A DNA stretch of 64,000 bases from Corallochytrium limacisporum Hawaii. Lineage: Eukaryota > Protista > Pluriformea. Positions 1 through 64,000 of this stretch are shown in pieces. The translations under genes were made by a program, and so were the position numbers. Location of the stretch: the NCBI GenBank assembly GCA_002811645.1, contig PDIP01000030.1, positions 32,514 through 96,513 on the forward strand. The letters run 5' to 3'. The notes beneath the pieces were generated by a model, which saw only the letters and a list, made by a program, of their open reading frames with translations, ran no database searches and had not been told where the DNA came from. Position 1 is the stretch's first letter, and each line of letters opens with the position of its first letter.

Positions 1-994
1 ATAAATTAACCTACAATCAAGATTGAAAAAGATCCTCGGGAGTCAAGTTTTTCGGAGTTTTGACCCTGACATACCAGACAGAGGGTGGTACCACTATCGT
101 CGTGCTCAGGTTGCGTTCTCATGTGTGAGCGCCGTTTGAGTACGTCGTTCAGTCGCCCGGTGCACAGGTCTGCTTGAGAGTGGTGTGTGGTTGGGTCCCA
201 GTATTTGCCCATCCCGACTGCCAGAAAAGAATTTACTGTCACTGCGATTTCAGACTGTACTATGCACTCAAAGAGGCACTGCATGGAACAAAAGTACTGT
301 GAAAATTTTCTTCTCTGCTCACTGCAAAAATCACGCGATTTCAATTGATATAGAACATAACAGCTTCCCTGCGCCCAAGCAAAACATAAGAATGGAATGT
401 AACCCAATATCCTTATCGCCGCACCTCCTGCCCACGCAAGTTTCCGAATCAGGTACAGCAAACCTGCATTGTGAGCGCTCATATCCACACTCTTCCGTGC
501 ACGCAGGCGGTCTAGCGTTCCCTTGAATATGTGATTCCACAGTTCTCCACGCGCACACTATCCAGCCCCGACCGTGCGCTAAATTCTGAAGACCAGTGCG
601 AGTTGCTTGCTTGTCTCCTTTTGGGGGTGTCCGAAACTGCTACACTATGTGCCACTTTTGTATCTCATCAAAGCCCAGTCCGTTTTTTGCATTCGGGGTC
701 CGATCTGTCTTTCCTTTCTCTCCGCCATTTCCATCAGCGTGCTGTCGGTGTACTGGCGATCAGTGTACTGCGGTGTTCTCCATGTCCTGCTCGGTGGGGT
801 TTGTAGCGGTGGCCGGCCTTGGGCCGTGCCTGTGTTCCGTGTCCGTACAAACCGTCGCACCCGTCCCTACGTCCAAAGGAACAAGAAGAAAGACGCCTGG
901 TGCGGGAAGGCAGTGTTCACGGACGGCGGTCAATTTTCTCTGCCTGTTTCGTCTGTTTGTCTGCTTGTCGGTGCGTGGTTCTCGCCCCGCCCCC

Positions 995-1009
995 GGGGGG
1001 GGGGGGGGG
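995..1009 (+). promoter_or_regulatory. poly-G tract (CCCC-G15) ~150 nt upstream of the M20 gene
   Basis: 15 consecutive G preceded by ccccgccccc; similar tracts precede SEH1, UBE2V and the patatin-like gene on their sense strands. Confidence 0.45.
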
Positions 1010-1162
1010 AGTGGGCTGAGAGCGGCTACTTCCAAGAGGACAAAGCCAGCAGACCCCCTGTGCACTGACAACACTGATATAGCGTTCTTCCCGTACAGAA
1101 CGATCTTGTACCACCCCGATTGCTGCGGGCAGCACGTACGTGTGGTATGTTCAGTAGGAACC

Positions 1163-2299
1163 ATGGACATTGACGTTCAGCAGTTCATGGACGAACTAAA
1201 GGAGTTGATTGAGATACCTTCCGCAACCAAGGACGTTGCCGCGTGTGAGAAAACCCTGGACTGGGTTGAGCAATACTTTGGGTCAACAGAGTATACGTAC
1301 TCAAGGCAGCGCGAGTATGATGATGCCAATCCAATCCTCTACGTGAAGCCCAAAAATTGGCGAGGAGATGAGGAAGTTGGTCCTCGGTGTCTGCTCCTTG
1401 TGCACCTGGATGTTGTGCCAATGGAGGCTGGGTACGCCATGAGTGAAAAGGATAACATTCTTTATGGTCGAGGCGTGTCAGATATGAAAGGGCCTGGCCT
1501 AATTCTCATGGACATCATGCGGCGCATGAAGAATCCAGAAATCCATCTTTTGGTCGTAACAGATGAGGAAACGGGTGGTAACATGGGTGCAAAGTGGTGT
1601 TTTGAGACACGAGAAAATGGTGGCCTGGGTTTGACATGTCGAATCTGTATTTGCCCTGATGGAGGTGATGGAGACAATGTAGTCATTGCTGAAAAGGGCG
1701 TATTGCGCGTCAACATCCGCGCCGAGGGCAAATCGGCCCACAGTGCATATCCGTGGCTCGGTGACAACGCAATCGACAAACTTATGGCTGCCTTGCGTCT
1801 GGTGGAAGGGATGTCGGACTTTAATCAGTACTCTGAGGATAACAAATGGTTTACTACGTTGCAGGTTACGAAGATTGCTGGCGGAACGGCCATAAATCAA
1901 GTTCCTGGCAGTGCATCCGCCGATTGCGACATTCGTTATACAGAGCAATGGACGGCCACGAGCCTGCGGGAGCACATCACCACGAAACTGAAGGAAGCAT
2001 TCGGTGATACCATCAAAGTATCGTCCATCTTTGAACAGCCCATGCTCAACATTGACAAGGAGTCGGTCTATGTTAAGATCGGATGCGACGTGATTCGGGA
2101 AATAGTTGGAAAAGAACCCGAACTCCTCAAAGGTAATGGCACTAGTGACGGACACTGGGCCCCGTTCCCGGTGATAATGACGAAACCGACGGGAGGTGGA
2201 TTGCACCAACACTCTGAGTGGGTAGATAAACTGTCGCTGCTGGGCAGCCATAAGGTGTTTGCAGAGATAATCAAACGGTACGTTGCCGTGGAACAATAG
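1163..2299 (+). CDS. M20/M25/M40 family metallohydrolase (DapE/ArgE-like), 378 aa
   Basis: Motifs HLDVVP, YGRGVSDMKG, TDEETGG, PDGG, AEKG, GKSAHSAYPWLGDNAI, GTSDG, GGGLH..SEWV. ATG at 1163 (MDIDVQQF) chosen because the in-frame upstream part of the 596 ORF crosses the poly-G tract and is not protein-like. Confidence 0.9.
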   Translation: MDIDVQQFMDELKELIEIPSATKDVAACEKTLDWVEQYFGSTEYTYSRQREYDDANPILYVKPKNWRGDEEVGPRCLLLVHLDVVPMEAGYAMSEKDNILYGRGVSDMKGPGLILMDIMRRMKNPEIHLLVVTDEETGGNMGAKWCFETRENGGLGLTCRICICPDGGDGDNVVIAEKGVLRVNIRAEGKSAHSAYPWLGDNAIDKLMAALRLVEGMSDFNQYSEDNKWFTTLQVTKIAGGTAINQVPGSASADCDIRYTEQWTATSLREHITTKLKEAFGDTIKVSSIFEQPMLNIDKESVYVKIGCDVIREIVGKEPELLKGNGTSDGHWAPFPVIMTKPTGGGLHQHSEWVDKLSLLGSHKVFAEIIKRYVAVEQ

Positions 2300-2400
2300 A
2301 CGCCGTACCAATCGTACTAAGACAACTAGTTCTTGTATTTCAGTTTTTGGGACTAGTCATTGTCACAAAGAGACATAAAGTGATATTGCAACTCATGGAC

Positions 2401-5400
2401 TCATGAATTGTCCCGTTCTTGCTGTGGCGCGTTCATCTCAGCAAAGAGATGGGACACCTCCTCGGCTGACAAGATAGACAGCAACTGGCCAATTATGTTC
2501 AGTGCAGTGTGCCTCTGGCCTCGTACCGCCTCCACGAGTTCACTCACGCGTTTATCCCTCTCGTGCTCTTCCAGACGGGCAATCAGGCGGCCCTGGCGTG
2601 ACTCCAGCCAGGTAGCAACCATCTTGTTGTCATCCCACATGGGAATAGGCTCCTCCTCAACCATCCTGAACTCCACGACCCACCGTCGCAGAATGACTTC
2701 GGCCTGACGCAGATCCATGCCAGGCGTCTCCGATCGCTGAATCCTTCGTTTGATCTGCAACTCAATGATGGCGCGTCGGAAATGCCAGTAGAAGAAGTGG
2801 CGGGCCTCAGCCCATGGTACTAAAGCAGACACCGCGTTCTTTTCATTCATACGTAGCGCCGTGTCGTGAAGGTCTGCAAAGGCCACTGCAGCCTGGCGAA
2901 TTCCCAGCTCTCGCTCGTGTTCCGGCGCATTGGGAGCAATTGTATCTGCCGTCCGCCTGCGCAGGGCATCGAAGTCGCGCTCCTTGAATTTAATTTGGAT
3001 GGTGTTCTCCGGTTCGAGGATACCACCGCGGCTAGTGGGATCAGCGAAGAGTGAGCTCATCTCCGGATTGATGGCGGGATCAACTACGACCCAGGCACCG
3101 CCCCTGAGATCGCTCTTTGGAGGGATGTACGATGCGACGGGGTTCTTGTAGTCCTTCAGCGCGTTCACAATGTCCACTGAATACTTCAGAACCTCATCAT
3201 ACATATCCCGCGTACCCCCAGCAAAGCCCTTCCAGTTCGCCATAATGAACAGGGGCAGGTTCTCCTTATCAAAATCACGAATGGCCTGGGCCATCTTAGA
3301 CGCTGAGGAGGCAAACAAAATCGATCCACTCATGTGGCTGACAATAACCTCAGAGTCGGGATTCGCAGGATCAGCAGGTAATTTGAACTCCACGGGCCGT
3401 TTTTCTACTGTTATGATAGCCACAGGGATGCCACCGAGGGTAGCACGGCCTACAATCACATTTTGCGCCCACCCGCTCATGATCTCTTGGAATGAGTACT
3501 TGTCGAACACACCAGAAACACGGTCCGCTTCGGGGATCATGGATCCAGGCCCGCTGTAGTCTCCGACGATGAGCTTGCGCGGGTCATACGGAACGTCGTC
3601 CTCCGGGACTTCGAAAGTCACGGGGCGGTTCACGGGGTCCAGCTCCAGATGCACAGGCGGCATCTGAGACGAGGTTAATGGAATATAGCTTAGCCAACGC
3701 AGCGCAGAAATGACAGCTTCGTAGTCATTCTGGGCAACTAGGGAAGTCACTCCGTTGGCTTCCATGATGTGTGTGCCGCCCAGTTGAGCATCGCTTGCGT
3801 AGGCATTGCGACCCAGCATGCGGTTCTGTTCCTTGGCAGCGGTCAGGATTATGTGACTGCCCTCAACCTGGATGACTCGCGATCCTAGACGAGCGAGATA
3901 TGCACCAATACCAATAGAGCGGCAACTGACAATGGTCAACGTAAAGCACTTTTTGTACGCCTCGGCCATGACCGCTGCAATTCGGGCACTGCCATGGAGG
4001 ACCTCGGCACCTAGCTGTTCGCTCTCCTTGCCGTAGATGCTAATGATTTTGTAGCGGTTCTCACCGTTTGCTTCAATAAGTTCCGCACGGACCTGATTCC
4101 GGCTGCTTAGCTGGGAGTAGTCATCTGGTGTGAGATACAGATAATCGATGCCTTCAGCAGGGTTCTGGCTATTGTTCCAACAGACACGGAAGGAGTTCAT
4201 CACATCCCTCGCCAGTCCAACCCTGGCACCACTGTTGGCTGCGAAGTAAATTACAGGTATTTCCCTTTCGATACTATAGTTTACAGCAGCGCGATAGAGC
4301 TCGTCCTCAGTTTCCGTGAAGGTACCGAGCTCGTAGGTTATGTCACTGCAGATGATAACCAGGTCCCGGCCCTGCGGGCAGTACGGCAAGTTCATGTGCA
4401 ATTTCCAGACAACGATGGAGCAGTTATTGGTGCCATGTTCGCGAGCAGTTTCACGCAGTTCCTGGTGATCATCCAGAATCATCTCTGTGGCATCTAGAAC
4501 ATTCATGGGCATGGTCACGGTGGTGTTGACTGGTGGTGCGCCACCGCCGCCCCACTGCTTCTCCAAAACCTTAAGATTTCGGTGGTAGCCGAACCATGTG
4601 TCCCTGACACCCTGACGAAACAGTTCGGGGATATCATACGCATAGGTTGTGCCACGGGATTGAGCCAGGAACCGCTTTGACTGCAAGATACCCTTGGTGT
4701 GGTAAGGTTCGATGGCAGAGTGACCATGTAAGGGGCCCTTCCTGCGACCGAGGCTCTCTAGGTAAATAATGCCTTTCTCCTCATCATACACTTCCTTGTA
4801 GACGTGAATCTCAAGTACATAACCGCTCTCGTTGTTTACAAAGAATCGAACACGCTTCTCCTGATCGTCAGGGCTGTCCCTGACGGACATACAAATTTCA
4901 GCTTTGAGAATACGCAGCTTCCACAGTCTTCGACCGTGGCGGATGATAAGTGCGCGCAGATCGGGCAGAATACTCTCTGGGTCCAGGATGACCGACGGCA
5001 CAAAGTTAAGGAAAAGATGATTGCCGTCCACTGCTGGAAATTCATTTCTGGAGATCGTCAGCTCTATCTCATCCATGGCTTCGACCATCATGCGCTCACC
5101 TTCACTGAAAAAGAATTCAACCGACGTGTTGCTGGAAATCAGATCGGCGTGGCGCACGATGCAACGCGCAAACAGACGACGATCGCGCAAACCTTCCTTA
5201 CTCACACTCTTCCTGCTCTTAGCGTCACCGTAGTATAGATGCAAACGGGGGTTGCTAGTGTTGATGAAGGACAGGTTATAGTTACTCAATCGACTAAGCT
5301 CGAGCTGGAACGCCAGTGCTGGCTCGATGTTCCGATATACCGTATCCTCTGCATAGTCGAGCCAGATGCGGAACGTAAAGTACGCAGGCATCTGCTCGTG

Positions 5401-8400
5401 TTCCAGTACCAAGAAAGTGACACGGCGGATGCCACGGCTCTGCAAAAGGGTTTTCTTGGACCTCACAAAGTCACCCAGGAGCTTTACTTTCTCGAGTTCG
5501 TTCTTCGGTTCCGGGTGGTTCGTCAATTTGACTCGGCGCAGAGCTACCACAATAGAGTTCACAAAGAGTTTTGGATCCAAGGACTCGTAGTCCTCCATTT
5601 CCTCAAAGCAATTGACGGCGCTGTTGAAGTTCACGACCACTTCATCCATAGTATCAAAGGCACAAAGACAGCCCCTGCGCTTGCGGGTGAGAGAAAACAT
5701 GCGGTCACCCTCAGCGGTGTTCCGCCCTCCATCACTGTCTCCGTACTTGGACCATGAACCTCGGCTTGAAGATGTCGAGGAGTTGCGTTTATGGCCCTTG
5801 AAATGACCATCTCTCTCTTTTCTCGATGTTAAATGGACCTCCTTTTCTTTCTTGGGTCCGAGGCGGGCCAACTCCTTCTGCTGGTCACGAATGAAGGGAT
5901 GGGACGGCGGCAGCATGTAGGCCCATTCTACCATCTTGTAGCCCACCTCGGGTGTCAAATGGTGTACACTGTGCAGAGTGTAGGCCGTGTATGCACGTCG
6001 TAAGTAGATCTCCATTGCCACCGTGCATAGCTTGAGATCTTTGTGGTAGAACAAATGACTCAGCACATCGAAGAGGGTTGTGGACTGCTTAACAAGCATT
6101 TCCAATCGGCTGCTACCTTCTTCGCCAAAGGCTTCCATGGCGCCCTTTAGATACATCTCGAGATCCATAAGACGGCGGTCGAAGCTTGGGCTGGAGGCAA
6201 TCAGAATGGCCTGTCGGGCTTTGAGTCCAACCATGGTGGAAGACTTGGAAGACAGATCAGCGAGGCGTTCCAAAAGAATCTTGATGTGTGGACTAAGGTT
6301 ATTAGAGTCGGTGGAAGTGAGAATGTCCAGCAGACGAATGGCGACAAGACTGCGCCATTTACTCTGATGATGTGCCCGAACTATACCAGTGGCGGTCTGG
6401 ATGTTCTCAGAATACTTTTCTCGCAGCAGGGCCATGACATCCTCGTTTGAGCGACTCGTCGAAGAGGTTACAAACCGATTGTGGCTTGAACGTACTTCGG
6501 GAAGGTTGCCGCGCCTTCGCTGGGCCTCGGACCACAGTTCCTCAACCTCTAGGTACTGAGTAAGGTAGGACGAAATTACAATCTTGTGATGTCCCTTCAG
6601 GCCATTACGGTACCGTTGAATAAGCTGAATGATCGGCTCCACGACAATGTAGAAGGCATCGTGCTCTGTCTTTTTCTCAATCTGGCGCGCGTAGCTATCA
6701 ATGCAGTCCGCGATTTGCTGTACCGGGAAGGTACAGAAAACGCTGCGCAAGGAAGCAGCGTAGGATTTGATAATGTCGTTGAGCTTCTTTTGGATGGAAG
6801 GAGCAATGCGACCACCCATAGCACCAACAACAGTCTGTAACTCAAGTAGCGGTAAACGTGGGTCGAGGAGGCACTTGTTCAGATGGTCAAGTGTTTCATC
6901 AATATACTCCTGGTAGACAGCTTCCGGGTACTCATAGCCATCAAAGATGTCCTTGATCGCATTTCGACAGTACTTGTACCTGTTCATTACTTTCTCATCT
7001 TCTCGCAGGGACAGGCTGAGCTCTAAAGGGAACGTTGTTTTGGTCAACACTGTCTCAGGTTGATGACTCTCCTCTTCGTCAAGTTCAATCTGCGCCAGAA
7101 CGTCACCGATGTCCACAACTGTACCCGGTGACCGGTGATGACGAAGAATACCACTGCCTGGAGCCTTCAGTGTGCTCCGCATCCGCATGGCCTCAATTTC
7201 CAGGAAAGGGTCTCCCACTGAGATCCGCTCTCCATCCTCCACCAAGTACCGCACAATCTTGCTCGGCATCTGCGCCCGACAGCATGAGGGATCGATGTCC
7301 CTATTGATCACCATGACCTTACCATCAACAGTGACGTGGACACAGTTTCCTTGCTCCTTGATGTAGCATACGTGACTGGTTTCCTTCATGATCATGAGCA
7401 TACCACCGTCATTTAGCATGTGGTACTGAATCTCAATGAATGAATCATTCAGACCCAAGACCATTCGATCTGCCGCACACTTTGTGACAGTGATGGGATA
7501 CAAGTGATGAATGGGCTCATCGTTCTCGATAATAAGGTTCACAGTTGTGTTCATGCGTAGATATTCCCAGCTGGCCATTTGACCACGTTGCATGCAACTA
7601 CCAAAGTAGTGGCTGCGCATGGTTATTTCCTTTTCGGCCAGGTGTGTGGCAGCTGCCACCAAGGCTAATGTCGGATCAGCCTTCTCTTCAGTTTCGTTCT
7701 TGCGCAGAGACAGAATGGTCTCATCCAGCCAGCCTAGAGTGACATTGTTCTGAATAAATGTCTTTGATTCCAAAAGGCTGCTGATAATCTCAGCAGTGCC
7801 CTGCATACCGTCCCGAGCACCAATTTCCCGCAGGGCTAAGACGAGGTTCCTCCGAGCTCGTTCTCGATTTTCACCCCACACAAAGATGTAGTTTTTGGAC
7901 ATGTCATCGGTGTCATCAAAAGTATTGCCCACAGTCAAGCGAGTGCCTAGCAGATCAAATGGACTCGATTCAGCAAAGCTTGGCAAGACAGACAGATTCT
8001 CTGGCCCTTCCAGAGTCATTCGGCAGAAGATAGCATGGCCATCCGCCCGTGCCTTCCGGAAAGCCTTGGGATCACCTGTACTTGGTTGGAACGGGATCTG
8101 CGACGTGCCCCAAGGGTCGGCATGATAAAGTAGACGAAGCTCCTTCATACGGTGAAGAGGGACACCCATAGCAATCTGCAGCTGCAGAGCTGGGAAGTTG
8201 ACGTGAGAGATCATTTCGTTCGCAGGATGCTCCGCCTGTAGTGCCGGGTGAACCCCTTGGAAATACGCTTTACCATCGCTGACAAGGAATGTGACCGAGC
8301 ACACCCCCTCAAAACGGGCCAGTCGCAATACTTTGCAGGCCATCTTCTCTACCTCATGTCGCAGTCGAACGCTGCGAAAGACTGCTGGGCTTTCTCCGAG

Positions 8401-9672
8401 GACTGTCTGCTGTCGGGATTGTGCACTGATATCTCGAGTGAAAATGCTGGCTACATTGTTGTAGTGGTCACAAGCCATCTGCAGCTCAATGAGCCGTGCA
8501 GCCTCATCATATGTCTCCAGGAACAAGTGACTACCCGGGTAGTCCAGTTCAATCTGATGATACAGCGATGCAAGGGCCTCCCCGTTGTCCACAACCATGT
8601 CGACACCCGGCAAGCAGCTGGGACCCTGTGCAAGGTAAACTCGCACTGGGTACTCGAGCTCTTGCGCCTGCCGCAGAGCGCTCTCTACGTCGCTAACTGC
8701 ACAATTATTGTACTGACTCCGCGATAACCAGTAGGGGTCTGCACGGTTAGTCTTCAAAGCACTGATACCATCGTCCGTATCCAGGCGGTACGGATCCGCA
8801 CTGCTGGGAGAGGTGGAGCCGTATGCACCCAAGAAGTCCACAACATCATTTGGCTTCACACGTGTACTGCTGCCACTCCAGGGCAACATGTCGATTCCCG
8901 CCCCTTGGGCAACCAATCGAGCAGTGATTGCATTCCCCAGAACCGCGAGTGTATGGTAGTGCGGCCCGAGGAAGGCAATCCCACTTTTGTGTAGCATTTC
9001 AGCGAGCTTAGGGTCCTCGCTTCCGTGTCCCCATCCGAGCCACACGGCATCTACATCGTGGTGCTCTGCGATATCAAGGATTACTTCCGCATTGGCGTAC
9101 GACTTCTGTTCTCCGCTGCTACTGGCAATGGGCACGTAGTGGTCTGCCATCTTTAGATGTTCTGAATTGCTGGCTATGTCCTCCGGCGTCGCGACTACCA
9201 CGAACTGCAAAGCTTTCTCTGTCGTAAACATTTCGTAGCTCCATTGTTTCAGCGAACGAATCGCCTTGGCTGCTGCTGTGCTGCTGTTGGCGATGAGGAT
9301 CCGACTCAATGGCCGGCGACCATCGAAGAGTTTCACAAATTCCGCCACAGAAGCCATCTTGGGTCTTTTCGTCTCCTCTTCCGGCAAAACAGCGCCTGCT
9401 TGAATGGAAGTACCTAAAATGCTGGGGTCTGTGTTAAAACTCTGCCTGGTTGATGTCTGCATTTGGCTAAAATTGGAGGTTGTACTCGAGATGAGAGGTG
9501 AGTAGCTGTAGATGGCTGAGCTATCCCGCTTACGCTGCGCTTCATTGGAAGACGGACCAGGTGTATCCACCCACTTCTCATCCTCATCGATCCTGCTGGT
9601 GCCTTGATCTGTAGTGCTCCTGCTGCCCCGGTTCCCGCCCGATGGGATGGCAATGGGCCTTGAGGGCTTCAT
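2401..9672 (-). CDS. ACC: Full-length multidomain acetyl-CoA carboxylase-like protein (BC-BT-BCCP-central-CT), apparently catalytically inactive
   Basis: Uninterrupted ORF, first ATG at 9672. ACC hallmarks throughout: VAEFVKLFDG, WLGWGHGSEDP, ALQLQIAMGVPL, LLDPRLPLLEL, YRNIEPALAFQLELSRL, TTYAYD, ANSGARVGLA, IGIGAYLARLG, PADPANPDS, LRGGAWVVVD, FADLHDT. Biotin motif is EAMRM and BC catalytic motifs are degenerate. Confidence 0.95.
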   Translation of the reverse strand: MKPSRPIAIPSGGNRGSRSTTDQGTSRIDEDEKWVDTPGPSSNEAQRKRDSSAIYSYSPLISSTTSNFSQMQTSTRQSFNTDPSILGTSIQAGAVLPEEETKRPKMASVAEFVKLFDGRRPLSRILIANSSTAAAKAIRSLKQWSYEMFTTEKALQFVVVATPEDIASNSEHLKMADHYVPIASSSGEQKSYANAEVILDIAEHHDVDAVWLGWGHGSEDPKLAEMLHKSGIAFLGPHYHTLAVLGNAITARLVAQGAGIDMLPWSGSSTRVKPNDVVDFLGAYGSTSPSSADPYRLDTDDGISALKTNRADPYWLSRSQYNNCAVSDVESALRQAQELEYPVRVYLAQGPSCLPGVDMVVDNGEALASLYHQIELDYPGSHLFLETYDEAARLIELQMACDHYNNVASIFTRDISAQSRQQTVLGESPAVFRSVRLRHEVEKMACKVLRLARFEGVCSVTFLVSDGKAYFQGVHPALQAEHPANEMISHVNFPALQLQIAMGVPLHRMKELRLLYHADPWGTSQIPFQPSTGDPKAFRKARADGHAIFCRMTLEGPENLSVLPSFAESSPFDLLGTRLTVGNTFDDTDDMSKNYIFVWGENRERARRNLVLALREIGARDGMQGTAEIISSLLESKTFIQNNVTLGWLDETILSLRKNETEEKADPTLALVAAATHLAEKEITMRSHYFGSCMQRGQMASWEYLRMNTTVNLIIENDEPIHHLYPITVTKCAADRMVLGLNDSFIEIQYHMLNDGGMLMIMKETSHVCYIKEQGNCVHVTVDGKVMVINRDIDPSCCRAQMPSKIVRYLVEDGERISVGDPFLEIEAMRMRSTLKAPGSGILRHHRSPGTVVDIGDVLAQIELDEEESHQPETVLTKTTFPLELSLSLREDEKVMNRYKYCRNAIKDIFDGYEYPEAVYQEYIDETLDHLNKCLLDPRLPLLELQTVVGAMGGRIAPSIQKKLNDIIKSYAASLRSVFCTFPVQQIADCIDSYARQIEKKTEHDAFYIVVEPIIQLIQRYRNGLKGHHKIVISSYLTQYLEVEELWSEAQRRRGNLPEVRSSHNRFVTSSTSRSNEDVMALLREKYSENIQTATGIVRAHHQSKWRSLVAIRLLDILTSTDSNNLSPHIKILLERLADLSSKSSTMVGLKARQAILIASSPSFDRRLMDLEMYLKGAMEAFGEEGSSRLEMLVKQSTTLFDVLSHLFYHKDLKLCTVAMEIYLRRAYTAYTLHSVHHLTPEVGYKMVEWAYMLPPSHPFIRDQQKELARLGPKKEKEVHLTSRKERDGHFKGHKRNSSTSSSRGSWSKYGDSDGGRNTAEGDRMFSLTRKRRGCLCAFDTMDEVVVNFNSAVNCFEEMEDYESLDPKLFVNSIVVALRRVKLTNHPEPKNELEKVKLLGDFVRSKKTLLQSRGIRRVTFLVLEHEQMPAYFTFRIWLDYAEDTVYRNIEPALAFQLELSRLSNYNLSFINTSNPRLHLYYGDAKSRKSVSKEGLRDRRLFARCIVRHADLISSNTSVEFFFSEGERMMVEAMDEIELTISRNEFPAVDGNHLFLNFVPSVILDPESILPDLRALIIRHGRRLWKLRILKAEICMSVRDSPDDQEKRVRFFVNNESGYVLEIHVYKEVYDEEKGIIYLESLGRRKGPLHGHSAIEPYHTKGILQSKRFLAQSRGTTYAYDIPELFRQGVRDTWFGYHRNLKVLEKQWGGGGAPPVNTTVTMPMNVLDATEMILDDHQELRETAREHGTNNCSIVVWKLHMNLPYCPQGRDLVIICSDITYELGTFTETEDELYRAAVNYSIEREIPVIYFAANSGARVGLARDVMNSFRVCWNNSQNPAEGIDYLYLTPDDYSQLSSRNQVRAELIEANGENRYKIISIYGKESEQLGAEVLHGSARIAAVMAEAYKKCFTLTIVSCRSIGIGAYLARLGSRVIQVEGSHIILTAAKEQNRMLGRNAYASDAQLGGTHIMEANGVTSLVAQNDYEAVISALRWLSYIPLTSSQMPPVHLELDPVNRPVTFEVPEDDVPYDPRKLIVGDYSGPGSMIPEADRVSGVFDKYSFQEIMSGWAQNVIVGRATLGGIPVAIITVEKRPVEFKLPADPANPDSEVIVSHMSGSILFASSASKMAQAIRDFDKENLPLFIMANWKGFAGGTRDMYDEVLKYSVDIVNALKDYKNPVASYIPPKSDLRGGAWVVVDPAINPEMSSLFADPTSRGGILEPENTIQIKFKERDFDALRRRTADTIAPNAPEHERELGIRQAAVAFADLHDTALRMNEKNAVSALVPWAEARHFFYWHFRRAIIELQIKRRIQRSETPGMDLRQAEVILRRWVVEFRMVEEEPIPMWDDNKMVATWLESRQGRLIARLEEHERDKRVSELVEAVRGQRHTALNIIGQLLSILSAEEVSHLFAEMNAPQQERDNS

Positions 9673-10744
9673 GTCTTCTTTCTTCGTCAATGATTCAGTA
9701 TTTCTGTGGTTTATGGTTCAGATCACATAGTATGTCTTGCGTACATTGATGCCGTAGAGTGTAACTGTTGTTTAGATCCCTACAACCAGTGCTACATGTC
9801 GGCGCAATTACACACTCGTTGGTGCTATGTAGTCTCCACTATGCGCAGCTCCCACTCACGGGCGCTATGGTGAGACCCTCCCCCAAAAATACCCACCCTA
9901 CCAATCCCCCTCAACAACATCCCTCCGCGTTTCACTCCGTCCAGTTACTAGTTCCCCCTTTGTGCGGTCTCGTGGACTGTTCTGGGTTTGCATATTCTTA
10001 TTGTCATGAGTCGGAGCCTCTGAGTTACCGGTGGATCAAAAGGTTGGGAGGGGTATCATGGAGCAACCAACAAACCCAGTCCCCAGAAATCCACACAGGA
10101 GTGCGCAGCAAACAAGAAGACCCGGGTCCCCACCCACACTCTGCTGATGATGCGGTCCAGGGTGGCTGCTGAAGCCACGGCTGTTTCGGAGTCCCCAATT
10201 TTTTTGGCCCGTTTGCATCCGGTGTGTGAGAATCGTCCGAACTGTTGCTTTTGGGGCGCAGTCAGTATTTTAGTTTTGGGGAGCACAGGTCCTCAGCTGC
10301 AAATGACAGCGCACCCTGAAATAAACGAGTGATAGCCAGCGGAGGTGCAAAAAAAATTCTCCAGCAGTGTCGTTTGCGATTGCTCAGCTGCAGTGGTCAA
10401 TGTATTGTAGTTTGATGGGGTGGGAGCAGAGACTACGCCAAATATAGCAAGAACCGGCTGCTGAGTCTCTGAAACCCCCTTGCTCTCTCTGAGTTGTGGT
10501 GTGCGACTGGGCTTAAGTCATCGAATTCAAATGTCAACCCCGTTTGTGGACACAACAGGATTATACGCCGTGCCGGGTAGGCCGACCGACGTCACGGACG
10601 AATTTTGCCGGTTCCGTTCGCTGCATTTCCAGGACACATTTGGCAAGGGTGTTCCGGTGCAATTCATATAGTTTCCTTGCGTTTGCTGATTGAAGAAAGT
10701 TACTTTTGCTACCGTATTTTTTTTTCTCCCTTCAAGTGATATAT

Positions 10745-13700
10745 TTATTGTTGGCTAAGATACCACCACTGTAGGGTAGTGTACTCTGGATGGTAGCGAA
10801 CCCCGGAATAAACGAATGAGCCACGGTGGCTTGCATTCTCTTGGCCAGGGGCGAAGGACATACTTTCCACGTCCGCTCTGGACGGTGCTTGTGATGCATC
10901 CGCGCCTTGCAGTGATTCAGTGGTTTCTGACTTCTCGTTGTCCACTACAGGAGCCAGAGTGGTTGCACCCTCTTCGATGGGTTCTTCCACTAACTCTGCA
11001 GGCAGCGGGAAGATGTCCGGTCCGCAAACCGCCACCATGGCCCTCCGGAACAGTGCATGATCAGTCATGACTTCCTGAATCTGTGCTTCAATGGTGGAAA
11101 CAGCTACCACACCGCTACTGATCCATCGCGCGGTGCGTAGACTGTTCAGATAGTAATTTACATCGAGATCATCACCACTCACATGCAAATTGGCCAATAT
11201 CGCCCCGGTTCGGTGCAGGAATCTCATGCACGGGGGAACAATTGGGACGGCAATCAATGGACTGGTCTGCGGAATGCCCGCAATTACTTTGCCAATGCAG
11301 TCGTTGCGATTGTCAAAGTCAAGTAAGAAATTTCCGTCATCAGCAAGGATGCGTGTCAATACTTGCACCTTCTCTTCCATAGTCAGCACTCTGGCAGGCG
11401 GAGCATATTCCGTGGCATTCAAATCCAGCGGCGGCGCATAGGCAAGGCCAGAGGTCCAGGCTGGAGACCATTTCCTCATTGTCCTAAAGGGAGACGAGTC
11501 GTTCATGGTAGGTGACTCTGCATTGTAATCAACCACAGGGGTTGATGGTATTGGCATGATCGGAAACCCGAGCTGATGCGCTCTTCTTTGCAGACCTTGC
11601 ACCAGGTCATCCACTGTGGATGCCATCGTGGTCAACCAGTGGAACTCAAAGTGAAAGGCTGTGTTGACAGCAAACACACTATCATACCAAAGGATAAACC
11701 AAGGAGATCCATCGTCGACCATGCCCTCGGCATCCATTCCTTTGGCATCCAATCCGTGCAAGGAGATCATTGCCCACTTGTCCAAAATTGGCTTTGATGT
11801 GATTGGCACACTTAGACTGGCCACAGGCAGCGGCCTTCTCAGGTCGCGCTTCCAAATGGCATTCAATGGGGATACCGCCAGGGTGAAGATCTTGCAGTCA
11901 TCCGAGAATGTCTTCTCCGGCCCAGTGTGCTCGATCACCTGCTTGTTCAACAATTCTGTGGCAAAGAGAATTGCATCCTTCCGCTTGGGAACGTCTTCAA
12001 AACTTTGTAAAATCCAGTTGATCAGGGAAAAGCCGAAGAAGTAAGGCTTTGCGTCCTTATCATGATCGTATGTGAAGATGGGGAGGATTCCTGTGGAATC
12101 CGACATCATCGTGTAGACCAAGTGGTGACACTCCGTCTCCATTGACAATTTTGATTGCTGGTTCCTAGTCATATTCTTGGCTGCTTCTGGTGTCGTCGGC
12201 TTTTTCAGCGGCAGTTTTATAAAACAGTCTTGAGCAATCATGATCTTAAGATTGACCTCACTGGGCACATCTGCCAAACCCGATTTCGGAGATCCGTACG
12301 ACTGAAACTTTTCGGAGAACTTGACATAGTTGTTCAAGACCTCCTCAAAGTCAGAAATAGTAGTCAAAGTTGATTGCTTCTCGTCAGACACCTGCATCTT
12401 CGCAAAGCGACTTCGCCAGATTTTGATACCACCACTGCTTTCGTCCACAGGCATGCTGAGATTTCCAATGATCAACTGATCAATGTAGTTCCACTGATGA
12501 TCCATATGCGGCTCGTGAATGAATTTCGCCTTTCGCAGGGTGTTGTGGCTGGCAGATCCAATCAGTGAGTATGTATAGTCTTGGCTTATTGGATCCATGT
12601 GCAGAGATCTTGCTCTCTGTGAGACAGGTCCCGTCATGACAGTATCAGACGCGCTCCCGCGTGAGTATCGTTTGACGTCGATTAGTTCACCATCTCTAGA
12701 GATGATATGATAAATGCGGCCAAAGGACAAGCGAAATCTCTCGGATGACTCTATACCACTCTTTCGCCGACCTCCACCACTTGCTAAAGGGTACTCCCTT
12801 TGCGAGAACTGCGATGATCCTGTGGACATAATTAGTTGAAAGCCTTGGGCCAGTCGTTGGGATACCAGCGCCCTCATCGCAAGATCCGTAATCGCAACCT
12901 TTGACTTCTCCTTGCTGATGCTGTCGAGGACAGCAGGGTATAAAGTGTAGTTGTGTTCATTAAACTTCCCATGGAGGTCGCCGGCGTCCGGGAAGTAATC
13001 TGTTGTAATGGGCAAACAAGCCGGTTCACAAAGTGCGTCCCAGTTGGGACCAGTGTGTTCGTATCCGAATACCCATTTCACGTTAGGTGTCAAATGGGCC
13101 CAACGTCTCCGGTTAGCAGTCATTTTCTGGCGATTGGCACCTATCTGGAATGGATTGAATCTGTCCGTCTGCTGTGCTTGTTTTGCATTATGATCCATGG
13201 CCGCTGCGAGACCGAGGTCCATCATTGACGATGAACTAATGCTGTGCGAGTGAATCCGTCCCGCTAATGTGTCACTCTTGTGGCTTAGGCCAAGCCGATC
13301 ACCACCAAACGACGACCGGCTCGCATGCGACATGGGAATGTCAATCGGAATACCCATAATCGACGTCTCTTCTTCTGTAGCAGTTACAGAGTGCCCAGAA
13401 CCCTCTCCACCGACAATGGACGGGGATTCATCAGACATTTCCGACAAGTGATCCTCGTCCATGGCCTTCCTTATGGCAGGCAGCCTATCTAGAAGTCGAG
13501 TACTGCGCAAAGGTGAGAGCGAAGCTCCTTGGGAGAAGTGACGCTCCCTGCGCATCCGTGCTTGATTTACGCTGGCAAGTTTTTCTCTCAAGGCATGACT
13601 ACGCCGTGATGACGAGAATACACTGCGGTCATAGGATTCCATTTGGGACCATCCAAGATGGTCGGCAACCACGTTCTCTTCATCTTCACCGCCAGGGTTT

Positions 13701-15160
13701 TCGGGACAATGTTGGCACCGTTTATCTTCTGCCATGGATATAAACCGATATGGTTCCATACCTAGACCATTTGAACTGCCATCAGGGATCAAGAGATCCA
13801 ACCGGCTAGAACCGACTGGAATGAAACACTGCCGGTTGATAAGCCAGTCCCTATAGAAGATCATGTAGATCCAGTCAGGTGATGAGTATGTCGGTGCGCC
13901 CTTGCCTGACCCATCAGAATGTGACACGGGCTCATCGAGGTGGATAAAGAGCGGAATGGCATGCAGAGGAGGCATAGCAACCGAGATGAAATCACAAACT
14001 ATGCCATGGTCAATCATGCGCCTTTTGGTCATCCTTGCGAGCTGTGGCTGCACTTCAAAGACACCAGAATTGGCCGAGATGCAAATGTAGAGCTGACCTG
14101 TACGATCAAGGTTGCGATCGAGTCGATGGCGCTCAAACACATTCAAACCCAGGTTGATTGCTTCGAGAAAGTTACTGCTTCTTGCTGCACAGAGCCTTCC
14201 AAGTCTCTTCCCGTCCGCAGATCTTCTGTGTGCCTTCTTGTAGAACCCGTTGATGGACGTACGCATGGACGCAATGAATTCAACCACATTCAAGGTGCTC
14301 GATTCGAGTTCACACGCCATATGATATATATCTTCATAGAACATCTCGGCAAGCGCACCGCCTTTGAGAAATTTCGTAGCTCTAAGGGCCGTCCTGTCAT
14401 CTATCATTTCATTTGCTTCATCTTTTGTGTAGTGTATCCGACCAGTCAGGATGAAGGACACGTGATGGTTAACGCCAGCATCGAGCCATTTTGTGACCAA
14501 TTCTTTCAGTGCACAATCGAGGACCTTCTCCAGATAGGTATCACCGTCATACGCATAGTCCTGCAGTTCGGACGACATTTGGACCATAACAAAGACTCTA
14601 GCCGTACCAGACCTATACACCACGTTGGTCTCTTCAGTGAGGATTCCGGTGTGAATACTCGTATTGTCTTTCCACAACTCTCGTACAGAGGCATGGATGC
14701 CGTTGATCACAATGGTTTTCCCAACATACAATGCAGAAGATCTCAATTCCCGCTTGAAACGCCACATGTCACCTCGTCCAATATACTGATCTCGGAATGA
14801 AACACTGACCAAGTGGACGCTGTATGAAGCTTCATCTACGATCACAACATTGACATCGCTTCGCATACCGAAGCCAAATTGTTCTGCAAGGTTCCGTTCC
14901 ATCGACACCTGGAAGGAAGATCCCTTTAGCGTCTTTGAGTCCGCAACTAAGGCCTTCAGGACGAGATACTTAGAGCCAGTTCTAGATTTCACCAAAGAAA
15001 TCCTCGCAAAACAATCTGTGAAGGCGTTAGGCATCATTTCCCCGTTGATGACAAATTCGTAGCCTTTGAACTGAGACGCCTCATGGTGCCACAAGCGTAC
15101 TGATGAGGACCGGCCTATGCGGGTGACCCCTCGGCGCGACCTTAGGTCGGCTCCACTCAT
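10745..15160 (-). CDS. DEPDC5: GATOR1 subunit DEPDC5/Iml1, 1471 aa
   Basis: FRDQYIGRGDMWRF, VQMSSEL, NFLEAINLGLNVF, DRNLDRTGQ, PPLHAIPLF, NRRRWAH, W..LCEPACLPITTDYFP, LVSQRLAQGFQLI, and a DEP-like segment FFGFSLINWI. Confidence 0.95.
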   Translation of the reverse strand: MSGADLRSRRGVTRIGRSSSVRLWHHEASQFKGYEFVINGEMMPNAFTDCFARISLVKSRTGSKYLVLKALVADSKTLKGSSFQVSMERNLAEQFGFGMRSDVNVVIVDEASYSVHLVSVSFRDQYIGRGDMWRFKRELRSSALYVGKTIVINGIHASVRELWKDNTSIHTGILTEETNVVYRSGTARVFVMVQMSSELQDYAYDGDTYLEKVLDCALKELVTKWLDAGVNHHVSFILTGRIHYTKDEANEMIDDRTALRATKFLKGGALAEMFYEDIYHMACELESSTLNVVEFIASMRTSINGFYKKAHRRSADGKRLGRLCAARSSNFLEAINLGLNVFERHRLDRNLDRTGQLYICISANSGVFEVQPQLARMTKRRMIDHGIVCDFISVAMPPLHAIPLFIHLDEPVSHSDGSGKGAPTYSSPDWIYMIFYRDWLINRQCFIPVGSSRLDLLIPDGSSNGLGMEPYRFISMAEDKRCQHCPENPGGEDEENVVADHLGWSQMESYDRSVFSSSRRSHALREKLASVNQARMRRERHFSQGASLSPLRSTRLLDRLPAIRKAMDEDHLSEMSDESPSIVGGEGSGHSVTATEEETSIMGIPIDIPMSHASRSSFGGDRLGLSHKSDTLAGRIHSHSISSSSMMDLGLAAAMDHNAKQAQQTDRFNPFQIGANRQKMTANRRRWAHLTPNVKWVFGYEHTGPNWDALCEPACLPITTDYFPDAGDLHGKFNEHNYTLYPAVLDSISKEKSKVAITDLAMRALVSQRLAQGFQLIMSTGSSQFSQREYPLASGGGRRKSGIESSERFRLSFGRIYHIISRDGELIDVKRYSRGSASDTVMTGPVSQRARSLHMDPISQDYTYSLIGSASHNTLRKAKFIHEPHMDHQWNYIDQLIIGNLSMPVDESSGGIKIWRSRFAKMQVSDEKQSTLTTISDFEEVLNNYVKFSEKFQSYGSPKSGLADVPSEVNLKIMIAQDCFIKLPLKKPTTPEAAKNMTRNQQSKLSMETECHHLVYTMMSDSTGILPIFTYDHDKDAKPYFFGFSLINWILQSFEDVPKRKDAILFATELLNKQVIEHTGPEKTFSDDCKIFTLAVSPLNAIWKRDLRRPLPVASLSVPITSKPILDKWAMISLHGLDAKGMDAEGMVDDGSPWFILWYDSVFAVNTAFHFEFHWLTTMASTVDDLVQGLQRRAHQLGFPIMPIPSTPVVDYNAESPTMNDSSPFRTMRKWSPAWTSGLAYAPPLDLNATEYAPPARVLTMEEKVQVLTRILADDGNFLLDFDNRNDCIGKVIAGIPQTSPLIAVPIVPPCMRFLHRTGAILANLHVSGDDLDVNYYLNSLRTARWISSGVVAVSTIEAQIQEVMTDHALFRRAMVAVCGPDIFPLPAELVEEPIEEGATTLAPVVDNEKSETTESLQGADASQAPSRADVESMSFAPGQENASHRGSFVYSGVRYHPEYTTLQWWYLSQQ

Positions 15161-15395
15161 TATTTGAGAATGATCTTGTTCTACATTATCAACATGTTGC
15201 TGGTATTAAGCAAGGCCATCAAATCAGCGCATAAGAGGTAGGGTTACCGGTGACAAGAACAAATTGGCTCTGTAAATAGTTGGGAGTGCTAATGGCTTCT
15301 TGTGCACGGGTTGCGCAGGGCCCGGCATCCCACCTACCCAAATTACTTCCGGACGTGTCTTAAATCCTCCGAGAGTCCCCTCGCTAATGCTAGCC

Positions 15396-15405
15396 TTTGG
15401 CGCGC
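15396..15405 (+). promoter_or_regulatory. E2F-like site TTTGGCGCGC in the DEPDC5/PSMA2 divergent intergenic region
   Basis: Matches TTTSSCGC; the identical 10-mer recurs at 25742-25751. Confidence 0.4.
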
Positions 15406-15931
15406 GGTGAAGCGCCCAAGTTCTAAAACTGCCATACTTTAGTTACTCAGCCGACCTGTATGCCAAAATGATGTGTCAGTTTGCCTCCAAACTGCTCAAG
15501 TTCAGTACTAAACGTACTGAGCGCAGAACCGTACGGACGGGCAAACACACATTTCGAAAATTTTGCGCGGCACTGGCAGTCTTGTCCCCTATACAATATC
15601 GCACTGCCGTAGAAATGTTGTGCCTTTTTGTGGGCCCCTTTTGTTTCAGAACACCAGCGAACACAGAAACAGCCACACAGACGAGGCAGGTGGCTGCTGG
15701 TGTCTGCTAGTGGCTGCCACGGGCTCAAAGTTCGCTGGGAGTGTTCCGGACGCTTTGGCTAGCAATCTCCGTGCAGAGTCTGAAAGCCCTTTGACTTGTG
15801 CACTTCTTCTGGTCCAGTGAGTCTTCATGGTATAATTTGATGAGGTAGAAGACATATTTTAGTAGATCATATGTCAATGGCTTAATGTGCAGGAAAGCAT
15901 CTATTGCACATTGTATGATAGTAGTGGAACA

Positions 15932-16636
15932 ATGTCGGAACGGTACAGCTTTTCGTTGACAACTTTCAGTCCTTCGGGCAAACTGGTACAGATCGAGTAT
16001 GCTTTGAACGCTGTGGCCAGCGGTGCCACTAGCCTGGGTGTGAAGGCTACCAACGGAGTGGTTATTGCAACAGAGAAAACCATGCCTATGCTCTGCGACG
16101 AGAGTAGTTTGCCAAAGTTGGTGAAGATCACAGACACTGTTGGTATGGTCTACAGTGGAATTGGACCGGACAGCCGGGTTCTCGCTAAGAAGGCCCGTAA
16201 GATTGCTCAAGAGTACTTCCTCACCTATCGTGAGCCGATGCCTCTGAGCCAGGTTGTGCGTGAGGTTGCCAGTGTCATGCAGGAGTATACGCAAAGTGGT
16301 GGTGTCAGGCCTTTTGGAGTCTCTCTCCTGGTGTGCGGCCTGGACGAGGGTCGCCATGGTATGTTCCAGGTTGACCCCTCCGGATCCTACTGGCCATGGA
16401 AGGCTACTGCGATCGGTAAGAACTATGTAAACGCCAAGACCTTCCTTGAAAAGCGCTACAACGAGGAGATTGAACTTGAGGATGCTATCCATACTGCAAT
16501 TCTCACACTGAAGGAGGGTTTTGAAGGACAGTTGACTGAAAAGAGCATTGAGATTGCCACAGTCACTCCCAAAGACGGCTTCCGCATCCTGACCGAAGCT
16601 GAATTGAAAGATCAGCTGGCCGCTGTTGGAAATTAA
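15932..16636 (+). CDS. PSMA2: 20S proteasome subunit alpha-2
   Basis: [68 protein letters not shown]. Confidence 0.97.
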
Positions 16637-16790
16637 GTTTCTAGAGACAGCATAAGAATAAGATATGTAGCAACAACACACAGAACCAGTCTCGTAGTTT
16701 CAAAGAATACTTGTATATGGACTATTTTTGACTATGTTTTTTATTTGGGAGTTTGAACTTCCTTCTAGTAATCTGTCATGAATTTTTAAA

Positions 16791-17588
16791 TTAGTTCTTA
16801 CCACCGCCCTGGATCTGCTCCCATGGGCTAGTGTACTCGAACTTGCGGAAGTCTTGTGTCAGTTCAAGGGGCTCACTGACGACACGCTTCTGCTCCTCAT
16901 CGTAGCGCACCTCTACATAGCCGGTAAGGGGAAAGTCCTTACGCAGGGGGTGTCCCTCGAAGCCGTAGTCTGTCAGAATTCGACGAAGGTCGGGGTGGTT
17001 GGCGAAGAAGACACCGTACATGTCCCAGACCTCACGTTCAGGCCAGTTTGCACTGGGAAACAGGTCACAGACGGATTCCACTGGAGTGAGCTCATCAGTA
17101 TAGGTGCGGACGCGAATGCGGGAATTGTACCGCAGAGATAACAGATTGTACACAATTTCGAAGCGGTAAACGCGCTCAGGAACATCAACACCACTCACGT
17201 CCATGAGCTGCTTGAACTGGCAGTTGGTGTGGTCCCGGAGAAACTGCAGCAAAGGATGCACAGCTTCGGGGTATGTCAAAATTTCCAGTTCGTTCTGTTG
17301 AGTAACCCGGACTTCCTGCACAAACTTGGGCACACACTCTGCAATAAACTTGGCAAAGTCGTTCAAGCGCTGGCTTTTTTCCTCCTGGGCTTCGATGCGA
17401 TCAGACATGAGAGAGCCTCTAACAGAGTCCCCAGTGGATACGGATTCACCAACGGATTTCTCCTCAAAGACCCGATGAGAGTGGTGGAATGAACGATATG
17501 TAAGAGGGGCAACTACGTTTCGCACATATTGAGGCCTGAACAAACGAGGCACGGCCCGAGCCCCGGTCTGACGAAATAGTGAGAACAT
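16791..17588 (-). CDS. NDUFS3: Complex I 30 kDa subunit with mitochondrial presequence
   Basis: [71 protein letters not shown]; Arg-rich N-terminus. Confidence 0.97.
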
Positions 17589-18066
17589 CCTGCACTCCAG
17601 TCAGCCTTCTATGATAATAATGCCGCAAGGATTTTCTGCTTGAACAATACAATCCACTGGATTAGTTTTCGTTACATTTTCAAGAACCTTCAGTAAGTAT
17701 TTACTTCGGTGTCTTTCTAACCACTCTAGTAAGCAGAGTTTTGTATGTCACAGAAAGAAACTCCTGTGCGACCTGCGTGATTGCAAACATCGAGGAAGAA
17801 GTTTTCCAGAGGCACAATTCACCAAAGGTGCACAACCACACCGGTGTCGCGACAAGCCCACACTTCACTGGAGGGGTCCTCGGACCACCCTTTTCAGCCA
17901 CCGGGTGGGCCCCTGGTGTAGCAAGTTTTTGTTTATTTTCGAAGCACCCAGTGCAAAACAAGACTCGAGATTTGAGGGAAAGGGAGTCCATTTTTGTGCG
18001 AACTGGTCTCCACAGGCTGAGGGCTCCCTGCTCAAAACGGAAGGAGGGGGAAACGCTGGCAACCGA

Positions 18067-19147
18067 AATTGGCGGATTGTGGTGGTGGACTGTGACTTAA
18101 ATAATGCTCCAAGCAACATCATGCAGGTTCGGAACGGAGACAAGATTCTCATCTCGTTTGACTTTTATGAATATGAAACCAAGAGCACCACACCTGTGGA
18201 AGGACCACACGCGGTGTTTAACTATATTGCCCGGTACAACGTGGACATCACAGACTTCCCTATCAAATATCTGCAGAATGAAGAGCTCGACATTAAGGTT
18301 TTGGTTTGCCACACGGACGGTACCTTCACCGAGTGTGGCTCGTCCAAACTGTCTCTTCAGTTGATGCTCAAGGCTACAGCACAGCAGGAGGTAAACAGAC
18401 TTTGGTGGTTTCCGAAGACGATGAAGACGATGCGGATGATGAGGACCTGCCCCCTGCCATCACTGTAGGCATCGAGACCCTGGAACTAGTGGATAAGTCA
18501 CCAACTGCCCACGACCCGCACGTTCAGATGGAATACCTGAGCTTTGAGCTCCTGGCTTTCCATGCTGCAGAGCTAGAGACGGAGTCCTACGCAAAGCAGA
18601 GCATCCTTGGACAACCCTGTGATGTGGGATACCGAAGGAGTAAGCATTTTCTGACCACTGTATGATCTTTGCGGCAATGGCCCGGTATCATGAACAAGTT
18701 GAAGACTAACACGACTAAGCAATCGTGACTTTCCTTTCCTTTGCTTTCCCTTCAACAGCTTTCCAACTGCCCTACGGAACACCTTCCCGTAATCTGCTCA
18801 GGAAGATAAAATATGACGAACTAACATCACCGGGTGGTGTGACGGTTCTCAATGACCCTCGTGACATCAGTTTCTTCCTAGTGTCCGAGCCTGCAGACGA
18901 TGAGGTCGATGCTGAGTGCGAGGACCTTGCAGTCGGTAGCTTGGTCGTCGCAGAACTTCTGTCCCGAAATGAGCACACCATTACGCAATCCCTGGACCTA
19001 TACAGCGTAACAAAACCAGAAGTTATTGTGGGCAAGCTGAACGTTTCCATTAGTGGTCTGCCTGACTGTGTGCGTGCGATTGCTAATTATGAAGATGCAC
19101 AGAGTAGGTTCTACACGGTGGACTATAATTCACAGAAGAATTCATAA
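18067..19147 (+). CDS. RPGRIP1L: Shortened RPGRIP1/RPGRIP1L (MKS5)-like gene: first C2 domain plus C-terminal RPGR-interacting C2 domain; one intron and one unexplained frame switch; start uncertain, may be a pseudogene
   Basis: ISFDFYEYETKSTTPVEGPHAVFNYIARYNVDITDFPIKYLQ resembles recalled [64 protein letters not shown] resembles [24 protein letters not shown]. Spread across ORFs 17905, 18306 and 18725. Confidence 0.8.
18640..18758 (+). other. Spliceosomal intron (119 nt, phase 1) in the RPGRIP1L-like gene
   Basis: GTAAGC donor, GACTAAC branch point at 18704-18710, pyrimidine tract, CAG acceptor; removal joins ORF 18306 to ORF 18725 in frame (GYRR-T-FQLPY). Confidence 0.88.
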
Positions 19148-19305
19148 ACACAGTTCTACATTGCCTCCAAAACCAAAGGGACCAAGGACCATGCTTTGCC
19201 AAATTTCCGTACCTTTTTGTGGGCTCTGAGAAGGAATAGTACTGGACAAGAAATATCCCGCCCATCTGTGACAGTGAAGAAATGAAGTTCCCCTTCGTAA
19301 AGTAC

Positions 19306-19602
19306 TTATGCGTCTGACGGATTTTGCATAACAACTAGAATGTACTCTTTGTCGGGAGCAATCATTATCTCGTGCTTCCGAGTCCGCAACCGCAGGAAAG
19401 TCAGGTCGTTCTGAGGGTCCAGATCACGGACTACAGACTTTGCTTTGCCGGCCAACTGGGACACCAGGGCGGCGTACTGTACGGTCTGTGAGTTATCGAG
19501 AGTAGTGCGGATTGGAATACCGTCGTTATTGACGATAATATATCCGAGCACGCCCTTATGGCTCTGGATACGCTTCAGGGTTTCCTCGACTTCAGCGGAC
19601 AT
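19306..19602 (-). CDS. DYNLRB: Dynein light chain roadblock type (LC7), 98 aa
   Basis: [60 protein letters not shown]. Confidence 0.96.
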
Positions 19603-20708
19603 GTTTCTTGGCTGTTGGTTTGCAAGTTCTAAGAAACTTGTGGGTGCTACAGAATAGATCAAATACCCGTGAAGATCAAATACCAATGCTGACTATCGCC
19701 AGCATAGGCTAAGGCGGCAGATAGCCACAAAATTGGGCTAAAAAAAACCAGCCGGTGACTTGTCTTTGTCTATAGCAATGTTCATAGAAGGGGAGCATAA
19801 GGGAACGGCCCCCTATGAACCCACCAGGATTAGTACACATCGACACCGGGCGGGACCTCTGCACGCCTCCCTTCGCCCTCTACAAGTGTTTGCAACTCAG
19901 TCGCAGGTAGTCGAGATCCTTCCTAAAGGAACGATTGGTACTCCGGCACAAAACGCGGCCCCCCATTGTCTGCGGCCGCAGGAATTCCCCAAGGAGTTTG
20001 GTGGCCATTTTGTGCGCGTTAGGACGGGCGCTCGGCTGCCTTGTCTTTCCCCTGCTCTTCATTCAACGCTCATGGTGGGGTGCCGGACCTTTCCTACATC
20101 CCCTTCCCCTTTCCCGTGCTGAAACTGCAACAGACCCACGGGGATATATTCTAAAAATACATGTGAATCAGAAAAGCGTATATTTCATGTCCCGAGTGAG
20201 CGGTTTACGGCCCTTGGTCTTCTATCTATTCGCGGGAAGAAATTGTACTCATTGTCCGAGAGGGTAGTATCAGTGGACGTGTGCGTAGGTTTGTGTACTG
20301 TGCTGAAGGTGCCGGTGCCCAGCGGTTCACGGGGGAAGGGGCCGTGAGAACCACTACCGGGTGTTCGCCAGCTGCGAAAGAATCTGCCCTACCAATGGGC
20401 CCTTATGTGTAGGGACCATCGCTCTGCACGTTCGGAAGCCATAGTACGAGAAAGGGCTGAGCATTGGTGGTCTCGGCGGATGTTAAGTGTATTGTGTGTG
20501 GTTACAGTCTTCTTCGAGGACCATCGTGATCACCGGTGGGCAGGTGTGGGATGACTGGACACGCTCATAGCGAAGGGGTTCACAAAGGTATACATGATGT
20601 AATACAGCTACCTGATGCAGTTGCTTTAGAACCCTACTGTTCCGTCACATTTACAGAGCCAGGTTCGCAACGCATAGTGAAAACCAGACTTGAAGGAATC
20701 GTATCAAC

Positions 20709-21932
20709 ATGTCAGATTTTGTCATTCCCGTGTCGGAAATGGCCAAGCGGACGGTCAATCCAATTCGTCAGATTGTGGACCAGATGGAGATCAAGCCGCA
20801 CCCAGACAAGCCAATGATCGCCTTGAGCATTGGTGACCCGACCGTCTTCGGCAACATGAAGGTGGATGCCAGCGTAAAGGAAGCCATCAAGAGCGCCGTT
20901 GACGAGCTCAAAAGCAATGGTTATCCTCCGTCCATTGGTTACGAGCACGCCCGTCAGGCTGTGGCAGAGAAGTACACCGAGCCAGAGTATGGAGTCAACA
21001 TAAGTAGCGGTGATGTGATCATTGCGTCTGCTTGCTCTGGTGCAATCGACCTGGCCATCGCCGCACTGCTGAACCCGGGACAGAACGTGCTGGTGCCCCG
21101 CCCCGGTTTCTCATTGTACCAGACCTTGGCCGAAAGCCAGGCCTCGGAAGTGAAGCACTACGATCTGATCCCAGAGAAGGGTTGGGAGATCGACCTAAAG
21201 CATTTAGAGTCTCTAATCGACGACAAGACCGCTGCCATTATCGTCACCAATCCCAGCAACCCGTGTGGCAGTGTATTCAGTAAGGAACATATTCGAGACG
21301 TCATTTCTGTCGCCTCCAAGCATAAGTTACCCATCATTGCCGACGAAATCTATGCCGACATGACCTTCAAGGACGTGCCGTACATCTCGTTTGCGAGCCA
21401 GTCCAAGGATGTTCCCATCTTGAGCTGTGGTGGCATTGCCAAGCGTTACCTTGTACCCGGATGGCGTCTTGGATGGGTCATCATCCATGATCGCAACAAC
21501 CGCCTCGGAGAGGTGCGCCAGGGTCTCGTCGCTTTGAGTCAACGCCTTCTGGGTGCCAACAGTATCGTTCAGGCGGCTCTTCCGAACATTCTGCACAAAA
21601 CCCCACAATCATTTTATGACGAAACAATGGGACAGCTGGAAGAGAACGTGAATGTGCTGATGGAGCGTTTGAGCAAGGTTGACGGACTGAAGCCCATCAA
21701 GCCGTCGGGCGCTATGTACTTGATGGTCGGCGTTGAAATGACCAAGTTTCCGGAGTTCAAGGATGATTTTGAGCTCGTACAACGCATGATCACAGAACAG
21801 AGCGTCTTTTGCCTGCCTGGACGGTGCTTTACGTACCCTGGGTACTTCCGCATTGTGGTGAGTCCGCCCAAGGACCGCTTGATAGAGGCCTGCGATCGCA
21901 TTGAGGAGTTCTGCAAGCAGCACCGCAAGTGA
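20709..21932 (+). CDS. TAT: Tyrosine aminotransferase (PLP-dependent), 407 aa
   Basis: NPIRQIVD, LSIGDPTVFGN, NPSNPCGSVFS, IIADEIY, GGIAKRYLVPGWRLGW (PLP lysine), PSGAMYLMV. Confidence 0.95.
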   Translation: MSDFVIPVSEMAKRTVNPIRQIVDQMEIKPHPDKPMIALSIGDPTVFGNMKVDASVKEAIKSAVDELKSNGYPPSIGYEHARQAVAEKYTEPEYGVNISSGDVIIASACSGAIDLAIAALLNPGQNVLVPRPGFSLYQTLAESQASEVKHYDLIPEKGWEIDLKHLESLIDDKTAAIIVTNPSNPCGSVFSKEHIRDVISVASKHKLPIIADEIYADMTFKDVPYISFASQSKDVPILSCGGIAKRYLVPGWRLGWVIIHDRNNRLGEVRQGLVALSQRLLGANSIVQAALPNILHKTPQSFYDETMGQLEENVNVLMERLSKVDGLKPIKPSGAMYLMVGVEMTKFPEFKDDFELVQRMITEQSVFCLPGRCFTYPGYFRIVVSPPKDRLIEACDRIEEFCKQHRK

Positions 21933-22105
21933 AAGTAACCCTCCCCTCTATTCCGCATTGTCCCCCCATAAACTAAATAGGCCCTGTAGAACACCAACCA
22001 GCCATTCCAACCTCCCTCCCAATTCGTTGCCTTCGCCCTTCAGTCATTGTTCAGGTTTTCCATTCTGTTGCTCTTCTTTCATCCCTGTGCGGCCCCCGCC
22101 ACCCC

Positions 22106-22119
22106 GGGGGGGGGGGGGG
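22106..22119 (+). promoter_or_regulatory. poly-G tract (CCCC-G14) ~270 nt upstream of SEH1
   Basis: cccccgccacccc followed by 14 G, close to the context at 985-1009. Confidence 0.45.
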
Positions 22120-22386
22120 TTGGGTACGGAGGTAAAGTGTGACACTGGGGGAGCACTGACTTTTCGAGACCTGCGCGGGCTTAGAACAAGCGTGAACAAC
22201 GCGAGTTCTGCCTGGTGTGTTTCCTTTGGTTTTCAATACAATGAATCAGGAATTCATTACTGAATCATAAACCTATTTGAAATTCCGGATCCATGGAAAT
22301 GCTCTCCACCTATTGCCTGCGCAATTTTATTGTTATAACAAGGGTACCGAATAAGTTAACCCGTGCAAATAAACCACACACAAAAT

Positions 22387-23397
22387 ATGCCGAGTGCAGA
22401 CGGTGTGCTCCAGACAGATCACATTTCGGAGATCCGGGATCTTGCCTATGATTTCTACGGAAGACGCCTAGCAACTGCGGGTAACGATGCCCGTGTCCAT
22501 ATTTGGGAACCTAAAATCGACTCTGCTGGCGAGTGGCGCAATGTTTCTACTATCGGCCAGGGCCACAACGGCCCCATTGGCAAGGTGGCTTGGGCGCATC
22601 CAGAATTCGGCCAAATCCTTGCCACAGGCAGTGATGATCGTAGTGCCGTCATCTGGGAGGAGGAGTTGCGTACCGACAGCAGTCGTCACCGTAGCTGGCG
22701 CTTGGCGGCGAAACTAGTCGACTCAAAGAAACAAATCCGGGACCTGGAATTCGCCCCCCGACACTTGGGTCTCCAGCTAGCAACTGCTTCTGCTGACGGT
22801 ACTGTACGGATCTATGAGGCCCAGGACATCATGAATCTGGAGCATTGGCCAATCATGCACGAAATCGAAGTAGCACCAAACAAGGAGTGCTGGTCCCTAA
22901 GCTGGTGCAAGTCCCGGGCCCATCAGACCATGCTCGCTACCGGAGATAGTTCAGGCCTGGTAAAGATTTGGACCCGCGACGAAGATACAGAGAAATGGCA
23001 CTGCAGTGCAACGAAGCACATGGATCGGGCAGAGATCAGCTGCGTGAGCTTTGCGCCGAATTTAGGCCGGTCATTCAATTACCTTGCGGTTGGTACAGCT
23101 GCGGGATCGGTGTACCTGTTGAAGGTTGAATCGAAGCTGATGAGCGAAATTGCGGAGGGATTTAGTGGTATTCCTAACCCCAACAGTGGTGAGGACAGCA
23201 GCGATATGAAATTGACTGAGATTGAAGCAAAACCGATGGGCGCAGAACGATGCAGCATCGATCGCCTGGCCTGGAATGCAACCGGTGCATTGCTCGCGGT
23301 GTGCAACTCGACCGGAGCGTTGATGATGCTCAAACTGCAAGCGAACGGACGGTGGACAGACACGAGCATTGCAAAGCTTGGAGAATTGGATGCATAG
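22387..23397 (+). CDS. SEH1: Nucleoporin / GATOR2 subunit SEH1 (WD40)
   Basis: AYDFYGRRLAT, VAWAHPEFGQILAT, FAPRHLGLQLATASADGTVRIYEAQDIMNL, FAPNLGRSFNYLAV. Confidence 0.95.
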   Translation: MPSADGVLQTDHISEIRDLAYDFYGRRLATAGNDARVHIWEPKIDSAGEWRNVSTIGQGHNGPIGKVAWAHPEFGQILATGSDDRSAVIWEEELRTDSSRHRSWRLAAKLVDSKKQIRDLEFAPRHLGLQLATASADGTVRIYEAQDIMNLEHWPIMHEIEVAPNKECWSLSWCKSRAHQTMLATGDSSGLVKIWTRDEDTEKWHCSATKHMDRAEISCVSFAPNLGRSFNYLAVGTAAGSVYLLKVESKLMSEIAEGFSGIPNPNSGEDSSDMKLTEIEAKPMGAERCSIDRLAWNATGALLAVCNSTGALMMLKLQANGRWTDTSIAKLGELDA

Positions 23398-23591
23398 ATT
23401 CAATGACCCAAAATAGGACCAGAGCATATTCCGAACAATCCTACATTCAACAATAAAGGTGTAAACTGTATTGTTCCTGATAGGGAATGCTATAGTGACC
23501 GATTAGATGCGAGAATGGCATGGTCAGTTGTCATCCAGTACAACTATTATGACCAGCATTAGGTGTCCTTTTTGTCTCCTTGAGCATGGGT

Positions 23592-25142
23592 TTAAGATGC
23601 TGGTGCCACAGCTTCTCCTACCTGAGTGGAGCTGGAGATACTCGCGAGAGTTGTACTGCTCACCACGCCCTTAGAGGCCAAGGCTGGTTCGCTTTTGGTG
23701 AGACCATCGCCGCGCAAGACCCTATTCATACTGGCCCATCCTGCAGAGTAGCAGCGATCAAATTGGCTCATAAGTGGCTCATTAGTGGGGTGAATCGGCT
23801 TGCGGTACTGCCAGAGCTGCTTGAAATGCAGCCACAGCGAAGCCACAGCGTTGGCAGCCTTAGGGTCGGTGTTATTCTGACCCGACGTAGAGAAGGTCGA
23901 TGATCCAGCGGTGAAAGATGCATTGGATGCTTCGGACATGGCCGAAGCAGAAGAAGCAATGGAGGTGCTGCTTGTGGCTACGCTGCTGGGTCCTTCGTCC
24001 ACGTCCTTACCGTCCTCATTCACACTGACCATGCTCGACTTCCCTCCAATCGTCAGGAACCCTTCGTTGAAGCGCAGCCAGCTCTGAATGCCCTTCGATG
24101 TGAAAGGGATACTCAATGATCCACTCAGAGCATAGGAGTTGGTATGTGAGACCGTACGAATGCGCCAGTCATTCAGACCAGGCAGGGACAGGGCACACAT
24201 CAGCGTGTTCAGGAGCTGTTTGCGAGTCAAGAAGAATGACGCATAGCTGCCATGAGCATAGGGGAAGAGCGACGTTACGGCCAGATGAAGGCGGTGGCTG
24301 CATACAGTCTCCGCTTCGGTGGGAAGGCACTGGTCGAGGATGTCGACTAATTCCTCTACCACCATGAGCTGCTGCCTGAGCTGGTACAAAGAGATGGCTT
24401 CACCGTCCGGGTCACGGCTAGGGTTGAATTCAGATCCGGGCTTCTTCTTCATAGACCCCTGTCCCTCGTAGTCGTGGATTTTGGCCGCTAGACGCTGGAA
24501 TCCAGTTCTTACTGCAGGCAAAACGCTCCCGGGCTGAATCTCGCTTACGGCCAAAGCGGCAGTGAAGGCACCGTAGCCCACACCAATCACTTCTGGAGAC
24601 ACCACACCTTCGCGATGGAGACGGGCCCAGGACCCCAACTGAAAGGCGATCTGTTCAATTGCGTCCTGAAGACTGAAAGTATGGGCGACTTCATTAGACC
24701 CAAAGACGACACCCCGCCGCTTGCGGTGTACATCCGGAGCAAGAAACTCAGAGCCATCTCCCTGTCTCAGCAGACGTGCAAGCACCCGGACGCCATGAAT
24801 TTGTAGAATTGCAAACAGTCCCATAGGGAGGGCAAAACTGCAGTAAAACAATGTCTTCATCAGTTCCCAGAATGCTGAAGCTGCGCTCTTGATCTGCAAC
24901 GTCAAAACACCTACAATTTCTTGGGGAAACTGGAAGATGGCCAGATAGAGATTGGCGAGAACGGCCATGAGTACTGTGCCACCAGTGTAAACCAAATCGA
25001 TTGCTCTGCCGCCGATTCCTTTCGGTGGCACCTGCACTGTGTTTTTGTAAGAGCAAGAGGGATCGCTTAGGCCGTCCCGGGCCAGCAGAGCGCCGTGATA
25101 GCGAAGGACGGTATGTCGTGCAGTGGTTGATACCCGTTCCAT
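23592..25142 (-). CDS. Patatin-like (PNPLA/ATGL-type) protein with N-terminal hydrophobic segments, predicted catalytically inactive, 516 aa
   Basis: ILDQCLPTEAETVCSHRLHLAVTSL...SFFLTRKQLLNTLMCALSLPGL resembles recalled ATGL [20 protein letters not shown]...HFNSKDELIQANVCSGFIP; the GxSxG position reads GVGYG and the DGG position reads SGS. Confidence 0.7.
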   Translation of the reverse strand: MERVSTTARHTVLRYHGALLARDGLSDPSCSYKNTVQVPPKGIGGRAIDLVYTGGTVLMAVLANLYLAIFQFPQEIVGVLTLQIKSAASAFWELMKTLFYCSFALPMGLFAILQIHGVRVLARLLRQGDGSEFLAPDVHRKRRGVVFGSNEVAHTFSLQDAIEQIAFQLGSWARLHREGVVSPEVIGVGYGAFTAALAVSEIQPGSVLPAVRTGFQRLAAKIHDYEGQGSMKKKPGSEFNPSRDPDGEAISLYQLRQQLMVVEELVDILDQCLPTEAETVCSHRLHLAVTSLFPYAHGSYASFFLTRKQLLNTLMCALSLPGLNDWRIRTVSHTNSYALSGSLSIPFTSKGIQSWLRFNEGFLTIGGKSSMVSVNEDGKDVDEGPSSVATSSTSIASSASAMSEASNASFTAGSSTFSTSGQNNTDPKAANAVASLWLHFKQLWQYRKPIHPTNEPLMSQFDRCYSAGWASMNRVLRGDGLTKSEPALASKGVVSSTTLASISSSTQVGEAVAPAS

Positions 25143-25611
25143 GATGATTTCCGTTCTCTGTGTTTTTATTGACGAACAGAGATTTTATTCTCCAATGTGT
25201 AGAAGTTGTTGTCGAACCTAGCACCGATTGCTGATCGGTTCCTGGGTTCAAAGATGCGAAAGATTCATTTTGATTTAGGTTTCTCCGGTATTGGACTGTT
25301 TGATCTCCAAGGACGCGACAACCCTAATTGAAGCCATTCTTGACCATAGAGCCCTTGGCCATTGTGTAGCCATTGAAAAGAGAGTTCACTATCGATACAT
25401 TCAGCTCTCGCCATCCACCTAGAATCGCGGGTTTCCTTTCTTTCTCCATGCTGCCGCTATACAACCTGTTCATCCAGTACTATCATTGGCTCACAAATGC
25501 TCAGCTATGGATATTGACAGCAGTGATGAGGCCCAAAGGTGGTATAATCTAGGGAATGTCTCATTTTTATCGCTTGCAATCTTCCTTGCAACGTCCGAAC
25601 ATCCTCTCTCT

Positions 25612-25625
25612 CCCCCCCCCCCCCC
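25612..25625 (-). promoter_or_regulatory. poly-C tract (CCC-G14 on the minus strand) ~470 nt upstream of the patatin-like gene
   Basis: 14 C followed by ggg; same motif as upstream of M20 and SEH1, in the orientation of the minus-strand gene. Confidence 0.4.
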
Positions 25626-26381
25626 GGGCCTTTGGCCTGCTTGGTTTCAGCCCTGCTCGCACGGACGAAGTTAAAAAACGTCAGGCGCTGTTTGCCTCTG
25701 ATCTACCCCCCTTCCGCTCTTTCAGTGGGCCCCTTTAATTTTTTGGCGCGCTTTTGGTGGAAGGCCCACAGTGAGGGGAAGGGCCGAGGTCTTTTTTGAC
25801 CTGAGCGTGGACTGGCCCGTCGAGTTGCACGGCAGGAGTCCAAACCCCTTCCCTCTCTCAGCCTAACCCCCCACCCACCCTTTCCTCAGCTCGATTGGGT
25901 TTCCGGTCCTCACCTCCTTGTTTCCCTATGGAAAGGAGGCCGCTCCGTGTGTGTGCTTTGCGCCTCCCCCACCTTCCCCGACTGTTCGTGTTGCCAGCCA
26001 GCCACGAGAGTGTCACGGTTTGGAATTGATTCACAATTGGGGGCCTAATTTATGGATGGTGGCTGTGTTTGGTACGGAACCCGTGGTTCTCTGCGTTTGG
26101 TTTCACCTGTGTTTTTTTCTGTCTGTGTTGAGAAAGATTGAGGGGCGCCGCCTCAATTTCTGTATCCGAATCCTGCAAACTGGGCCTCAGGTGGTACTTT
26201 GGGTAGTGCCTGGGACAGTTGACGGGAGCCACGCTCACGGTCTGAAACCCATGGGGCTGTGAAGTGGTGCGCATTGGTCGATCTACGGGAGAAAAACTAA
26301 CTGCAGACTTGCACAAAGCGACCCATTTGTTGAATGTATCGTGTTACCAACCTTGTCAATTCAACAGCAGAAGGGGAGGGC

Positions 26382-26396
26382 GGGGGGGGGGGGGGG
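26382..26396 (+). promoter_or_regulatory. poly-G tract (G15) ~235 nt upstream of UBE2V
   Basis: ggggagggc followed by 15 G. Confidence 0.4.
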
Positions 26397-26629
26397 CACT
26401 TTCTCAGTGGCTGGTGGGGCAGGGATGGAAAGGCCCCGGTAAGCACAACATCATACACGAATTCTGTTTCTACGTGACTGAGATGATGTTGGGCTTTGCT
26501 TAGTTTTCTTCCATTCTAGGGTGTAGCTATTTATACTGTCCAGGTGCTTATTGTGCCCTTGTAAGAACAAAGTGTGCATTCTCTGTGTGCAGATAGTCAT
26601 AGAATTTAAAGCAAATTTATCCACACATC

Positions 26630-27049
26630 ATGAGCGTGAAAATTCCGCGTAACTTTAGGCTTCTCGAAGAGCTCGAAAAAGGAGAAAAGGGTATTGGCGA
26701 TGGTAGCGTTAGCTATGGTCTGTCTGAAAGTGACGATAACAGCTTAACATACTGGAACGGCACGATCCTGGGACCGCCTCGTTCAGCACATGAGAACCGA
26801 ATCTACTCGTTGACTATTGAGTGCGGTCCGGAGTATCCTGAGAAGCCTCCTGTGGTTAAATTCCTGACCATGGTCAACTGTTCTATTGTAGATCAGTCGA
26901 ACGGTAAAATTTACACAGACAAGTTCAAGACTCTGGGACAGTGGAAGCGTGAATACAACATTGCCACGGTTTTGACGGATTTGCGGAAAGCAATGGCATC
27001 CAAAGAGAACTACAAACTGCCGCAGCCTCCGGAGGGAACCATGTTCTGA
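26630..27049 (+). CDS. UBE2V: Ubiquitin-conjugating enzyme E2 variant (Mms2/Uev1)
   Basis: [55 protein letters not shown]. Confidence 0.96.
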
Positions 27050-27158
27050 AAAGTCTCTATAATCTGACAAGCTGATCACGCATGCACTAAGCACGCCTTC
27101 ATAGTTTCCATTGTACCTGTACATATATAGTAGATCATTCTTAAATACTGATGTGGGA

Positions 27159-27746
27159 TCAGCAATTGTTCATCGTCATCACACTCTCTTTATGTGTCCG
27201 TTTCATACACTGCCAATCCAGATAATTGAGCAGACGACTAATTTTGTTTTGCTCTTCCATCGTCCTGAAGTTCTGCCGTATTCGCTCCAAGGTCTTCGGC
27301 TGTCGGGCCCACCGATTCCAGGAGCTACATGAAATCGCTCTGCTGTGATTACTGTCGTCAGGTTGAGCGATACAGAGAGCGTTCCTCAGCTTGTCATGTA
27401 GTTTTTTCTCTTCATTCCTATCCACACCCATCAGAATAAGGTAGATAAGTTCTGCCCGTGAGTGCTCGTATGTTTTTGACCGCTTCACATCAAGCGTTCC
27501 TGTGTGAAGGCGATCGAAGAGGGCCACCATCATAAGACCCATATGGTACTCCCTGTTACTGATCATTTCGGATAAGATGTAAGCAGTCAGAAACCGTTTG
27601 TCAGTACCTTCCTGGATCGGATGATGGAAGAGAAAGAATGGCAACCAATTGCTCTTGTCCTCGGTGTCTATCCCTATGTTAATGGCTTGCGCCACAGACA
27701 CTTTCTTTTGCGTCGACTTTTTTGATGTCATCTTCAGGGCCACCAT
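27159..27746 (-). CDS. Hypothetical protein, ~195 aa
   Basis: Single ORF filling the UBE2V-HAUS6 interval with normal composition and an upstream C-rich/E2F-like region; no recognisable motif. Confidence 0.55.
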   Translation of the reverse strand: MVALKMTSKKSTQKKVSVAQAINIGIDTEDKSNWLPFFLFHHPIQEGTDKRFLTAYILSEMISNREYHMGLMMVALFDRLHTGTLDVKRSKTYEHSRAELIYLILMGVDRNEEKKLHDKLRNALCIAQPDDSNHSRAISCSSWNRWARQPKTLERIRQNFRTMEEQNKISRLLNYLDWQCMKRTHKESVMTMNNC

Positions 27747-28016
27747 CTCACGTGAGTTAAAATACACTGATCTCGTTCAACTTCACTCTCGCACGCTAGT
27801 CGTTACTTTGATTTGCGGAGAGAATAAGAGATCCTGAGTTCACAATCAGCTTCGAAGTACCCGCCGGATTTCACCCACTCCCCTTCCCTCCCCGCCCTCT
27901 GGGCGCCAAATCTAACCTAACCCCCAACAGGACGGCGGAGAGGGCAGAAACGCTCTGAAAGTTTGCTCAGAGAATTGAAAGTACATTGAAACAAATGAGT
28001 ATATTACTTTGGGCTC

Positions 28017-29606
28017 TCACAGCAAAGGGCCACTGTGATTTAGAGATACATTCGCCAGTGGTGAGCGCGGTCTGGTGGACGTCGGTGTGCTTGGGGAGAT
28101 AAGTTTCGAAGACATAGGGGATTCCCTGGTCAATGGGCTGGCCGTCTCCATCTGTATCCGGAGTCGTTGCGGTTTGATCTCGTCTGCGAGTCCTCCCATC
28201 AGGGGACTGGGCATCTTAATGGTAGATTTGGCTGTCACTGGCGACATCTTGGTCAGTAGCGCGTTCATAGGAGTTGCCGCTGCCTCGTTGAGCCGTTGGG
28301 GGTTCGCGTATACCACGGCAGGTGTTGGGGCAACAATCTTTTCATGGGCCCTCTTGATCTGTGGGGTCTCCATGTACCCTGCCGTATTCAAGCGGTTTGA
28401 CTGAGTGTCACTGTACAGCTCTTCGTTCAGTTGCTGCAGCTTCTTGATTAAAGTCTGATTCGTAAACATGAGATCGTGCAATTGCTCCGCATTCCTTTCG
28501 ATTGTAGACATAAGGTTCATCGGTACACTCAAGTGGTTCTGCTGGCTTTGACTCGCACCGTAGAGGCGTTTCTGAGTGGCCAGCCACATTTTCACGAAAG
28601 TGGCTAGGTTAACCTGACCGTTCTTCACCAAATCATCAAAGTCATCGTCCTCCCGCAGCTGCTGCATGATTTCAGGGCTTACCGTAGATGGGAGAACATC
28701 CTCCTGCTTGATCTCAGCGTAGCCTTGGCAATGCTTCAGAATATTGTCATTCACCATTAGAAGCTCACGCAGATTAGAAATCAGAGATGTCATGTAGTCC
28801 CATTTCTTCACTATCCGTGTAACCCTTTGGCTCTTTGCAGCGTTGGTCTGCTCCCGTTCTATGAATATCACCTCCGAGTCTTTTTGGCTCACATGCACGT
28901 TCCTTGACCTCTCCGTTTCTTCAATCTTTCGTAGCTGTCTCAGCAGCCCCACCGTCTTGGTAGTGAATTGAATCCACTCTGAACGTTCCCTATGCACCGT
29001 TTGTATGGCTTTGATGTAGTCTTTGAGCATCTTGGTCACAAAGGCTTGCTGTCCAACCAGGGTTGGTACATGCAGCACGTGACAAGTATTATTGTGGGGC
29101 GAAAAGGCTAGCGAGGTCAGCTCGGACCACACATCACTCACCATCAAGAAATCTTTTTTACTGTTCCGCAGAGCTGCAGCCTTTATGACGGCGTTCGACA
29201 AACTAAGCAAGAACTTTAGGAACCTCTCTCCACCTGGATTCAGCAACAAGGACGCTGACATGCGAGGCAGTTCATTTGCAGAATGGATTACTTCAATCAT
29301 CTTGAACGCTGAGTCCCTGAATTCCTTCTCCTGGCGTTTGTCCTGGCATGGGTAGCACAAGCCGAATAGAGACAAAGCTTGTGTCTCATCGTATATGCAC
29401 AAGAGAAAATGCAGTACCCTGTACGATGCTCTTTTCTGTGGCCTTGAGAAAAGCAAGAAGTCGTCAAGATCGACGGGGAAATCCTTTTGTGACCTCTGTA
29501 AATGTTGAATGGTTCTTTTGTCCTTTACAAGGAGACAGCATGGCCGATCGCTTTCGAAGCCCAAGAGCCTCAAATTCGAGCACAGCTGTCGACCCAAGAG
29601 CTCCAT
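28017..29606 (-). CDS. HAUS6: Augmin complex subunit HAUS6 (Dgt6); start may extend to 29747
   Basis: LCSNLRLLGFE, VLHFLL, CYPCQDKRQEKEFR, SASLLLNPGGERF match the HAUS6 N-terminal domain; followed by coiled coil and an S/T-P-rich tail. Confidence 0.85.
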   Translation of the reverse strand: MELLGRQLCSNLRLLGFESDRPCCLLVKDKRTIQHLQRSQKDFPVDLDDFLLFSRPQKRASYRVLHFLLCIYDETQALSLFGLCYPCQDKRQEKEFRDSAFKMIEVIHSANELPRMSASLLLNPGGERFLKFLLSLSNAVIKAAALRNSKKDFLMVSDVWSELTSLAFSPHNNTCHVLHVPTLVGQQAFVTKMLKDYIKAIQTVHRERSEWIQFTTKTVGLLRQLRKIEETERSRNVHVSQKDSEVIFIEREQTNAAKSQRVTRIVKKWDYMTSLISNLRELLMVNDNILKHCQGYAEIKQEDVLPSTVSPEIMQQLREDDDFDDLVKNGQVNLATFVKMWLATQKRLYGASQSQQNHLSVPMNLMSTIERNAEQLHDLMFTNQTLIKKLQQLNEELYSDTQSNRLNTAGYMETPQIKRAHEKIVAPTPAVVYANPQRLNEAAATPMNALLTKMSPVTAKSTIKMPSPLMGGLADEIKPQRLRIQMETASPLTRESPMSSKLISPSTPTSTRPRSPLANVSLNHSGPLL

Positions 29607-29791
29607 TCCAAGTTGTGAACTAGATTTTCTGTACGTTGTCGCCTTTCCATATATTCCCGTGGATCTTATGATAACATCCTTGTGATGGGCGTCCGAGCCG
29701 TTCGATTTCGTGTTCACCATAATCAGAGTGGCCATCTTGGTATACATTACCCTTCAGATCATTTATACCCCAACGCAGCTTTTTAAACAAA

Positions 29792-29802
29792 TTGCGCGCG
29801 AA
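29792..29802 (-). promoter_or_regulatory. E2F-like site TTCGCGCGCAA upstream of HAUS6, overlapping a CCAAT
   Basis: Identical 11-mer in the same orientation upstream of MSH2 (40114-40124). Confidence 0.5.
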
Positions 29803-30078
29803 TTGGCCCTCCCAAGCCCAGGCGGAAACTCCAGGATGGGTGACGGTGGGATAAATTTTGTCGTGCAGAGAGGGAGAAGGGGAATGACCTCTAGTGTGTA
29901 CCAAAGGAAACCACCAGTATTGTAACAACCCATCCAGCGTCTGTATTTGAACATCCGGGCGTCCTCCAGTTCTGCAGAGAAGTGCGCGTCAAAGAACGGA
30001 GTGTGCCGTGTCGGAGACACAGCAAAAGGTAACGTGGCACAGATTTATTGAGTTGTAGTGGTTTCTTTCTGTTTCTAT

Positions 30079-30891
30079 TTAGCTCTTATTCTCAGCGTCA
30101 TAGGTCTTCATGAAACCAGCGATCTTATGGGCCATCACCGTGGCGGTAGTGGTCTGGCCAAAGAAAGATGTGAAGTTTCCACTGGGATCAACCAAATAAC
30201 TGATGATACTGTGATCCACCAGATAGTCGTCGGGATCATTAGGATCCGGTTCCGGTGTGACGTAATATACACGATATGCCCTGGTGACAGCCTTGGTCTG
30301 CTCCTCATCGCCCCGCAGTCCGATGAAGTCCTTGTGAAAGTCCTCCAGGTAGCTCTTGATCACTGCCGGTGTATCCCGCTTGGGGTCGATGGAAATGAAT
30401 ACAGGCAGCAGTTCGTGACCGTGTGCACCGGGCAAGGTCTTAACAATCTCTACAGCTTTAGAAATCTTCTCTAGTTCATCAGGGCATACATCGGGGCAGT
30501 GCGTAAAACCAAAGTAGATTAGGGGCCATTTTCCGTGCAGGTCCTTGTCTGTAACCGTCTTGCCGTCGATGTCCTTCAGTTCGAACGAGCCACCGATCGC
30601 AGTGCGTCCCACTGTCTTCTTTTGTTGCACTTCATTCTGCTTTGCAAATTTCTTTTGCTTCTCTTGGTTGAAATAGTATGCCAGAGCACCGCCTACGACA
30701 ATCAGAACACCTACTGATGTCCAGTTGATCGGACCTGCCCTTGTGGCTTTCTCCTTCGTGGGACCGGTAGCAGGGTATGCACGACGCTGGTATCCATTTA
30801 GCAAGTTCTTGCTTTGCTGATGAACCCGGCCAGCGCGGTACAGAGGCTGTGCAGTCTGACGACTGAATCGCGGAAGAATCCTTCCCCACAT
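30079..30891 (-). CDS. SCO1: Cytochrome c oxidase copper chaperone SCO1/SCO2
   Basis: Presequence, one TM helix, IGGSFEL, YFGFTHCPDVCPDELEK (CxxxC), DYLVDHSII. Confidence 0.96.
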   Translation of the reverse strand: MWGRILPRFSRQTAQPLYRAGRVHQQSKNLLNGYQRRAYPATGPTKEKATRAGPINWTSVGVLIVVGGALAYYFNQEKQKKFAKQNEVQQKKTVGRTAIGGSFELKDIDGKTVTDKDLHGKWPLIYFGFTHCPDVCPDELEKISKAVEIVKTLPGAHGHELLPVFISIDPKRDTPAVIKSYLEDFHKDFIGLRGDEEQTKAVTRAYRVYYVTPEPDPNDPDDYLVDHSIISYLVDPSGNFTSFFGQTTTATVMAHKIAGFMKTYDAENKS

Positions 30892-31641
30892 GACTGTGTG
30901 ACTGTGTTTATCGTACACACAAAATGCTTAGCAATTGGTCTGAGAACTCCTTTGTACAGAATTTATATACCTATTAATGGCCGTGTATCGTAGGTAGAGT
31001 AAAGAACAGCCTAAATCCTGGTGCAGACAAAATCCAAGCCCTTGGAAAGGTCTCTGCACAAGCAGAGCGCCTTCAAAATAATGCCCCGCTTTCTGTCATG
31101 CTACTCCGTGCGGCCCCCTATGCGACGGCCTGTTCCTGGTTGTCGTCACCCTCTGTCTCCCTCCTCTCTGAGGTGTGCACTATTTCTCAGCAGTGCGTCA
31201 GCACCACGGTCGTCCCCCCTGACAGCCCCGGATGAAGAAAATGCTCCCTCGCTTCAGATCAAGGTACTGTACCCCCGTAAACGCAGAGTTTTCCCGCTCT
31301 ACATTGTGCGTGTATTCGCTTCCAACTTTTCTTTCCCGGTTGTTGCTGCCACACGGGCGTAGGGACTCCCTGGGTGGCGCGGATGGTTTCGCAGCGCTGC
31401 ACTTGAAGGCCACACCAGACCGCAATGAGACTAATGTAGTTTTTCCGTCACGAACGCGTACTTTAGATCACAATCATTGACGCTATAACTACTGCACTAA
31501 GCTGGCATTCAAGGCATGCTTTATTTGTTCGGGTTCCTCTGTTTACTTGAAGATACACAAACCATGTTCTGATAGAGAGCGAGAGAGACAGACAGAGAGA
31601 GAAAACGACGGAAGAAATACCGTGGTACGACATCGATAATC

Positions 31642-34600
31642 ATGGATGTGGATACGACATGGTTGGAACAGGCCGTCGAGGCTCCACTCCCGGAATTGAG
31701 CAAAGTACGCGAGGTGGCCATTCTACACACAGAAGTCAGTAATTTTCTGCGGACTGTGAATGGCTTGGCGGAGAAACTAATCCGCGGCACCCGCAAGGTC
31801 GACGGTCTTACAGCAGCACTGGAGGACAAGGAGAAGCAGACTCAAGACCTTTCAGCTAAGCTGCAAGATGCGGTCAGCGAGGCAAGTACACTCCGGAGTC
31901 AAATGACTGTTAAGGCTGGCGAAACGCAGTCGCAGGTGGAGAAAATTTTCGGACGCAACCGGGAGCTTAGGAATGAAATGCACCAGTTAGAGAAAGCCCA
32001 CTTTGAGATGCGCATGCAGCATGATAAGGAACTCCAAGAACTGTCAAGGAAAGCGGCATCTGTGGATGCCATGGATGAGGATCGCAAGACTCTGCAGCAA
32101 CAGATTGAATGGCTGAATGATCAGATCAAGGAAGTAATCAAGCAGAGTAAGAGCACTCGGGAGGAAACCCAACAATATAACCGAGAACTTCAAAGTGAAC
32201 GAAAAGCCCTGAAAGATCGTATTGCGGAACGCGAGGAGAGTATCAAAAGTTTGCAGAAACGCTGTCAGCGAGCAGAAGAACAAGTGAAGGAGTATGAAAG
32301 TAAACTCGAGTCTGCGCAGACAGAACAGAGCAAGGCAAAGGAAGTTTCACAGAAAAAGTTGCAGCAAACTACGAAACTGCTCAAAATGAATGAAGGGTAC
32401 GTGAAGGAAATGAAGGCCCAGTTGGCGGAACTAAATGAAACTTTCAGTACAGTACAGAAGGAAATGGAGGTGTCGATCCAGGATAAGGCCAAGGCTGAGG
32501 AGAAAGTGCACGACTTGGAAAATCAATTGGAGCAACTGCAACAGAGGCTTGTACTGCTCGAGGAGGAGGATCTCAATGTACCTCAGACGGGAACAAGTGC
32601 TGCGGGATCAACGGTGTCTGGTATCACCCCTCGCCAGCGCCTATCGCAGCTCATGCGCCAGAACCAGGCGCTAAAGGAGCAAATTGAGCTTCTGGACGCG
32701 GAAAATGGACAGTACAAACAGTATCTGAAGCAGGTGTATGAGGAGTTGGAGCGCGGTGCTGAGAAACGTCGATTAGACAAAAATCATTTGCTTCACCTTG
32801 AAGTCGAGACCGACAAACTTAAGGCCCAGGTCGAGCAGCTGCGTCGTGATGTAACCATCCGCGACGACGAGGCTGCCCGCAACGAGCAATTGATTGGTCA
32901 ACTGACGCGGGAGAAACAAATTTTGCAGCGTGTCACTGATGACCTTTCATCACAGATTCAGACACTGCTTCAGGAGGCCGCTGGGCACGAAGCTGAGCCA
33001 GTTGAGTCAGGCAGCCTACTGACAGCGGATGATGTGATCAACACGCGGCTGGTTCCCTTCCGAACCATCCAGGAACTGCAGGAACGCAATGTTCAGCTTC
33101 TGACAGTGATTGAGAGCGAAAATCTGCGGGAAAACGAGGATCAGGCGGAAAAGTTTCAGGCGGAGATCAAGAAGTACAAACAGGAGCTTGTCAAAACCCA
33201 TCGTGAAGTGGAAGAGATCAAGATGGCTCGCGAAGCAGAGCACAAAGAAGTGCTTATGCTGCGCAAGCGCTACGCAGAGGTACAGAAGAGCCTGACTGAA
33301 GTCGGAGCCACCGGTGACAAGGGACGTGCAGTATCTGCTCCCACCGTATCCGATGATTACGTAGACATTGACGCAGAAAATGCTCGCATTGAATTGGAGC
33401 AGAAGGTGGCAGCTCTTGACCAGGAAATTGAAGGCTACGTCAATCGCCTAGCGGACAAGGAGTCCCAGATCGAGAGCGTAAGGAGCCTGGTGTCAGAAAA
33501 GGACAAGCAAGTTGCTTTGCTGCAGGAACAGATCGATAGGGCGGAAACGATCAAGAACGCTGCGAACAGCAAGGTAAATGATCTTAGTATTGACAACGCC
33601 TCACTGCGGCAGCGCATTGTCGGATATGAAGACGAAGTCACGGCCATGCGGGACAGCAAGTCCGAGTTGGAGCGCACCATGAAAGGCCTTGAATTTGACA
33701 ACTCCCGGCTACAACAGGCCGATAGCAACCGCCAGGCCATGGAGGATCAGTTCCGCCGCGAAATTGAGTCGCTACGGCAGGAGAATGAACGCCAGCATCA
33801 GATTGCAGAGAGCATGCAGTCGATGGTCAGGCAACTGGAGGACCTACAGCGTCAGCATAGCGCTCAGAAAGTCGAAGAGGTCGACGGTCTCCAGCTTGAA
33901 CGGACACGGCTGCAGAATCGTGTGAAGCAGCTCGAGGAGGTTCAGCAAAAGCTGTTCAGGGCCCAACAGGAGCAATTCGAACTGCGAGAGGAGCTGGCCG
34001 GTGCCCGTCTGGACTCGGATCGTCTGCGTGGTCTGCTGAATACTGAGCAGACCTCAATGGTGTCGCTCCGGTCGCAACTCGCAAGTGCCCGCGAAGAGCT
34101 CGAGTTGAAGGAAACTGAGCTAACTAAAGCACGGTCACAGATTACTGCCCTTCGGGCGGCCTCAGATGCCACCGCGGACGTGGAAATGAAGCGTTTGAAA
34201 GACGAGAACCGTGAGCTAATCTCAACCAAAGAGGACCTCGAACAAAAGGCCTCGGAGATGGAAGCAGCTGCTAGCGCAGTTAATGCAGAATTAGCGACGC
34301 TCAAGGCCAAGGTCGACGCATTGGAATCCGCCAAAGTGGTGGCCGAGAAGATGGACGCGAAACATAGCGAAGAAGTAACATCGCTGAAGGACTCCATCCG
34401 CAAGATCAACGAAGATCACGAAGCCAAGGTCGAGAGTCTCAAGTCTCAGTTCAAGGACATTGACGGTATCCGTCGATCTGCAGAACAGGCCCAGAACCAG
34501 CTCTCAAAGGAACGCGACGAGGCCAATGCCGAATTTCAGCAGACAAAGGAGCAGTTATCTGCTCTGAAGGACCGCCACGCCCAGCTCGAAGCTGAACACA

Positions 34601-37002
34601 CTGCCTACGCTGCTCGCGTAAAAGACTTCGACTCAAAGGAGAACACCGTCCGTGCGGAGCTTGAGAAGGTTAAAACTCAGTATTCTGCAGACCAATCTCT
34701 ATGGCAGTCGGAGCGTGAAAAGCTCACGCGTGAAATTCAAGAACTTCAGCAGAGAGAGAAGGAAGCAGCCGAGGTCGCAGAGAAGACTCCCTCGGACGAA
34801 TCTCAACAGGACGTACCGCAATACGTACAATTCCTACGCGAGGAGAGTGAACAAGTAAAGGTACAGCTCCTTGACACCGTGACGGAACTCAGCCGCAACC
34901 AGGAACGAGTAACCGAGCTGGAAGCAGAATTGGCACAGGCCAGGGAGGCATTGTCCTCGTCATCTGCCGCGGCCGATAGTGCCAACACCGCAGCTGATAT
35001 CGAGAGTCTGCAGGCGTCTCTGCGTCTGAAGGTTAATCAATTGAATTTACTGCGGCAGGAAGCGTCGGCGTCGAAGCAAGCGTTGGAGGAGGCCCGTACA
35101 GAAACCAGTCAACTGTCACAGCAGCTTCATGCCGCATCAGATGCACGCGCTGCAGCCACTTCCGCCCGTGAGCAGGAACTGGAGAAGACGATCACGTCGC
35201 TGACGGCAGAAAAGCAGGCACTAACTGACGAGGCGAACGAATGGCGTGCCAAGGCCCAAGCAAAAGTCGATGCTCAGGGACCTTCCAAAGAAGAGCATGA
35301 AAAGGTTGCTTCTGAGTTGGTGGCATCTAAAGAAAAGTATGAGAAAATGAAGAAGGCTGCGGCTCATTGGAAGACATCTCATGATAAGGAAAAGTCTGAG
35401 CACCAGTCTACCAAAGAAAAGGTCAATACGGAAGAGTCTGCAAAGCAGGCGCTCGAACAGCAGTTGGAGTCTTTGCGCTCTGAAGTAAACGAGGCCAAGG
35501 AGAAGCACAGCGAAACCGTAGCGAGATTAGAAACGGAGCTAAAGAAGGCATCCACAGAATCGGCCGCCGGTGAGCCTGGTCAGGACAAATCGGCAGCAAA
35601 GGTCAAGGAGCTTGAGGAAACACTGGCAGCCAAGGACAAGGAAATCGCAAGTCAGAAGGCTAACTTGGAGAAGGCTAAGGAACAGATAAAGAATTTTGCG
35701 ATGAAGCTGAAGTCCTCCAAGGCAGGTGCCGCTGGAGGTGATACCAAAACACCAACAGGCAAAGGCAAGACAGTCATGACAGCTGGGGCATCAGCCGCGG
35801 CCAAGACCTCAGCCCCTGGTGCCCCCGCCAGCGCCGACGGAAAGAAAGCACTGAACCCAGCGGCATCGGCCTTCACGCCGACAGCGACTGGGGTAGGCAC
35901 GAAGCGCACATCCGCAGAAAGCTCGACCGGGTCTTCTCCTGTTGCGAAGACTGCTGCGGAAAGTGTGACTAAGCGCCCCCGAACCGAGACAGAGCCTTCA
36001 GCAGCGGCCCCTGCGGCCCCTGCCGTGCCCACGTCCTTAACACCCGCTGTTCCTCCAGCCGCTCCAGCTCCTGCGCCGGTAGCAACTACAGCCCCAGCGG
36101 CGGCCGCTGCCGCTGCAGCGGACGTCACCGTACCAGACACTCCAGGAACGCCCTCCAATGATGGCGCAGGTGCCAACGTCCCATCCGCACCAGAGGGAGT
36201 TACAGGCACTGGTAGTAATGTTTCAGCCGGCACAACACAGCAGTCGACATCGCTCTTCTTCGGGTCTGCGACCGCACAAAACGTGGCGCCGCCTACCTCG
36301 TCGACGTCCGAAAAGCAGCCACCGGCCAGCGTTCCCGGGGGGACCGACGAAGTTAAAGACACCACCGCATCAGCGAAAGATGCGCCTAAGACCCGCACCG
36401 ACACAGTGGGTGCCACCGTTCCAGACAAGGCCCCCCCTGCTTCTGCAGTGCCCGCCAATCCATCGCCGTTTGCGTTCGGTAGCAGCACTAGAAGTGGCGG
36501 CGGCTTCGGCAGTGCTAGTGGCCTTGCGAAGACGACCTTCAGTGCATTCGGAGCTCCGGCAGCGACTACTATAGGCGGTGGTACTGGCGCGCCAGGGACC
36601 GCTGCATCCACCACGTCTCCAGCGCCTCCGTTCTCATTCGGTAAGGCTTCGACAGGTCTCGCAGCGCCGGCATTTGGAGCCGGAGCCGCCTTTGGTGGCA
36701 CGCCAACGTTCGGTTCCAGTCCGGTTGCGTCTGCATTCGCCACGGACAAAGATCAAGGAGCGTCTTCATCGTCGGGTGGGTTCACGTTCGGTTTTGCCAA
36801 AAAGGATCCGGCCGTGGCTGTTGTAGGAGATGATGATGATGACCACGATGATGACGATGATGACGATGACGAGGACAATGACGACGAGGATGTTGGTCCG
36901 AACCCAGATACTACCGAAGAGGCCCTCGCTGAAGCCCGCCAGCGCCGTCGCCCGCAGAAAGGCGCTGGGGCCAGCGGGAAGAAGGGATCGAAGCGGAAAT
37001 GA
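31642..37002 (+). CDS. TPR: Nuclear basket protein TPR/Mlp1-like, 1786 aa, with FG-repeat, acidic and basic tail
   Basis: ~1,350 aa coiled coil containing TPR/Mlp signatures DLSSQIQTLL and DDVINTRLVPFRTIQELQERNVQLLTVI; low-complexity tail ending in an NLS-like basic cluster. Confidence 0.85.
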   Translation: MDVDTTWLEQAVEAPLPELSKVREVAILHTEVSNFLRTVNGLAEKLIRGTRKVDGLTAALEDKEKQTQDLSAKLQDAVSEASTLRSQMTVKAGETQSQVEKIFGRNRELRNEMHQLEKAHFEMRMQHDKELQELSRKAASVDAMDEDRKTLQQQIEWLNDQIKEVIKQSKSTREETQQYNRELQSERKALKDRIAEREESIKSLQKRCQRAEEQVKEYESKLESAQTEQSKAKEVSQKKLQQTTKLLKMNEGYVKEMKAQLAELNETFSTVQKEMEVSIQDKAKAEEKVHDLENQLEQLQQRLVLLEEEDLNVPQTGTSAAGSTVSGITPRQRLSQLMRQNQALKEQIELLDAENGQYKQYLKQVYEELERGAEKRRLDKNHLLHLEVETDKLKAQVEQLRRDVTIRDDEAARNEQLIGQLTREKQILQRVTDDLSSQIQTLLQEAAGHEAEPVESGSLLTADDVINTRLVPFRTIQELQERNVQLLTVIESENLRENEDQAEKFQAEIKKYKQELVKTHREVEEIKMAREAEHKEVLMLRKRYAEVQKSLTEVGATGDKGRAVSAPTVSDDYVDIDAENARIELEQKVAALDQEIEGYVNRLADKESQIESVRSLVSEKDKQVALLQEQIDRAETIKNAANSKVNDLSIDNASLRQRIVGYEDEVTAMRDSKSELERTMKGLEFDNSRLQQADSNRQAMEDQFRREIESLRQENERQHQIAESMQSMVRQLEDLQRQHSAQKVEEVDGLQLERTRLQNRVKQLEEVQQKLFRAQQEQFELREELAGARLDSDRLRGLLNTEQTSMVSLRSQLASAREELELKETELTKARSQITALRAASDATADVEMKRLKDENRELISTKEDLEQKASEMEAAASAVNAELATLKAKVDALESAKVVAEKMDAKHSEEVTSLKDSIRKINEDHEAKVESLKSQFKDIDGIRRSAEQAQNQLSKERDEANAEFQQTKEQLSALKDRHAQLEAEHTAYAARVKDFDSKENTVRAELEKVKTQYSADQSLWQSEREKLTREIQELQQREKEAAEVAEKTPSDESQQDVPQYVQFLREESEQVKVQLLDTVTELSRNQERVTELEAELAQAREALSSSSAAADSANTAADIESLQASLRLKVNQLNLLRQEASASKQALEEARTETSQLSQQLHAASDARAAATSAREQELEKTITSLTAEKQALTDEANEWRAKAQAKVDAQGPSKEEHEKVASELVASKEKYEKMKKAAAHWKTSHDKEKSEHQSTKEKVNTEESAKQALEQQLESLRSEVNEAKEKHSETVARLETELKKASTESAAGEPGQDKSAAKVKELEETLAAKDKEIASQKANLEKAKEQIKNFAMKLKSSKAGAAGGDTKTPTGKGKTVMTAGASAAAKTSAPGAPASADGKKALNPAASAFTPTATGVGTKRTSAESSTGSSPVAKTAAESVTKRPRTETEPSAAAPAAPAVPTSLTPAVPPAAPAPAPVATTAPAAAAAAAADVTVPDTPGTPSNDGAGANVPSAPEGVTGTGSNVSAGTTQQSTSLFFGSATAQNVAPPTSSTSEKQPPASVPGGTDEVKDTTASAKDAPKTRTDTVGATVPDKAPPASAVPANPSPFAFGSSTRSGGGFGSASGLAKTTFSAFGAPAATTIGGGTGAPGTAASTTSPAPPFSFGKASTGLAAPAFGAGAAFGGTPTFGSSPVASAFATDKDQGASSSSGGFTFGFAKKDPAVAVVGDDDDDHDDDDDDDDEDNDDEDVGPNPDTTEEALAEARQRRRPQKGAGASGKKGSKRK
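36829..36891 (+). repeat. GAT/GAC triplet repeat encoding a poly-Asp tract in the TPR tail
   Basis: DDDDDHDDDDDDDDEDNDDED. Confidence 0.9.
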
Positions 37003-37118
37003 TGCGCTGTGTCGGCACAACCACCACCGTTTGCGACAATAAAGATGCACTAAGTACAACCCTTGTGATTTTACTACTAGTCAACTATGTAATGACGATC
37101 GAGACGAAATCTAACATC

Positions 37119-39968
37119 CTACGCACCTCCGGGTACGAATTGGTGCGCCCATTCCGGGTCCTTCAGCAGACGACCGACGTATGAATCATTGGTTAGGTCA
37201 TGCTTGGACCAAAGTTGCATAATACTTTCCCGAGCTGCATCCGCCGACATGGTTGTCTCATCGAGGGCACTTACGGCCTTGAAAAAGGCACGAATCTTCT
37301 TCTTGCTCTGAATCCGTCGTTGCTGGTCTTCGTGCGGAGCAGAGGTCGGCGATGAGCCATCATCCCGTTTGCGCTTCTTGGAATCCGATGTTACTTCTGT
37401 GTCATCTGCATCGTTGCCAGCAGCAGCGCTTCGATGCATTGCAACATCCTCGTAGTCCTCAAGCTCGTCCGCCTTGCGTTGTGCGGCTTCCACAACCTCC
37501 GGAGGGAATGCAGCCAGTTTGGCAACCTGAATACCGAAGGACTCATCGCTCGGACCGGGCTTGACTTTGTAGAGCAACGTCAGCTGCCCATCGCTAACGT
37601 GCGCCGTGACATGCCGATTTTTGACGATGGGTACCGACTGATTCAGGCCGGTGAGTTCATGGAAGTGCGTAGCGAAGAGTGACAGGGCTTTGACTTCTGT
37701 GGCCAAGTGCTCCGCAATTGCCCACGCCAGACCAAAACCGTCGTATGTGCTGGTACCACGGCCGAGCTCGTCTATGATAATCAATGACCGGTCAGTGGCA
37801 CTGCGCAATATGGTGGCACTCTCCAGCATTTCTGCCATGAAAGTGGAAATGCCCCGCAGCTGAGAGTCACCGGCACCAACGCGGCAGAGTATGCAATCAA
37901 CAAGGGAGATCTCGGCCTTCTCGCATGGTACAAAGCAACCAATCTGTGCCATCACACAGATCAGACCGGCCATACGGATGTAAGTGGATTTGCCGCCCAT
38001 GTTCGGACCGGTGATGATAATCATTTCGGTGTCATCTTCGTGCATGACCAGGTCATTGGCAATGTAGTTAATATCTGGCTGTACTTCGAGGCACGGGTGC
38101 CTGGCTCCTTGAAGCTTCAGAATTTTCTTGTGCTCTGCACCATGGACGACGGGACGTACGTAGCCGGAAGGACTGCGGTGAGTAGTTTCCGCAAAACTAA
38201 AGATTACATCCAAGGTCGCCAGAAGATCGTTGAGCTGCAGCATGGGGTCAAAGTAGCCCATGGTCACGGCAATAACTTCGTTGGCAATACCGGACTGAAT
38301 CTTGTTATAACTGGCAGTGAGCCCTTCATATTCTTCATTGAGCTGCTTGAGTCCGGCTGTGGTAAACTTGACACCGTCCTTCAGAGTTTGGAGTACGTGG
38401 TACTGTTTTTTGCCACGGATGGCAGATTCGTCCTTTCGCGTGATACGGAAGAAGTGGCCAAACATGTCATTGGTCTCAAACTTGAGGGTCTTACCAGCTT
38501 CAAGTCTGAGATCCCTGGCGGTTTTGCGGTGGACTTCGTTCATTTCGTCCTTGACATTGTCCTTGCGATTTTGGAGATCTGCCAGGCGTTCATCATAGCT
38601 AGCCTTGATTACAAATTCACCGTGACTGGCCTCATCTAAGTCAATGGTGGTCTCAATCAACTCCTGATACTTCGCAAAGTCTTCAACCAGGACCTTCAGG
38701 GGCTGAACGTACAGTGCATGCACCAGTCCACTCCAAGCGCTGTCGTGCTCCTCTAGAATCTGTGCAAAATCACCAAGGCGACGAATGGCCTGGTAGATCC
38801 GTACACAGTCTTGCAGACTTCCCTTTTTGCGCTTGAACTTCTTAGCAACCTGGCTCAGATCAGGCATGCGCTTCAAGAACTCGTCTTGCAACACCTGCCG
38901 ACTTTCTATATCCTGCAGAAATGCCTCCACCAGATTTAAACGTTCCTCAATGCGAGTAGCATCCATAAGAGGCTGGCTAATCCACTGCTGCAACCTTCTG
39001 TTGCCCATTGGCGTCCGTGTGTGGTTCAAGAGATTGTACAGAGTGGTTTGCTTGTTAACACCGCGCTGACCGCCAGTTGGAGCCAAATGCAGGGCCTTCA
39101 CTGCGGATGTATCGAGGCGCATGTACTGCTTCAGGTTCACATTCTGAATGTTGTACTGGCCAAAGTTTGAGCTATCTCCTAAGAGAGCCAAGAATGCCAA
39201 CATACCGGCCGTAGCTGCGGATGCGTGTGGCATGCTACTCATCCTTGTGATTTCACCTGCTGCTTCCTTCTTGACTAGCCTCTGCAGGTCATGTTCAACG
39301 TCTCGGGTCATAAACTCTGCGCGGTTCCGTTCCGTGCACATTGCACCGCAGCGCTCGATTACCTGCTTGGCGACTGCAATTTGTTGAGCATCATCAACGC
39401 ATAGAATGACTTCCTTGACACTCATCTGGATCAAAAGACTCTCTAAGTTTGCAAACAATTCAGAGTCGCTGAATTCGCTAATCTTTAGCGTGTAGTCGGT
39501 CGAGTCAACAATGCAGATGCCAACATTAGTTTGTTTGCTGGATGTTGTGAGCTTTAGACTGCACACCACTGGAGCACTACTGATGTTACTATGCGCAAAG
39601 AGGATGTCCTCCATATCTGTAACATTACCAGGACTAGCAGACATTGCCACGCGCCAAGATCCATTTTCATACGAAAACACCTCCACCCGCCGACATCGCA
39701 CGAGCAACAGTTCCCGGCAAGCGGACTCGAAGAGGGCGCGATTCAATTGCACATACTCCAATGTCTGCCGACCAGACCCATCCGTCATAGTCTTGACTGC
39801 ATGGGCTGTCTTTAAAAACTCGCGGGAAACAAATCCAGCGTCGTCCCCATGAGCTGTATACAAGTCACCGCGATCAAAGAATTGAACCGTTGCGGGTAAT
39901 TTCCCGCGGTTTAGTTTCGTGAATGCAGTAATGTACCGCTCTACTTGGGGCTCGTCTGACGGTGCCAT
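37119..39968 (-). CDS. MSH2: DNA mismatch repair protein MSH2 (start could be 40022)
   Basis: FFDRGDLYTAHGDDA, ASPGN, RHPCLE, ITGPNMGGKSTYIR, RVGAGDSQLRGISTFMAEMLES, IIDELGRGTSTYDGFGLAWAI, FATHFHELT. Confidence 0.98.
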   Translation of the reverse strand: MAPSDEPQVERYITAFTKLNRGKLPATVQFFDRGDLYTAHGDDAGFVSREFLKTAHAVKTMTDGSGRQTLEYVQLNRALFESACRELLLVRCRRVEVFSYENGSWRVAMSASPGNVTDMEDILFAHSNISSAPVVCSLKLTTSSKQTNVGICIVDSTDYTLKISEFSDSELFANLESLLIQMSVKEVILCVDDAQQIAVAKQVIERCGAMCTERNRAEFMTRDVEHDLQRLVKKEAAGEITRMSSMPHASAATAGMLAFLALLGDSSNFGQYNIQNVNLKQYMRLDTSAVKALHLAPTGGQRGVNKQTTLYNLLNHTRTPMGNRRLQQWISQPLMDATRIEERLNLVEAFLQDIESRQVLQDEFLKRMPDLSQVAKKFKRKKGSLQDCVRIYQAIRRLGDFAQILEEHDSAWSGLVHALYVQPLKVLVEDFAKYQELIETTIDLDEASHGEFVIKASYDERLADLQNRKDNVKDEMNEVHRKTARDLRLEAGKTLKFETNDMFGHFFRITRKDESAIRGKKQYHVLQTLKDGVKFTTAGLKQLNEEYEGLTASYNKIQSGIANEVIAVTMGYFDPMLQLNDLLATLDVIFSFAETTHRSPSGYVRPVVHGAEHKKILKLQGARHPCLEVQPDINYIANDLVMHEDDTEMIIITGPNMGGKSTYIRMAGLICVMAQIGCFVPCEKAEISLVDCILCRVGAGDSQLRGISTFMAEMLESATILRSATDRSLIIIDELGRGTSTYDGFGLAWAIAEHLATEVKALSLFATHFHELTGLNQSVPIVKNRHVTAHVSDGQLTLLYKVKPGPSDESFGIQVAKLAAFPPEVVEAAQRKADELEDYEDVAMHRSAAAGNDADDTEVTSDSKKRKRDDGSSPTSAPHEDQQRRIQSKKKIRAFFKAVSALDETTMSADAARESIMQLWSKHDLTNDSYVGRLLKDPEWAHQFVPGGA

Positions 39969-40112
39969 GTTTTCTGTTTGTAACCAATACCCTTGTACGA
40001 TTCCTGTGTGGTTTAGTTTCATATTGTAATGTAGAATGTAAATAGCCCAGTATGACCCAGTCTACTTAGGCCGGAAAGTGAGACCCATACTCCTTTCTCG
40101 AAAGCACTCCTC

Positions 40113-40126
40113 TTTGCGCGCGAAAA
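40113..40126 (-). promoter_or_regulatory. E2F-type site TTTTCGCGCGCAAA ~145 nt upstream of MSH2
   Basis: Contains the consensus TTTCGCGC in a near-palindromic context; MSH2 is an E2F-type target in animals. Confidence 0.55.
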
Positions 40127-43100
40127 CTTTGGATAGCAGCGAAATTCACTACCTTTCATAGAGAATAAACCATGAGCCGGTGTTCCGGTACCTTTTGTAC
40201 TGACCGCGACAAATCTGAGCTCACGGAGTCAAAGACCTCAATAATGGACTCCCGAGAACAGCAATTGGACTCCGGGCCTCAGCTTTCCGTAGCTTAGCGG
40301 CGCATCAAACGCCTGCTACAAGAAACGTGTTCTAGCATCCTAAACACGTCAAACGCTCTTTCCGACCAAACAACTGAAACACATCAGAGGATGGTCTCTT
40401 TGCTTATGCATACCTTTGAGCTTTCTTGCCTCCCTTGGCCGGGTTGGAACCGGTGCGTTCGTTGCTCTGTTCGTAGTTGCACAGAATCCGCCACATTGTT
40501 TTACAAAACAAGTAGAGCAGAGGACAATGCTGTCCACAAGCAATGTACCCCGTCCAAATGAAGCAGGCATCCCGACAGATTAACTCGCCTCCATAGCCAA
40601 TTGCACCTGAAGTCTGCGCTCAGTGCCGGTGTCGATGTTGTGTGGCTTGCTCATACCATCCACTACCATGTTTGTCACCTGCAACGCCTACTCCTGTCTC
40701 TTTGCGCCGCTGCTTCGGTAGGGGGCCCCGCTCTTGACACCATGTTCCGATGGTGTCATGGCCAAGAGTCTCTCCAGCACAGTAGGATCGTACCCACCCC
40801 TCGAACAAAGCATCGAAAAGGGGCATACCCCTTCGGACTCCTAGCCGAGAGCAAGCTTGATTTAGATCTCACAAAGATCAGAATGAAGACATGTGCGCTC
40901 AGGATCACAACGTGCAGGAGCATCCTATACATAACGGCCGATCCGTGTGTGTAGCCAAGCTGCGGCTCCTTAATCCCAAATTGTTTGGACGTTTGTGGAT
41001 CTTGGGCAGGTGACGCAAAAAGGAGCGGGACGACCAATAAGTTGGACCACCTGTGGTAGTGGAAGGAGCAAGACATAAGTCAAACTTGGAGATGTTCATA
41101 ACTTTTCCACTCACCAACTATTGATCTGCGACATCGTTACTGATGCATGCAGATGACTTCGGCAGGACCTAAACAGGTCTCGATATAGCCCAACTTCAGA
41201 TGACATGGTTCTGTTGCCTTGACAGATTAGAGTGTTTCTTCGTCTTCAGTCCCGCGAACTTGCGAATGGAATGGTCGTGGTGAAGATGATTAGGCAGTTG
41301 TAGCTAATCGATTTTGCCTTTGCCCAAAACAAAGCGCCCCGGGCTTCATAGCGGAGCAAGTAGGACGACCACAGCTTCACACCGCTGGCAGCCTGGCCAC
41401 CCACACCCTCAGTGTCAGAAAGGCCGCCAACTCCCGACTCGGCTTCCGAAGTCTCAATCAATTCAAAAGGGTCAGGTGCGAGTATCAACTGTTTCGATTG
41501 TGTCTCCTTGTCTGGTGTCCCTTTCGAATTCAAAATACGAGGGCCCCCCCCGTCATCTTTGTGTCTACTGCCGAGCCAGAAATGAAACTTAGCAAACAAT
41601 AAGTATGTCAGCTCCTGTGTCAGTAGCCCTCGGCCACAAGATTTGTTTCTTGGACCCCGCGGGTCCCGTGTTCGGGAACTGACCGGCACAAAAGACTACG
41701 GACTCGTACGGGTGGGGTTGTGGACCCAGAAACTGGGCTATCTTCCCTACGCACGGACTGTATGACTTTCTTCGTCGACTCCTATTGTCCCCTTCCGCCC
41801 ACTTCTCTGCGGCAAGAAGGATTGTCTTTGGCCTGGACAGATTACGAGACCTGGACGTCGTAGTGGCATAAGTTTTGGTTTCATCACAACTCCAAAGAAA
41901 CACTGGTGCATAGTGAGCGAGAGAAACGTTCTCAAAGAAAGGGTTAGTTGAATCCATCTACCCGAAACAGGCGATTAGATTTCCGTACTGGGAGTTCCCA
42001 TCCAAATTTTTAAGATCTGGAACTTCTGTCGGAGTGCTCCAGCAAGCCAACTATCAGTTCAGGAACTGAACTCCGAAGGGATCTCGCGACATTGTGGTCA
42101 GCACCGTGTGACGGAAGGCCCAAGGGGACAGCAGGAGCCTTCTCCAACAGATTGGAATGGACCGCCAGCTAGCTATGTAGCAATCATTTCATCATCAAAG
42201 TCATCACCCAACATCCAAGCTCGGCAATGTGATGCAAACAAGCTTTGGCATTTCTTGATGATGTCGAGATGGCATGGCTTGGTCGGGGGCTGCCAGGTTA
42301 CCCCACATTTCTCATGGCCAGCGGAGAACCTCACACACATTTTAGTAGGTACACATTGCCAAATATATTGCGAGAGATCCAGCTGCGCGTTCTCAAATCA
42401 AAATGCTGCCAACTGCCACACCCAACCGCTTACTCTGCTTCCGTTGGTCCCTCATCGTCTGGCGTACAAATCGTCATTAACCGTTCTTGCCATGCTGAAG
42501 CATCTTCGGTACCCTGTTTTTTTCCCTTTCGACGCCACAGTTTTAATGTCGACGCGGCAATAGAAGAGGATCCGCAGCCAGCGCTCTTTTGACCGCAGCC
42601 AGTCCTTGTTTTCTAATGTAGGAATCATCATCAAAACTAACAGCACAGACTTGTCGGTGTTGGGGGGTACTATAGCAATTTTTCTTGTGACGTCTTTTGC
42701 AGGCATTCCTTCGTTCCTCGTATTTATTGGATTTCATGCCAAAGTTTGAGGTGTGCGCACATCGCTAACCGTTGAGGTCCCGAGTGGAAAATTTCTACAC
42801 CGTTTTGTTTCAAATTCATGTATAAAATTCTTAGTTTCATGGGAGGTGTGCTTGCTCTAGAAACACGGTACGAAACACGCTTGCTCCTTTAATAGAAGGA
42901 CGAATGAATAGTATAATTTCATTCATATTAACAGTGGCCTACTCTGTTTCCCCTGTTGAAACGCGAAACCCGCAGCATCACACCTCCCACTACAACGAAG
43001 CATCTAGCATCATCCAACACATCCACCCCGTCGAAGGAAAAGTGTGCATCTTTCGCAATGGTGCATCACTCTGGCATCATCACTGACATCAAAACGTGCA

Positions 43101-46100
43101 TACAAGGAAGCAAGACTTCCATGTAGTCAATAAACTGCTGCGAACTTGCCTTGGACAAACTCACCATCTGGAACCGGCGCATGGTGGCTCGTAGTGGTAA
43201 GCATACAATGTACATTCTCTTCAGTCGGCATGTGTGGGATGCAATGATGTCAAATGCATGCTTGGGACACGCAGGTACGGTGAAACATCAGCAACGATAG
43301 ATGGAATTTGATGAAGTCCCTGTGTTGTGAAGATTCTTCTCGTACCCATGCGTATACACACTAAAGAAGAAACGCCTGCAGGATGTGTCGCGAAATGGAT
43401 ATAAGCGGGAAGAAAAGTGAAGGGAGTAGGTGGATATTGCTGGTGGATGAAAAAGAATTTTGTGATTTTTTCATGCCGCACACATGGTGTTGGCCCGCAG
43501 TTTCTCACATGGGCTCGTTCGTGTGTCCTCCTACCACTCTCGCACAAGGACAGAAGCTCATATTTGGCTATTTTCTTGGTGTGTATATGCCAATTATTAG
43601 GTCCTTCGGGGAGAATGCAATGATTAGGCATTGGATTTCTTTAGGGTTTAGCTAAATGTCTTCAGTTGGCTGTGTTCGCCAGAAGAGTTCGATATCGACA
43701 AACGAGAGATATGCCGGTGAGTATGACCAGGCAGCTGTTGATGTGAACACAGGCCACTGATTTGTCTTCACCGTCTGCGAAGGAAACACTCAAAGACTAA
43801 TCCTTCGAGTTTTGCCCTGAAACTTCTGATGAGCACTAAATGAAATACACCTTAAGAATTCAGCCCCCACAACTCATGTTCTCGACATCTAGCTCATGTG
43901 GCAATATGGTGGAGAAGCAGTTAAAGGAACAAGAGCAAATCTGCACTACACGAATACTTAGCGACCCGGGAGCAACATTCTCAGTACACGAAAGACTCTT
44001 GCACTCTCTTTGGCTTCACTGTGCCTTGGCACGGGTCACGAGGTAACACACTGCTTTCCTCCACTAAGAGAAATAATCTCGTCCGAATTCTCACCGGCGT
44101 GATATCTGTGCAACCACAGAAATATCTTTGAGGGTACGGCGCAGGACGAGAGCAAATACTCTTGATGGACATCCAGGGAAACAGCTGTAAGCAGTGAACG
44201 ATAGACTTGGTCGGTGAGAGCCAACTGGATGGGAGAGAATTTGTCTGTGCTCAGGGCTCAGGATCAGTTTTTTGCACAGTGCTCTAGTGATCCAATGCAT
44301 GCTTGAGGATGTTCGATGGGTTATGTGGGCATTTCAAAGGTTGAGAGAACCATAGTAGACCGGCAATGAAAATGCGTTCAACGAAGAGAGGACGTTCGCC
44401 GTTCATCAAACCTCCCAAACAGAACATCATCTCCCAAAGTTGGCAGGTTCTGATCCAGGAGAAGACACCGGCGGTAGGAACTGCTGGGCCATCAGAGTAC
44501 AAAACAATTTGTTGTTGACTGCAGACATTGCAAATTTTCGTCGGGTTGTTCTTCGGGAGGAAAACTGAGAAGAACAGACTTAGTCAACATAAGAGTACTG
44601 GTCATTGTTCAGTAAATAGGTGTATTGCAAGCTTCTCCACGATGAATTTTCGACTTCTCCCGCGTAACGGGAAGAGGAGAGCTAAGTGCATACCAACGCA
44701 CCGCACCCTTCCTTGGGGCCTCCTTCTCTTCTTCAACAGAACCAACTCGGTGGCCCGACTCTACCAACTTGGTCTTCCTGTTCTATATACCCCGCCCCAC
44801 GCGTTCCACGTTTTCGGTCCCCCCTAGGGATTAAATGTCATCAACTTTCCTTATTGACAAGGATCCTGCTGGAAACCACGAAAGCGTTCATTGAACATGG
44901 CTTGTGACCACCTGACTCAAGAAAATACGAGAAGAATTTAATGCAAAATCCATATAAAGTGCACAAACCGGTATCCTGGAAGATCAACAATTTTAGGAGC
45001 CAATTGTATCCCGATTCTCGTATTCATAAACGATAGGGTGAATGAGCGAAATGGGGCAACTACCATAACCTTCAAGGAGGAACAAGAAGCTGATAGTAAC
45101 AGACCAGGTCCGATACTTATTGGATCAAGTCCGGTTTATGAGCATCTCTCTTTGAAAGTATTTGCTTATATAGGTAGCTTCCTCCAGTGACTGTCCGTGG
45201 GCTTGTGCATTGATTTTAAGTTGGCGCGAGTCAATTCTGATACAACTCCATAGGCTCTTCGTCGATTAATCGTCCATCCATGCTGAGTCCTGCTTTACCG
45301 TGTGGTTTTGTCTTGGTCCACGAGGAGTGTCCAAAGCTGCAGCGGAAGTACGGAGAACAAAACAATGGAGCAACATCATTGAAAACTTGGTAAGACGCTT
45401 CGGTTTGTTTCTGTTGACTGATTCTCTGAAAGAGAGTTTCCCATGCGATCGCGCGTTTGTGGTTCTGTCTAGCAGCAATTTTCCTGTTGTATTGCTGACA
45501 ATTGCACTGGAAATCTGCATATGCGTAAGGAACAAACTGGCTGCGGCGACAAAATTGTAGTGCAATATTCCCTCAGGTTCTGCAGGCTACCAATTTCCCC
45601 TGCAAACCTCTACCCTTCCTTGTTTCCAATGGACAAGGATCAGAGCTGCCATAGATACTGCATGTAGTATATCCCCACGAAACGGAGCAAGGGGAAAGAT
45701 CGAATCCCATGCTACGCCCATGTTTCCGCACACGGCCAAAAAGTCCATCTTGAGAATGCGGTTGTGATGTCCACTGAAAGACAGACCTTCGGGACCGAGA
45801 CACCGGGGTGCGTGGGTGTGTGTGTATGTGTTTGACCGGAGGCATCTGGGCACAACTGTATTTGTGCAAGAATGCGGGGGCGTTCCGAAGTGAGCGTCTG
45901 AGAGCGCATGTCTGAGAGGCGCAACATCGGTGACAGTGTAGGGCAATATTCGTCCGCGACCACAAGCGCGTGCAGTCACGGACCCACACAGACGAATACC
46001 GGAGACCGGGGATACTACCAGGGATCTCTGGTCAGGGACATCCCAAGCTTGACATACATACAAAGTCCGCGGTGATAGACACAGACGACAACATGACAAT

Positions 46101-49100
46101 CCCATTTGTCTACGGGTGATTGTGGACGTCCACACCAACTCTTATAACACAAATCCGTACAATGCATAATGAAGGGAAACGCGAAGTAGGTCTGACTTCA
46201 GGCCAAAAGATTGAAGCGTCTTATGTGGGATCTTGGTCCCCAGCGAAGTTGGCGGAGTCGGCGAGCCAGCCCCTATGAAGCACTTTCTCCTGATTATATA
46301 CTCTGTATCTCCCTTCAATTTTTTCCGGATGATGACTTTCTACTTCTTGTTGACTGATACCCTCGCCCATTCTGTATGTATGTTCGGCTGATGGAATGTC
46401 TGAACATTGAGATACTGGTCCGGCCAGATCATCTATTATAAACCTACAAAAGTTCAAAGAGACATCGTGCAATATTTACAAAAAGGAAGAAAAACATAGT
46501 ACCGTCGATATCTGACGCCAACTAACGCCCAAACATGCGCTTGTATGGATTAAGAAGCGTGCTTGATTTCACATTAATTTCAAGCCAACCCAATAGAGAA
46601 GAACGATGAGTGACCATTCCTGATCCCACAGGGAGCTCCGCGGGGCAAGATCAACTACAAGCCGCCCCAACCAACTCGCAAACCTCGGAATTGTGTATCG
46701 GGTTTGCTATCTTCTTTACGCTCTCCGCTTTGCGTCTGGTTGCGTTACTGTGACGTAGAACGGGTTGCGAATATCAAGTCAATTACACAGACCAAGGACA
46801 ATTTGATGGAAGCACAGGCAATTTCCGTTCTCCGCGATCAGACATCTAGTTTGTGTGGGAGGTGCAAATGGCAACACAGCAACGGACTCCATCCAGCTGT
46901 CTCATTCACATGGCCGACCCTACAATAACTTAGTTTGGTGTAGATAATGATGTGCATAGTGTCAACTACACGTCGACACTTCATGTCCATTGAACAAAAG
47001 ATTCTGTTTACAGCAACCACAATACACACGGAATGACATTTTCGTCGAGTCCTAGGCATCCTCGTGCCCTTTTTCTATCCTCGGTTCTTCCCCTTTCTGT
47101 TCCACGATTGAAGCATGACTAACATAGTACCGGCACTCCTGTACGTATCCACAGAAACAGATGCCGATTACAACATTCTCAGAAACACTGTGATACAGCA
47201 TATGTGGCTCAACAAAATCGAGCACTTCACGACTTCCGGAACACACCCTCCCACTACTGAAGCGACTCTGTTGGATTCCCTGAAATTGTTTGAGCCCATG
47301 TAGTGTCCTTCCCATGTCTGAGAAGTGGTGGGACTTACAAACCACCAAAGACAGCATGGAAAGTCAAGTACTACTGGGATGTATCATGTCAGCTGATGAT
47401 GACGCTGGGAAGCAATATGGTAACATATTTCAACTATATGCCGGCTACAACTGTACTGAAGAATTGCGGGGAGTTTGGCATCATCTGCAGGGGTCGGCAA
47501 TGTCTTCGCGGTCTCTCAGTCCTGAGGAGAGCTTGTGAGAGCTTCATTGACTTTAAGGGATTTCTCCCAGTCTGTGACATTTGTGCCGCGCACAAGTGAA
47601 TGGACGAGACAGCGATGACTCTACCAGATTATATTTGTGCGAGTTTCTATATTTACAGAGACATTTATGTTGACAATCTTGGCAAGAAGCGTACATGGTG
47701 TTGGCGTTCCGCTTTTACTGCAGAGAACAAGAGGGAATACTTTGATCACCAATACATAAAGGATACGCTGATGAATTTAATATTGTCGGATACTACTTTA
47801 CTCCTCCTAAGTCAAACGGTTTACTTACCTCCAAATGTGTGAGAAGGGGACTGGAGGCCCTGCTCTTACGTTCGGAATGGTTTCAATCGGTCCGTTAAGA
47901 ATTCAAATAACGTGGTAGTGGCACGTCTTCTTCCGAGCTGCAGTGAAACAAATACACCGTGTGGACTGTCGTTGGTCTCTCCGTTTTCCTTTTCAAACTC
48001 ATGATAATGCCGAGGGTATCCCCTCCAGACACCTTCTATTTTTTATTGTATATTACAATTCAAGGCCGTATGGAGAACTCATATTTTCCAGACTAGGTCG
48101 TCCCGCATGGGGTGTTTGCCACGTACGTTCCACTCTCCCTCCCCCCCACACACGCATATTCCCTTATCTGTCACAGTTTTGATGTTATTGTTTGATGATT
48201 CCCCGAGTCGTGCAAACCGGTATCGCTTTACTGCCATCTTGACAATATTGTAAGAGTGTGTATGCGTGTGATGTGTGGGAGCGTTGGACGTCGACACTAC
48301 AAGAGCTGACATCCTTATGTAGCAAAGTCAGGCAACAACGTCTCGTAAAGAATTTTACTCCATGTGGGTGTATTGTATATATTCAATACCCTTATATCTA
48401 TTACCACCCCGAACCTTTAAATCTATTGCGGCACTATACAGCATCGCGGTCGGAGAGCGTCGGCTTCGAGTGAGACAAAGGGTGTGGATCTGTCTATGTA
48501 GTGCCATTGGCTGATTGTGTGGTGATGGGTATGAAGAAGAATGTGTCTGACCATCCTACTTGTTTCATGATGCTTTCTGCAGTCCTTATATAACTATTTT
48601 CTACATGCTCAGTATCTGAAAATACGTCTACTGTGTTACATACATAGCAAAAAGCCACTGTGCGTGGATGTCCATTCGGAGTGAAATGGTTCTCACACAT
48701 GCAGAGGATTGCGAGCAAAGTGAATCCTAAACATTGTACTATCCATTATCAGTATATCGCAAGAGTGGTGTTTACCAGAGGCAACGGCAAGAGGGGTACG
48801 AAACGGAAGACGTCAAACTGACCCTGTGTTTGTTTTCATATTAGCACACTGCAAACTTTTTTTTCAAACTGTGGTGGGGGGAGAAGGGGAGGGGCGGTGT
48901 TTCCACACTCCCAACGACGCCCTCCATGACCAGGGCCCTCACTTCTTTGTTCCAGCCTAAATGTTAGCCTTTCGGTATATAGAACGACTGACTGCTTATC
49001 CAAATACCAAAACCAAAACCGACAATACTCTCATGCGCTCGTGGATATAACAAAGCCCGAAAGGGGACACCGAACCGCACAGGAAGGACGCGAACAAGAA

Positions 49101-49259
49101 CTGCACACCCCCGTAATCTATATCTCCCTCCTCTGCACCCGTACACTTACATACACTTTCTCTATTCCAATAGAATGATAGGTTCCAGTCTCTGAAAGTG
49201 GACGTTTCAAATTCAAAGGGTGTGGTTTTTTTTGTATCATACACAGGGCCAAGAGGAAA

Positions 49260-49313
49260 AAGACCAGCCGTAGCCTGAAGACCAGCCGTGGCCTGAAGAC
49301 CAGCCGTGGCCTG
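49260..49313 (+). repeat. 18-bp tandem repeat, 3 copies (AAGACCAGCCGTRGCCTG)
   Basis: aagaccagccgtagcctg aagaccagccgtggcctg aagaccagccgtggcctg. Confidence 0.95.
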
Positions 49314-50715
49314 TACTCTGCACACTATGACACATTTAAGTTCGGACAAGTCTGTCCTTATTTTGACCTAGTCGTGCAATTTTTGGGATTTTCACTGGTT
49401 GCCGACATTCCCCCGCCCCCTCGGCCTATCTCATTTGGGAGTCCGGGGTTAGCTGACCGTGAATGCTTGCTCGGGGACCAGCCCATGTATTTGTGGACGA
49501 GCGCTGTAGTTGCCAAGAGAATACTCTTCACCTCGGCAAACTCCCAGAGGGTACGAATGCTGCTAGGGGGATACCTAGCGCAAAGTGGAAAGCCGCAACA
49601 GGAGCAAAGTGACAGGTTTTTGAAAAAGGTTTTTGACGGGTATGCTCGGGCTCCGTGACCTTCTGTTGTTGGTTTGGTAACTGTTGAGAAGTAAATTTTA
49701 CCATGTCCACAATTTCGGGCCTCGTGGCTATAGTTCTATAAGAGACCAGCAGTGGTAGTGTGACGCAAATTTCAATTCAAGTCTTCTGAACGAAGTGTTC
49801 ACTAATGGGTTGGCCCCGTAGGTAGATGGTATCGCAATTTTTGTGAGCTCTAAGCAATAGTGTTTGACTCTGTGAAAGAGGTTTGACACAAACAAACGGT
49901 CTGCCGCTGTCGTCCACAGGTTGAGATACATTGAAGGTTGGTGCCATTGTGCTCAAGAATGATATCCATTGATGGGCACCCAGCTAGTGTGGTCGATGTG
50001 GTTGTACTAGTATTTGGAGGTCTATTGGTGATCACTGGATCAGGGTGCAATAGGGCGTGGCGATCATCAGCATCACTACCAATCTTCTCTAATTGAACGT
50101 AAAACCAACGAAGGATGGATATGTTGATGATCATATTAAATATACATGCTGGGGATGGATGCTGGACATCACAAAACACACGCGCAAGGAGAGGCATTGT
50201 GACTGCATGATTGGTAAAGGCGAAGTAAACAAATCTATAAGACGGTAACCCAAACAAGGTCTCTTACGATGACGGATATATGTGTTCAGAGCTGCGTAAA
50301 AAGGAGAATATCAGAAAACGGGACGAAGACGAAAGAGTGATTTACGCTCGCGCCATCCACCCAAGCCGGATGAATGAAGCGACGAATAAGGGCCCGGGCT
50401 GACGGTCTAATTCCTGTGGTGGAGACGTCTCCTAGACTTTTTTCTGGCGGTGTGATCAGTTTTAAGTTTCCGTTTTTGTCGTTTGTCACTTTATGGTCAC
50501 CCTCTGTTTACAACCCCCGTATTGGTCTAACCAAGGATAGAGTGCGTGATGGTCCCATGCTCTTCTGTAAACCTTCGTCGTCGTCTCCGGTGGATTGTTT
50601 CCACTTGCATTCACTTCGTGAGCAATTGTTCGGATTGTCTCCTCCGCCCCTCACTTCGTTTGTTCTCTCCATGCCTGTCTGAAGCGAGAGGTTGGGGGGG
50701 GGGGGGGGGAGGGGG

Positions 50716-50953
50716 NNNNNNNNNNNNNNNNNNNNNNNNNNNNNNNNNNNNNNNNNNNNNNNNNNNNNNNNNNNNNNNNNNNNNNNNNNNNNNNNNNNNN
50801 NNNNNNNNNNNNNNNNNNNNNNNNNNNNNNNNNNNNNNNNNNNNNNNNNNNNNNNNNNNNNNNNNNNNNNNNNNNNNNNNNNNNNNNNNNNNNNNNNNNN
50901 NNNNNNNNNNNNNNNNNNNNNNNNNNNNNNNNNNNNNNNNNNNNNNNNNNNNN
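50716..50953. other. Assembly gap flanked by a G-run on the left and C-runs on the right
   Basis: Run of N. Confidence 1.
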
Positions 50954-51859
50954 CCTCCCCCTCCCCCCCCCGCCCTTTTTCCACTCACCCTCCGCCGGAG
51001 AGGCGGCCACCTCACCGTCAGCTCCTCCCTCCCCCTCCCCACTTCCCGGGGGAATGCCGCACCAGAGGGCAGCAGGGGGAAGCAAAACGAGCCAATGAAC
51101 GCGGAGGGTGGGTAGGAGAGAGAGAGCTGGCGGAGGTGGACCCCCCCCCGGGGCGGGGGGAAGGAACACATTTTTTTCTTTCTTTTTCATAGCACGGCCA
51201 CCTCTCACAAACACAGCCGGGAACTCTCTCAACAGACGACGGTTCAGTGTATAAACTCCGGCCTCAGCCAGAAGAAAACCAGCACTACGGGCGCAAAGTT
51301 GCGGGGCTCAGCGGCACCAGTGTGTAAAAAAACCATTCAGGGCTTTGGCTTCTTCCGCAGGGAGAGAGGGGACCCGACAGAAGGAAAAAAGACAAAAATG
51401 GCTGTATCAAATTCATGCGACAGAAGAAAATTTTGAAAGGGAGGATGAGGAGGGCGAAAAACACACACGTACAACGGAACTGGAGAGGTGGGGAACGAAT
51501 TACTGCGGTGCGTGAGTGCGCAACAACGTTTTTACTTTTCAGGGACATCCCCCCCCCGGCAAAGAAAAGTGTGTGTGTGTGTCAAAGATCAGGGTTCCGG
51601 AGGTCTCGACCAATGTCAGAAGCACTTTCGCGTCTTGTGCGCTCAAGTGTCGCCATCCCCCTTTTCACCCCACATTCATCATTTTTATTGCCTTTCCCCC
51701 TTTTCCCGTGGATTTTGATGCAATAATGAACGGCGTGTCTCAAATTGGTGTGCATAGGGATATGCGAACGGGTGTGGTAACCGAAAGATATATAAAGCAT
51801 ATAGGATCAGGTACATGAATGAGCTTTTCTTGCAAGGTACCTTGTAGAAGCAAGTCAAA

Positions 51860-52354
51860 ATGTGCCAAGGACCGTACACGTACAATCCGGCTCAGACCGC
51901 CTCTGCCTCCACTTACAACATGGACTCCAAGTCGGAAGAAGCAAAGAAGGAAGAACGCCTGCAGAAGAACCGGGAGGCAGCCAAACTTTGTCGCGCCAAG
52001 AAGAAAGAGTATGTGAAATGCCTTGAGGATCGAGTTAAGAAGCTCGAAAACTTGAACCTCGCCTTAATTGCTGAACTGCGCACTGCCCGCCAGGAAGTTA
52101 CCCAGATGCGCCAGCAGATGGATGGTGTCCAGTCTGCCCCTCATCCTGGCCCCCCTGGCATGCACAAGCACCAAGTGCCCGTACACCCCGGAGACCCGCA
52201 CATTGTAGGACCGTACTCAACGCCGTCCGCAAGGAGCTGGGATGTCGAGCAAATAACCTCCGGATCAAACCCGCAACTGTATGGAGCCCCTCTTGGACAG
52301 CCTGTTGGTGGCGCTAACACCGAAAAATATCAACATTCTCCTTTTCTCAAGTAA
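51860..52354 (+). CDS. CREB: CREB/ATF1/CREM-family bZIP transcription factor without a KID domain, 164 aa
   Basis: RLQKNREAAKLCRAKKKEYVKCLEDRVKKLENLNLALIAEL versus CREB1 RLMKNREAARECRRKKKEYVKCLENRVAVLENQNKTLIEEL. Confidence 0.9.
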   Translation: MCQGPYTYNPAQTASASTYNMDSKSEEAKKEERLQKNREAAKLCRAKKKEYVKCLEDRVKKLENLNLALIAELRTARQEVTQMRQQMDGVQSAPHPGPPGMHKHQVPVHPGDPHIVGPYSTPSARSWDVEQITSGSNPQLYGAPLGQPVGGANTEKYQHSPFLK

Positions 52355-52537
52355 TTCATCATAACATAGTCATATTACATATTTAATCCATGTGTACATA
52401 ACCTTCTGTGTAATGGTCAGTGTCATGCCTCCATGCGAGCTGCGACGACCATGAGCGGTGCGTGCATGTGAACTAATGTCACATAAAGGCTAGACATGCA
52501 CCATAAAGATATGCTAGTCATACCGAACGTAGAGTCT

Positions 52538-52978
52538 TCATGAAGGCTTCCATTCCTCGGGTTCGAAATCTGTTCCTTTCTTGCGCTGCCTGGTCAGCTC
52601 CATATTTTTGTTTGTCTGATACTTGGGCATGGCAGCATGGACTTGTTCCTCCACATTGGTAGCACCTGGCCCAAGAGCAGCTAATTCCTCAGCTTTCAAG
52701 CGTTCCACATTATCAGCCATCTTTTGTTTCCGAGCGACGTCTTGGTTAAGCTCTTGCACAGAAGGAGGTTCTTGTCTCGACCTGCGCAACCACTGTTCCC
52801 ACTGGAATGGAATATCAGGCTGTGTGAAATCCGGGCTACCATCCGGCAGGTCATATCCGCGCTTTTCTCTGCCACCTTCCATGTACTTGTAATAAATTAT
52901 TCCTTGCAGATCCTCTCCAACAATTTCTCTTTTTGGGCGGAACATGCCGCCAAGAGCTACTGCAGCACGGCGCAGCAT
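52538..52978 (-). CDS. NDUFAF2: NDUFA12-family complex I assembly factor (NDUFAF2/mimitin-like)
   Basis: VGEDLQGIIYY, IPFQWEQWLRRSRQEPPSVQEL, C-terminal FEPEEWKP. Confidence 0.8.
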   Translation of the reverse strand: MLRRAAVALGGMFRPKREIVGEDLQGIIYYKYMEGGREKRGYDLPDGSPDFTQPDIPFQWEQWLRRSRQEPPSVQELNQDVARKQKMADNVERLKAEELAALGPGATNVEEQVHAAMPKYQTNKNMELTRQRKKGTDFEPEEWKPS

Positions 52979-55900
52979 GGCTAAATCATTGGTCGATCTA
53001 GCAATTTAGAGATACACAGTATATAAATGAGCCATGTCACGCATGATCAATTAGAATGTAGGAAAAAGTCGGGCACAAACAACCTAACAGTACGTTCCAA
53101 ATAGCCATCGTCCCGCACCCGTCTCCATCAGAGTTTGACACTCTGTGTAGCCCGCGCGGTATAAACTGAGACCCTAATATATGATTTATGTAATTTCCCC
53201 GCACCCAACCAACGAGAAGGGGAACTTATACGCAAAAATAGATTTCTAACCGAACGCCAGCTTACAGCGGCGAGAGAAAAGGGTGGGGAGGGACAAGGAG
53301 ATCCTTCAGTTGGTGAGAGAGAGAGGGGGCTGCAAGAGCGCGTTTGGACAAAGAGAACAAAAGGGAAGAAGAAAAGAAGGGAATTGTAATTGAGTCCTTA
53401 GCGCAAGGAGAACCCCCGTGTGCTCGCTTGCATTGGTTATCTGTATGTGTGTACTACAGTGATGTGCACATTTTGAAGGAACGGTCGCGAGGGATGTGTG
53501 TGCTAATACGTGTGCATGGTCTGTGAGAAACTTTGGGGGTTTCGCCTATACCGACGAAGCCAAAACTCAACACCATTTAACCCACTCTTCTTACTTTGGC
53601 CGTTCTCTATAGTGAATGAAAGTAGAGATGCAAACCATGTTCCTACTTCCCATTACCGATTCCTTCCTGGTGGTGCAGAATAAGACAGAATATGTCACCC
53701 AACGTATATAGGATAGGAAACCTGGAGGAGGAATTTGGGAGGACCACCCAAGGTATGTATTGTCCAACAAAGATGCGTCGCTGTCGTTGCAGCCCAGTTC
53801 AGATGCACAGTATGCTGATGGGGGTTTAATTCTCTTGCGTTCAGTTGGATCAATCGTCTTCATTTCAATAAATAGTAATGGTCCACTCGTGGTAGTGCAG
53901 TCAGTTTCCGGGACACCAGGTGTAAAAAATCACAGGAGTTCTTGTGTCTCTGGTGTTGCTCGCGATCAAGTCATCATCACGCCGTATCCCAAATTTTGAA
54001 ATGCGGCGGCAAATCGGCGTTTCTCCAGTACCGGGTCGCTTTGTGTATGTAGGTCTTGGAGGGGGTGGAAAAGATAAGCCGATCGAGGAAGTGCATGAAT
54101 GTGTTGACAGATGTGTAGGCTTGACACAAGGAGTAAGATACATGACCAAAGATGGATTGTGAAACCCACCTCACATGGTTGAGATCGAACTTGAGACGAT
54201 ATACCTAGGTTGACCTGACAATGTCCGTACGCCACTTAATTTGGGCCTATAATTGTGATCGCCCAATGCAGAGTCTATGAAGCGCTGATCCTGCAAGGCC
54301 TTATCGCCTACGTGCTTGATGAATCCAGATCGTGCCGCGATCTGCTAAGGGGTTGTCTGGATGTGGACACTGGACCAATGTTTCGTTTGTGTCCCCGCTC
54401 ATGATTATCAACTTTTCATATTGCTGCACCCAGTTCTTCGTGGCCATAGGTTCTGTATCGCTCCATTTCAAGGAAATTCCATCAGGGATTCCATCCACAT
54501 CGAAGAGTCCAGCAAGAGTTTCAAATTCTGTGATTTTCTTGCCAGCCCCAACTGCTCCCAAACCCATCTGGTCTCCCTGTACATTGTTCGTCTCTGCCCG
54601 ATATCCGTCAAACTAGCTTACTGGAGTACCCGCCAACGACGATGTTCAACGGAAGAGTTCCAAGGTTTCCGGGATGGAGAACTGTGCGAGGGACAGGTTT
54701 CCCTAACATCATTTCCCAACAACAACACAGGAATCACGCTATAGGCAGCACCATATTCCTCAACAGCATCCAACCCTGCGCTGGCAACGATGACCACAAC
54801 AGCAAAAGAAGCTCAACATACGGCACGAATGGAGGGGAGACGATGGCAGCAGTGAGCCAGAGGGAAGGAACAATAAGAAACTCTCGTGGTTTCGCTAAAC
54901 CCCCTGTGTAACCCCCCCCCTGTTTTAATCTCCGCGAGGCGGGTCGTGTGCGTCTCTTGCTGACATCAGTTGGAATTTTGGAATTGTTGCTGTGCGCGTC
55001 CCAGGCGCGGACACCTGCAGTGGAACAGAAGAAAGGAGAGGGGAAGGTTTTGGGAGGGGGGGAAGGCAGCGGTTCGACTCGTGGTGCCTTTTGAAACAGG
55101 GAGAAAGGAGAACGAGTTGTCTCGCATGGATGGGGACCCGCACGGGCACCAGACCCCAAGGCCCAGAATTCGGTGTCGATGGATGTCCTTTTCATGGGAC
55201 AGTCGAGCGGTGTGAGACATATTCACAGGCACGGCCGCTCTTTGAATGCAACCACAGTCGTACTCATGCATGTGGGTATTTTCTCCGGTACGCATGCTCT
55301 TTTTCTGGGTCTAGTCCTTGTGGGCATGTGCCAGGTTGAAAAGGATATCCAGGAAACCAGCTTGCGGCCTTGAGCAGGAACGTCTTTATTTGTTGATGGA
55401 TGTTGGAGTATTAGTAGTATTGTGCGGAGTATACAGAATGCACCGAGTTGTTCAACAGTTTCAGTTTCAGTGTCCCCAATACGCGGGCACACGCACGACC
55501 CGACAAGCGCAGGACACACCGTGCGGACTCTACAGCCCTGTTGTCTATGACATACAACCGGCCGGGTGATAGATACCAACCCACTCACGGAAATCAAAAG
55601 AATTCTCCCAGTCTTCTTGTTTACTCTGGTGATGATGATGAGCATTCCTATGTGCGCTATTTTGTGTGGTATGTGGTCTGGGAGTGATCTGTAACTTGGA
55701 AGAGGGGGATGAAAGGGAAGAAACATGGTGGTGGAGGGGACGTATACACTAGTAATACACGGCCGCGCTACCAAGTCTCGCTTACACTTGAATACAAACC
55801 TCCGACTTTAGAGGTCAAACAGCCAGGTCCAAGCCCACGCAGGCAACTTCCTTTCCCTCGGGTAGTACGGGGATACAAATATCTTCAGATCACGATGATG

Positions 55901-58900
55901 TTGTCCTCCTTTGTACGTATGTACTTTTCCACTCCGTGTGCGGGAGGTGTCCTGAAGTATTGCGAAGGGCGTCCTACAAACCGATGCCATCAATCGAAGT
56001 ATCAATACAATTCCGACCAACAGCAGTGTACCGGCATGGTCCCATATCTGGAAGAATGGCCCACACCCACACTGTGGCTTTGAAAGACATCCCGCGGCAG
56101 TGCAATACCATGCTTGAGCACGGGTAGCACCCTCAACAACTTCCTCATCGATTGTACATATGTACTCTGACCTTGATATCAAGTCCATTCCCTGTACCTT
56201 GGTTTCGTAACCGGCAGAGGAATCGCTGGGTACTGTCACTCTGCATGTCGGTGGCTCTCCATCTGGAATGCTGGTGACGCCTGATCACTCAATACAAAGT
56301 GCAAACGGACGATCGATCGCTGTCGTCGCTTTTGCTTGAGCCGTCGGGGCCAAGTGTCTCAGCCTGATCTGCTCCGGCCTTTGAATGACAAGTCGTTGTC
56401 TTCTGTACCTACTCCGCACTCCTATTTCCATCCAAAGGCGATTTCTTTCCTACGACTCTCTTTGTTCCAAAAATTGCGTAATTTGGTCAGTGAGTGGTGC
56501 AAGTTCGATGACCGGGTCGTGTGTATGTAAGCCCAGTCCGAAGCAGGCAGGATATCCCATCGGCCTTCTCACATCTATGACTCTTCTGCATGCCTATGAC
56601 TGCGACAGTAGACGATTTAGTGTGCTCCTCTGCACACATATACAATCCAGATGCTTCATGCTTAAGAGCACTAAGCGAAGGAGGATTGGGAAGCACTGTG
56701 GATGAAAATTGCTCTCCCCGCGTGTAATTTCAGACCCGTTGGAACCCTCGATATGATTTGTCGTATTGACTGACGTACAGATTTTGTTTGTCTTTACTTA
56801 CTATGACAATGTACCGGAATTGACATGATGAATCTTGGAAGGTATTCTCTCGGTTTGGTTGATTCGTGAAATAACAGCCCGGCCTGGTGATTTTTCGCGA
56901 GTACTGAACATACTGGACACTGCACTAATGCTGTATGTATGGAGGACAGTCAAGCACCGCCACTGAAATATTGATCATGTCGGACGAGAGTCCCTGTGCG
57001 CAACAGAGAACGTGTTGAAAATAGATCCCGAAACGTCGCGTTGAGTACGGTGATTTCAGACCGTCATATCGCTCCAATAATGAATGTATCACAGCAGTAT
57101 CAAGCGTCAGCAATCCACTACAGAAGGCTATCGACCACCACACGTTCGATACAAACATGCAGAGTTGACCAACTTAACTCTCTGCACGCAAATGCTTCAC
57201 CTCAAAGATTTAAACTATCTGAACCATTTTGTGGCTGCCACAGGTTAACTACGAAAACAGCCAGTGTTGACGCACCCAAATCGTGCAAAGCGCCGTTCTG
57301 CAAAGGAAACAAACCGCCGCACCGGGTGTTCGGACACCCCCAGGTGTGTGTGTCGCCTCTGTGTTGTTTTCATAGACCGGCTCTGTTAATGCTTGTCCAT
57401 TGTCCTAAGTGTGTACGGAAACCTCCACGTCTCCCCTCTGCGGCGGCGGTAAAGGGGCGGTTGGTATTGGGGACAGCTCTACTACAGCAAATCGCCGGCT
57501 GATCGAGAACGCCATACATTCTACTGCACTGAGCACCGCCGTACACAAAAACAAGGGGTTCAGCGAACAAAGTACAAGAACACGGTGGTGGGCGGTGGTA
57601 GAACTGAAATTCCCCTGAATCCCGTATCCATATATTCAGTACCGCACCACCGTACATAGATTTGTGGCCGCACCGCCCCGCCTCTACCAATTTCAATGCT
57701 TGTTTAGCGGGCACTTCCCTCAGTGTGATAGAAATGTGAAAAAGTGAATGCCGCAGCTCCCGCAAAACCAACCAGCGCACTTTCACTATCAAAGTATTGG
57801 CCTCACTCTTCCATGTTGAACTTCGCTCCCCACGATGAGCAGAAACCCTTCCATGAATCCCCCTAATCTGTTGCATTTCATAGTAAAAGTAGGGACTCTA
57901 TGATCCCAGGATGATGATATTATTACCGACCAAGATAGCGAAGGGTGAAGAAAAAATTATGAAAGAATTTTTTTCATATTCCACTCAGGGGGACGGGGAG
58001 GGTGAGTGGGAGGGGGGGGGGGTTGTGTGGAATACTGTAAAGCAAACATGTGAAAAGAACGACACACAACTGCGGACAGAAAGGCGAGGAACTTACTATT
58101 CGTCGAGCGACGACAGCCCTCCCCCCTCCTTCTGCTCTTCAGAGGGGTTCCACGGAGTGGGTAGCATCGGTAGTGCATCGGTAGTACATACATTTAGTAT
58201 AAGAAGAAAAGGAACAGTACCTCAGAAAGTGTCAAATGGCATGACCCGTTTTGGCACCTGGGGGCACTCGGTCGGCAAACTGAGAGGGCACGTCGGTGTG
58301 TGCTGACTTAGGCTCAAGTGACGATTGATGGGCATGGATACCTCTGCTTGGTCAGATCTGCGTCATTGGTATCCACAATGTACTTGGATTTGTCGATCAG
58401 AGCGCGCAATCCGTTTCCCGACAGAGCAGAACCTCCGCGGGTGAACGTTTGGGCGAGGATAGTACCGGCACTGGAAACATCGCTGCATTTCAGTACTGAT
58501 CCCGCCTGGGCACCCAATGGAGTTCAGGGCCTCTCAATTCCAGCGAATGAGAGCACAGCCAAAAGGGTCGTCTGCATTACAGACTATCGATATTAAGTGC
58601 GATCTGCCCTAAAACTTACTTGCCAAATTTATTAGTGTTTGGTCCCCAATTTGAATATCCAAAAACGCGTGCCCATTCACCGGACTGGCGGATAGTTTTC
58701 CTTTTTCTCGGTCCGTGCACACCCGCGAGTTATGTCGTTGGGGTGGGGTGGGGCATTGCTGGCTGTTTTTTTTTTTCCGTCCCGCAACTTGCTGTAGTCG
58801 TCGTTGTCGTATCTGCTAGCATTCTCCGGCACTCTTGTCCTCCAATTGGTACACTTACTATGGCTTCTCTCACTGGGTCCGGCAGAGGCTCTGTGCGGTT

Positions 58901-59311
58901 CCTCTATGTGCTGTTGTGTTCTATAGATTGGCATGGAATCGTTCGAGTCTACGGACGACCTCCAGCAAACGGCAAAACACTTGCGGTATGAGTTTAAGGC
59001 TGTGCTGTGCCGTTGGTTTCGCGGCAGATGAATGTGTCGTTTGTGGATGTTGGTTCCGTGGCACATTGGCATCCTTTCGAAACCGTGCGAAGTACCTGCC
59101 ATTTGGTACCTGCGTGGCAGGTCACAGGCGTTGCTATCCCAGTTAATGACTTCCTTTATTTGGAAACTGATATGTAGCAATCAAGTTCTTGCATCCCAGG
59201 AAGTACCGCTATTTCAGAGGTGACGGTTGTCGCAGTATCTTCACCGGCGTGTCTGTCCAATGTCGAAAACATTTATCCGCGGACAATACGTGTACTACAA
59301 CACAAAGCAGC

Positions 59312-59965
59312 ATGGTTTCTCTTGATGTTCTCATGGAGCCCAAGGGCGCCATCAAGATCCTCGAGTTCGTAAGTCTTTCTTGACGAAGGTGCTTTTATTG
59401 GTGCGTCAACTTTTCGGTGCAGTGCATACTAACCTTGAGTATTCTTCTCTCCTAATTTTGGGGGTTCTCTTTTTGTTTCGTACAGCTACTCAACCTTATC
59501 GCTTGGTCAGTTCTGGCCTCGAGTAGTCCAGCTTGGGAGAGCCGCGGCAATATCAATAAGGATAACTACGAGGGATCCGTCCAGTACCTTATGGCGATGC
59601 TCATCATTGGCTGGATCATGTCTATGGCTCTGGTAGGCGTCTATGCGATTGCTGACGATGCTTGGACCGCAAACACGCAGGCTAAGTTCGGCACGTTTGA
59701 TTTTGCCGGCACTGCTCTGTACTCTCTCCTGCTCTTCCTTGCCTCTGCCATCTGGGTCGGAATCGGTGACAACATTGACATTGTGGTGTTTGACAGCATC
59801 TTCAGCTCCAACTTTCCAGACAATGAAAAGAATCGCGCCGTCGCTGGATTTTCTTTCATGGCCTGGTTCATCTGGACTGTTAACTTGTGGTTCCTATACA
59901 AGGACACTAACATGCACAAGGGCAAAGCTTCTTCTGGGGGCAATGCTGCACCCTCCGGCGTCTAA
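59312..59965 (+). CDS. SYP: Synaptophysin-family MARVEL tetraspan vesicle protein; exons 59312-59368 and 59486-59965 (178 aa)
   Basis: Spliced product has LMEPKGAIKILEF-LLNLIAW (cf. [20 protein letters not shown]), FDFAGTALYSLLLFLASAIW (cf. [20 protein letters not shown]) and FIWTVNLWFLYKDT (cf. VLWVGNLWFVFKET); four hydrophobic helices. Confidence 0.85.
59369..59485 (+). other. Spliceosomal intron (117 nt, phase 0) in the synaptophysin-like gene
   Basis: GTAAGT donor, TACTAAC branch point at 59427-59433, pyrimidine tract, TACAG acceptor; removal keeps the frame into ORF 59591. Confidence 0.93.
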
Positions 59966-60119
59966 GCACGCAAGAAAGCGAACTTCTCAGTTAAATTCTA
60001 CATATAGACTTATCACTGCGGACCTCGTCACACTCAGATCGTTGCGAATCACGCAACTGGGTACACTTCTCTCAATCACGGCTACACGTTTGCTACATTT
60101 TTATATTACTGTAACGTTG

Positions 60120-60401
60120 TTACATTGTACTGAGGTACTCGCGAATGTCATGCACAAGGGATGCACGGATGTCGTCGGGAACCGACGCCCGGGCTTTCGG
60201 TGTCAGTTCCGCGACGAGCTGTTCCAGGGTAATTTGTTCTGTATCTTTTTGCTTTAGGGAAACGATACAGTCCTGTTTGAGTCGGTCACGCCAACCTGAC
60301 TCAACAAGCCGCTTGCGCAACTTTTCCTTAAGTCTTTCCTTCTCACCGCTCTGTTCAAGTTTGTGCATGATCTGCTCCTTACTGAACCCCTCCCTATCCA
60401 T
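60120..60401 (-). CDS. ENY2: ENY2/Sus1 (SAGA DUB module / TREX-2), 93 aa, intronless
   Basis: KLEQSGEKERLKEKLRKRLVESGWRD, ITLEQLVAELTPKARASVPD. Confidence 0.95.
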   Translation of the reverse strand: MDREGFSKEQIMHKLEQSGEKERLKEKLRKRLVESGWRDRLKQDCIVSLKQKDTEQITLEQLVAELTPKARASVPDDIRASLVHDIREYLSTM

Positions 60402-61265
60402 GTTTCTTGTTGCGGTTTACCTCAGCAAACTAAGCCAATCATATAGTCTTCAGTTCCAAATACGACAATACACCCTGTTAACTTGAGCCTTGAAAGAACA
60501 CACCCTAGTATGGTTCAGATTGCGTTGCTTACACATAATTAAGTCATGGTTTGGCATGGAGAGAACCCAGTTGGTTAAACCTCACTTGCTGGTACTTCTC
60601 AACTACCAAAACAGAACAGCAATATTCTACACGAGGGCGATCGGTACAAATCCAATTTTGGGTACGGGATGCGACACTTCTCATGCATTTGACTCGAAGT
60701 GTAAGAATGGCCTCAAAAGACAGAAGCACGGTACTCACGTCCATCTACCGAAACTAGAGACTGTTGCTGTGCCCCGGGGAGTTTGCAATAGCGCAGCAAG
60801 CGCAAACGGGGCATCGGCCAGTTCGCGCCCCTCCCACCTGCTGTCGTTGCTCCGACAAAACAGTGGGACTGCCAGTTTGAGGCGAACTGCCAATGCATAC
60901 CCAAGGAAGGCACCATCGAATGTACTGGGGGACCACTTCGTTTTCAAATGCCCGCCCGAGGCCGAGACCCCTGGATCAGACACCCAACCCAAGCCCAGCC
61001 CATCACTTCCGCCCTGGCCCGCTGGCAGTTGGGCGAGGCGCACAAATAGGCCCCGAATTGGTGCTCAGTAGCAGTCGGGTCGAAAAAATGCTTTTGCGGA
61101 GCAAAGCCCCCACCCTCTCGCTTCCCTCCCTGCCCCCGTTTTCTTTCGTTGGGTTCTTGCATCACCCCGTCCCTATCTCTCACTCTCTCCCGCGGTCTCC
61201 CCCTCTTTCCTCGTCCCCCGTGTACGGCGCCGCTCACTCTCCACAGCCCTCCCGAGGCTCGGAGG

Positions 61266-61487
61266 NNNNNNNNNNNNNNNNNNNNNNNNNNNNNNNNNNN
61301 NNNNNNNNNNNNNNNNNNNNNNNNNNNNNNNNNNNNNNNNNNNNNNNNNNNNNNNNNNNNNNNNNNNNNNNNNNNNNNNNNNNNNNNNNNNNNNNNNNNN
61401 NNNNNNNNNNNNNNNNNNNNNNNNNNNNNNNNNNNNNNNNNNNNNNNNNNNNNNNNNNNNNNNNNNNNNNNNNNNNNNNNNNNNNNN
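61266..61487. other. Assembly gap in the GC-rich ENY2/LtrA divergent intergenic region
   Basis: Run of N. Confidence 1.
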
Positions 61488-62445
61488 GGGGTGGGGTGTC
61501 TCTCTCCCTTTTCGGATGGGATCCCAACTCCGTTTTTACCTCTAAAACTCGTTCTCGTCTTTGTTTCTTCCGGTCTCTTGTTCTTCTCGTTTTCCCAGTT
61601 TTCGCTGTTTGGTTTCTGCCTCGTCGTTCTTTCTTCACTCACACACCTCAATCCCCCACACTCGCCATTGAAATTCAACGGCCGGGATCGCCAGGGCCTC
61701 CGAGCATTCCCTTTCGGTTCTTCTTGACGGCTCGATTGGGGAATATGGGAAAATGCGATAAGAACGTTGGATGGGTTTCCCCGCCGCCGTTCCGTTGCGG
61801 TCGGTGGGAGCAGCTTCCATACTTTTTGTACAGCACTTCAGGTGAGTCCGAGGCAGCCTTGCAACACGGCTGTGCACTATCTGCGACCGTTGCCGTGCCT
61901 GCGCCCTTCCGCCGCCTCCCTCCTCGGCGGTGTTCATCATCGATCTATTTCCCAGCCCAGGCACCAGTACGGTTGCCCTGCGTCGGTTGAATATGTACCG
62001 GGCGGGTTGCAGTCGGTTTGCGCCAACCCGAAACGTCGGGGAGGGTGGGTTTTGACTGAGCAAGCCAAAATAAAAAGTTTTGAGATGTGTGATACACGGG
62101 GGCGCAAGTGTGAAGCGTAACTTCCTATTCTTCGTTTGGGCAACTCTGATGCCTTATGAGTTCTACTTTGTTGTACTTTTTCAGTCGTGTTCGTCTTTTG
62201 CATTTTCTTCAACAGACGTCAGCGTCCAGTTACCATGGACCCCAACGTAGGTACTTGGAACTTTACGAAGACGGCGTCAGATGGAAATTGATCCTTTCAG
62301 TCAACGTTCAATGTGAACATGCGAACGAGGTTTTATTATTGCGGAGACACAAATATGACAAATCTTAATTTTTAGGACGACCTCAGTCTCAGAATAACGT
62401 CTGATTTAGGGCTCAGGACGAAGACGACGTCCAATCTTGGCAGCT

Positions 62446-64000
62446 ATGGATGGGCAAGAAAGCGGCGATAGCCGAGGCAGGCTCCTCGAGCAACAGCCGC
62501 AGGAAAATCAGACGGGTCCACAACAGCTTGGCAGACAGCGATCTTTGAGGCATACATCGGATACAGTGGCGCGTAGGGGAACTCCTCCATCTACAGACTC
62601 TCCACAAATGCTGCGTCGACAAGAGTCAGCTTTGTCCATGGGACGGTTACCCCGACAAGAGTCAGCGAGATCGGTAAGATCGGTATTAACAGGCGAGATG
62701 CCAACAGATGAGTTCAAGGCCACCCAGAAGCACCCTCGGTCACGGAAGATGTCACACAGTACAAACGCGCCGATAAGGCAGAGCCCATCCGCACACAGTC
62801 CAGCAACACTTCAAGTCGGTACAGACAAGGTTCCATCAGCGCTCCGAAAGGATTCCCACCCGCGTCTGGAAAGGGGGAACCGAAATGTCAGCTTTGCGGA
62901 TGCTCAACGGTACTCAACAGATGAGGAGACAGCACTGGGTGCCATGACCGCACATCGTCCAGCTTCAATCGGGAGGCATCAGGAAGCACACAAGGCTATG
63001 AATCGGGTTGCAGGCAGCCCACCGCCTACGACATCTCGAAAGCTCAAATCAGGCTTCACGCTAGGTCCACCATCAAACGCTTCCAGCAGTAAAACGAACA
63101 AACAGGCGCTTCCCGGACCATCGGGTTTCAGCCTAGGACCACCCTCGGAGGGCGACGAATCAGAGTCGGTGAGTACCATGGCCGATGAATCATACGAAAG
63201 TGAGAGCTACATGAGTGACTCCTTTAGCGTTGCTTCCATGGAAGAAGAGGAGGTCACTCTGCACATTCGAGGAGACGAGAACGCAACTGTGGGTCCGCAG
63301 ACAATTGAACGTGTGGCAACCGAATTGAAGCTGAATGAAAAGCAAGTAAAGGAGCTGCCGCGGGTCATGACTGTAACAAAGCTCAAGAAGTGGCTCGAGA
63401 ACCTGCCCACAACCGAGGAAGGTGGTCCGAGTCGACGCGTGAATATTGAAAGGATCGATGCTGCTGGCATCGAGACGAACACCCCAAAGATTTCGCAGGC
63501 CGAAACTGGTGGTGATGGCGTAGAGCTGAAGGTCTTGGGAGCGACCGACAACGGAGGTATCGAAAATGAGAATGTGATTGAACGCATTGAGGTGAACCGC
63601 GAGTACCGCCCGCACACGCGTCATCCGGCCGTGTACCACCACAGACGCCACCATCGCAACCGCTTTCGTGAACCGCACTTCCGTGCCGAGGATGAAGAAG
63701 GTGAACGCCAGGCCACCTGGCTGGAGCTCTTCTTCGATGTCTTCTTTGTGACTGTAATGGCTGCGTTGACGCATTTTGATACGATCGACTTTAAGGACAT
63801 TGGCTACTTTGTGTTCCAGTATACACCTGTATGGTGGGCATGGCTTAAGTCGACTCTCTACGCCACGCGTTTCGATACTGATGACATCGTGTACCGAACC
63901 GGTATCTTTGTGCAGATGATTGCGCTGGCTTCCATTACCATTAGTATCGAGATTCACGGACCAATCGCTGGTGGCACGGCGAATCGCTACACCTTTGGCC
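62446..64000 (+). CDS. LtrA (low temperature requirement A)-domain membrane protein with a ~420-aa disordered N-terminus; runs off the window end
   Basis: Absent from the ORF track because it has no stop in the window. Manual translation from ATG 62446 is open to 64000 and contains RQATWLELFFDVFFV and WWAWLKSTLYATRFDTDD. Confidence 0.85.
   Translation, partial: MDGQESGDSRGRLLEQQPQENQTGPQQLGRQRSLRHTSDTVARRGTPPSTDSPQMLRRQESALSMGRLPRQESARSVRSVLTGEMPTDEFKATQKHPRSRKMSHSTNAPIRQSPSAHSPATLQVGTDKVPSALRKDSHPRLERGNRNVSFADAQRYSTDEETALGAMTAHRPASIGRHQEAHKAMNRVAGSPPPTTSRKLKSGFTLGPPSNASSSKTNKQALPGPSGFSLGPPSEGDESESVSTMADESYESESYMSDSFSVASMEEEEVTLHIRGDENATVGPQTIERVATELKLNEKQVKELPRVMTVTKLKKWLENLPTTEEGGPSRRVNIERIDAAGIETNTPKISQAETGGDGVELKVLGATDNGGIENENVIERIEVNREYRPHTRHPAVYHHRRHHRNRFREPHFRAEDEEGERQATWLELFFDVFFVTVMAALTHFDTIDFKDIGYFVFQYTPVWWAWLKSTLYATRFDTDDIVYRTGIFVQMIALASITISIEIHGPIAGGTANRYTFG

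What the first reader, a model, noticed from the sequence alone, without database searches (positions are those of the whole stretch)
7177..7200. Full-length ACC whose biotin-acceptor lysine is replaced by arginine: an apparent ACC pseudoenzyme
Seen: the BCCP domain reads PFLEIEAMRMRSTL, with CGG (Arg) at 7185-7183 where E-[AV]-M-K-M has the biotinylated Lys. CGG differs from AAG at two positions, so one base-call error cannot explain it. Established: biotin protein ligase attaches biotin to this lysine, and without it there is no carboxyl shuttling. The ~2,420-codon ORF has no stop or frameshift and keeps every domain, which argues for selection on a non-catalytic role. Inference: a dead ACC paralogue that regulates, scaffolds or co-polymerises with an active ACC, like the prozyme partners of some trypanosome enzymes. 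I do not know of a described pseudo-ACC.
Basis: partly seen in the sequence, partly recalled or inferred. Interest (0 to 1): 0.92.

Follow-up and report, generated by a model that had tools for sequence, protein, structure and literature searches.

The report
Dead full-length acetyl-CoA carboxylase paralogue
A single-celled relative of animals keeps, beside its normal fat-synthesis enzyme acetyl-CoA carboxylase, a second full-size copy that has lost the parts needed for the first half of the reaction but is still preserved by selection, so it probably regulates or partners the working enzyme.

Summary
Confirmed, and larger than reported. ORF 2401-9690(-) of Corallochytrium limacisporum encodes a 2,423-aa ACC whose biotin lysine is Arg (CGG, 7185-7183), also in two further sequencing datasets. 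The biotin carboxylase site is dismantled too: 12 of 18 catalytic or carrier positions are lost (ATP lysines, P-loop, both Mg glutamates), and the BC dimer sheet is degenerate. It cannot carboxylate on its own. A second ACC with all 18 positions lies on another contig. The dead copy is apparently transcribed and under purifying selection between two isolates (10 synonymous, 4 conservative changes; pN/pS 0.12-0.16, P about 0.001 or less). Its central domain, phospho-loop pocket and CoA-side CT lobe are as conserved as in the active copy; whether CT is active is unresolved. Best reading: a pseudoenzyme that co-assembles with and probably damps the active ACC; the interaction is inferred, not shown. 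No orthologue was found. Separately degenerated ACC copies occur in three fly-like contigs. No description of a full-length pseudo-ACC was found in the paper library; the closest precedent is plant BADC. Earlier scan notes on it come only from this window.

The parts
2401..9672 (-). Intronless ACC-like gene, 2,423 aa from ATG 9672 (open frame reaches 9690); protein P0001
7711..9306 (-). Biotin carboxylase domain: fold kept, catalytic site lost (59 of 106 invariant columns kept against 102 of 106 in the active copy)
8926..8940 (-). LGNAI in place of LGDKI: ATP-binding Lys lost
8605..8643 (-). ATP lysine and glycine-rich P-loop destroyed (RVYLAQGPSCLPG for MIKASEGGGGKG)
8404..8436 (-). RDISAQSRQQT for RDCSVQRRHQK: Arg and the Lys equivalent to E. 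coli K238 lost
   Evidence: E. coli number from own knowledge
8227..8301 (-). Both Mg-ADP glutamates lost (E467T, E479G), plus N481H and R483A; the bicarbonate base E487 is kept
   Evidence: roles from PMC11077971
7888..7977 (-). BC dimer-interface sheet (the NVWGYFSV to FADSQFGH region) degenerate; predicted disordered here, ordered in the active copy
   Evidence: assignment of this segment to the dimer interface is own knowledge
7306..7677 (-). BT domain, retained
7078..7293 (-). BCCP domain, fold retained, non-biotinylatable
7183..7185 (-). Arg codon CGG at the biotin-lysine position
4726..7002 (-). Central domain; CD-C2 better conserved (43% mean identity to five reference ACCs) than in the active copy (32%)
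5749..5799 (-). Ser-rich loop at the yeast S1157 position, ending in S-W-S as in the active copy; the phosphate-pocket Tyr and Arg residues align as retained
   Evidence: pocket residues from PMC5126230
2596..4698 (-). Carboxyltransferase domain: CoA-side motifs and both oxyanion-hole glycine motifs kept; biotin side altered (R2154K = human R2047, S2157A = S2050, G1951A = G1850, W2126L)

Best explanation
A catalytically disabled, selectively maintained ACC paralogue that acts as a non-catalytic partner of the intact ACC (Clim_evm41s144), most likely as a brake. SHOWN from sequence plus established chemistry: it cannot be biotinylated at the canonical site and cannot run the ATP-dependent BC step; it is an old, open, apparently transcribed gene under purifying selection; an intact ACC, a biotin ligase and a fungal-type FAS are in the genome. 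INFERRED: it joins the active ACC through the surfaces it has kept, the CT dimer interface and/or the central domain that builds ACC filaments. Eukaryotic BC is active only as a dimer, and this copy has lost the dimer sheet, so a mixed dimer would leave the active BC unpaired and lower malonyl-CoA output. The retained CoA pocket and phospho-loop would let acyl-CoA level or a kinase set how much of the complex forms.
For: 12 of 18 catalytic or carrier columns lost against 0 of 18 in the paralogue. Loss is concentrated: BC 59/106 invariant columns kept versus CT 83/97, P = 3e-6. Identity to reference ACCs falls far below the active copy's in BC-B/C (36 vs 62%), BC C-terminus (34 vs 53%), BCCP (38 vs 59%) and less so CT-C (49 vs 60%), but not in the central subdomains, BT, BC-A or CT-N. 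pN/pS 0.12-0.16 between isolates. BC dimer sheet pLDDT under 50 versus ordered in the control model. BC dimer requirement and CD-mediated filaments. Non-biotinylated BCCP homologues regulate plant ACCase.
Against: No interaction, localisation or protein evidence. The two paralogues are only about 21-47% identical by domain, so mixed dimers need co-adapted surfaces that I could not model. The direction of effect is uncertain: BADCs are reported both as inhibitors and as assembly factors. Only 14 SNPs support the selection estimate. No orthologue was found to show conservation across species.
Confidence: 0.5

Rival explanations
1. A half-enzyme: the CT domain is still active and works in trans. 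In a mixed CT dimer, its intact CoA-binding N-lobe pairs with the active copy's biotin-binding C-lobe to give one competent site; or it takes carboxybiotin from the active ACC's BCCP in a higher oligomer. It would then be a supporting or activating subunit.
For: NSGARVG, RSIGIGAY and LRGGAW motifs kept; of the seven biotin endo-site residues listed, five are identical, one is R to K and one V to I (the active copy also has I). CT-N identity is close to the active copy's (46 vs 49%). CT sites form between protomers.
Against: 14 invariant CT columns changed against 2 in the active copy, including the human R2047, S2050 and G1850 positions and the QVW tryptophan. The partner BC would still lack a dimer mate.
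Confidence: 0.2
2. A stand-alone acyl-CoA sensor or scaffold that homodimerises through CT, binds acetyl- or malonyl-CoA and signals to other partners, as the pseudoenzyme CPT1C does with malonyl-CoA, without binding the active ACC.
For: CoA-side motifs retained; CD-C2 more conserved than in the active copy, suggesting a conserved partner surface stayed with this copy; low identity between the paralogues; best trees put this copy with the Chromosphaera ACC. CPT1C precedent: PMC6927751 abstract.
Against: Does not explain well why the BC, BT and BCCP folds (about 770 aa) are kept intact; no partner is identified.
Confidence: 0.2
3. A neofunctionalised biotin-independent enzyme, for example a malonyl-CoA decarboxylase using the CT crotonase-type site, like bacterial MdcD/MdcE (own knowledge).
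For: Both oxyanion-hole glycine motifs kept while the biotin pocket is remodelled.
Against: The genome already has a canonical malonyl-CoA decarboxylase; retention of the whole BC and central region is unexplained.
Confidence: 0.07
4. A functionless decaying duplicate or an assembly artefact.
For: Long terminal branch (1.2-2.2 changes per column); known from one species only.
Against: Same codon in two more datasets; pN/pS 0.12-0.16; 3.7% of single-base changes would make a stop, yet 2,423 codons stay open after two thirds of catalytic columns changed; decay is domain-specific.
Confidence: 0.03

Closest known systems
Eukaryotic single-chain ACC (human ACC1, yeast Acc1; PDB 6G2D, 8XKZ, 5CSL)
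   Same: Domain order BC-BT-BCCP-CD-CT, length and predicted fold; about 36% identity over BC-BCCP to vertebrate ACC1 and 42% overall to the Chromosphaera ACC.
   Different: No biotin lysine, no ATP or Mg ligands, no P-loop, degenerate BC dimer sheet, altered CT biotin side.
Plant BADC1-3
   Same: Homologue of an ACC component that lacks the biotinylation motif and sits beside active ACCase.
   Different: BADCs are small BCCP-only subunits of the heteromeric plastid enzyme with demonstrated binding; this is a whole 270-kDa homomeric-type chain with BC also dead, and binding is untested.
Trypanosomatid prozymes (AdoMetDC prozyme and similar; own knowledge)
   Same: Diverged, catalytically dead full-length paralogue kept beside an active copy in a protist.
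   Different: Prozymes activate through heterodimers; here the BC interface needed for activation has decayed, and no interaction is shown.
CPT1C
   Same: Lipid-metabolism pseudoenzyme proposed to sense malonyl-CoA.
   Different: Unrelated fold; only a functional analogy.

Membership tests
Eukaryotic single-chain ACC (homology) | BC-BT-BCCP-central-CT architecture in one chain | tested here: met
   Pfam, PDB sequence and fold matches
Active ACC | E-x-M-K-M biotin lysine | tested here: not met
   EAMRM
Active ACC | BC ATP lysines, P-loop, two Mg glutamates, N-P-R motif | tested here: not met
   11 of 17 BC columns lost
Active ACC | BC dimer-interface sheet | tested here: not met
   Sequence degenerate; low confidence in the model against an ordered control; model evidence is indirect
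Active ACC | CT CoA pocket and oxyanion-hole glycine motifs | tested here: met
Active ACC | CT biotin endo- and exo-sites | tested here: inconclusive
   Five of seven endo-site residues identical; R2047 to K, S2050 to A, G1850 to A
Pseudoenzyme | Fold kept, catalytic residues lost | tested here: met
   (BC and BCCP)
Pseudoenzyme | Expressed and under purifying selection | tested here: met
   the runs are judged RNA by inference, not by record
Pseudoenzyme | Measured lack of activity | not testable with these tools
   needs assay
Prozyme- or BADC-type regulator | Active paralogue in the same genome | tested here: met
Prozyme- or BADC-type regulator | Binds the active enzyme and changes its activity | not testable with these tools
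   no complex prediction or interaction data available
BADC | Small BCCP-only plastid subunit of heteromeric ACCase | tested here: not met
   2,423-aa multidomain chain

The most novel reading that the evidence does not exclude
Full-length pseudo-ACCs are a recurrent, undescribed way of controlling fatty-acid synthesis: they arose separately in Corallochytrium and in a fly lineage and act as built-in subunits of ACC dimers or filaments that sense acyl-CoA or phosphorylation and switch the active enzyme. In Corallochytrium the dead copy may be the inherited holozoan orthologue, kept for its non-catalytic role.
Probability: 0.3. Interest if true: 0.88.

Novelty: new variant of a known kind. Interest (0 to 1): 0.74.

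Why it matters
ACC is the committed step of fatty-acid synthesis and a drug and herbicide target; its control by BC dimer dissociation and filament assembly is an open structural question. A natural full-length copy that lost BC chemistry and the BC dimer sheet but kept the central and CT surfaces separates ACC's catalytic from its structural roles. It marks which surfaces matter without catalysis, makes mixed-dimer and filament-poisoning models testable, and may be a natural dominant-negative tool. A second origin in flies would show this is a repeatable route. The limit: function is inferred and the Corallochytrium gene is known from one species.

Tried and rejected
Sequencing error: rejected. 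Recent pseudogene: rejected. Sole ACC with an alternative lysine: rejected, an intact ACC exists and BC is dead anyway. Orthologue search: the word-index search gave only ordinary vertebrate ACC1 at 36%, and the best 150 of the 50%-cluster library held no close relative; both have stated limits, so absence is not proven. Origin of the pair: trees place the dead copy with Chromosphaera (SH-aLRT 95-99) and LG+G4 rejects a sister relation with the active copy (p-AU 0.020), but the site-mixture model does not (p-AU 0.155), and the two copies share the most rare residues and an S-W-S loop motif; I therefore do not claim replacement by a foreign ACC. The first tree run timed out. The fly-like proteins could not be assigned to a species. 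Paper searches found no pseudo-ACC and nothing on Corallochytrium ACC or FAS; three papers recalled by id were not held, so several E. coli residue numbers rest on own knowledge.

Full report
Observation. The minus strand at 7200-7177 reads EIEAMRMR with CGG at 7185-7183, inside an uninterrupted frame 2401-9690 (ATG at 9672, 2,423 aa). Pfam finds BC, BT, BCCP, ACC central and CT domains in ACC order. The Arg aligns with human ACC1 K786, the biotinylated residue (10.1101/2024.06.16.599241); changing the equivalent lysine abolishes biotinylation in a bacterial BC-BCCP (PMC11077971). All 239 other full-length ACCs from two searches have MKM. Two 2015 datasets each cover 3210-9209 in one contig with the same codon. 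They are listed as RNA by guess only. Their size (13 Mb in 10-17 thousand records, against a 24-Mb genome) and contig ends computed to lie 44 and 157 bases upstream of the ATG fit transcripts; this is inference. X1 is identical and may share the strain; X4 is a different sample.

Organism and active paralogue. The genome has exactly two ACC central-domain genes. The other, G000:C173, has EVMKM and every BC and CT motif and is EukProt Clim_evm41s144, which identifies the organism as Corallochytrium limacisporum. A biotin-ligase family gene, a fungal-type single-chain FAS and a canonical malonyl-CoA decarboxylase are present, so ordinary lipogenesis does not need the window's gene.

The damage goes beyond the lysine. 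Of 18 catalytic or carrier columns, each 93-100% conserved in 120-145 diverse ACCs, the window's protein has lost 12 and the paralogue none: both ATP lysines, the glycine-rich loop, both Mg-ADP glutamates (roles), the Asn and Arg of the ELNPR motif, the Arg and Lys of QRRHQK, and the biotin lysine. The bicarbonate-base Glu and the biotin-binding Arg remain. Of columns at least 95% invariant in 70 diverse full-length ACCs it keeps 59/106 in BC, 7/9 in BCCP, 39/44 in CT-N and 44/53 in CT-C; the active copy keeps 102/106, 9/9, 44/44 and 51/53. BC versus CT retention differs at P = 3e-6. The segment from NVWGYFSV to FADSQFGH, which forms the BC dimer sheet (own knowledge), is unrecognisable. An AlphaFold model of BC-BT-BCCP keeps the fold (mean pLDDT 82; TM 0.91 by target length to human BC) but has pLDDT under 50 there, whereas the same segment of the active copy, modelled on the same alignment rows, is ordered. 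Eukaryotic BC is inactive as a monomer.

What is kept. Mean identity to five reference ACCs, dead versus active copy: BC-A 48/52, BC-B+C 36/62, BC C-terminus 34/53, BT 28/30, BCCP 38/59, CD-N 29/28, CD-L 33/37, CD-C1 30/30, CD-C2 43/32, CT-N 46/49, CT-C 49/60. Decay follows the chemistry; scaffold parts are kept as well as in the working enzyme. The loop at yeast S1157 is Ser-rich and both copies carry S-W-S there; the pocket residues equivalent to Y1113, R1173 and R1260 (PMC5126230) align as retained. In CT the CoA-side motifs and both glycine oxyanion motifs remain; five of the seven biotin endo-site residues listed are identical, but the human R2047 position is Lys, S2050 is Ala, G1850 is Ala and the QVW Trp is Leu. 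CT activity cannot be called from sequence.

Selection. The 14 differences in X4 are 10 synonymous and 4 conservative (V/M, L/V, V/L, I/V); pN/pS is 0.12-0.16 and P under neutrality 1e-4 to 1e-3. The sample is small. In addition, 3.7% of single-base changes would create a stop, so an open 2,423-codon frame after this much change is not compatible with long neutrality.

Relatives and origin. No close relative was found (best 36-38%). Trees place the dead copy with the Chromosphaera ACC (SH-aLRT 95-99) and leave the active copy unresolved nearby. A sister relation between the two copies is rejected under LG+G4 (p 0.020) but not under LG+C20 (p 0.155), and they share the most rare residues. An old duplication within the lineage and retention of two older copies both remain open. 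Among the best 150 cluster representatives, three proteins from Logan contigs (P0279, P0283, P0290) have degenerate BC motifs; P0279 lacks the lysine, P0283 reads ECDKE, P0290 keeps EVMKT. They form one clade next to dipteran ACCs, lie on AT-rich contigs that appear to hold introns, one with a frame break, and P0279 and P0283 give dN 0.32 and dS 2.38 (near saturation). This suggests a separate origin of a disabled ACC in flies, but gene models and species are unverified.

Mechanism. Shown: no carboxylation on its own, old, maintained, beside an active ACC. Inferred, 0.5: it co-assembles with the active ACC through CT or the central domain, which builds filaments, and, lacking the BC dimer sheet, leaves the active BC unpaired, with the CoA pocket and phospho-loop as inputs. 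Rivals: CT half-enzyme in trans 0.2, independent acyl-CoA sensor or scaffold 0.2, biotin-free decarboxylase 0.07, junk 0.03.

Comparison and novelty. It is an ACC by homology but fails the tests for an active ACC. It works like a pseudoenzyme; the nearest precedent in this pathway is plant BADC, non-biotinylated BCCP homologues reported as inhibitors or assembly factors, which differ in being small single-domain subunits. Searches of the held papers found no full-length pseudo-ACC; the library omits most subscription journals. Class: new variant of a known kind. Earlier scan notes on the BC, CT and phospho-loop come from this same window and are not independent support.

Noticed in passing
L032, L033, L034 (proteins P0279, P0283, P0290; SRR18067595, SRR18067525, SRR18067302): Fly-like clade of ACC paralogues with degenerate BC motifs, altered biotin motif (ECDNE, ECDKE) and, where seen, degenerate CT; dN/dS about 0.13 between two of them. 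Possible second origin of a pseudo-ACC; species unknown, gene models incomplete.
   Followed up: partly
P0377 and P0389 (Blastocladiella emersonii KAI9152441.1, KAI9152437.1): Two 1,177-aa ACC-like proteins with several BC catalytic changes and no aligned BCCP motif; could be pseudogenes, mis-models or another disabled ACC.
   Followed up: no
L029:2388-5828 (G000:C88): Single-chain BC-BCCP-CT acyl-CoA carboxylase of about 1,147 aa with an intact VMKM motif, bacterial long-chain type in layout.
   Followed up: partly
L037:2684-5005 (G000:C19): Extra MCC-beta-like carboxyltransferase whose C-terminal lobe looks degenerate (Pfam match ends at position 335 of 493); a possible second carboxylase-family pseudo-subunit.
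   Followed up: no
L038-L039 (G000:C191 32767-45696, minus): Fungal-type fatty acid synthase as one chain of about 4,300 aa, with two ACP-domain matches and a C-terminal phosphopantetheinyl transferase.
   Followed up: partly
window 596-2299 (+) and 10745-15160 (-): Neighbours are an M20 peptidase, convergent with only about 100 bases between the stops (the X4 contig runs into it), and DEPDC5/IML1 upstream; no sign of a lipid gene cluster.
   Followed up: no
window 5944-6464 and 8762-9025: Two 2025 marine metagenome or metatranscriptome runs hold short pieces 98-100% identical to this gene, so wild Corallochytrium carry it; depth is too low for analysis.
   Followed up: partly
L028:1304-8941: The active ACC is itself a long branch with acidic and Ser-rich insertions in BC and before CT.
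   Followed up: no

What the first reader, a model, noticed from the sequence alone, without database searches (positions are those of the whole stretch)
8220..9300. Biotin carboxylase active site of the ACC-like protein is dismantled while the fold is kept
Seen versus recalled canonical motifs: IANNGIAAVK to IANSSTAAAK; GHASENP to GHGSEDP; ATP-binding IKASEGGGGKGIR to RVYLAQGPSCLPGVD; RDCSVQRRHQKIIEE to RDISAQSRQQTVLGE; GTVEYL to CSVTFL; FLELNPRLQVEHP to FQGVHPALQAEHP. These remove the equivalents of E. coli BC K159, the glycine loop, K238, E276, E288, N290 and R292. Flanking structural sequence (LKMADHYVPI, HDVDAVW, PALQLQIAMGVPLHR) is retained. Targeted loss of catalytic residues with a preserved scaffold independently supports the pseudoenzyme call. 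Eukaryotic BC works as a dimer, so a dead BC could activate or poison a partner.
Basis: partly seen in the sequence, partly recalled or inferred. Interest (0 to 1): 0.8.

Follow-up and report, generated by a model that had tools for sequence, protein, structure and literature searches.

The report
Dead biotin carboxylase in spare ACC
A marine single-celled relative of animals (Corallochytrium limacisporum) keeps, beside its working acetyl-CoA carboxylase, a second full-length copy whose ATP-using biotin carboxylase site has been taken apart yet is still preserved by selection, so it is most likely a non-catalytic partner or regulator and not a decaying gene.

Summary
Window 2401-9690 (minus strand) is one intronless 2429-codon ORF with the full eukaryotic ACC architecture. 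Aligned with E. coli AccC and 75 diverse eukaryotic ACCs, it has replaced 12 positions that are invariant in essentially all of them: K116A, K159Y, G164P/G165S/G166C, H209L, K238T, E276T, E288G, N290H, R292A, V295A. The biotinyl lysine is also lost (MKM to MRM). The same genome has a fully canonical ACC on another contig.

This is not neutral decay:
- The frame stays open.
- A second strain differs by 11 synonymous and 2 non-synonymous changes (dN/dS about 0.05).
- Transcript-like contigs cover it.

"Fold kept, catalytic residues targeted" is only partly right. Losses are enriched at catalytic sites (12/17 against 24/70, p=0.012). However, the whole ATP-grasp B+C part has eroded (33-36% identity to canonical ACCs, against 54-60% for the live copy) and a conserved strand is deleted. 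The A subdomain, central region and CT are kept about as well as in the live copy.

No orthologue turned up among 1.84 billion representatives, and I found no paper on it. The partner/regulator mechanism is inferred, not shown. This scan had already flagged the same gene in this window (s1-573239), not other DNA.

The parts
2401..9690 (-). Whole ACC-like ORF. It has 2429 codons from the mechanical TTG start. The first ATG is codon 7, at 9670-9672, which gives the 2423-aa gene model P0001. The stop is at 2401-2403. There are no introns.
9337..9672 (-). N-terminal extension of about 105 residues before the BC core. It is rich in Ser/Thr (29%), and the first 20 residues are basic with no acidic residue.
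8941..9333 (-). BC A subdomain (codons 120-250). It is conserved as well as in the live paralogue (44-53% identity to canonical ACCs). It holds IANSSTAAAK and GHGSEDP. The arginine equivalent to E. coli R19 is kept.
8923..8940 (-). LGNAIT, canonically LGDKI. The equivalent of E. coli K116 is Ala254 here, and the neighbouring Asp is Asn.
8737..8838 (-). Lineage-specific insertion of about 33 residues between the A and B subdomains. It is the low-confidence stretch of the model (model residues 187-214).
8599..8643 (-). Former ATP-binding lysine and glycine-rich loop. IKASEGGGGKGIR has become RVYLAQGPSCLPGVD: K159Y, G164P, G165S, G166C, and one extra residue.
8479..8499 (-). ARLIELQ, canonically ARHLEVQ. 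The H209 equivalent is Leu400.
8392..8436 (-). RDISAQSRQQTVLGE, canonically RDCSVQRRHQKIIEE. The K238 equivalent is Thr429; R234 is Ser and E241 is Gly.
8284..8301 (-). CSVTFL, canonically GTVEYL. The Mg-ligand E276 equivalent is Thr467.
8224..8262 (-). FQGVHPALQAEHP, canonically FLELNPRLQVEHP: E288G, N290H, R292A, V295A. Q294, E296 and H297 are kept.
7927..7953 (-). Site of a 7-residue deletion in the C subdomain that removes the nearly invariant NVWGYFS strand. The following ADSQFGH motif reads DDMSKNY.
7711..8700 (-). BC B+C (ATP-grasp) subdomains, codons 330-660. Identity to canonical ACCs is 33-36%, against 54-60% for the live paralogue. The frame is still open (chance of no stop about 3e-7).
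7180..7194 (-). BCCP motif EAMRM. The biotinyl lysine is replaced by Arg836.
4726..7002 (-). ACC central region (Pfam 550 bits). It is conserved like that of the live paralogue.
2770..4377 (-). Carboxyltransferase domain (Pfam 387 bits). It keeps 67 of 78 highly conserved columns. The losses include R-to-K in WRGF (codon 2154, window 3229-3231) and LTGA to LTAA.

Best explanation
The gene encodes a full-length but non-catalytic paralogue of eukaryotic acetyl-CoA carboxylase, a pseudoenzyme, in Corallochytrium limacisporum.

Shown:
- Its BC domain has lost every residue class needed to bind MgATP and to activate bicarbonate: K116, K159, the glycine loop, H209, K238, E276, E288, N290, R292.
- Its carrier domain has no lysine to take biotin.
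- A canonical ACC exists elsewhere in the genome.
- The dead copy is kept open, is under purifying selection, and is very probably transcribed.

Inferred mechanism:
- The A subdomain, BT, central region and CT are conserved about as well as in the live enzyme, while only the ATP-grasp core and the biotin site have been released from constraint. What is selected is therefore the ACC-shaped scaffold and its CT / acyl-CoA-binding half.
- The most likely role is to assemble with the live ACC, chiefly through the head-to-tail CT dimer and the central region. The resulting hybrid oligomers would have at most one working BC/BCCP arm.
- Eukaryotic BC is active only as a dimer, so such hybrids should have lowered or altered activity. 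The protein would then act as a built-in, probably negative, regulator of malonyl-CoA production, in the way plant BADC proteins act on heteromeric ACCase.

I put about 0.9 on 'catalytically dead BC kept by selection' and about 0.4 on the hetero-oligomer/regulator mechanism. The confidence given is for the whole statement.
For: - Full ACC domain order, with BC scores depressed (CPSase_L_D2 70 bits, Biotin_carb_C 22.8 bits, below its 32.4 cut-off) while ACC_central scores 550 and Carboxyl_trans 387 bits.
- Residue-by-residue loss of 12 invariant catalytic positions against E. coli AccC and 75 eukaryotic ACCs.
- A canonical second ACC in the same genome, with all motifs; it is identified as Clim_evm41s144.
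- The chance of an open frame is 8.5e-49 for the ORF and 2.8e-7 for the eroded B+C part.
- A second strain's contig shows 13 in-ORF differences, 11 of them synonymous (expected synonymous share 0.23; P=3.9e-6; dN/dS about 0.05). None touches the dead motifs.
- Contigs of transcriptome-like runs cover the gene. One of them ends 26 bases beyond the first codon of the open frame (44 bases upstream of the ATG). Short contigs occur in a library labelled metatranscriptomic RNA-Seq.
- The domain-wise identity pattern and the retention of conserved columns: BC 56%, CT 86%, live copy 97-100%.
- BC dimerisation is required for the activity of eukaryotic ACC (PMC5126230).
- BADC proteins are biotin-less BCCP homologues that inhibit ACCase (bioRxiv 10.1101/634550).
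Against: - No interaction data exist, and no multimer model could be run.
- The BC C-subdomain strand that is deleted lies, by my recollection of the E. coli BC dimer, next to interface residues. A canonical BC-BC heterodimer is therefore doubtful.
- CT itself has changes at active-site-proximal conserved positions (R-to-K in WRGF, LTGA to LTAA). It may not be a normal CT partner either.
- No orthologue is known in any other organism. Conservation across species therefore cannot be used, and the selection evidence rests on one strain pair plus frame integrity.
- The RNA nature of runs X1 and X4 is the tool's guess.
Confidence: 0.5

Rival explanations
1. It is a stand-alone acyl-CoA-binding protein. 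The well-kept CT half binds acetyl-, malonyl- or another acyl-CoA without turnover and reports or buffers its level, as the pseudoenzyme CPT1C senses malonyl-CoA. Alternatively it scaffolds another process, independently of the live ACC.
For: CT is the best-kept catalytic domain: 67/78 conserved columns and 43-54% identity. The RLG(S/Q)R and LRGG motifs are intact. CPT1C is a precedent for a malonyl-CoA-sensing pseudoenzyme (PMC6927751, listed). The long Ser/Thr-rich N-terminal extension could carry its own regulation or targeting.
Against: A sensor would not need the BC A subdomain, BT and the 760-residue central region to be kept as tightly as in the live enzyme. Nothing here points to a downstream partner.
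Confidence: 0.25
2. It is half an enzyme working in trans. The protein still performs the carboxyltransferase half-reaction, or malonyl-CoA decarboxylation/exchange, using carboxybiotin delivered by the BCCP of the live ACC or of another biotin enzyme.
For: CT conservation. The genome holds five other BC-bearing genes that could supply carboxybiotin. In ACC dimers the CT sites are built from both protomers (PMC6269866).
Against: The arginine of WRGF is Lys here; I map it from memory to yeast Arg1954, which PMC6269866 names as important for recognising the carboxyl group of malonyl-CoA. The LTGA and VWYPNSA-type motifs are also altered. No precedent is known to me for trans-delivery between separate homomeric ACC chains outside a dimer.
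Confidence: 0.15
3. It is a pseudogene in neutral decay after duplication. The changes are spread without regard to function, and the open frame is an accident of youth.
For: The BC B+C region has lost many non-catalytic conserved residues as well: 24 of 70. There is one deletion and one insertion. No orthologue is known.
Against: The copy is only 30-46% identical per domain to its paralogue, so the divergence is old. Yet 2429 codons remain open (P about 1e-48) and all indels are in frame. The strain comparison gives 11 synonymous to 2 non-synonymous changes. The central region and CT evolve no faster than in the live copy. Transcript-like contigs exist.
Confidence: 0.03
4. It is an assembly or gene-model artefact, or a still-active enzyme with an unorthodox ATP site.
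For: None beyond the general possibility.
Against: An identical sequence occurs in an independent run (X1, 0 differences) and a near-identical one in a second strain (X4) and in marine metagenome and metatranscriptome contigs. To my knowledge, single substitutions at K116, K159, K238, E276, E288, N290 or R292 cripple E. coli BC, and here all are changed together.
Confidence: 0.02

Closest known systems
Eukaryotic homomeric (multidomain) acetyl-CoA carboxylase, e.g. human ACC1, yeast Acc1, and the organism's own Clim_evm41s144
   Same: It has the same BC-BT-BCCP-central-CT order and the same length class. It is 37-39% identical overall to holozoan ACCs. It sits inside the clade with Capsaspora, Chromosphaera and animal ACCs in trees. 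The model of its BC superposes on human ACC1 BC with TM 0.91, normalised to the target.
   Different: Twelve invariant BC catalytic positions and the biotinyl lysine are replaced. The B+C subdomains are eroded, and there is a strand deletion. None of the 75 other eukaryotic ACC representatives inspected shows any of these losses.
Plant BADC proteins (biotin attachment domain-containing; inhibitors of heteromeric ACCase)
   Same: They are homologues of an ACC component that lack the biotinyl lysine, are catalytically inert, and are retained. They act by taking the place of the functional component.
   Different: BADCs are small BCCP-only proteins of the plastid heteromeric enzyme. This is a 270-kDa single chain with all domains, and it arose independently in a holozoan. 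Its inhibitory action is not shown.
CPT1C, a malonyl-CoA-sensing pseudoenzyme of lipid metabolism
   Same: It is an enzyme paralogue that keeps the acyl-CoA/malonyl-CoA-binding fold while having little or no catalysis (papers listed).
   Different: It belongs to an unrelated protein family. The similarity is one of logic only.
Yeast Hfa1, the mitochondrial ACC paralogue (recalled, not tested here)
   Same: It is a second full-length ACC copy with an N-terminal extension, specialised after duplication.
   Different: To my knowledge Hfa1 is catalytically active and keeps the BC motifs and the biotinyl lysine.

Membership tests
Eukaryotic multidomain acetyl-CoA carboxylase (as an enzyme, EC 6.4.1.2) | Domain order BC - BT - BCCP - central - CT in one chain | tested here: met
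   Pfam matches for all of these domains, in this order.
Eukaryotic multidomain acetyl-CoA carboxylase (as an enzyme, EC 6.4.1.2) | ATP-grasp catalytic set of BC (E. coli K116, K159, Gly loop, H209, K238, E276, E288, N290, R292, E296, R338) | tested here: not met
   Nine of the eleven classes are replaced; only E296 and R338 are kept.
Eukaryotic multidomain acetyl-CoA carboxylase (as an enzyme, EC 6.4.1.2) | Biotinyl lysine in the (A/V)MKM motif of BCCP | tested here: not met
   The motif reads EAMRM. The column is K in at least 95% of the 75 representatives.
Eukaryotic multidomain acetyl-CoA carboxylase (as an enzyme, EC 6.4.1.2) | Intact carboxyltransferase active site | tested here: inconclusive
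   67/78 conserved columns are kept, and the RLGSR and LRGG motifs are intact. However, WRGF reads WKGF and LTGA reads LTAA.
Eukaryotic multidomain acetyl-CoA carboxylase (by descent) | Branches within eukaryotic ACCs | tested here: met
   It is sister to the Chromosphaera ACC, inside a clade with Capsaspora and animals (SH-aLRT 95-98). A clade with the own canonical copy is not rejected (AU p=0.062).
Pseudoenzyme (inactive homologue kept by selection) | Loss of residues essential for catalysis | tested here: met
Pseudoenzyme (inactive homologue kept by selection) | Evidence of purifying selection and expression | tested here: met
   Open frame. 11 synonymous against 2 non-synonymous differences between strains. 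Transcript-like contigs, with the RNA nature partly a guess by the tool.
Pseudoenzyme (inactive homologue kept by selection) | Measured absence of activity | not testable with these tools
   Needs an ATPase/carboxylase assay and a biotin blot.
BADC-like negative regulator of ACC | Biotin-less homologue of an ACC component | tested here: met
   K-to-R in the BCCP motif.
BADC-like negative regulator of ACC | Binds the active enzyme and lowers its activity | not testable with these tools
   No interaction or activity data. Only a functional analogy, not common descent with BADC.

The most novel reading that the evidence does not exclude
A holozoan has independently evolved, from a complete single-chain ACC, a dedicated dead protomer that co-assembles with the live enzyme and sets malonyl-CoA output. 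This would be a 270-kDa counterpart of plant BADC and the first pseudoenzyme of the homomeric ACC class. A further twist that the trees allow but do not prove: the dead copy may be the vertical counterpart of the ichthyosporean/animal ACC, while catalysis was taken over by a more divergent paralogue.
Probability: 0.3. Interest if true: 0.7.

Novelty: new variant of a known kind. Interest (0 to 1): 0.55.

Why it matters
Eukaryotic ACC is the committed step of fatty-acid synthesis and a drug and herbicide target. Its activity depends on BC dimerisation and large domain movements.

A natural full-length protomer whose ATP site and biotin site are both abolished, but whose scaffold and CT half are kept under selection, is a ready-made probe. 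It can show how far the two protomers of an ACC dimer depend on each other. It can also show whether cells regulate homomeric ACC by mixing live and dead subunits, as plants do for the heteromeric enzyme with BADC.

It also adds a very large metabolic enzyme to the list of pseudoenzymes, in a lineage used to reconstruct the unicellular ancestry of animals. Its reach is limited: so far it is known from a single species.

Tried and rejected
- AlphaFold2 on the single BC sequence gave an unusable model (pLDDT 36.6). Only the run with 52 homologues was confident, so the model cannot count as independent proof that the fold is kept.
- The first full-length MAFFT run timed out and was redone with a faster setting.
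- Search for an orthologue of the dead copy:
  - The word search found nothing closer than 39% identity.
  - The exhaustive representative search found nothing closer than 40% over a comparable length.
  - Short fragments at 53-54% identity (P0240, P0265) carry canonical IANNG/GHASENP/LGDKI and so are ordinary ACC pieces.
  - A crude regex scan for motif loss flagged many long proteins. The alignment shows these are spelling variants or truncated models, not dead enzymes.
- Origin of the duplication. The trees place the dead copy with the Chromosphaera ACC and the live copy outside. The AU test does not reject the two being sisters (p=0.062), so I make no claim about which copy is ancestral.
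- Literature searches for an ACC pseudoenzyme, for Corallochytrium ACC and for inactive ACC paralogues found nothing relevant.
- I could not confirm from the held papers that the deleted strand belongs to the BC dimer/soraphen interface. That point rests on memory.
- The language-model atlas search only returned ordinary BC families. An earlier call (64) failed on a length limit and was corrected.
Full report
**What is there.** The finding lies inside one long open reading frame on the minus strand, window 2401-9690. It has 2429 codons without a stop. The first ATG is at codon 7, which gives the 2423-residue model P0001 of the protein collection. Pfam finds the complete single-chain acetyl-CoA carboxylase (ACC) architecture in the usual order:
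- Biotin_carb_N: 87 bits
- CPSase_L_D2: 70.6 bits
- Biotin_carb_C: 22.8 bits, below its 32.4 cut-off
- the BT domain
- Biotin_lipoyl
- ACC_central: 550 bits
- Carboxyl_trans: 387 bits

The biotin carboxylase (BC) part is thus recognisable but scores far below the rest.

**Organism and second copy.** The genome is 24.1 Mb in 286 contigs. The second ACC of this genome is identical to the EukProt entry Clim_evm41s144, so the organism is Corallochytrium limacisporum, a unicellular relative of animals. That second ACC (contig C173, L004:301-7932, 2543 codons) carries every canonical motif: IANNGNAAVK, GHASENP, IKASEGGGGKGIR, RDCSVQRRHQKIIEE, GTVEFL, FLELNPRLQVEHP and EVMKM.

**Check of the observation.**
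- For residue numbers that do not rest on memory, I took E. coli accC from the annotated K-12 record (L005:3918-5267). I aligned it with the dead copy, the genome's own canonical copy and 74 further eukaryotic ACCs of at least 1900 residues. Most of these are representatives of 50%-identity clusters.
- The dead copy reads K116A (codon 254), K159Y (352), G164P/G165S/G166C (357-359), H209L (400), K238T (429), E276T (467), E288G (479), N290H (481), R292A (483) and V295A (486).
- All of these are invariant in 75 of 75 canonical sequences (K238 in 74 of 75).
- Kept are Q233, Q294, E296, H297, R338 and D382.
- So the phosphate-binding lysines, the glycine-rich lid, all three Mg ligands and the bicarbonate arginine are gone.
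- From established mutational work on E. coli BC (recalled, not re-read here), single changes at most of these positions reduce activity by orders of magnitude.
- In the carrier domain the biotinyl lysine is Arg836, in EAMRM.

**Targeted loss or even decay?** Three measurements bear on this.
- *Retention of conserved columns, by domain.* Of the columns conserved in at least 95% of the 75 canonical ACCs, the dead copy keeps 44 of 78 in BC and 67 of 78 in CT. The live paralogue keeps 78 of 78 and 76 of 78.
- *Catalytic against other conserved columns.* In the BC-to-BCCP alignment, 12 of 17 conserved positions named beforehand as catalytic are lost, against 24 of 70 other conserved positions (Fisher p=0.012). 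Many of the 'other' losses sit next to catalytic residues: D115, A160, R170, R234, E241, T274, L287.
- *Identity to five canonical references, by part*:

| Part | Dead copy | Live copy |
|---|---|---|
| BC A subdomain | 44-53% | 47-53% |
| BC B+C subdomains | 33-36% | 54-60% |
| BT | 26-34% | 27-34% |
| Central region | 26-40% | 26-37% |
| CT | 43-54% | 54-58% |

The release of constraint is therefore local. It affects the ATP-grasp core and the biotin site, and not the protein as a whole.

It is, however, broader than a surgical removal of catalytic side chains:
- A nearly invariant strand of the C subdomain (NVWGYFS) is deleted, and the following ADSQFGH motif is unrecognisable.
- About 33 residues are inserted between the A and B subdomains.
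- The former glycine loop has an extra residue.

**Is the fold kept?**
- AlphaFold2 on the sequence alone failed (pLDDT 36.6).
- With 52 homologues the model is confident (pLDDT 84.2, pTM 0.87). Confidence is low at the insertion, at the former glycine loop and around the deletion.
- The model superposes on the human ACC1 BC domain with TM 0.91, normalised to the target.
- Because the alignment consists of canonical enzymes, this shows compatibility with the BC fold, not independent proof.
- 'Fold kept' is safe for the A subdomain and plausible for most of the core. It is doubtful for part of the C subdomain.

**Is the gene alive?**
- The chance of no stop codon, at this base composition, is 8.5e-49 for the ORF and 2.8e-7 for the eroded B+C part alone. 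All indels are in frame.
- Public runs of the same organism hold the gene.
- One run has a 6942-base contig identical to the window. It ends 26 bases beyond the first codon of the open frame, 44 bases upstream of the ATG.
- A run from another sample and study has an 8751-base contig with 14 differences. Thirteen of these are in the ORF, and 11 of the 13 are synonymous. Only 23% of sites are synonymous (P=3.9e-6; still 3.5e-4 if 35% is assumed). This gives dN/dS of about 0.05.
- In the BC span alone, with one further variant from a marine metagenome, the count is 5 synonymous to 2 non-synonymous. This is weaker but in the same direction.
- None of the differences touches a dead motif.
- These two runs total about 13 Mb in 10-17 thousand short records, which looks like transcriptome assemblies. 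Their RNA nature is nevertheless the tool's guess.
- A library labelled metatranscriptomic RNA-Seq from sea water also holds contigs of 207 and 266 bases at 98-99.6% identity.

**Relatives and origin.**
- The word-based search found no protein closer than 39% identity. The best hit is the canonical ACC of Chromosphaera perkinsii (Nk52), followed by vertebrate ACC1.
- The exhaustive search of 1.84 billion representatives with the BC-to-BCCP region found nothing closer than 40% over comparable length.
- The few short hits at 53-54% identity carry canonical motifs.
- None of the 75 long eukaryotic ACCs inspected has lost any of the catalytic positions. The dead copy has no known orthologue.
- In trees built without the BC columns it groups with the Chromosphaera ACC (SH-aLRT 95 and 97), inside a clade with Capsaspora and animals. 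The live copy branches just outside.
- The AU test does not reject the two Corallochytrium copies being sisters (p=0.062). Both have long branches, so I leave open which copy is the older lineage.

**How it most likely works.**
- Shown: the protein cannot carry out the first half-reaction and cannot carry biotin, yet its ACC-shaped scaffold and CT half are under selection.
- Inferred, context: in eukaryotic ACC the CT domains form the head-to-tail dimer whose active sites lie at the interface of the N- and C-domains in that dimer (PMC6269866). The BC domains are active only when they pair (PMC5126230).
- Inferred, reading: the simplest reading is that the dead chain joins the live chain in hybrid oligomers and thereby tunes, probably lowers, malonyl-CoA synthesis. 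This is the logic of plant BADC proteins, biotin-less BCCP homologues that inhibit heteromeric ACCase (10.1101/634550).
The arginine equivalent to E. coli R19, a BC dimer-interface position (PMC5059739), is kept. The deleted strand, however, aligns with E. coli residues 364-370, next to F363 and R366, which I recall (not verified here) as interface residues.
- Rivals are a stand-alone acyl-CoA sensor in the manner of CPT1C, or a CT half-enzyme served in trans.
- CT itself shows a few changes at conserved positions near the active site: WRGF to WKGF, and LTGA to LTAA. PMC6269866 names yeast Arg1954 as important for recognising the carboxyl group of malonyl-CoA. I equate that arginine with the R of WRGF from memory.

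**Comparison and novelty.** By descent this is a eukaryotic multidomain ACC. As an enzyme it fails two defining tests, the BC catalytic set and the biotinyl lysine, so it should be filed as an ACC-derived pseudoenzyme. I found no paper describing a dead homomeric ACC or discussing ACC in Corallochytrium. An earlier follow-up in this scan (s1-573239) reached the same overall reading from the lysine-to-arginine change in this same gene. I re-derived its claims here from independent analyses.

**Added by this report:**
- the full residue map against E. coli AccC
- the subdomain-resolved pattern of erosion
- the strand deletion
- the strain-based selection test
- the caveat about BC dimerisation

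**Verdict.** Observation confirmed. Interpretation partly supported. It is a new variant of a known kind (a pseudoenzyme paralogue used as a probable regulator), known so far from one species.

Noticed in passing
G000:C88:239929-242259 (own genome, not in the window): A single open frame of 1147 residues on the minus strand matches both Biotin_carb_C (70 bits) and Carboxyl_trans (301 bits). It looks like a compact single-chain acyl-CoA carboxylase, distinct from the two ACCs and from the separate PCC/MCC-type subunits.
   Followed up: no
L004:301-7932 (-), about residues 200-265 of the canonical ACC: The live ACC of this organism carries an insertion of about 60 residues, very acidic and Ser/Asp/Glu-rich, in the BC A subdomain just after GHASENP. 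It is absent from the 52 other ACCs aligned.
   Followed up: no
window 9337-9672 (-): The dead copy has an N-terminal extension of about 105 residues, 29% Ser/Thr. Its first 20 residues are basic and free of acidic residues. It could be a targeting or regulatory segment; no predictor was available.
   Followed up: partly
window 3229-3231 and 3829-3840 (-): Inside the otherwise well-kept CT domain, the arginine of WRGF is lysine (R in 72 of 75 ACCs; I recall it as yeast Arg1954). The LTGAxAL motif reads LTAAKEQ.
   Followed up: partly
window 1079-9829: The second strain's transcript-like contig (run X4) runs from inside the convergent neighbour (the M20 hydrolase ORF at 596-2299, plus strand) through the whole ACC-like gene. 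The 3' ends of the two genes may therefore overlap or lie within about 100 bases of each other.
   Followed up: no
window 6077-6283, 8199-8349, 8529-8679, 8762-9025: Marine metagenome and metatranscriptome runs hold short contigs 98-99.6% identical to this gene. The organism, or a very close strain, is therefore present in open environmental samples.
   Followed up: partly
trees: The ACC of the amoebozoan Rhizamoeba saxonica (P0139) falls inside the clade otherwise made of holozoan ACCs. Three unnamed environmental ACCs (P0154, P0187, P0231) form a tight group near the holozoan clade.
   Followed up: no
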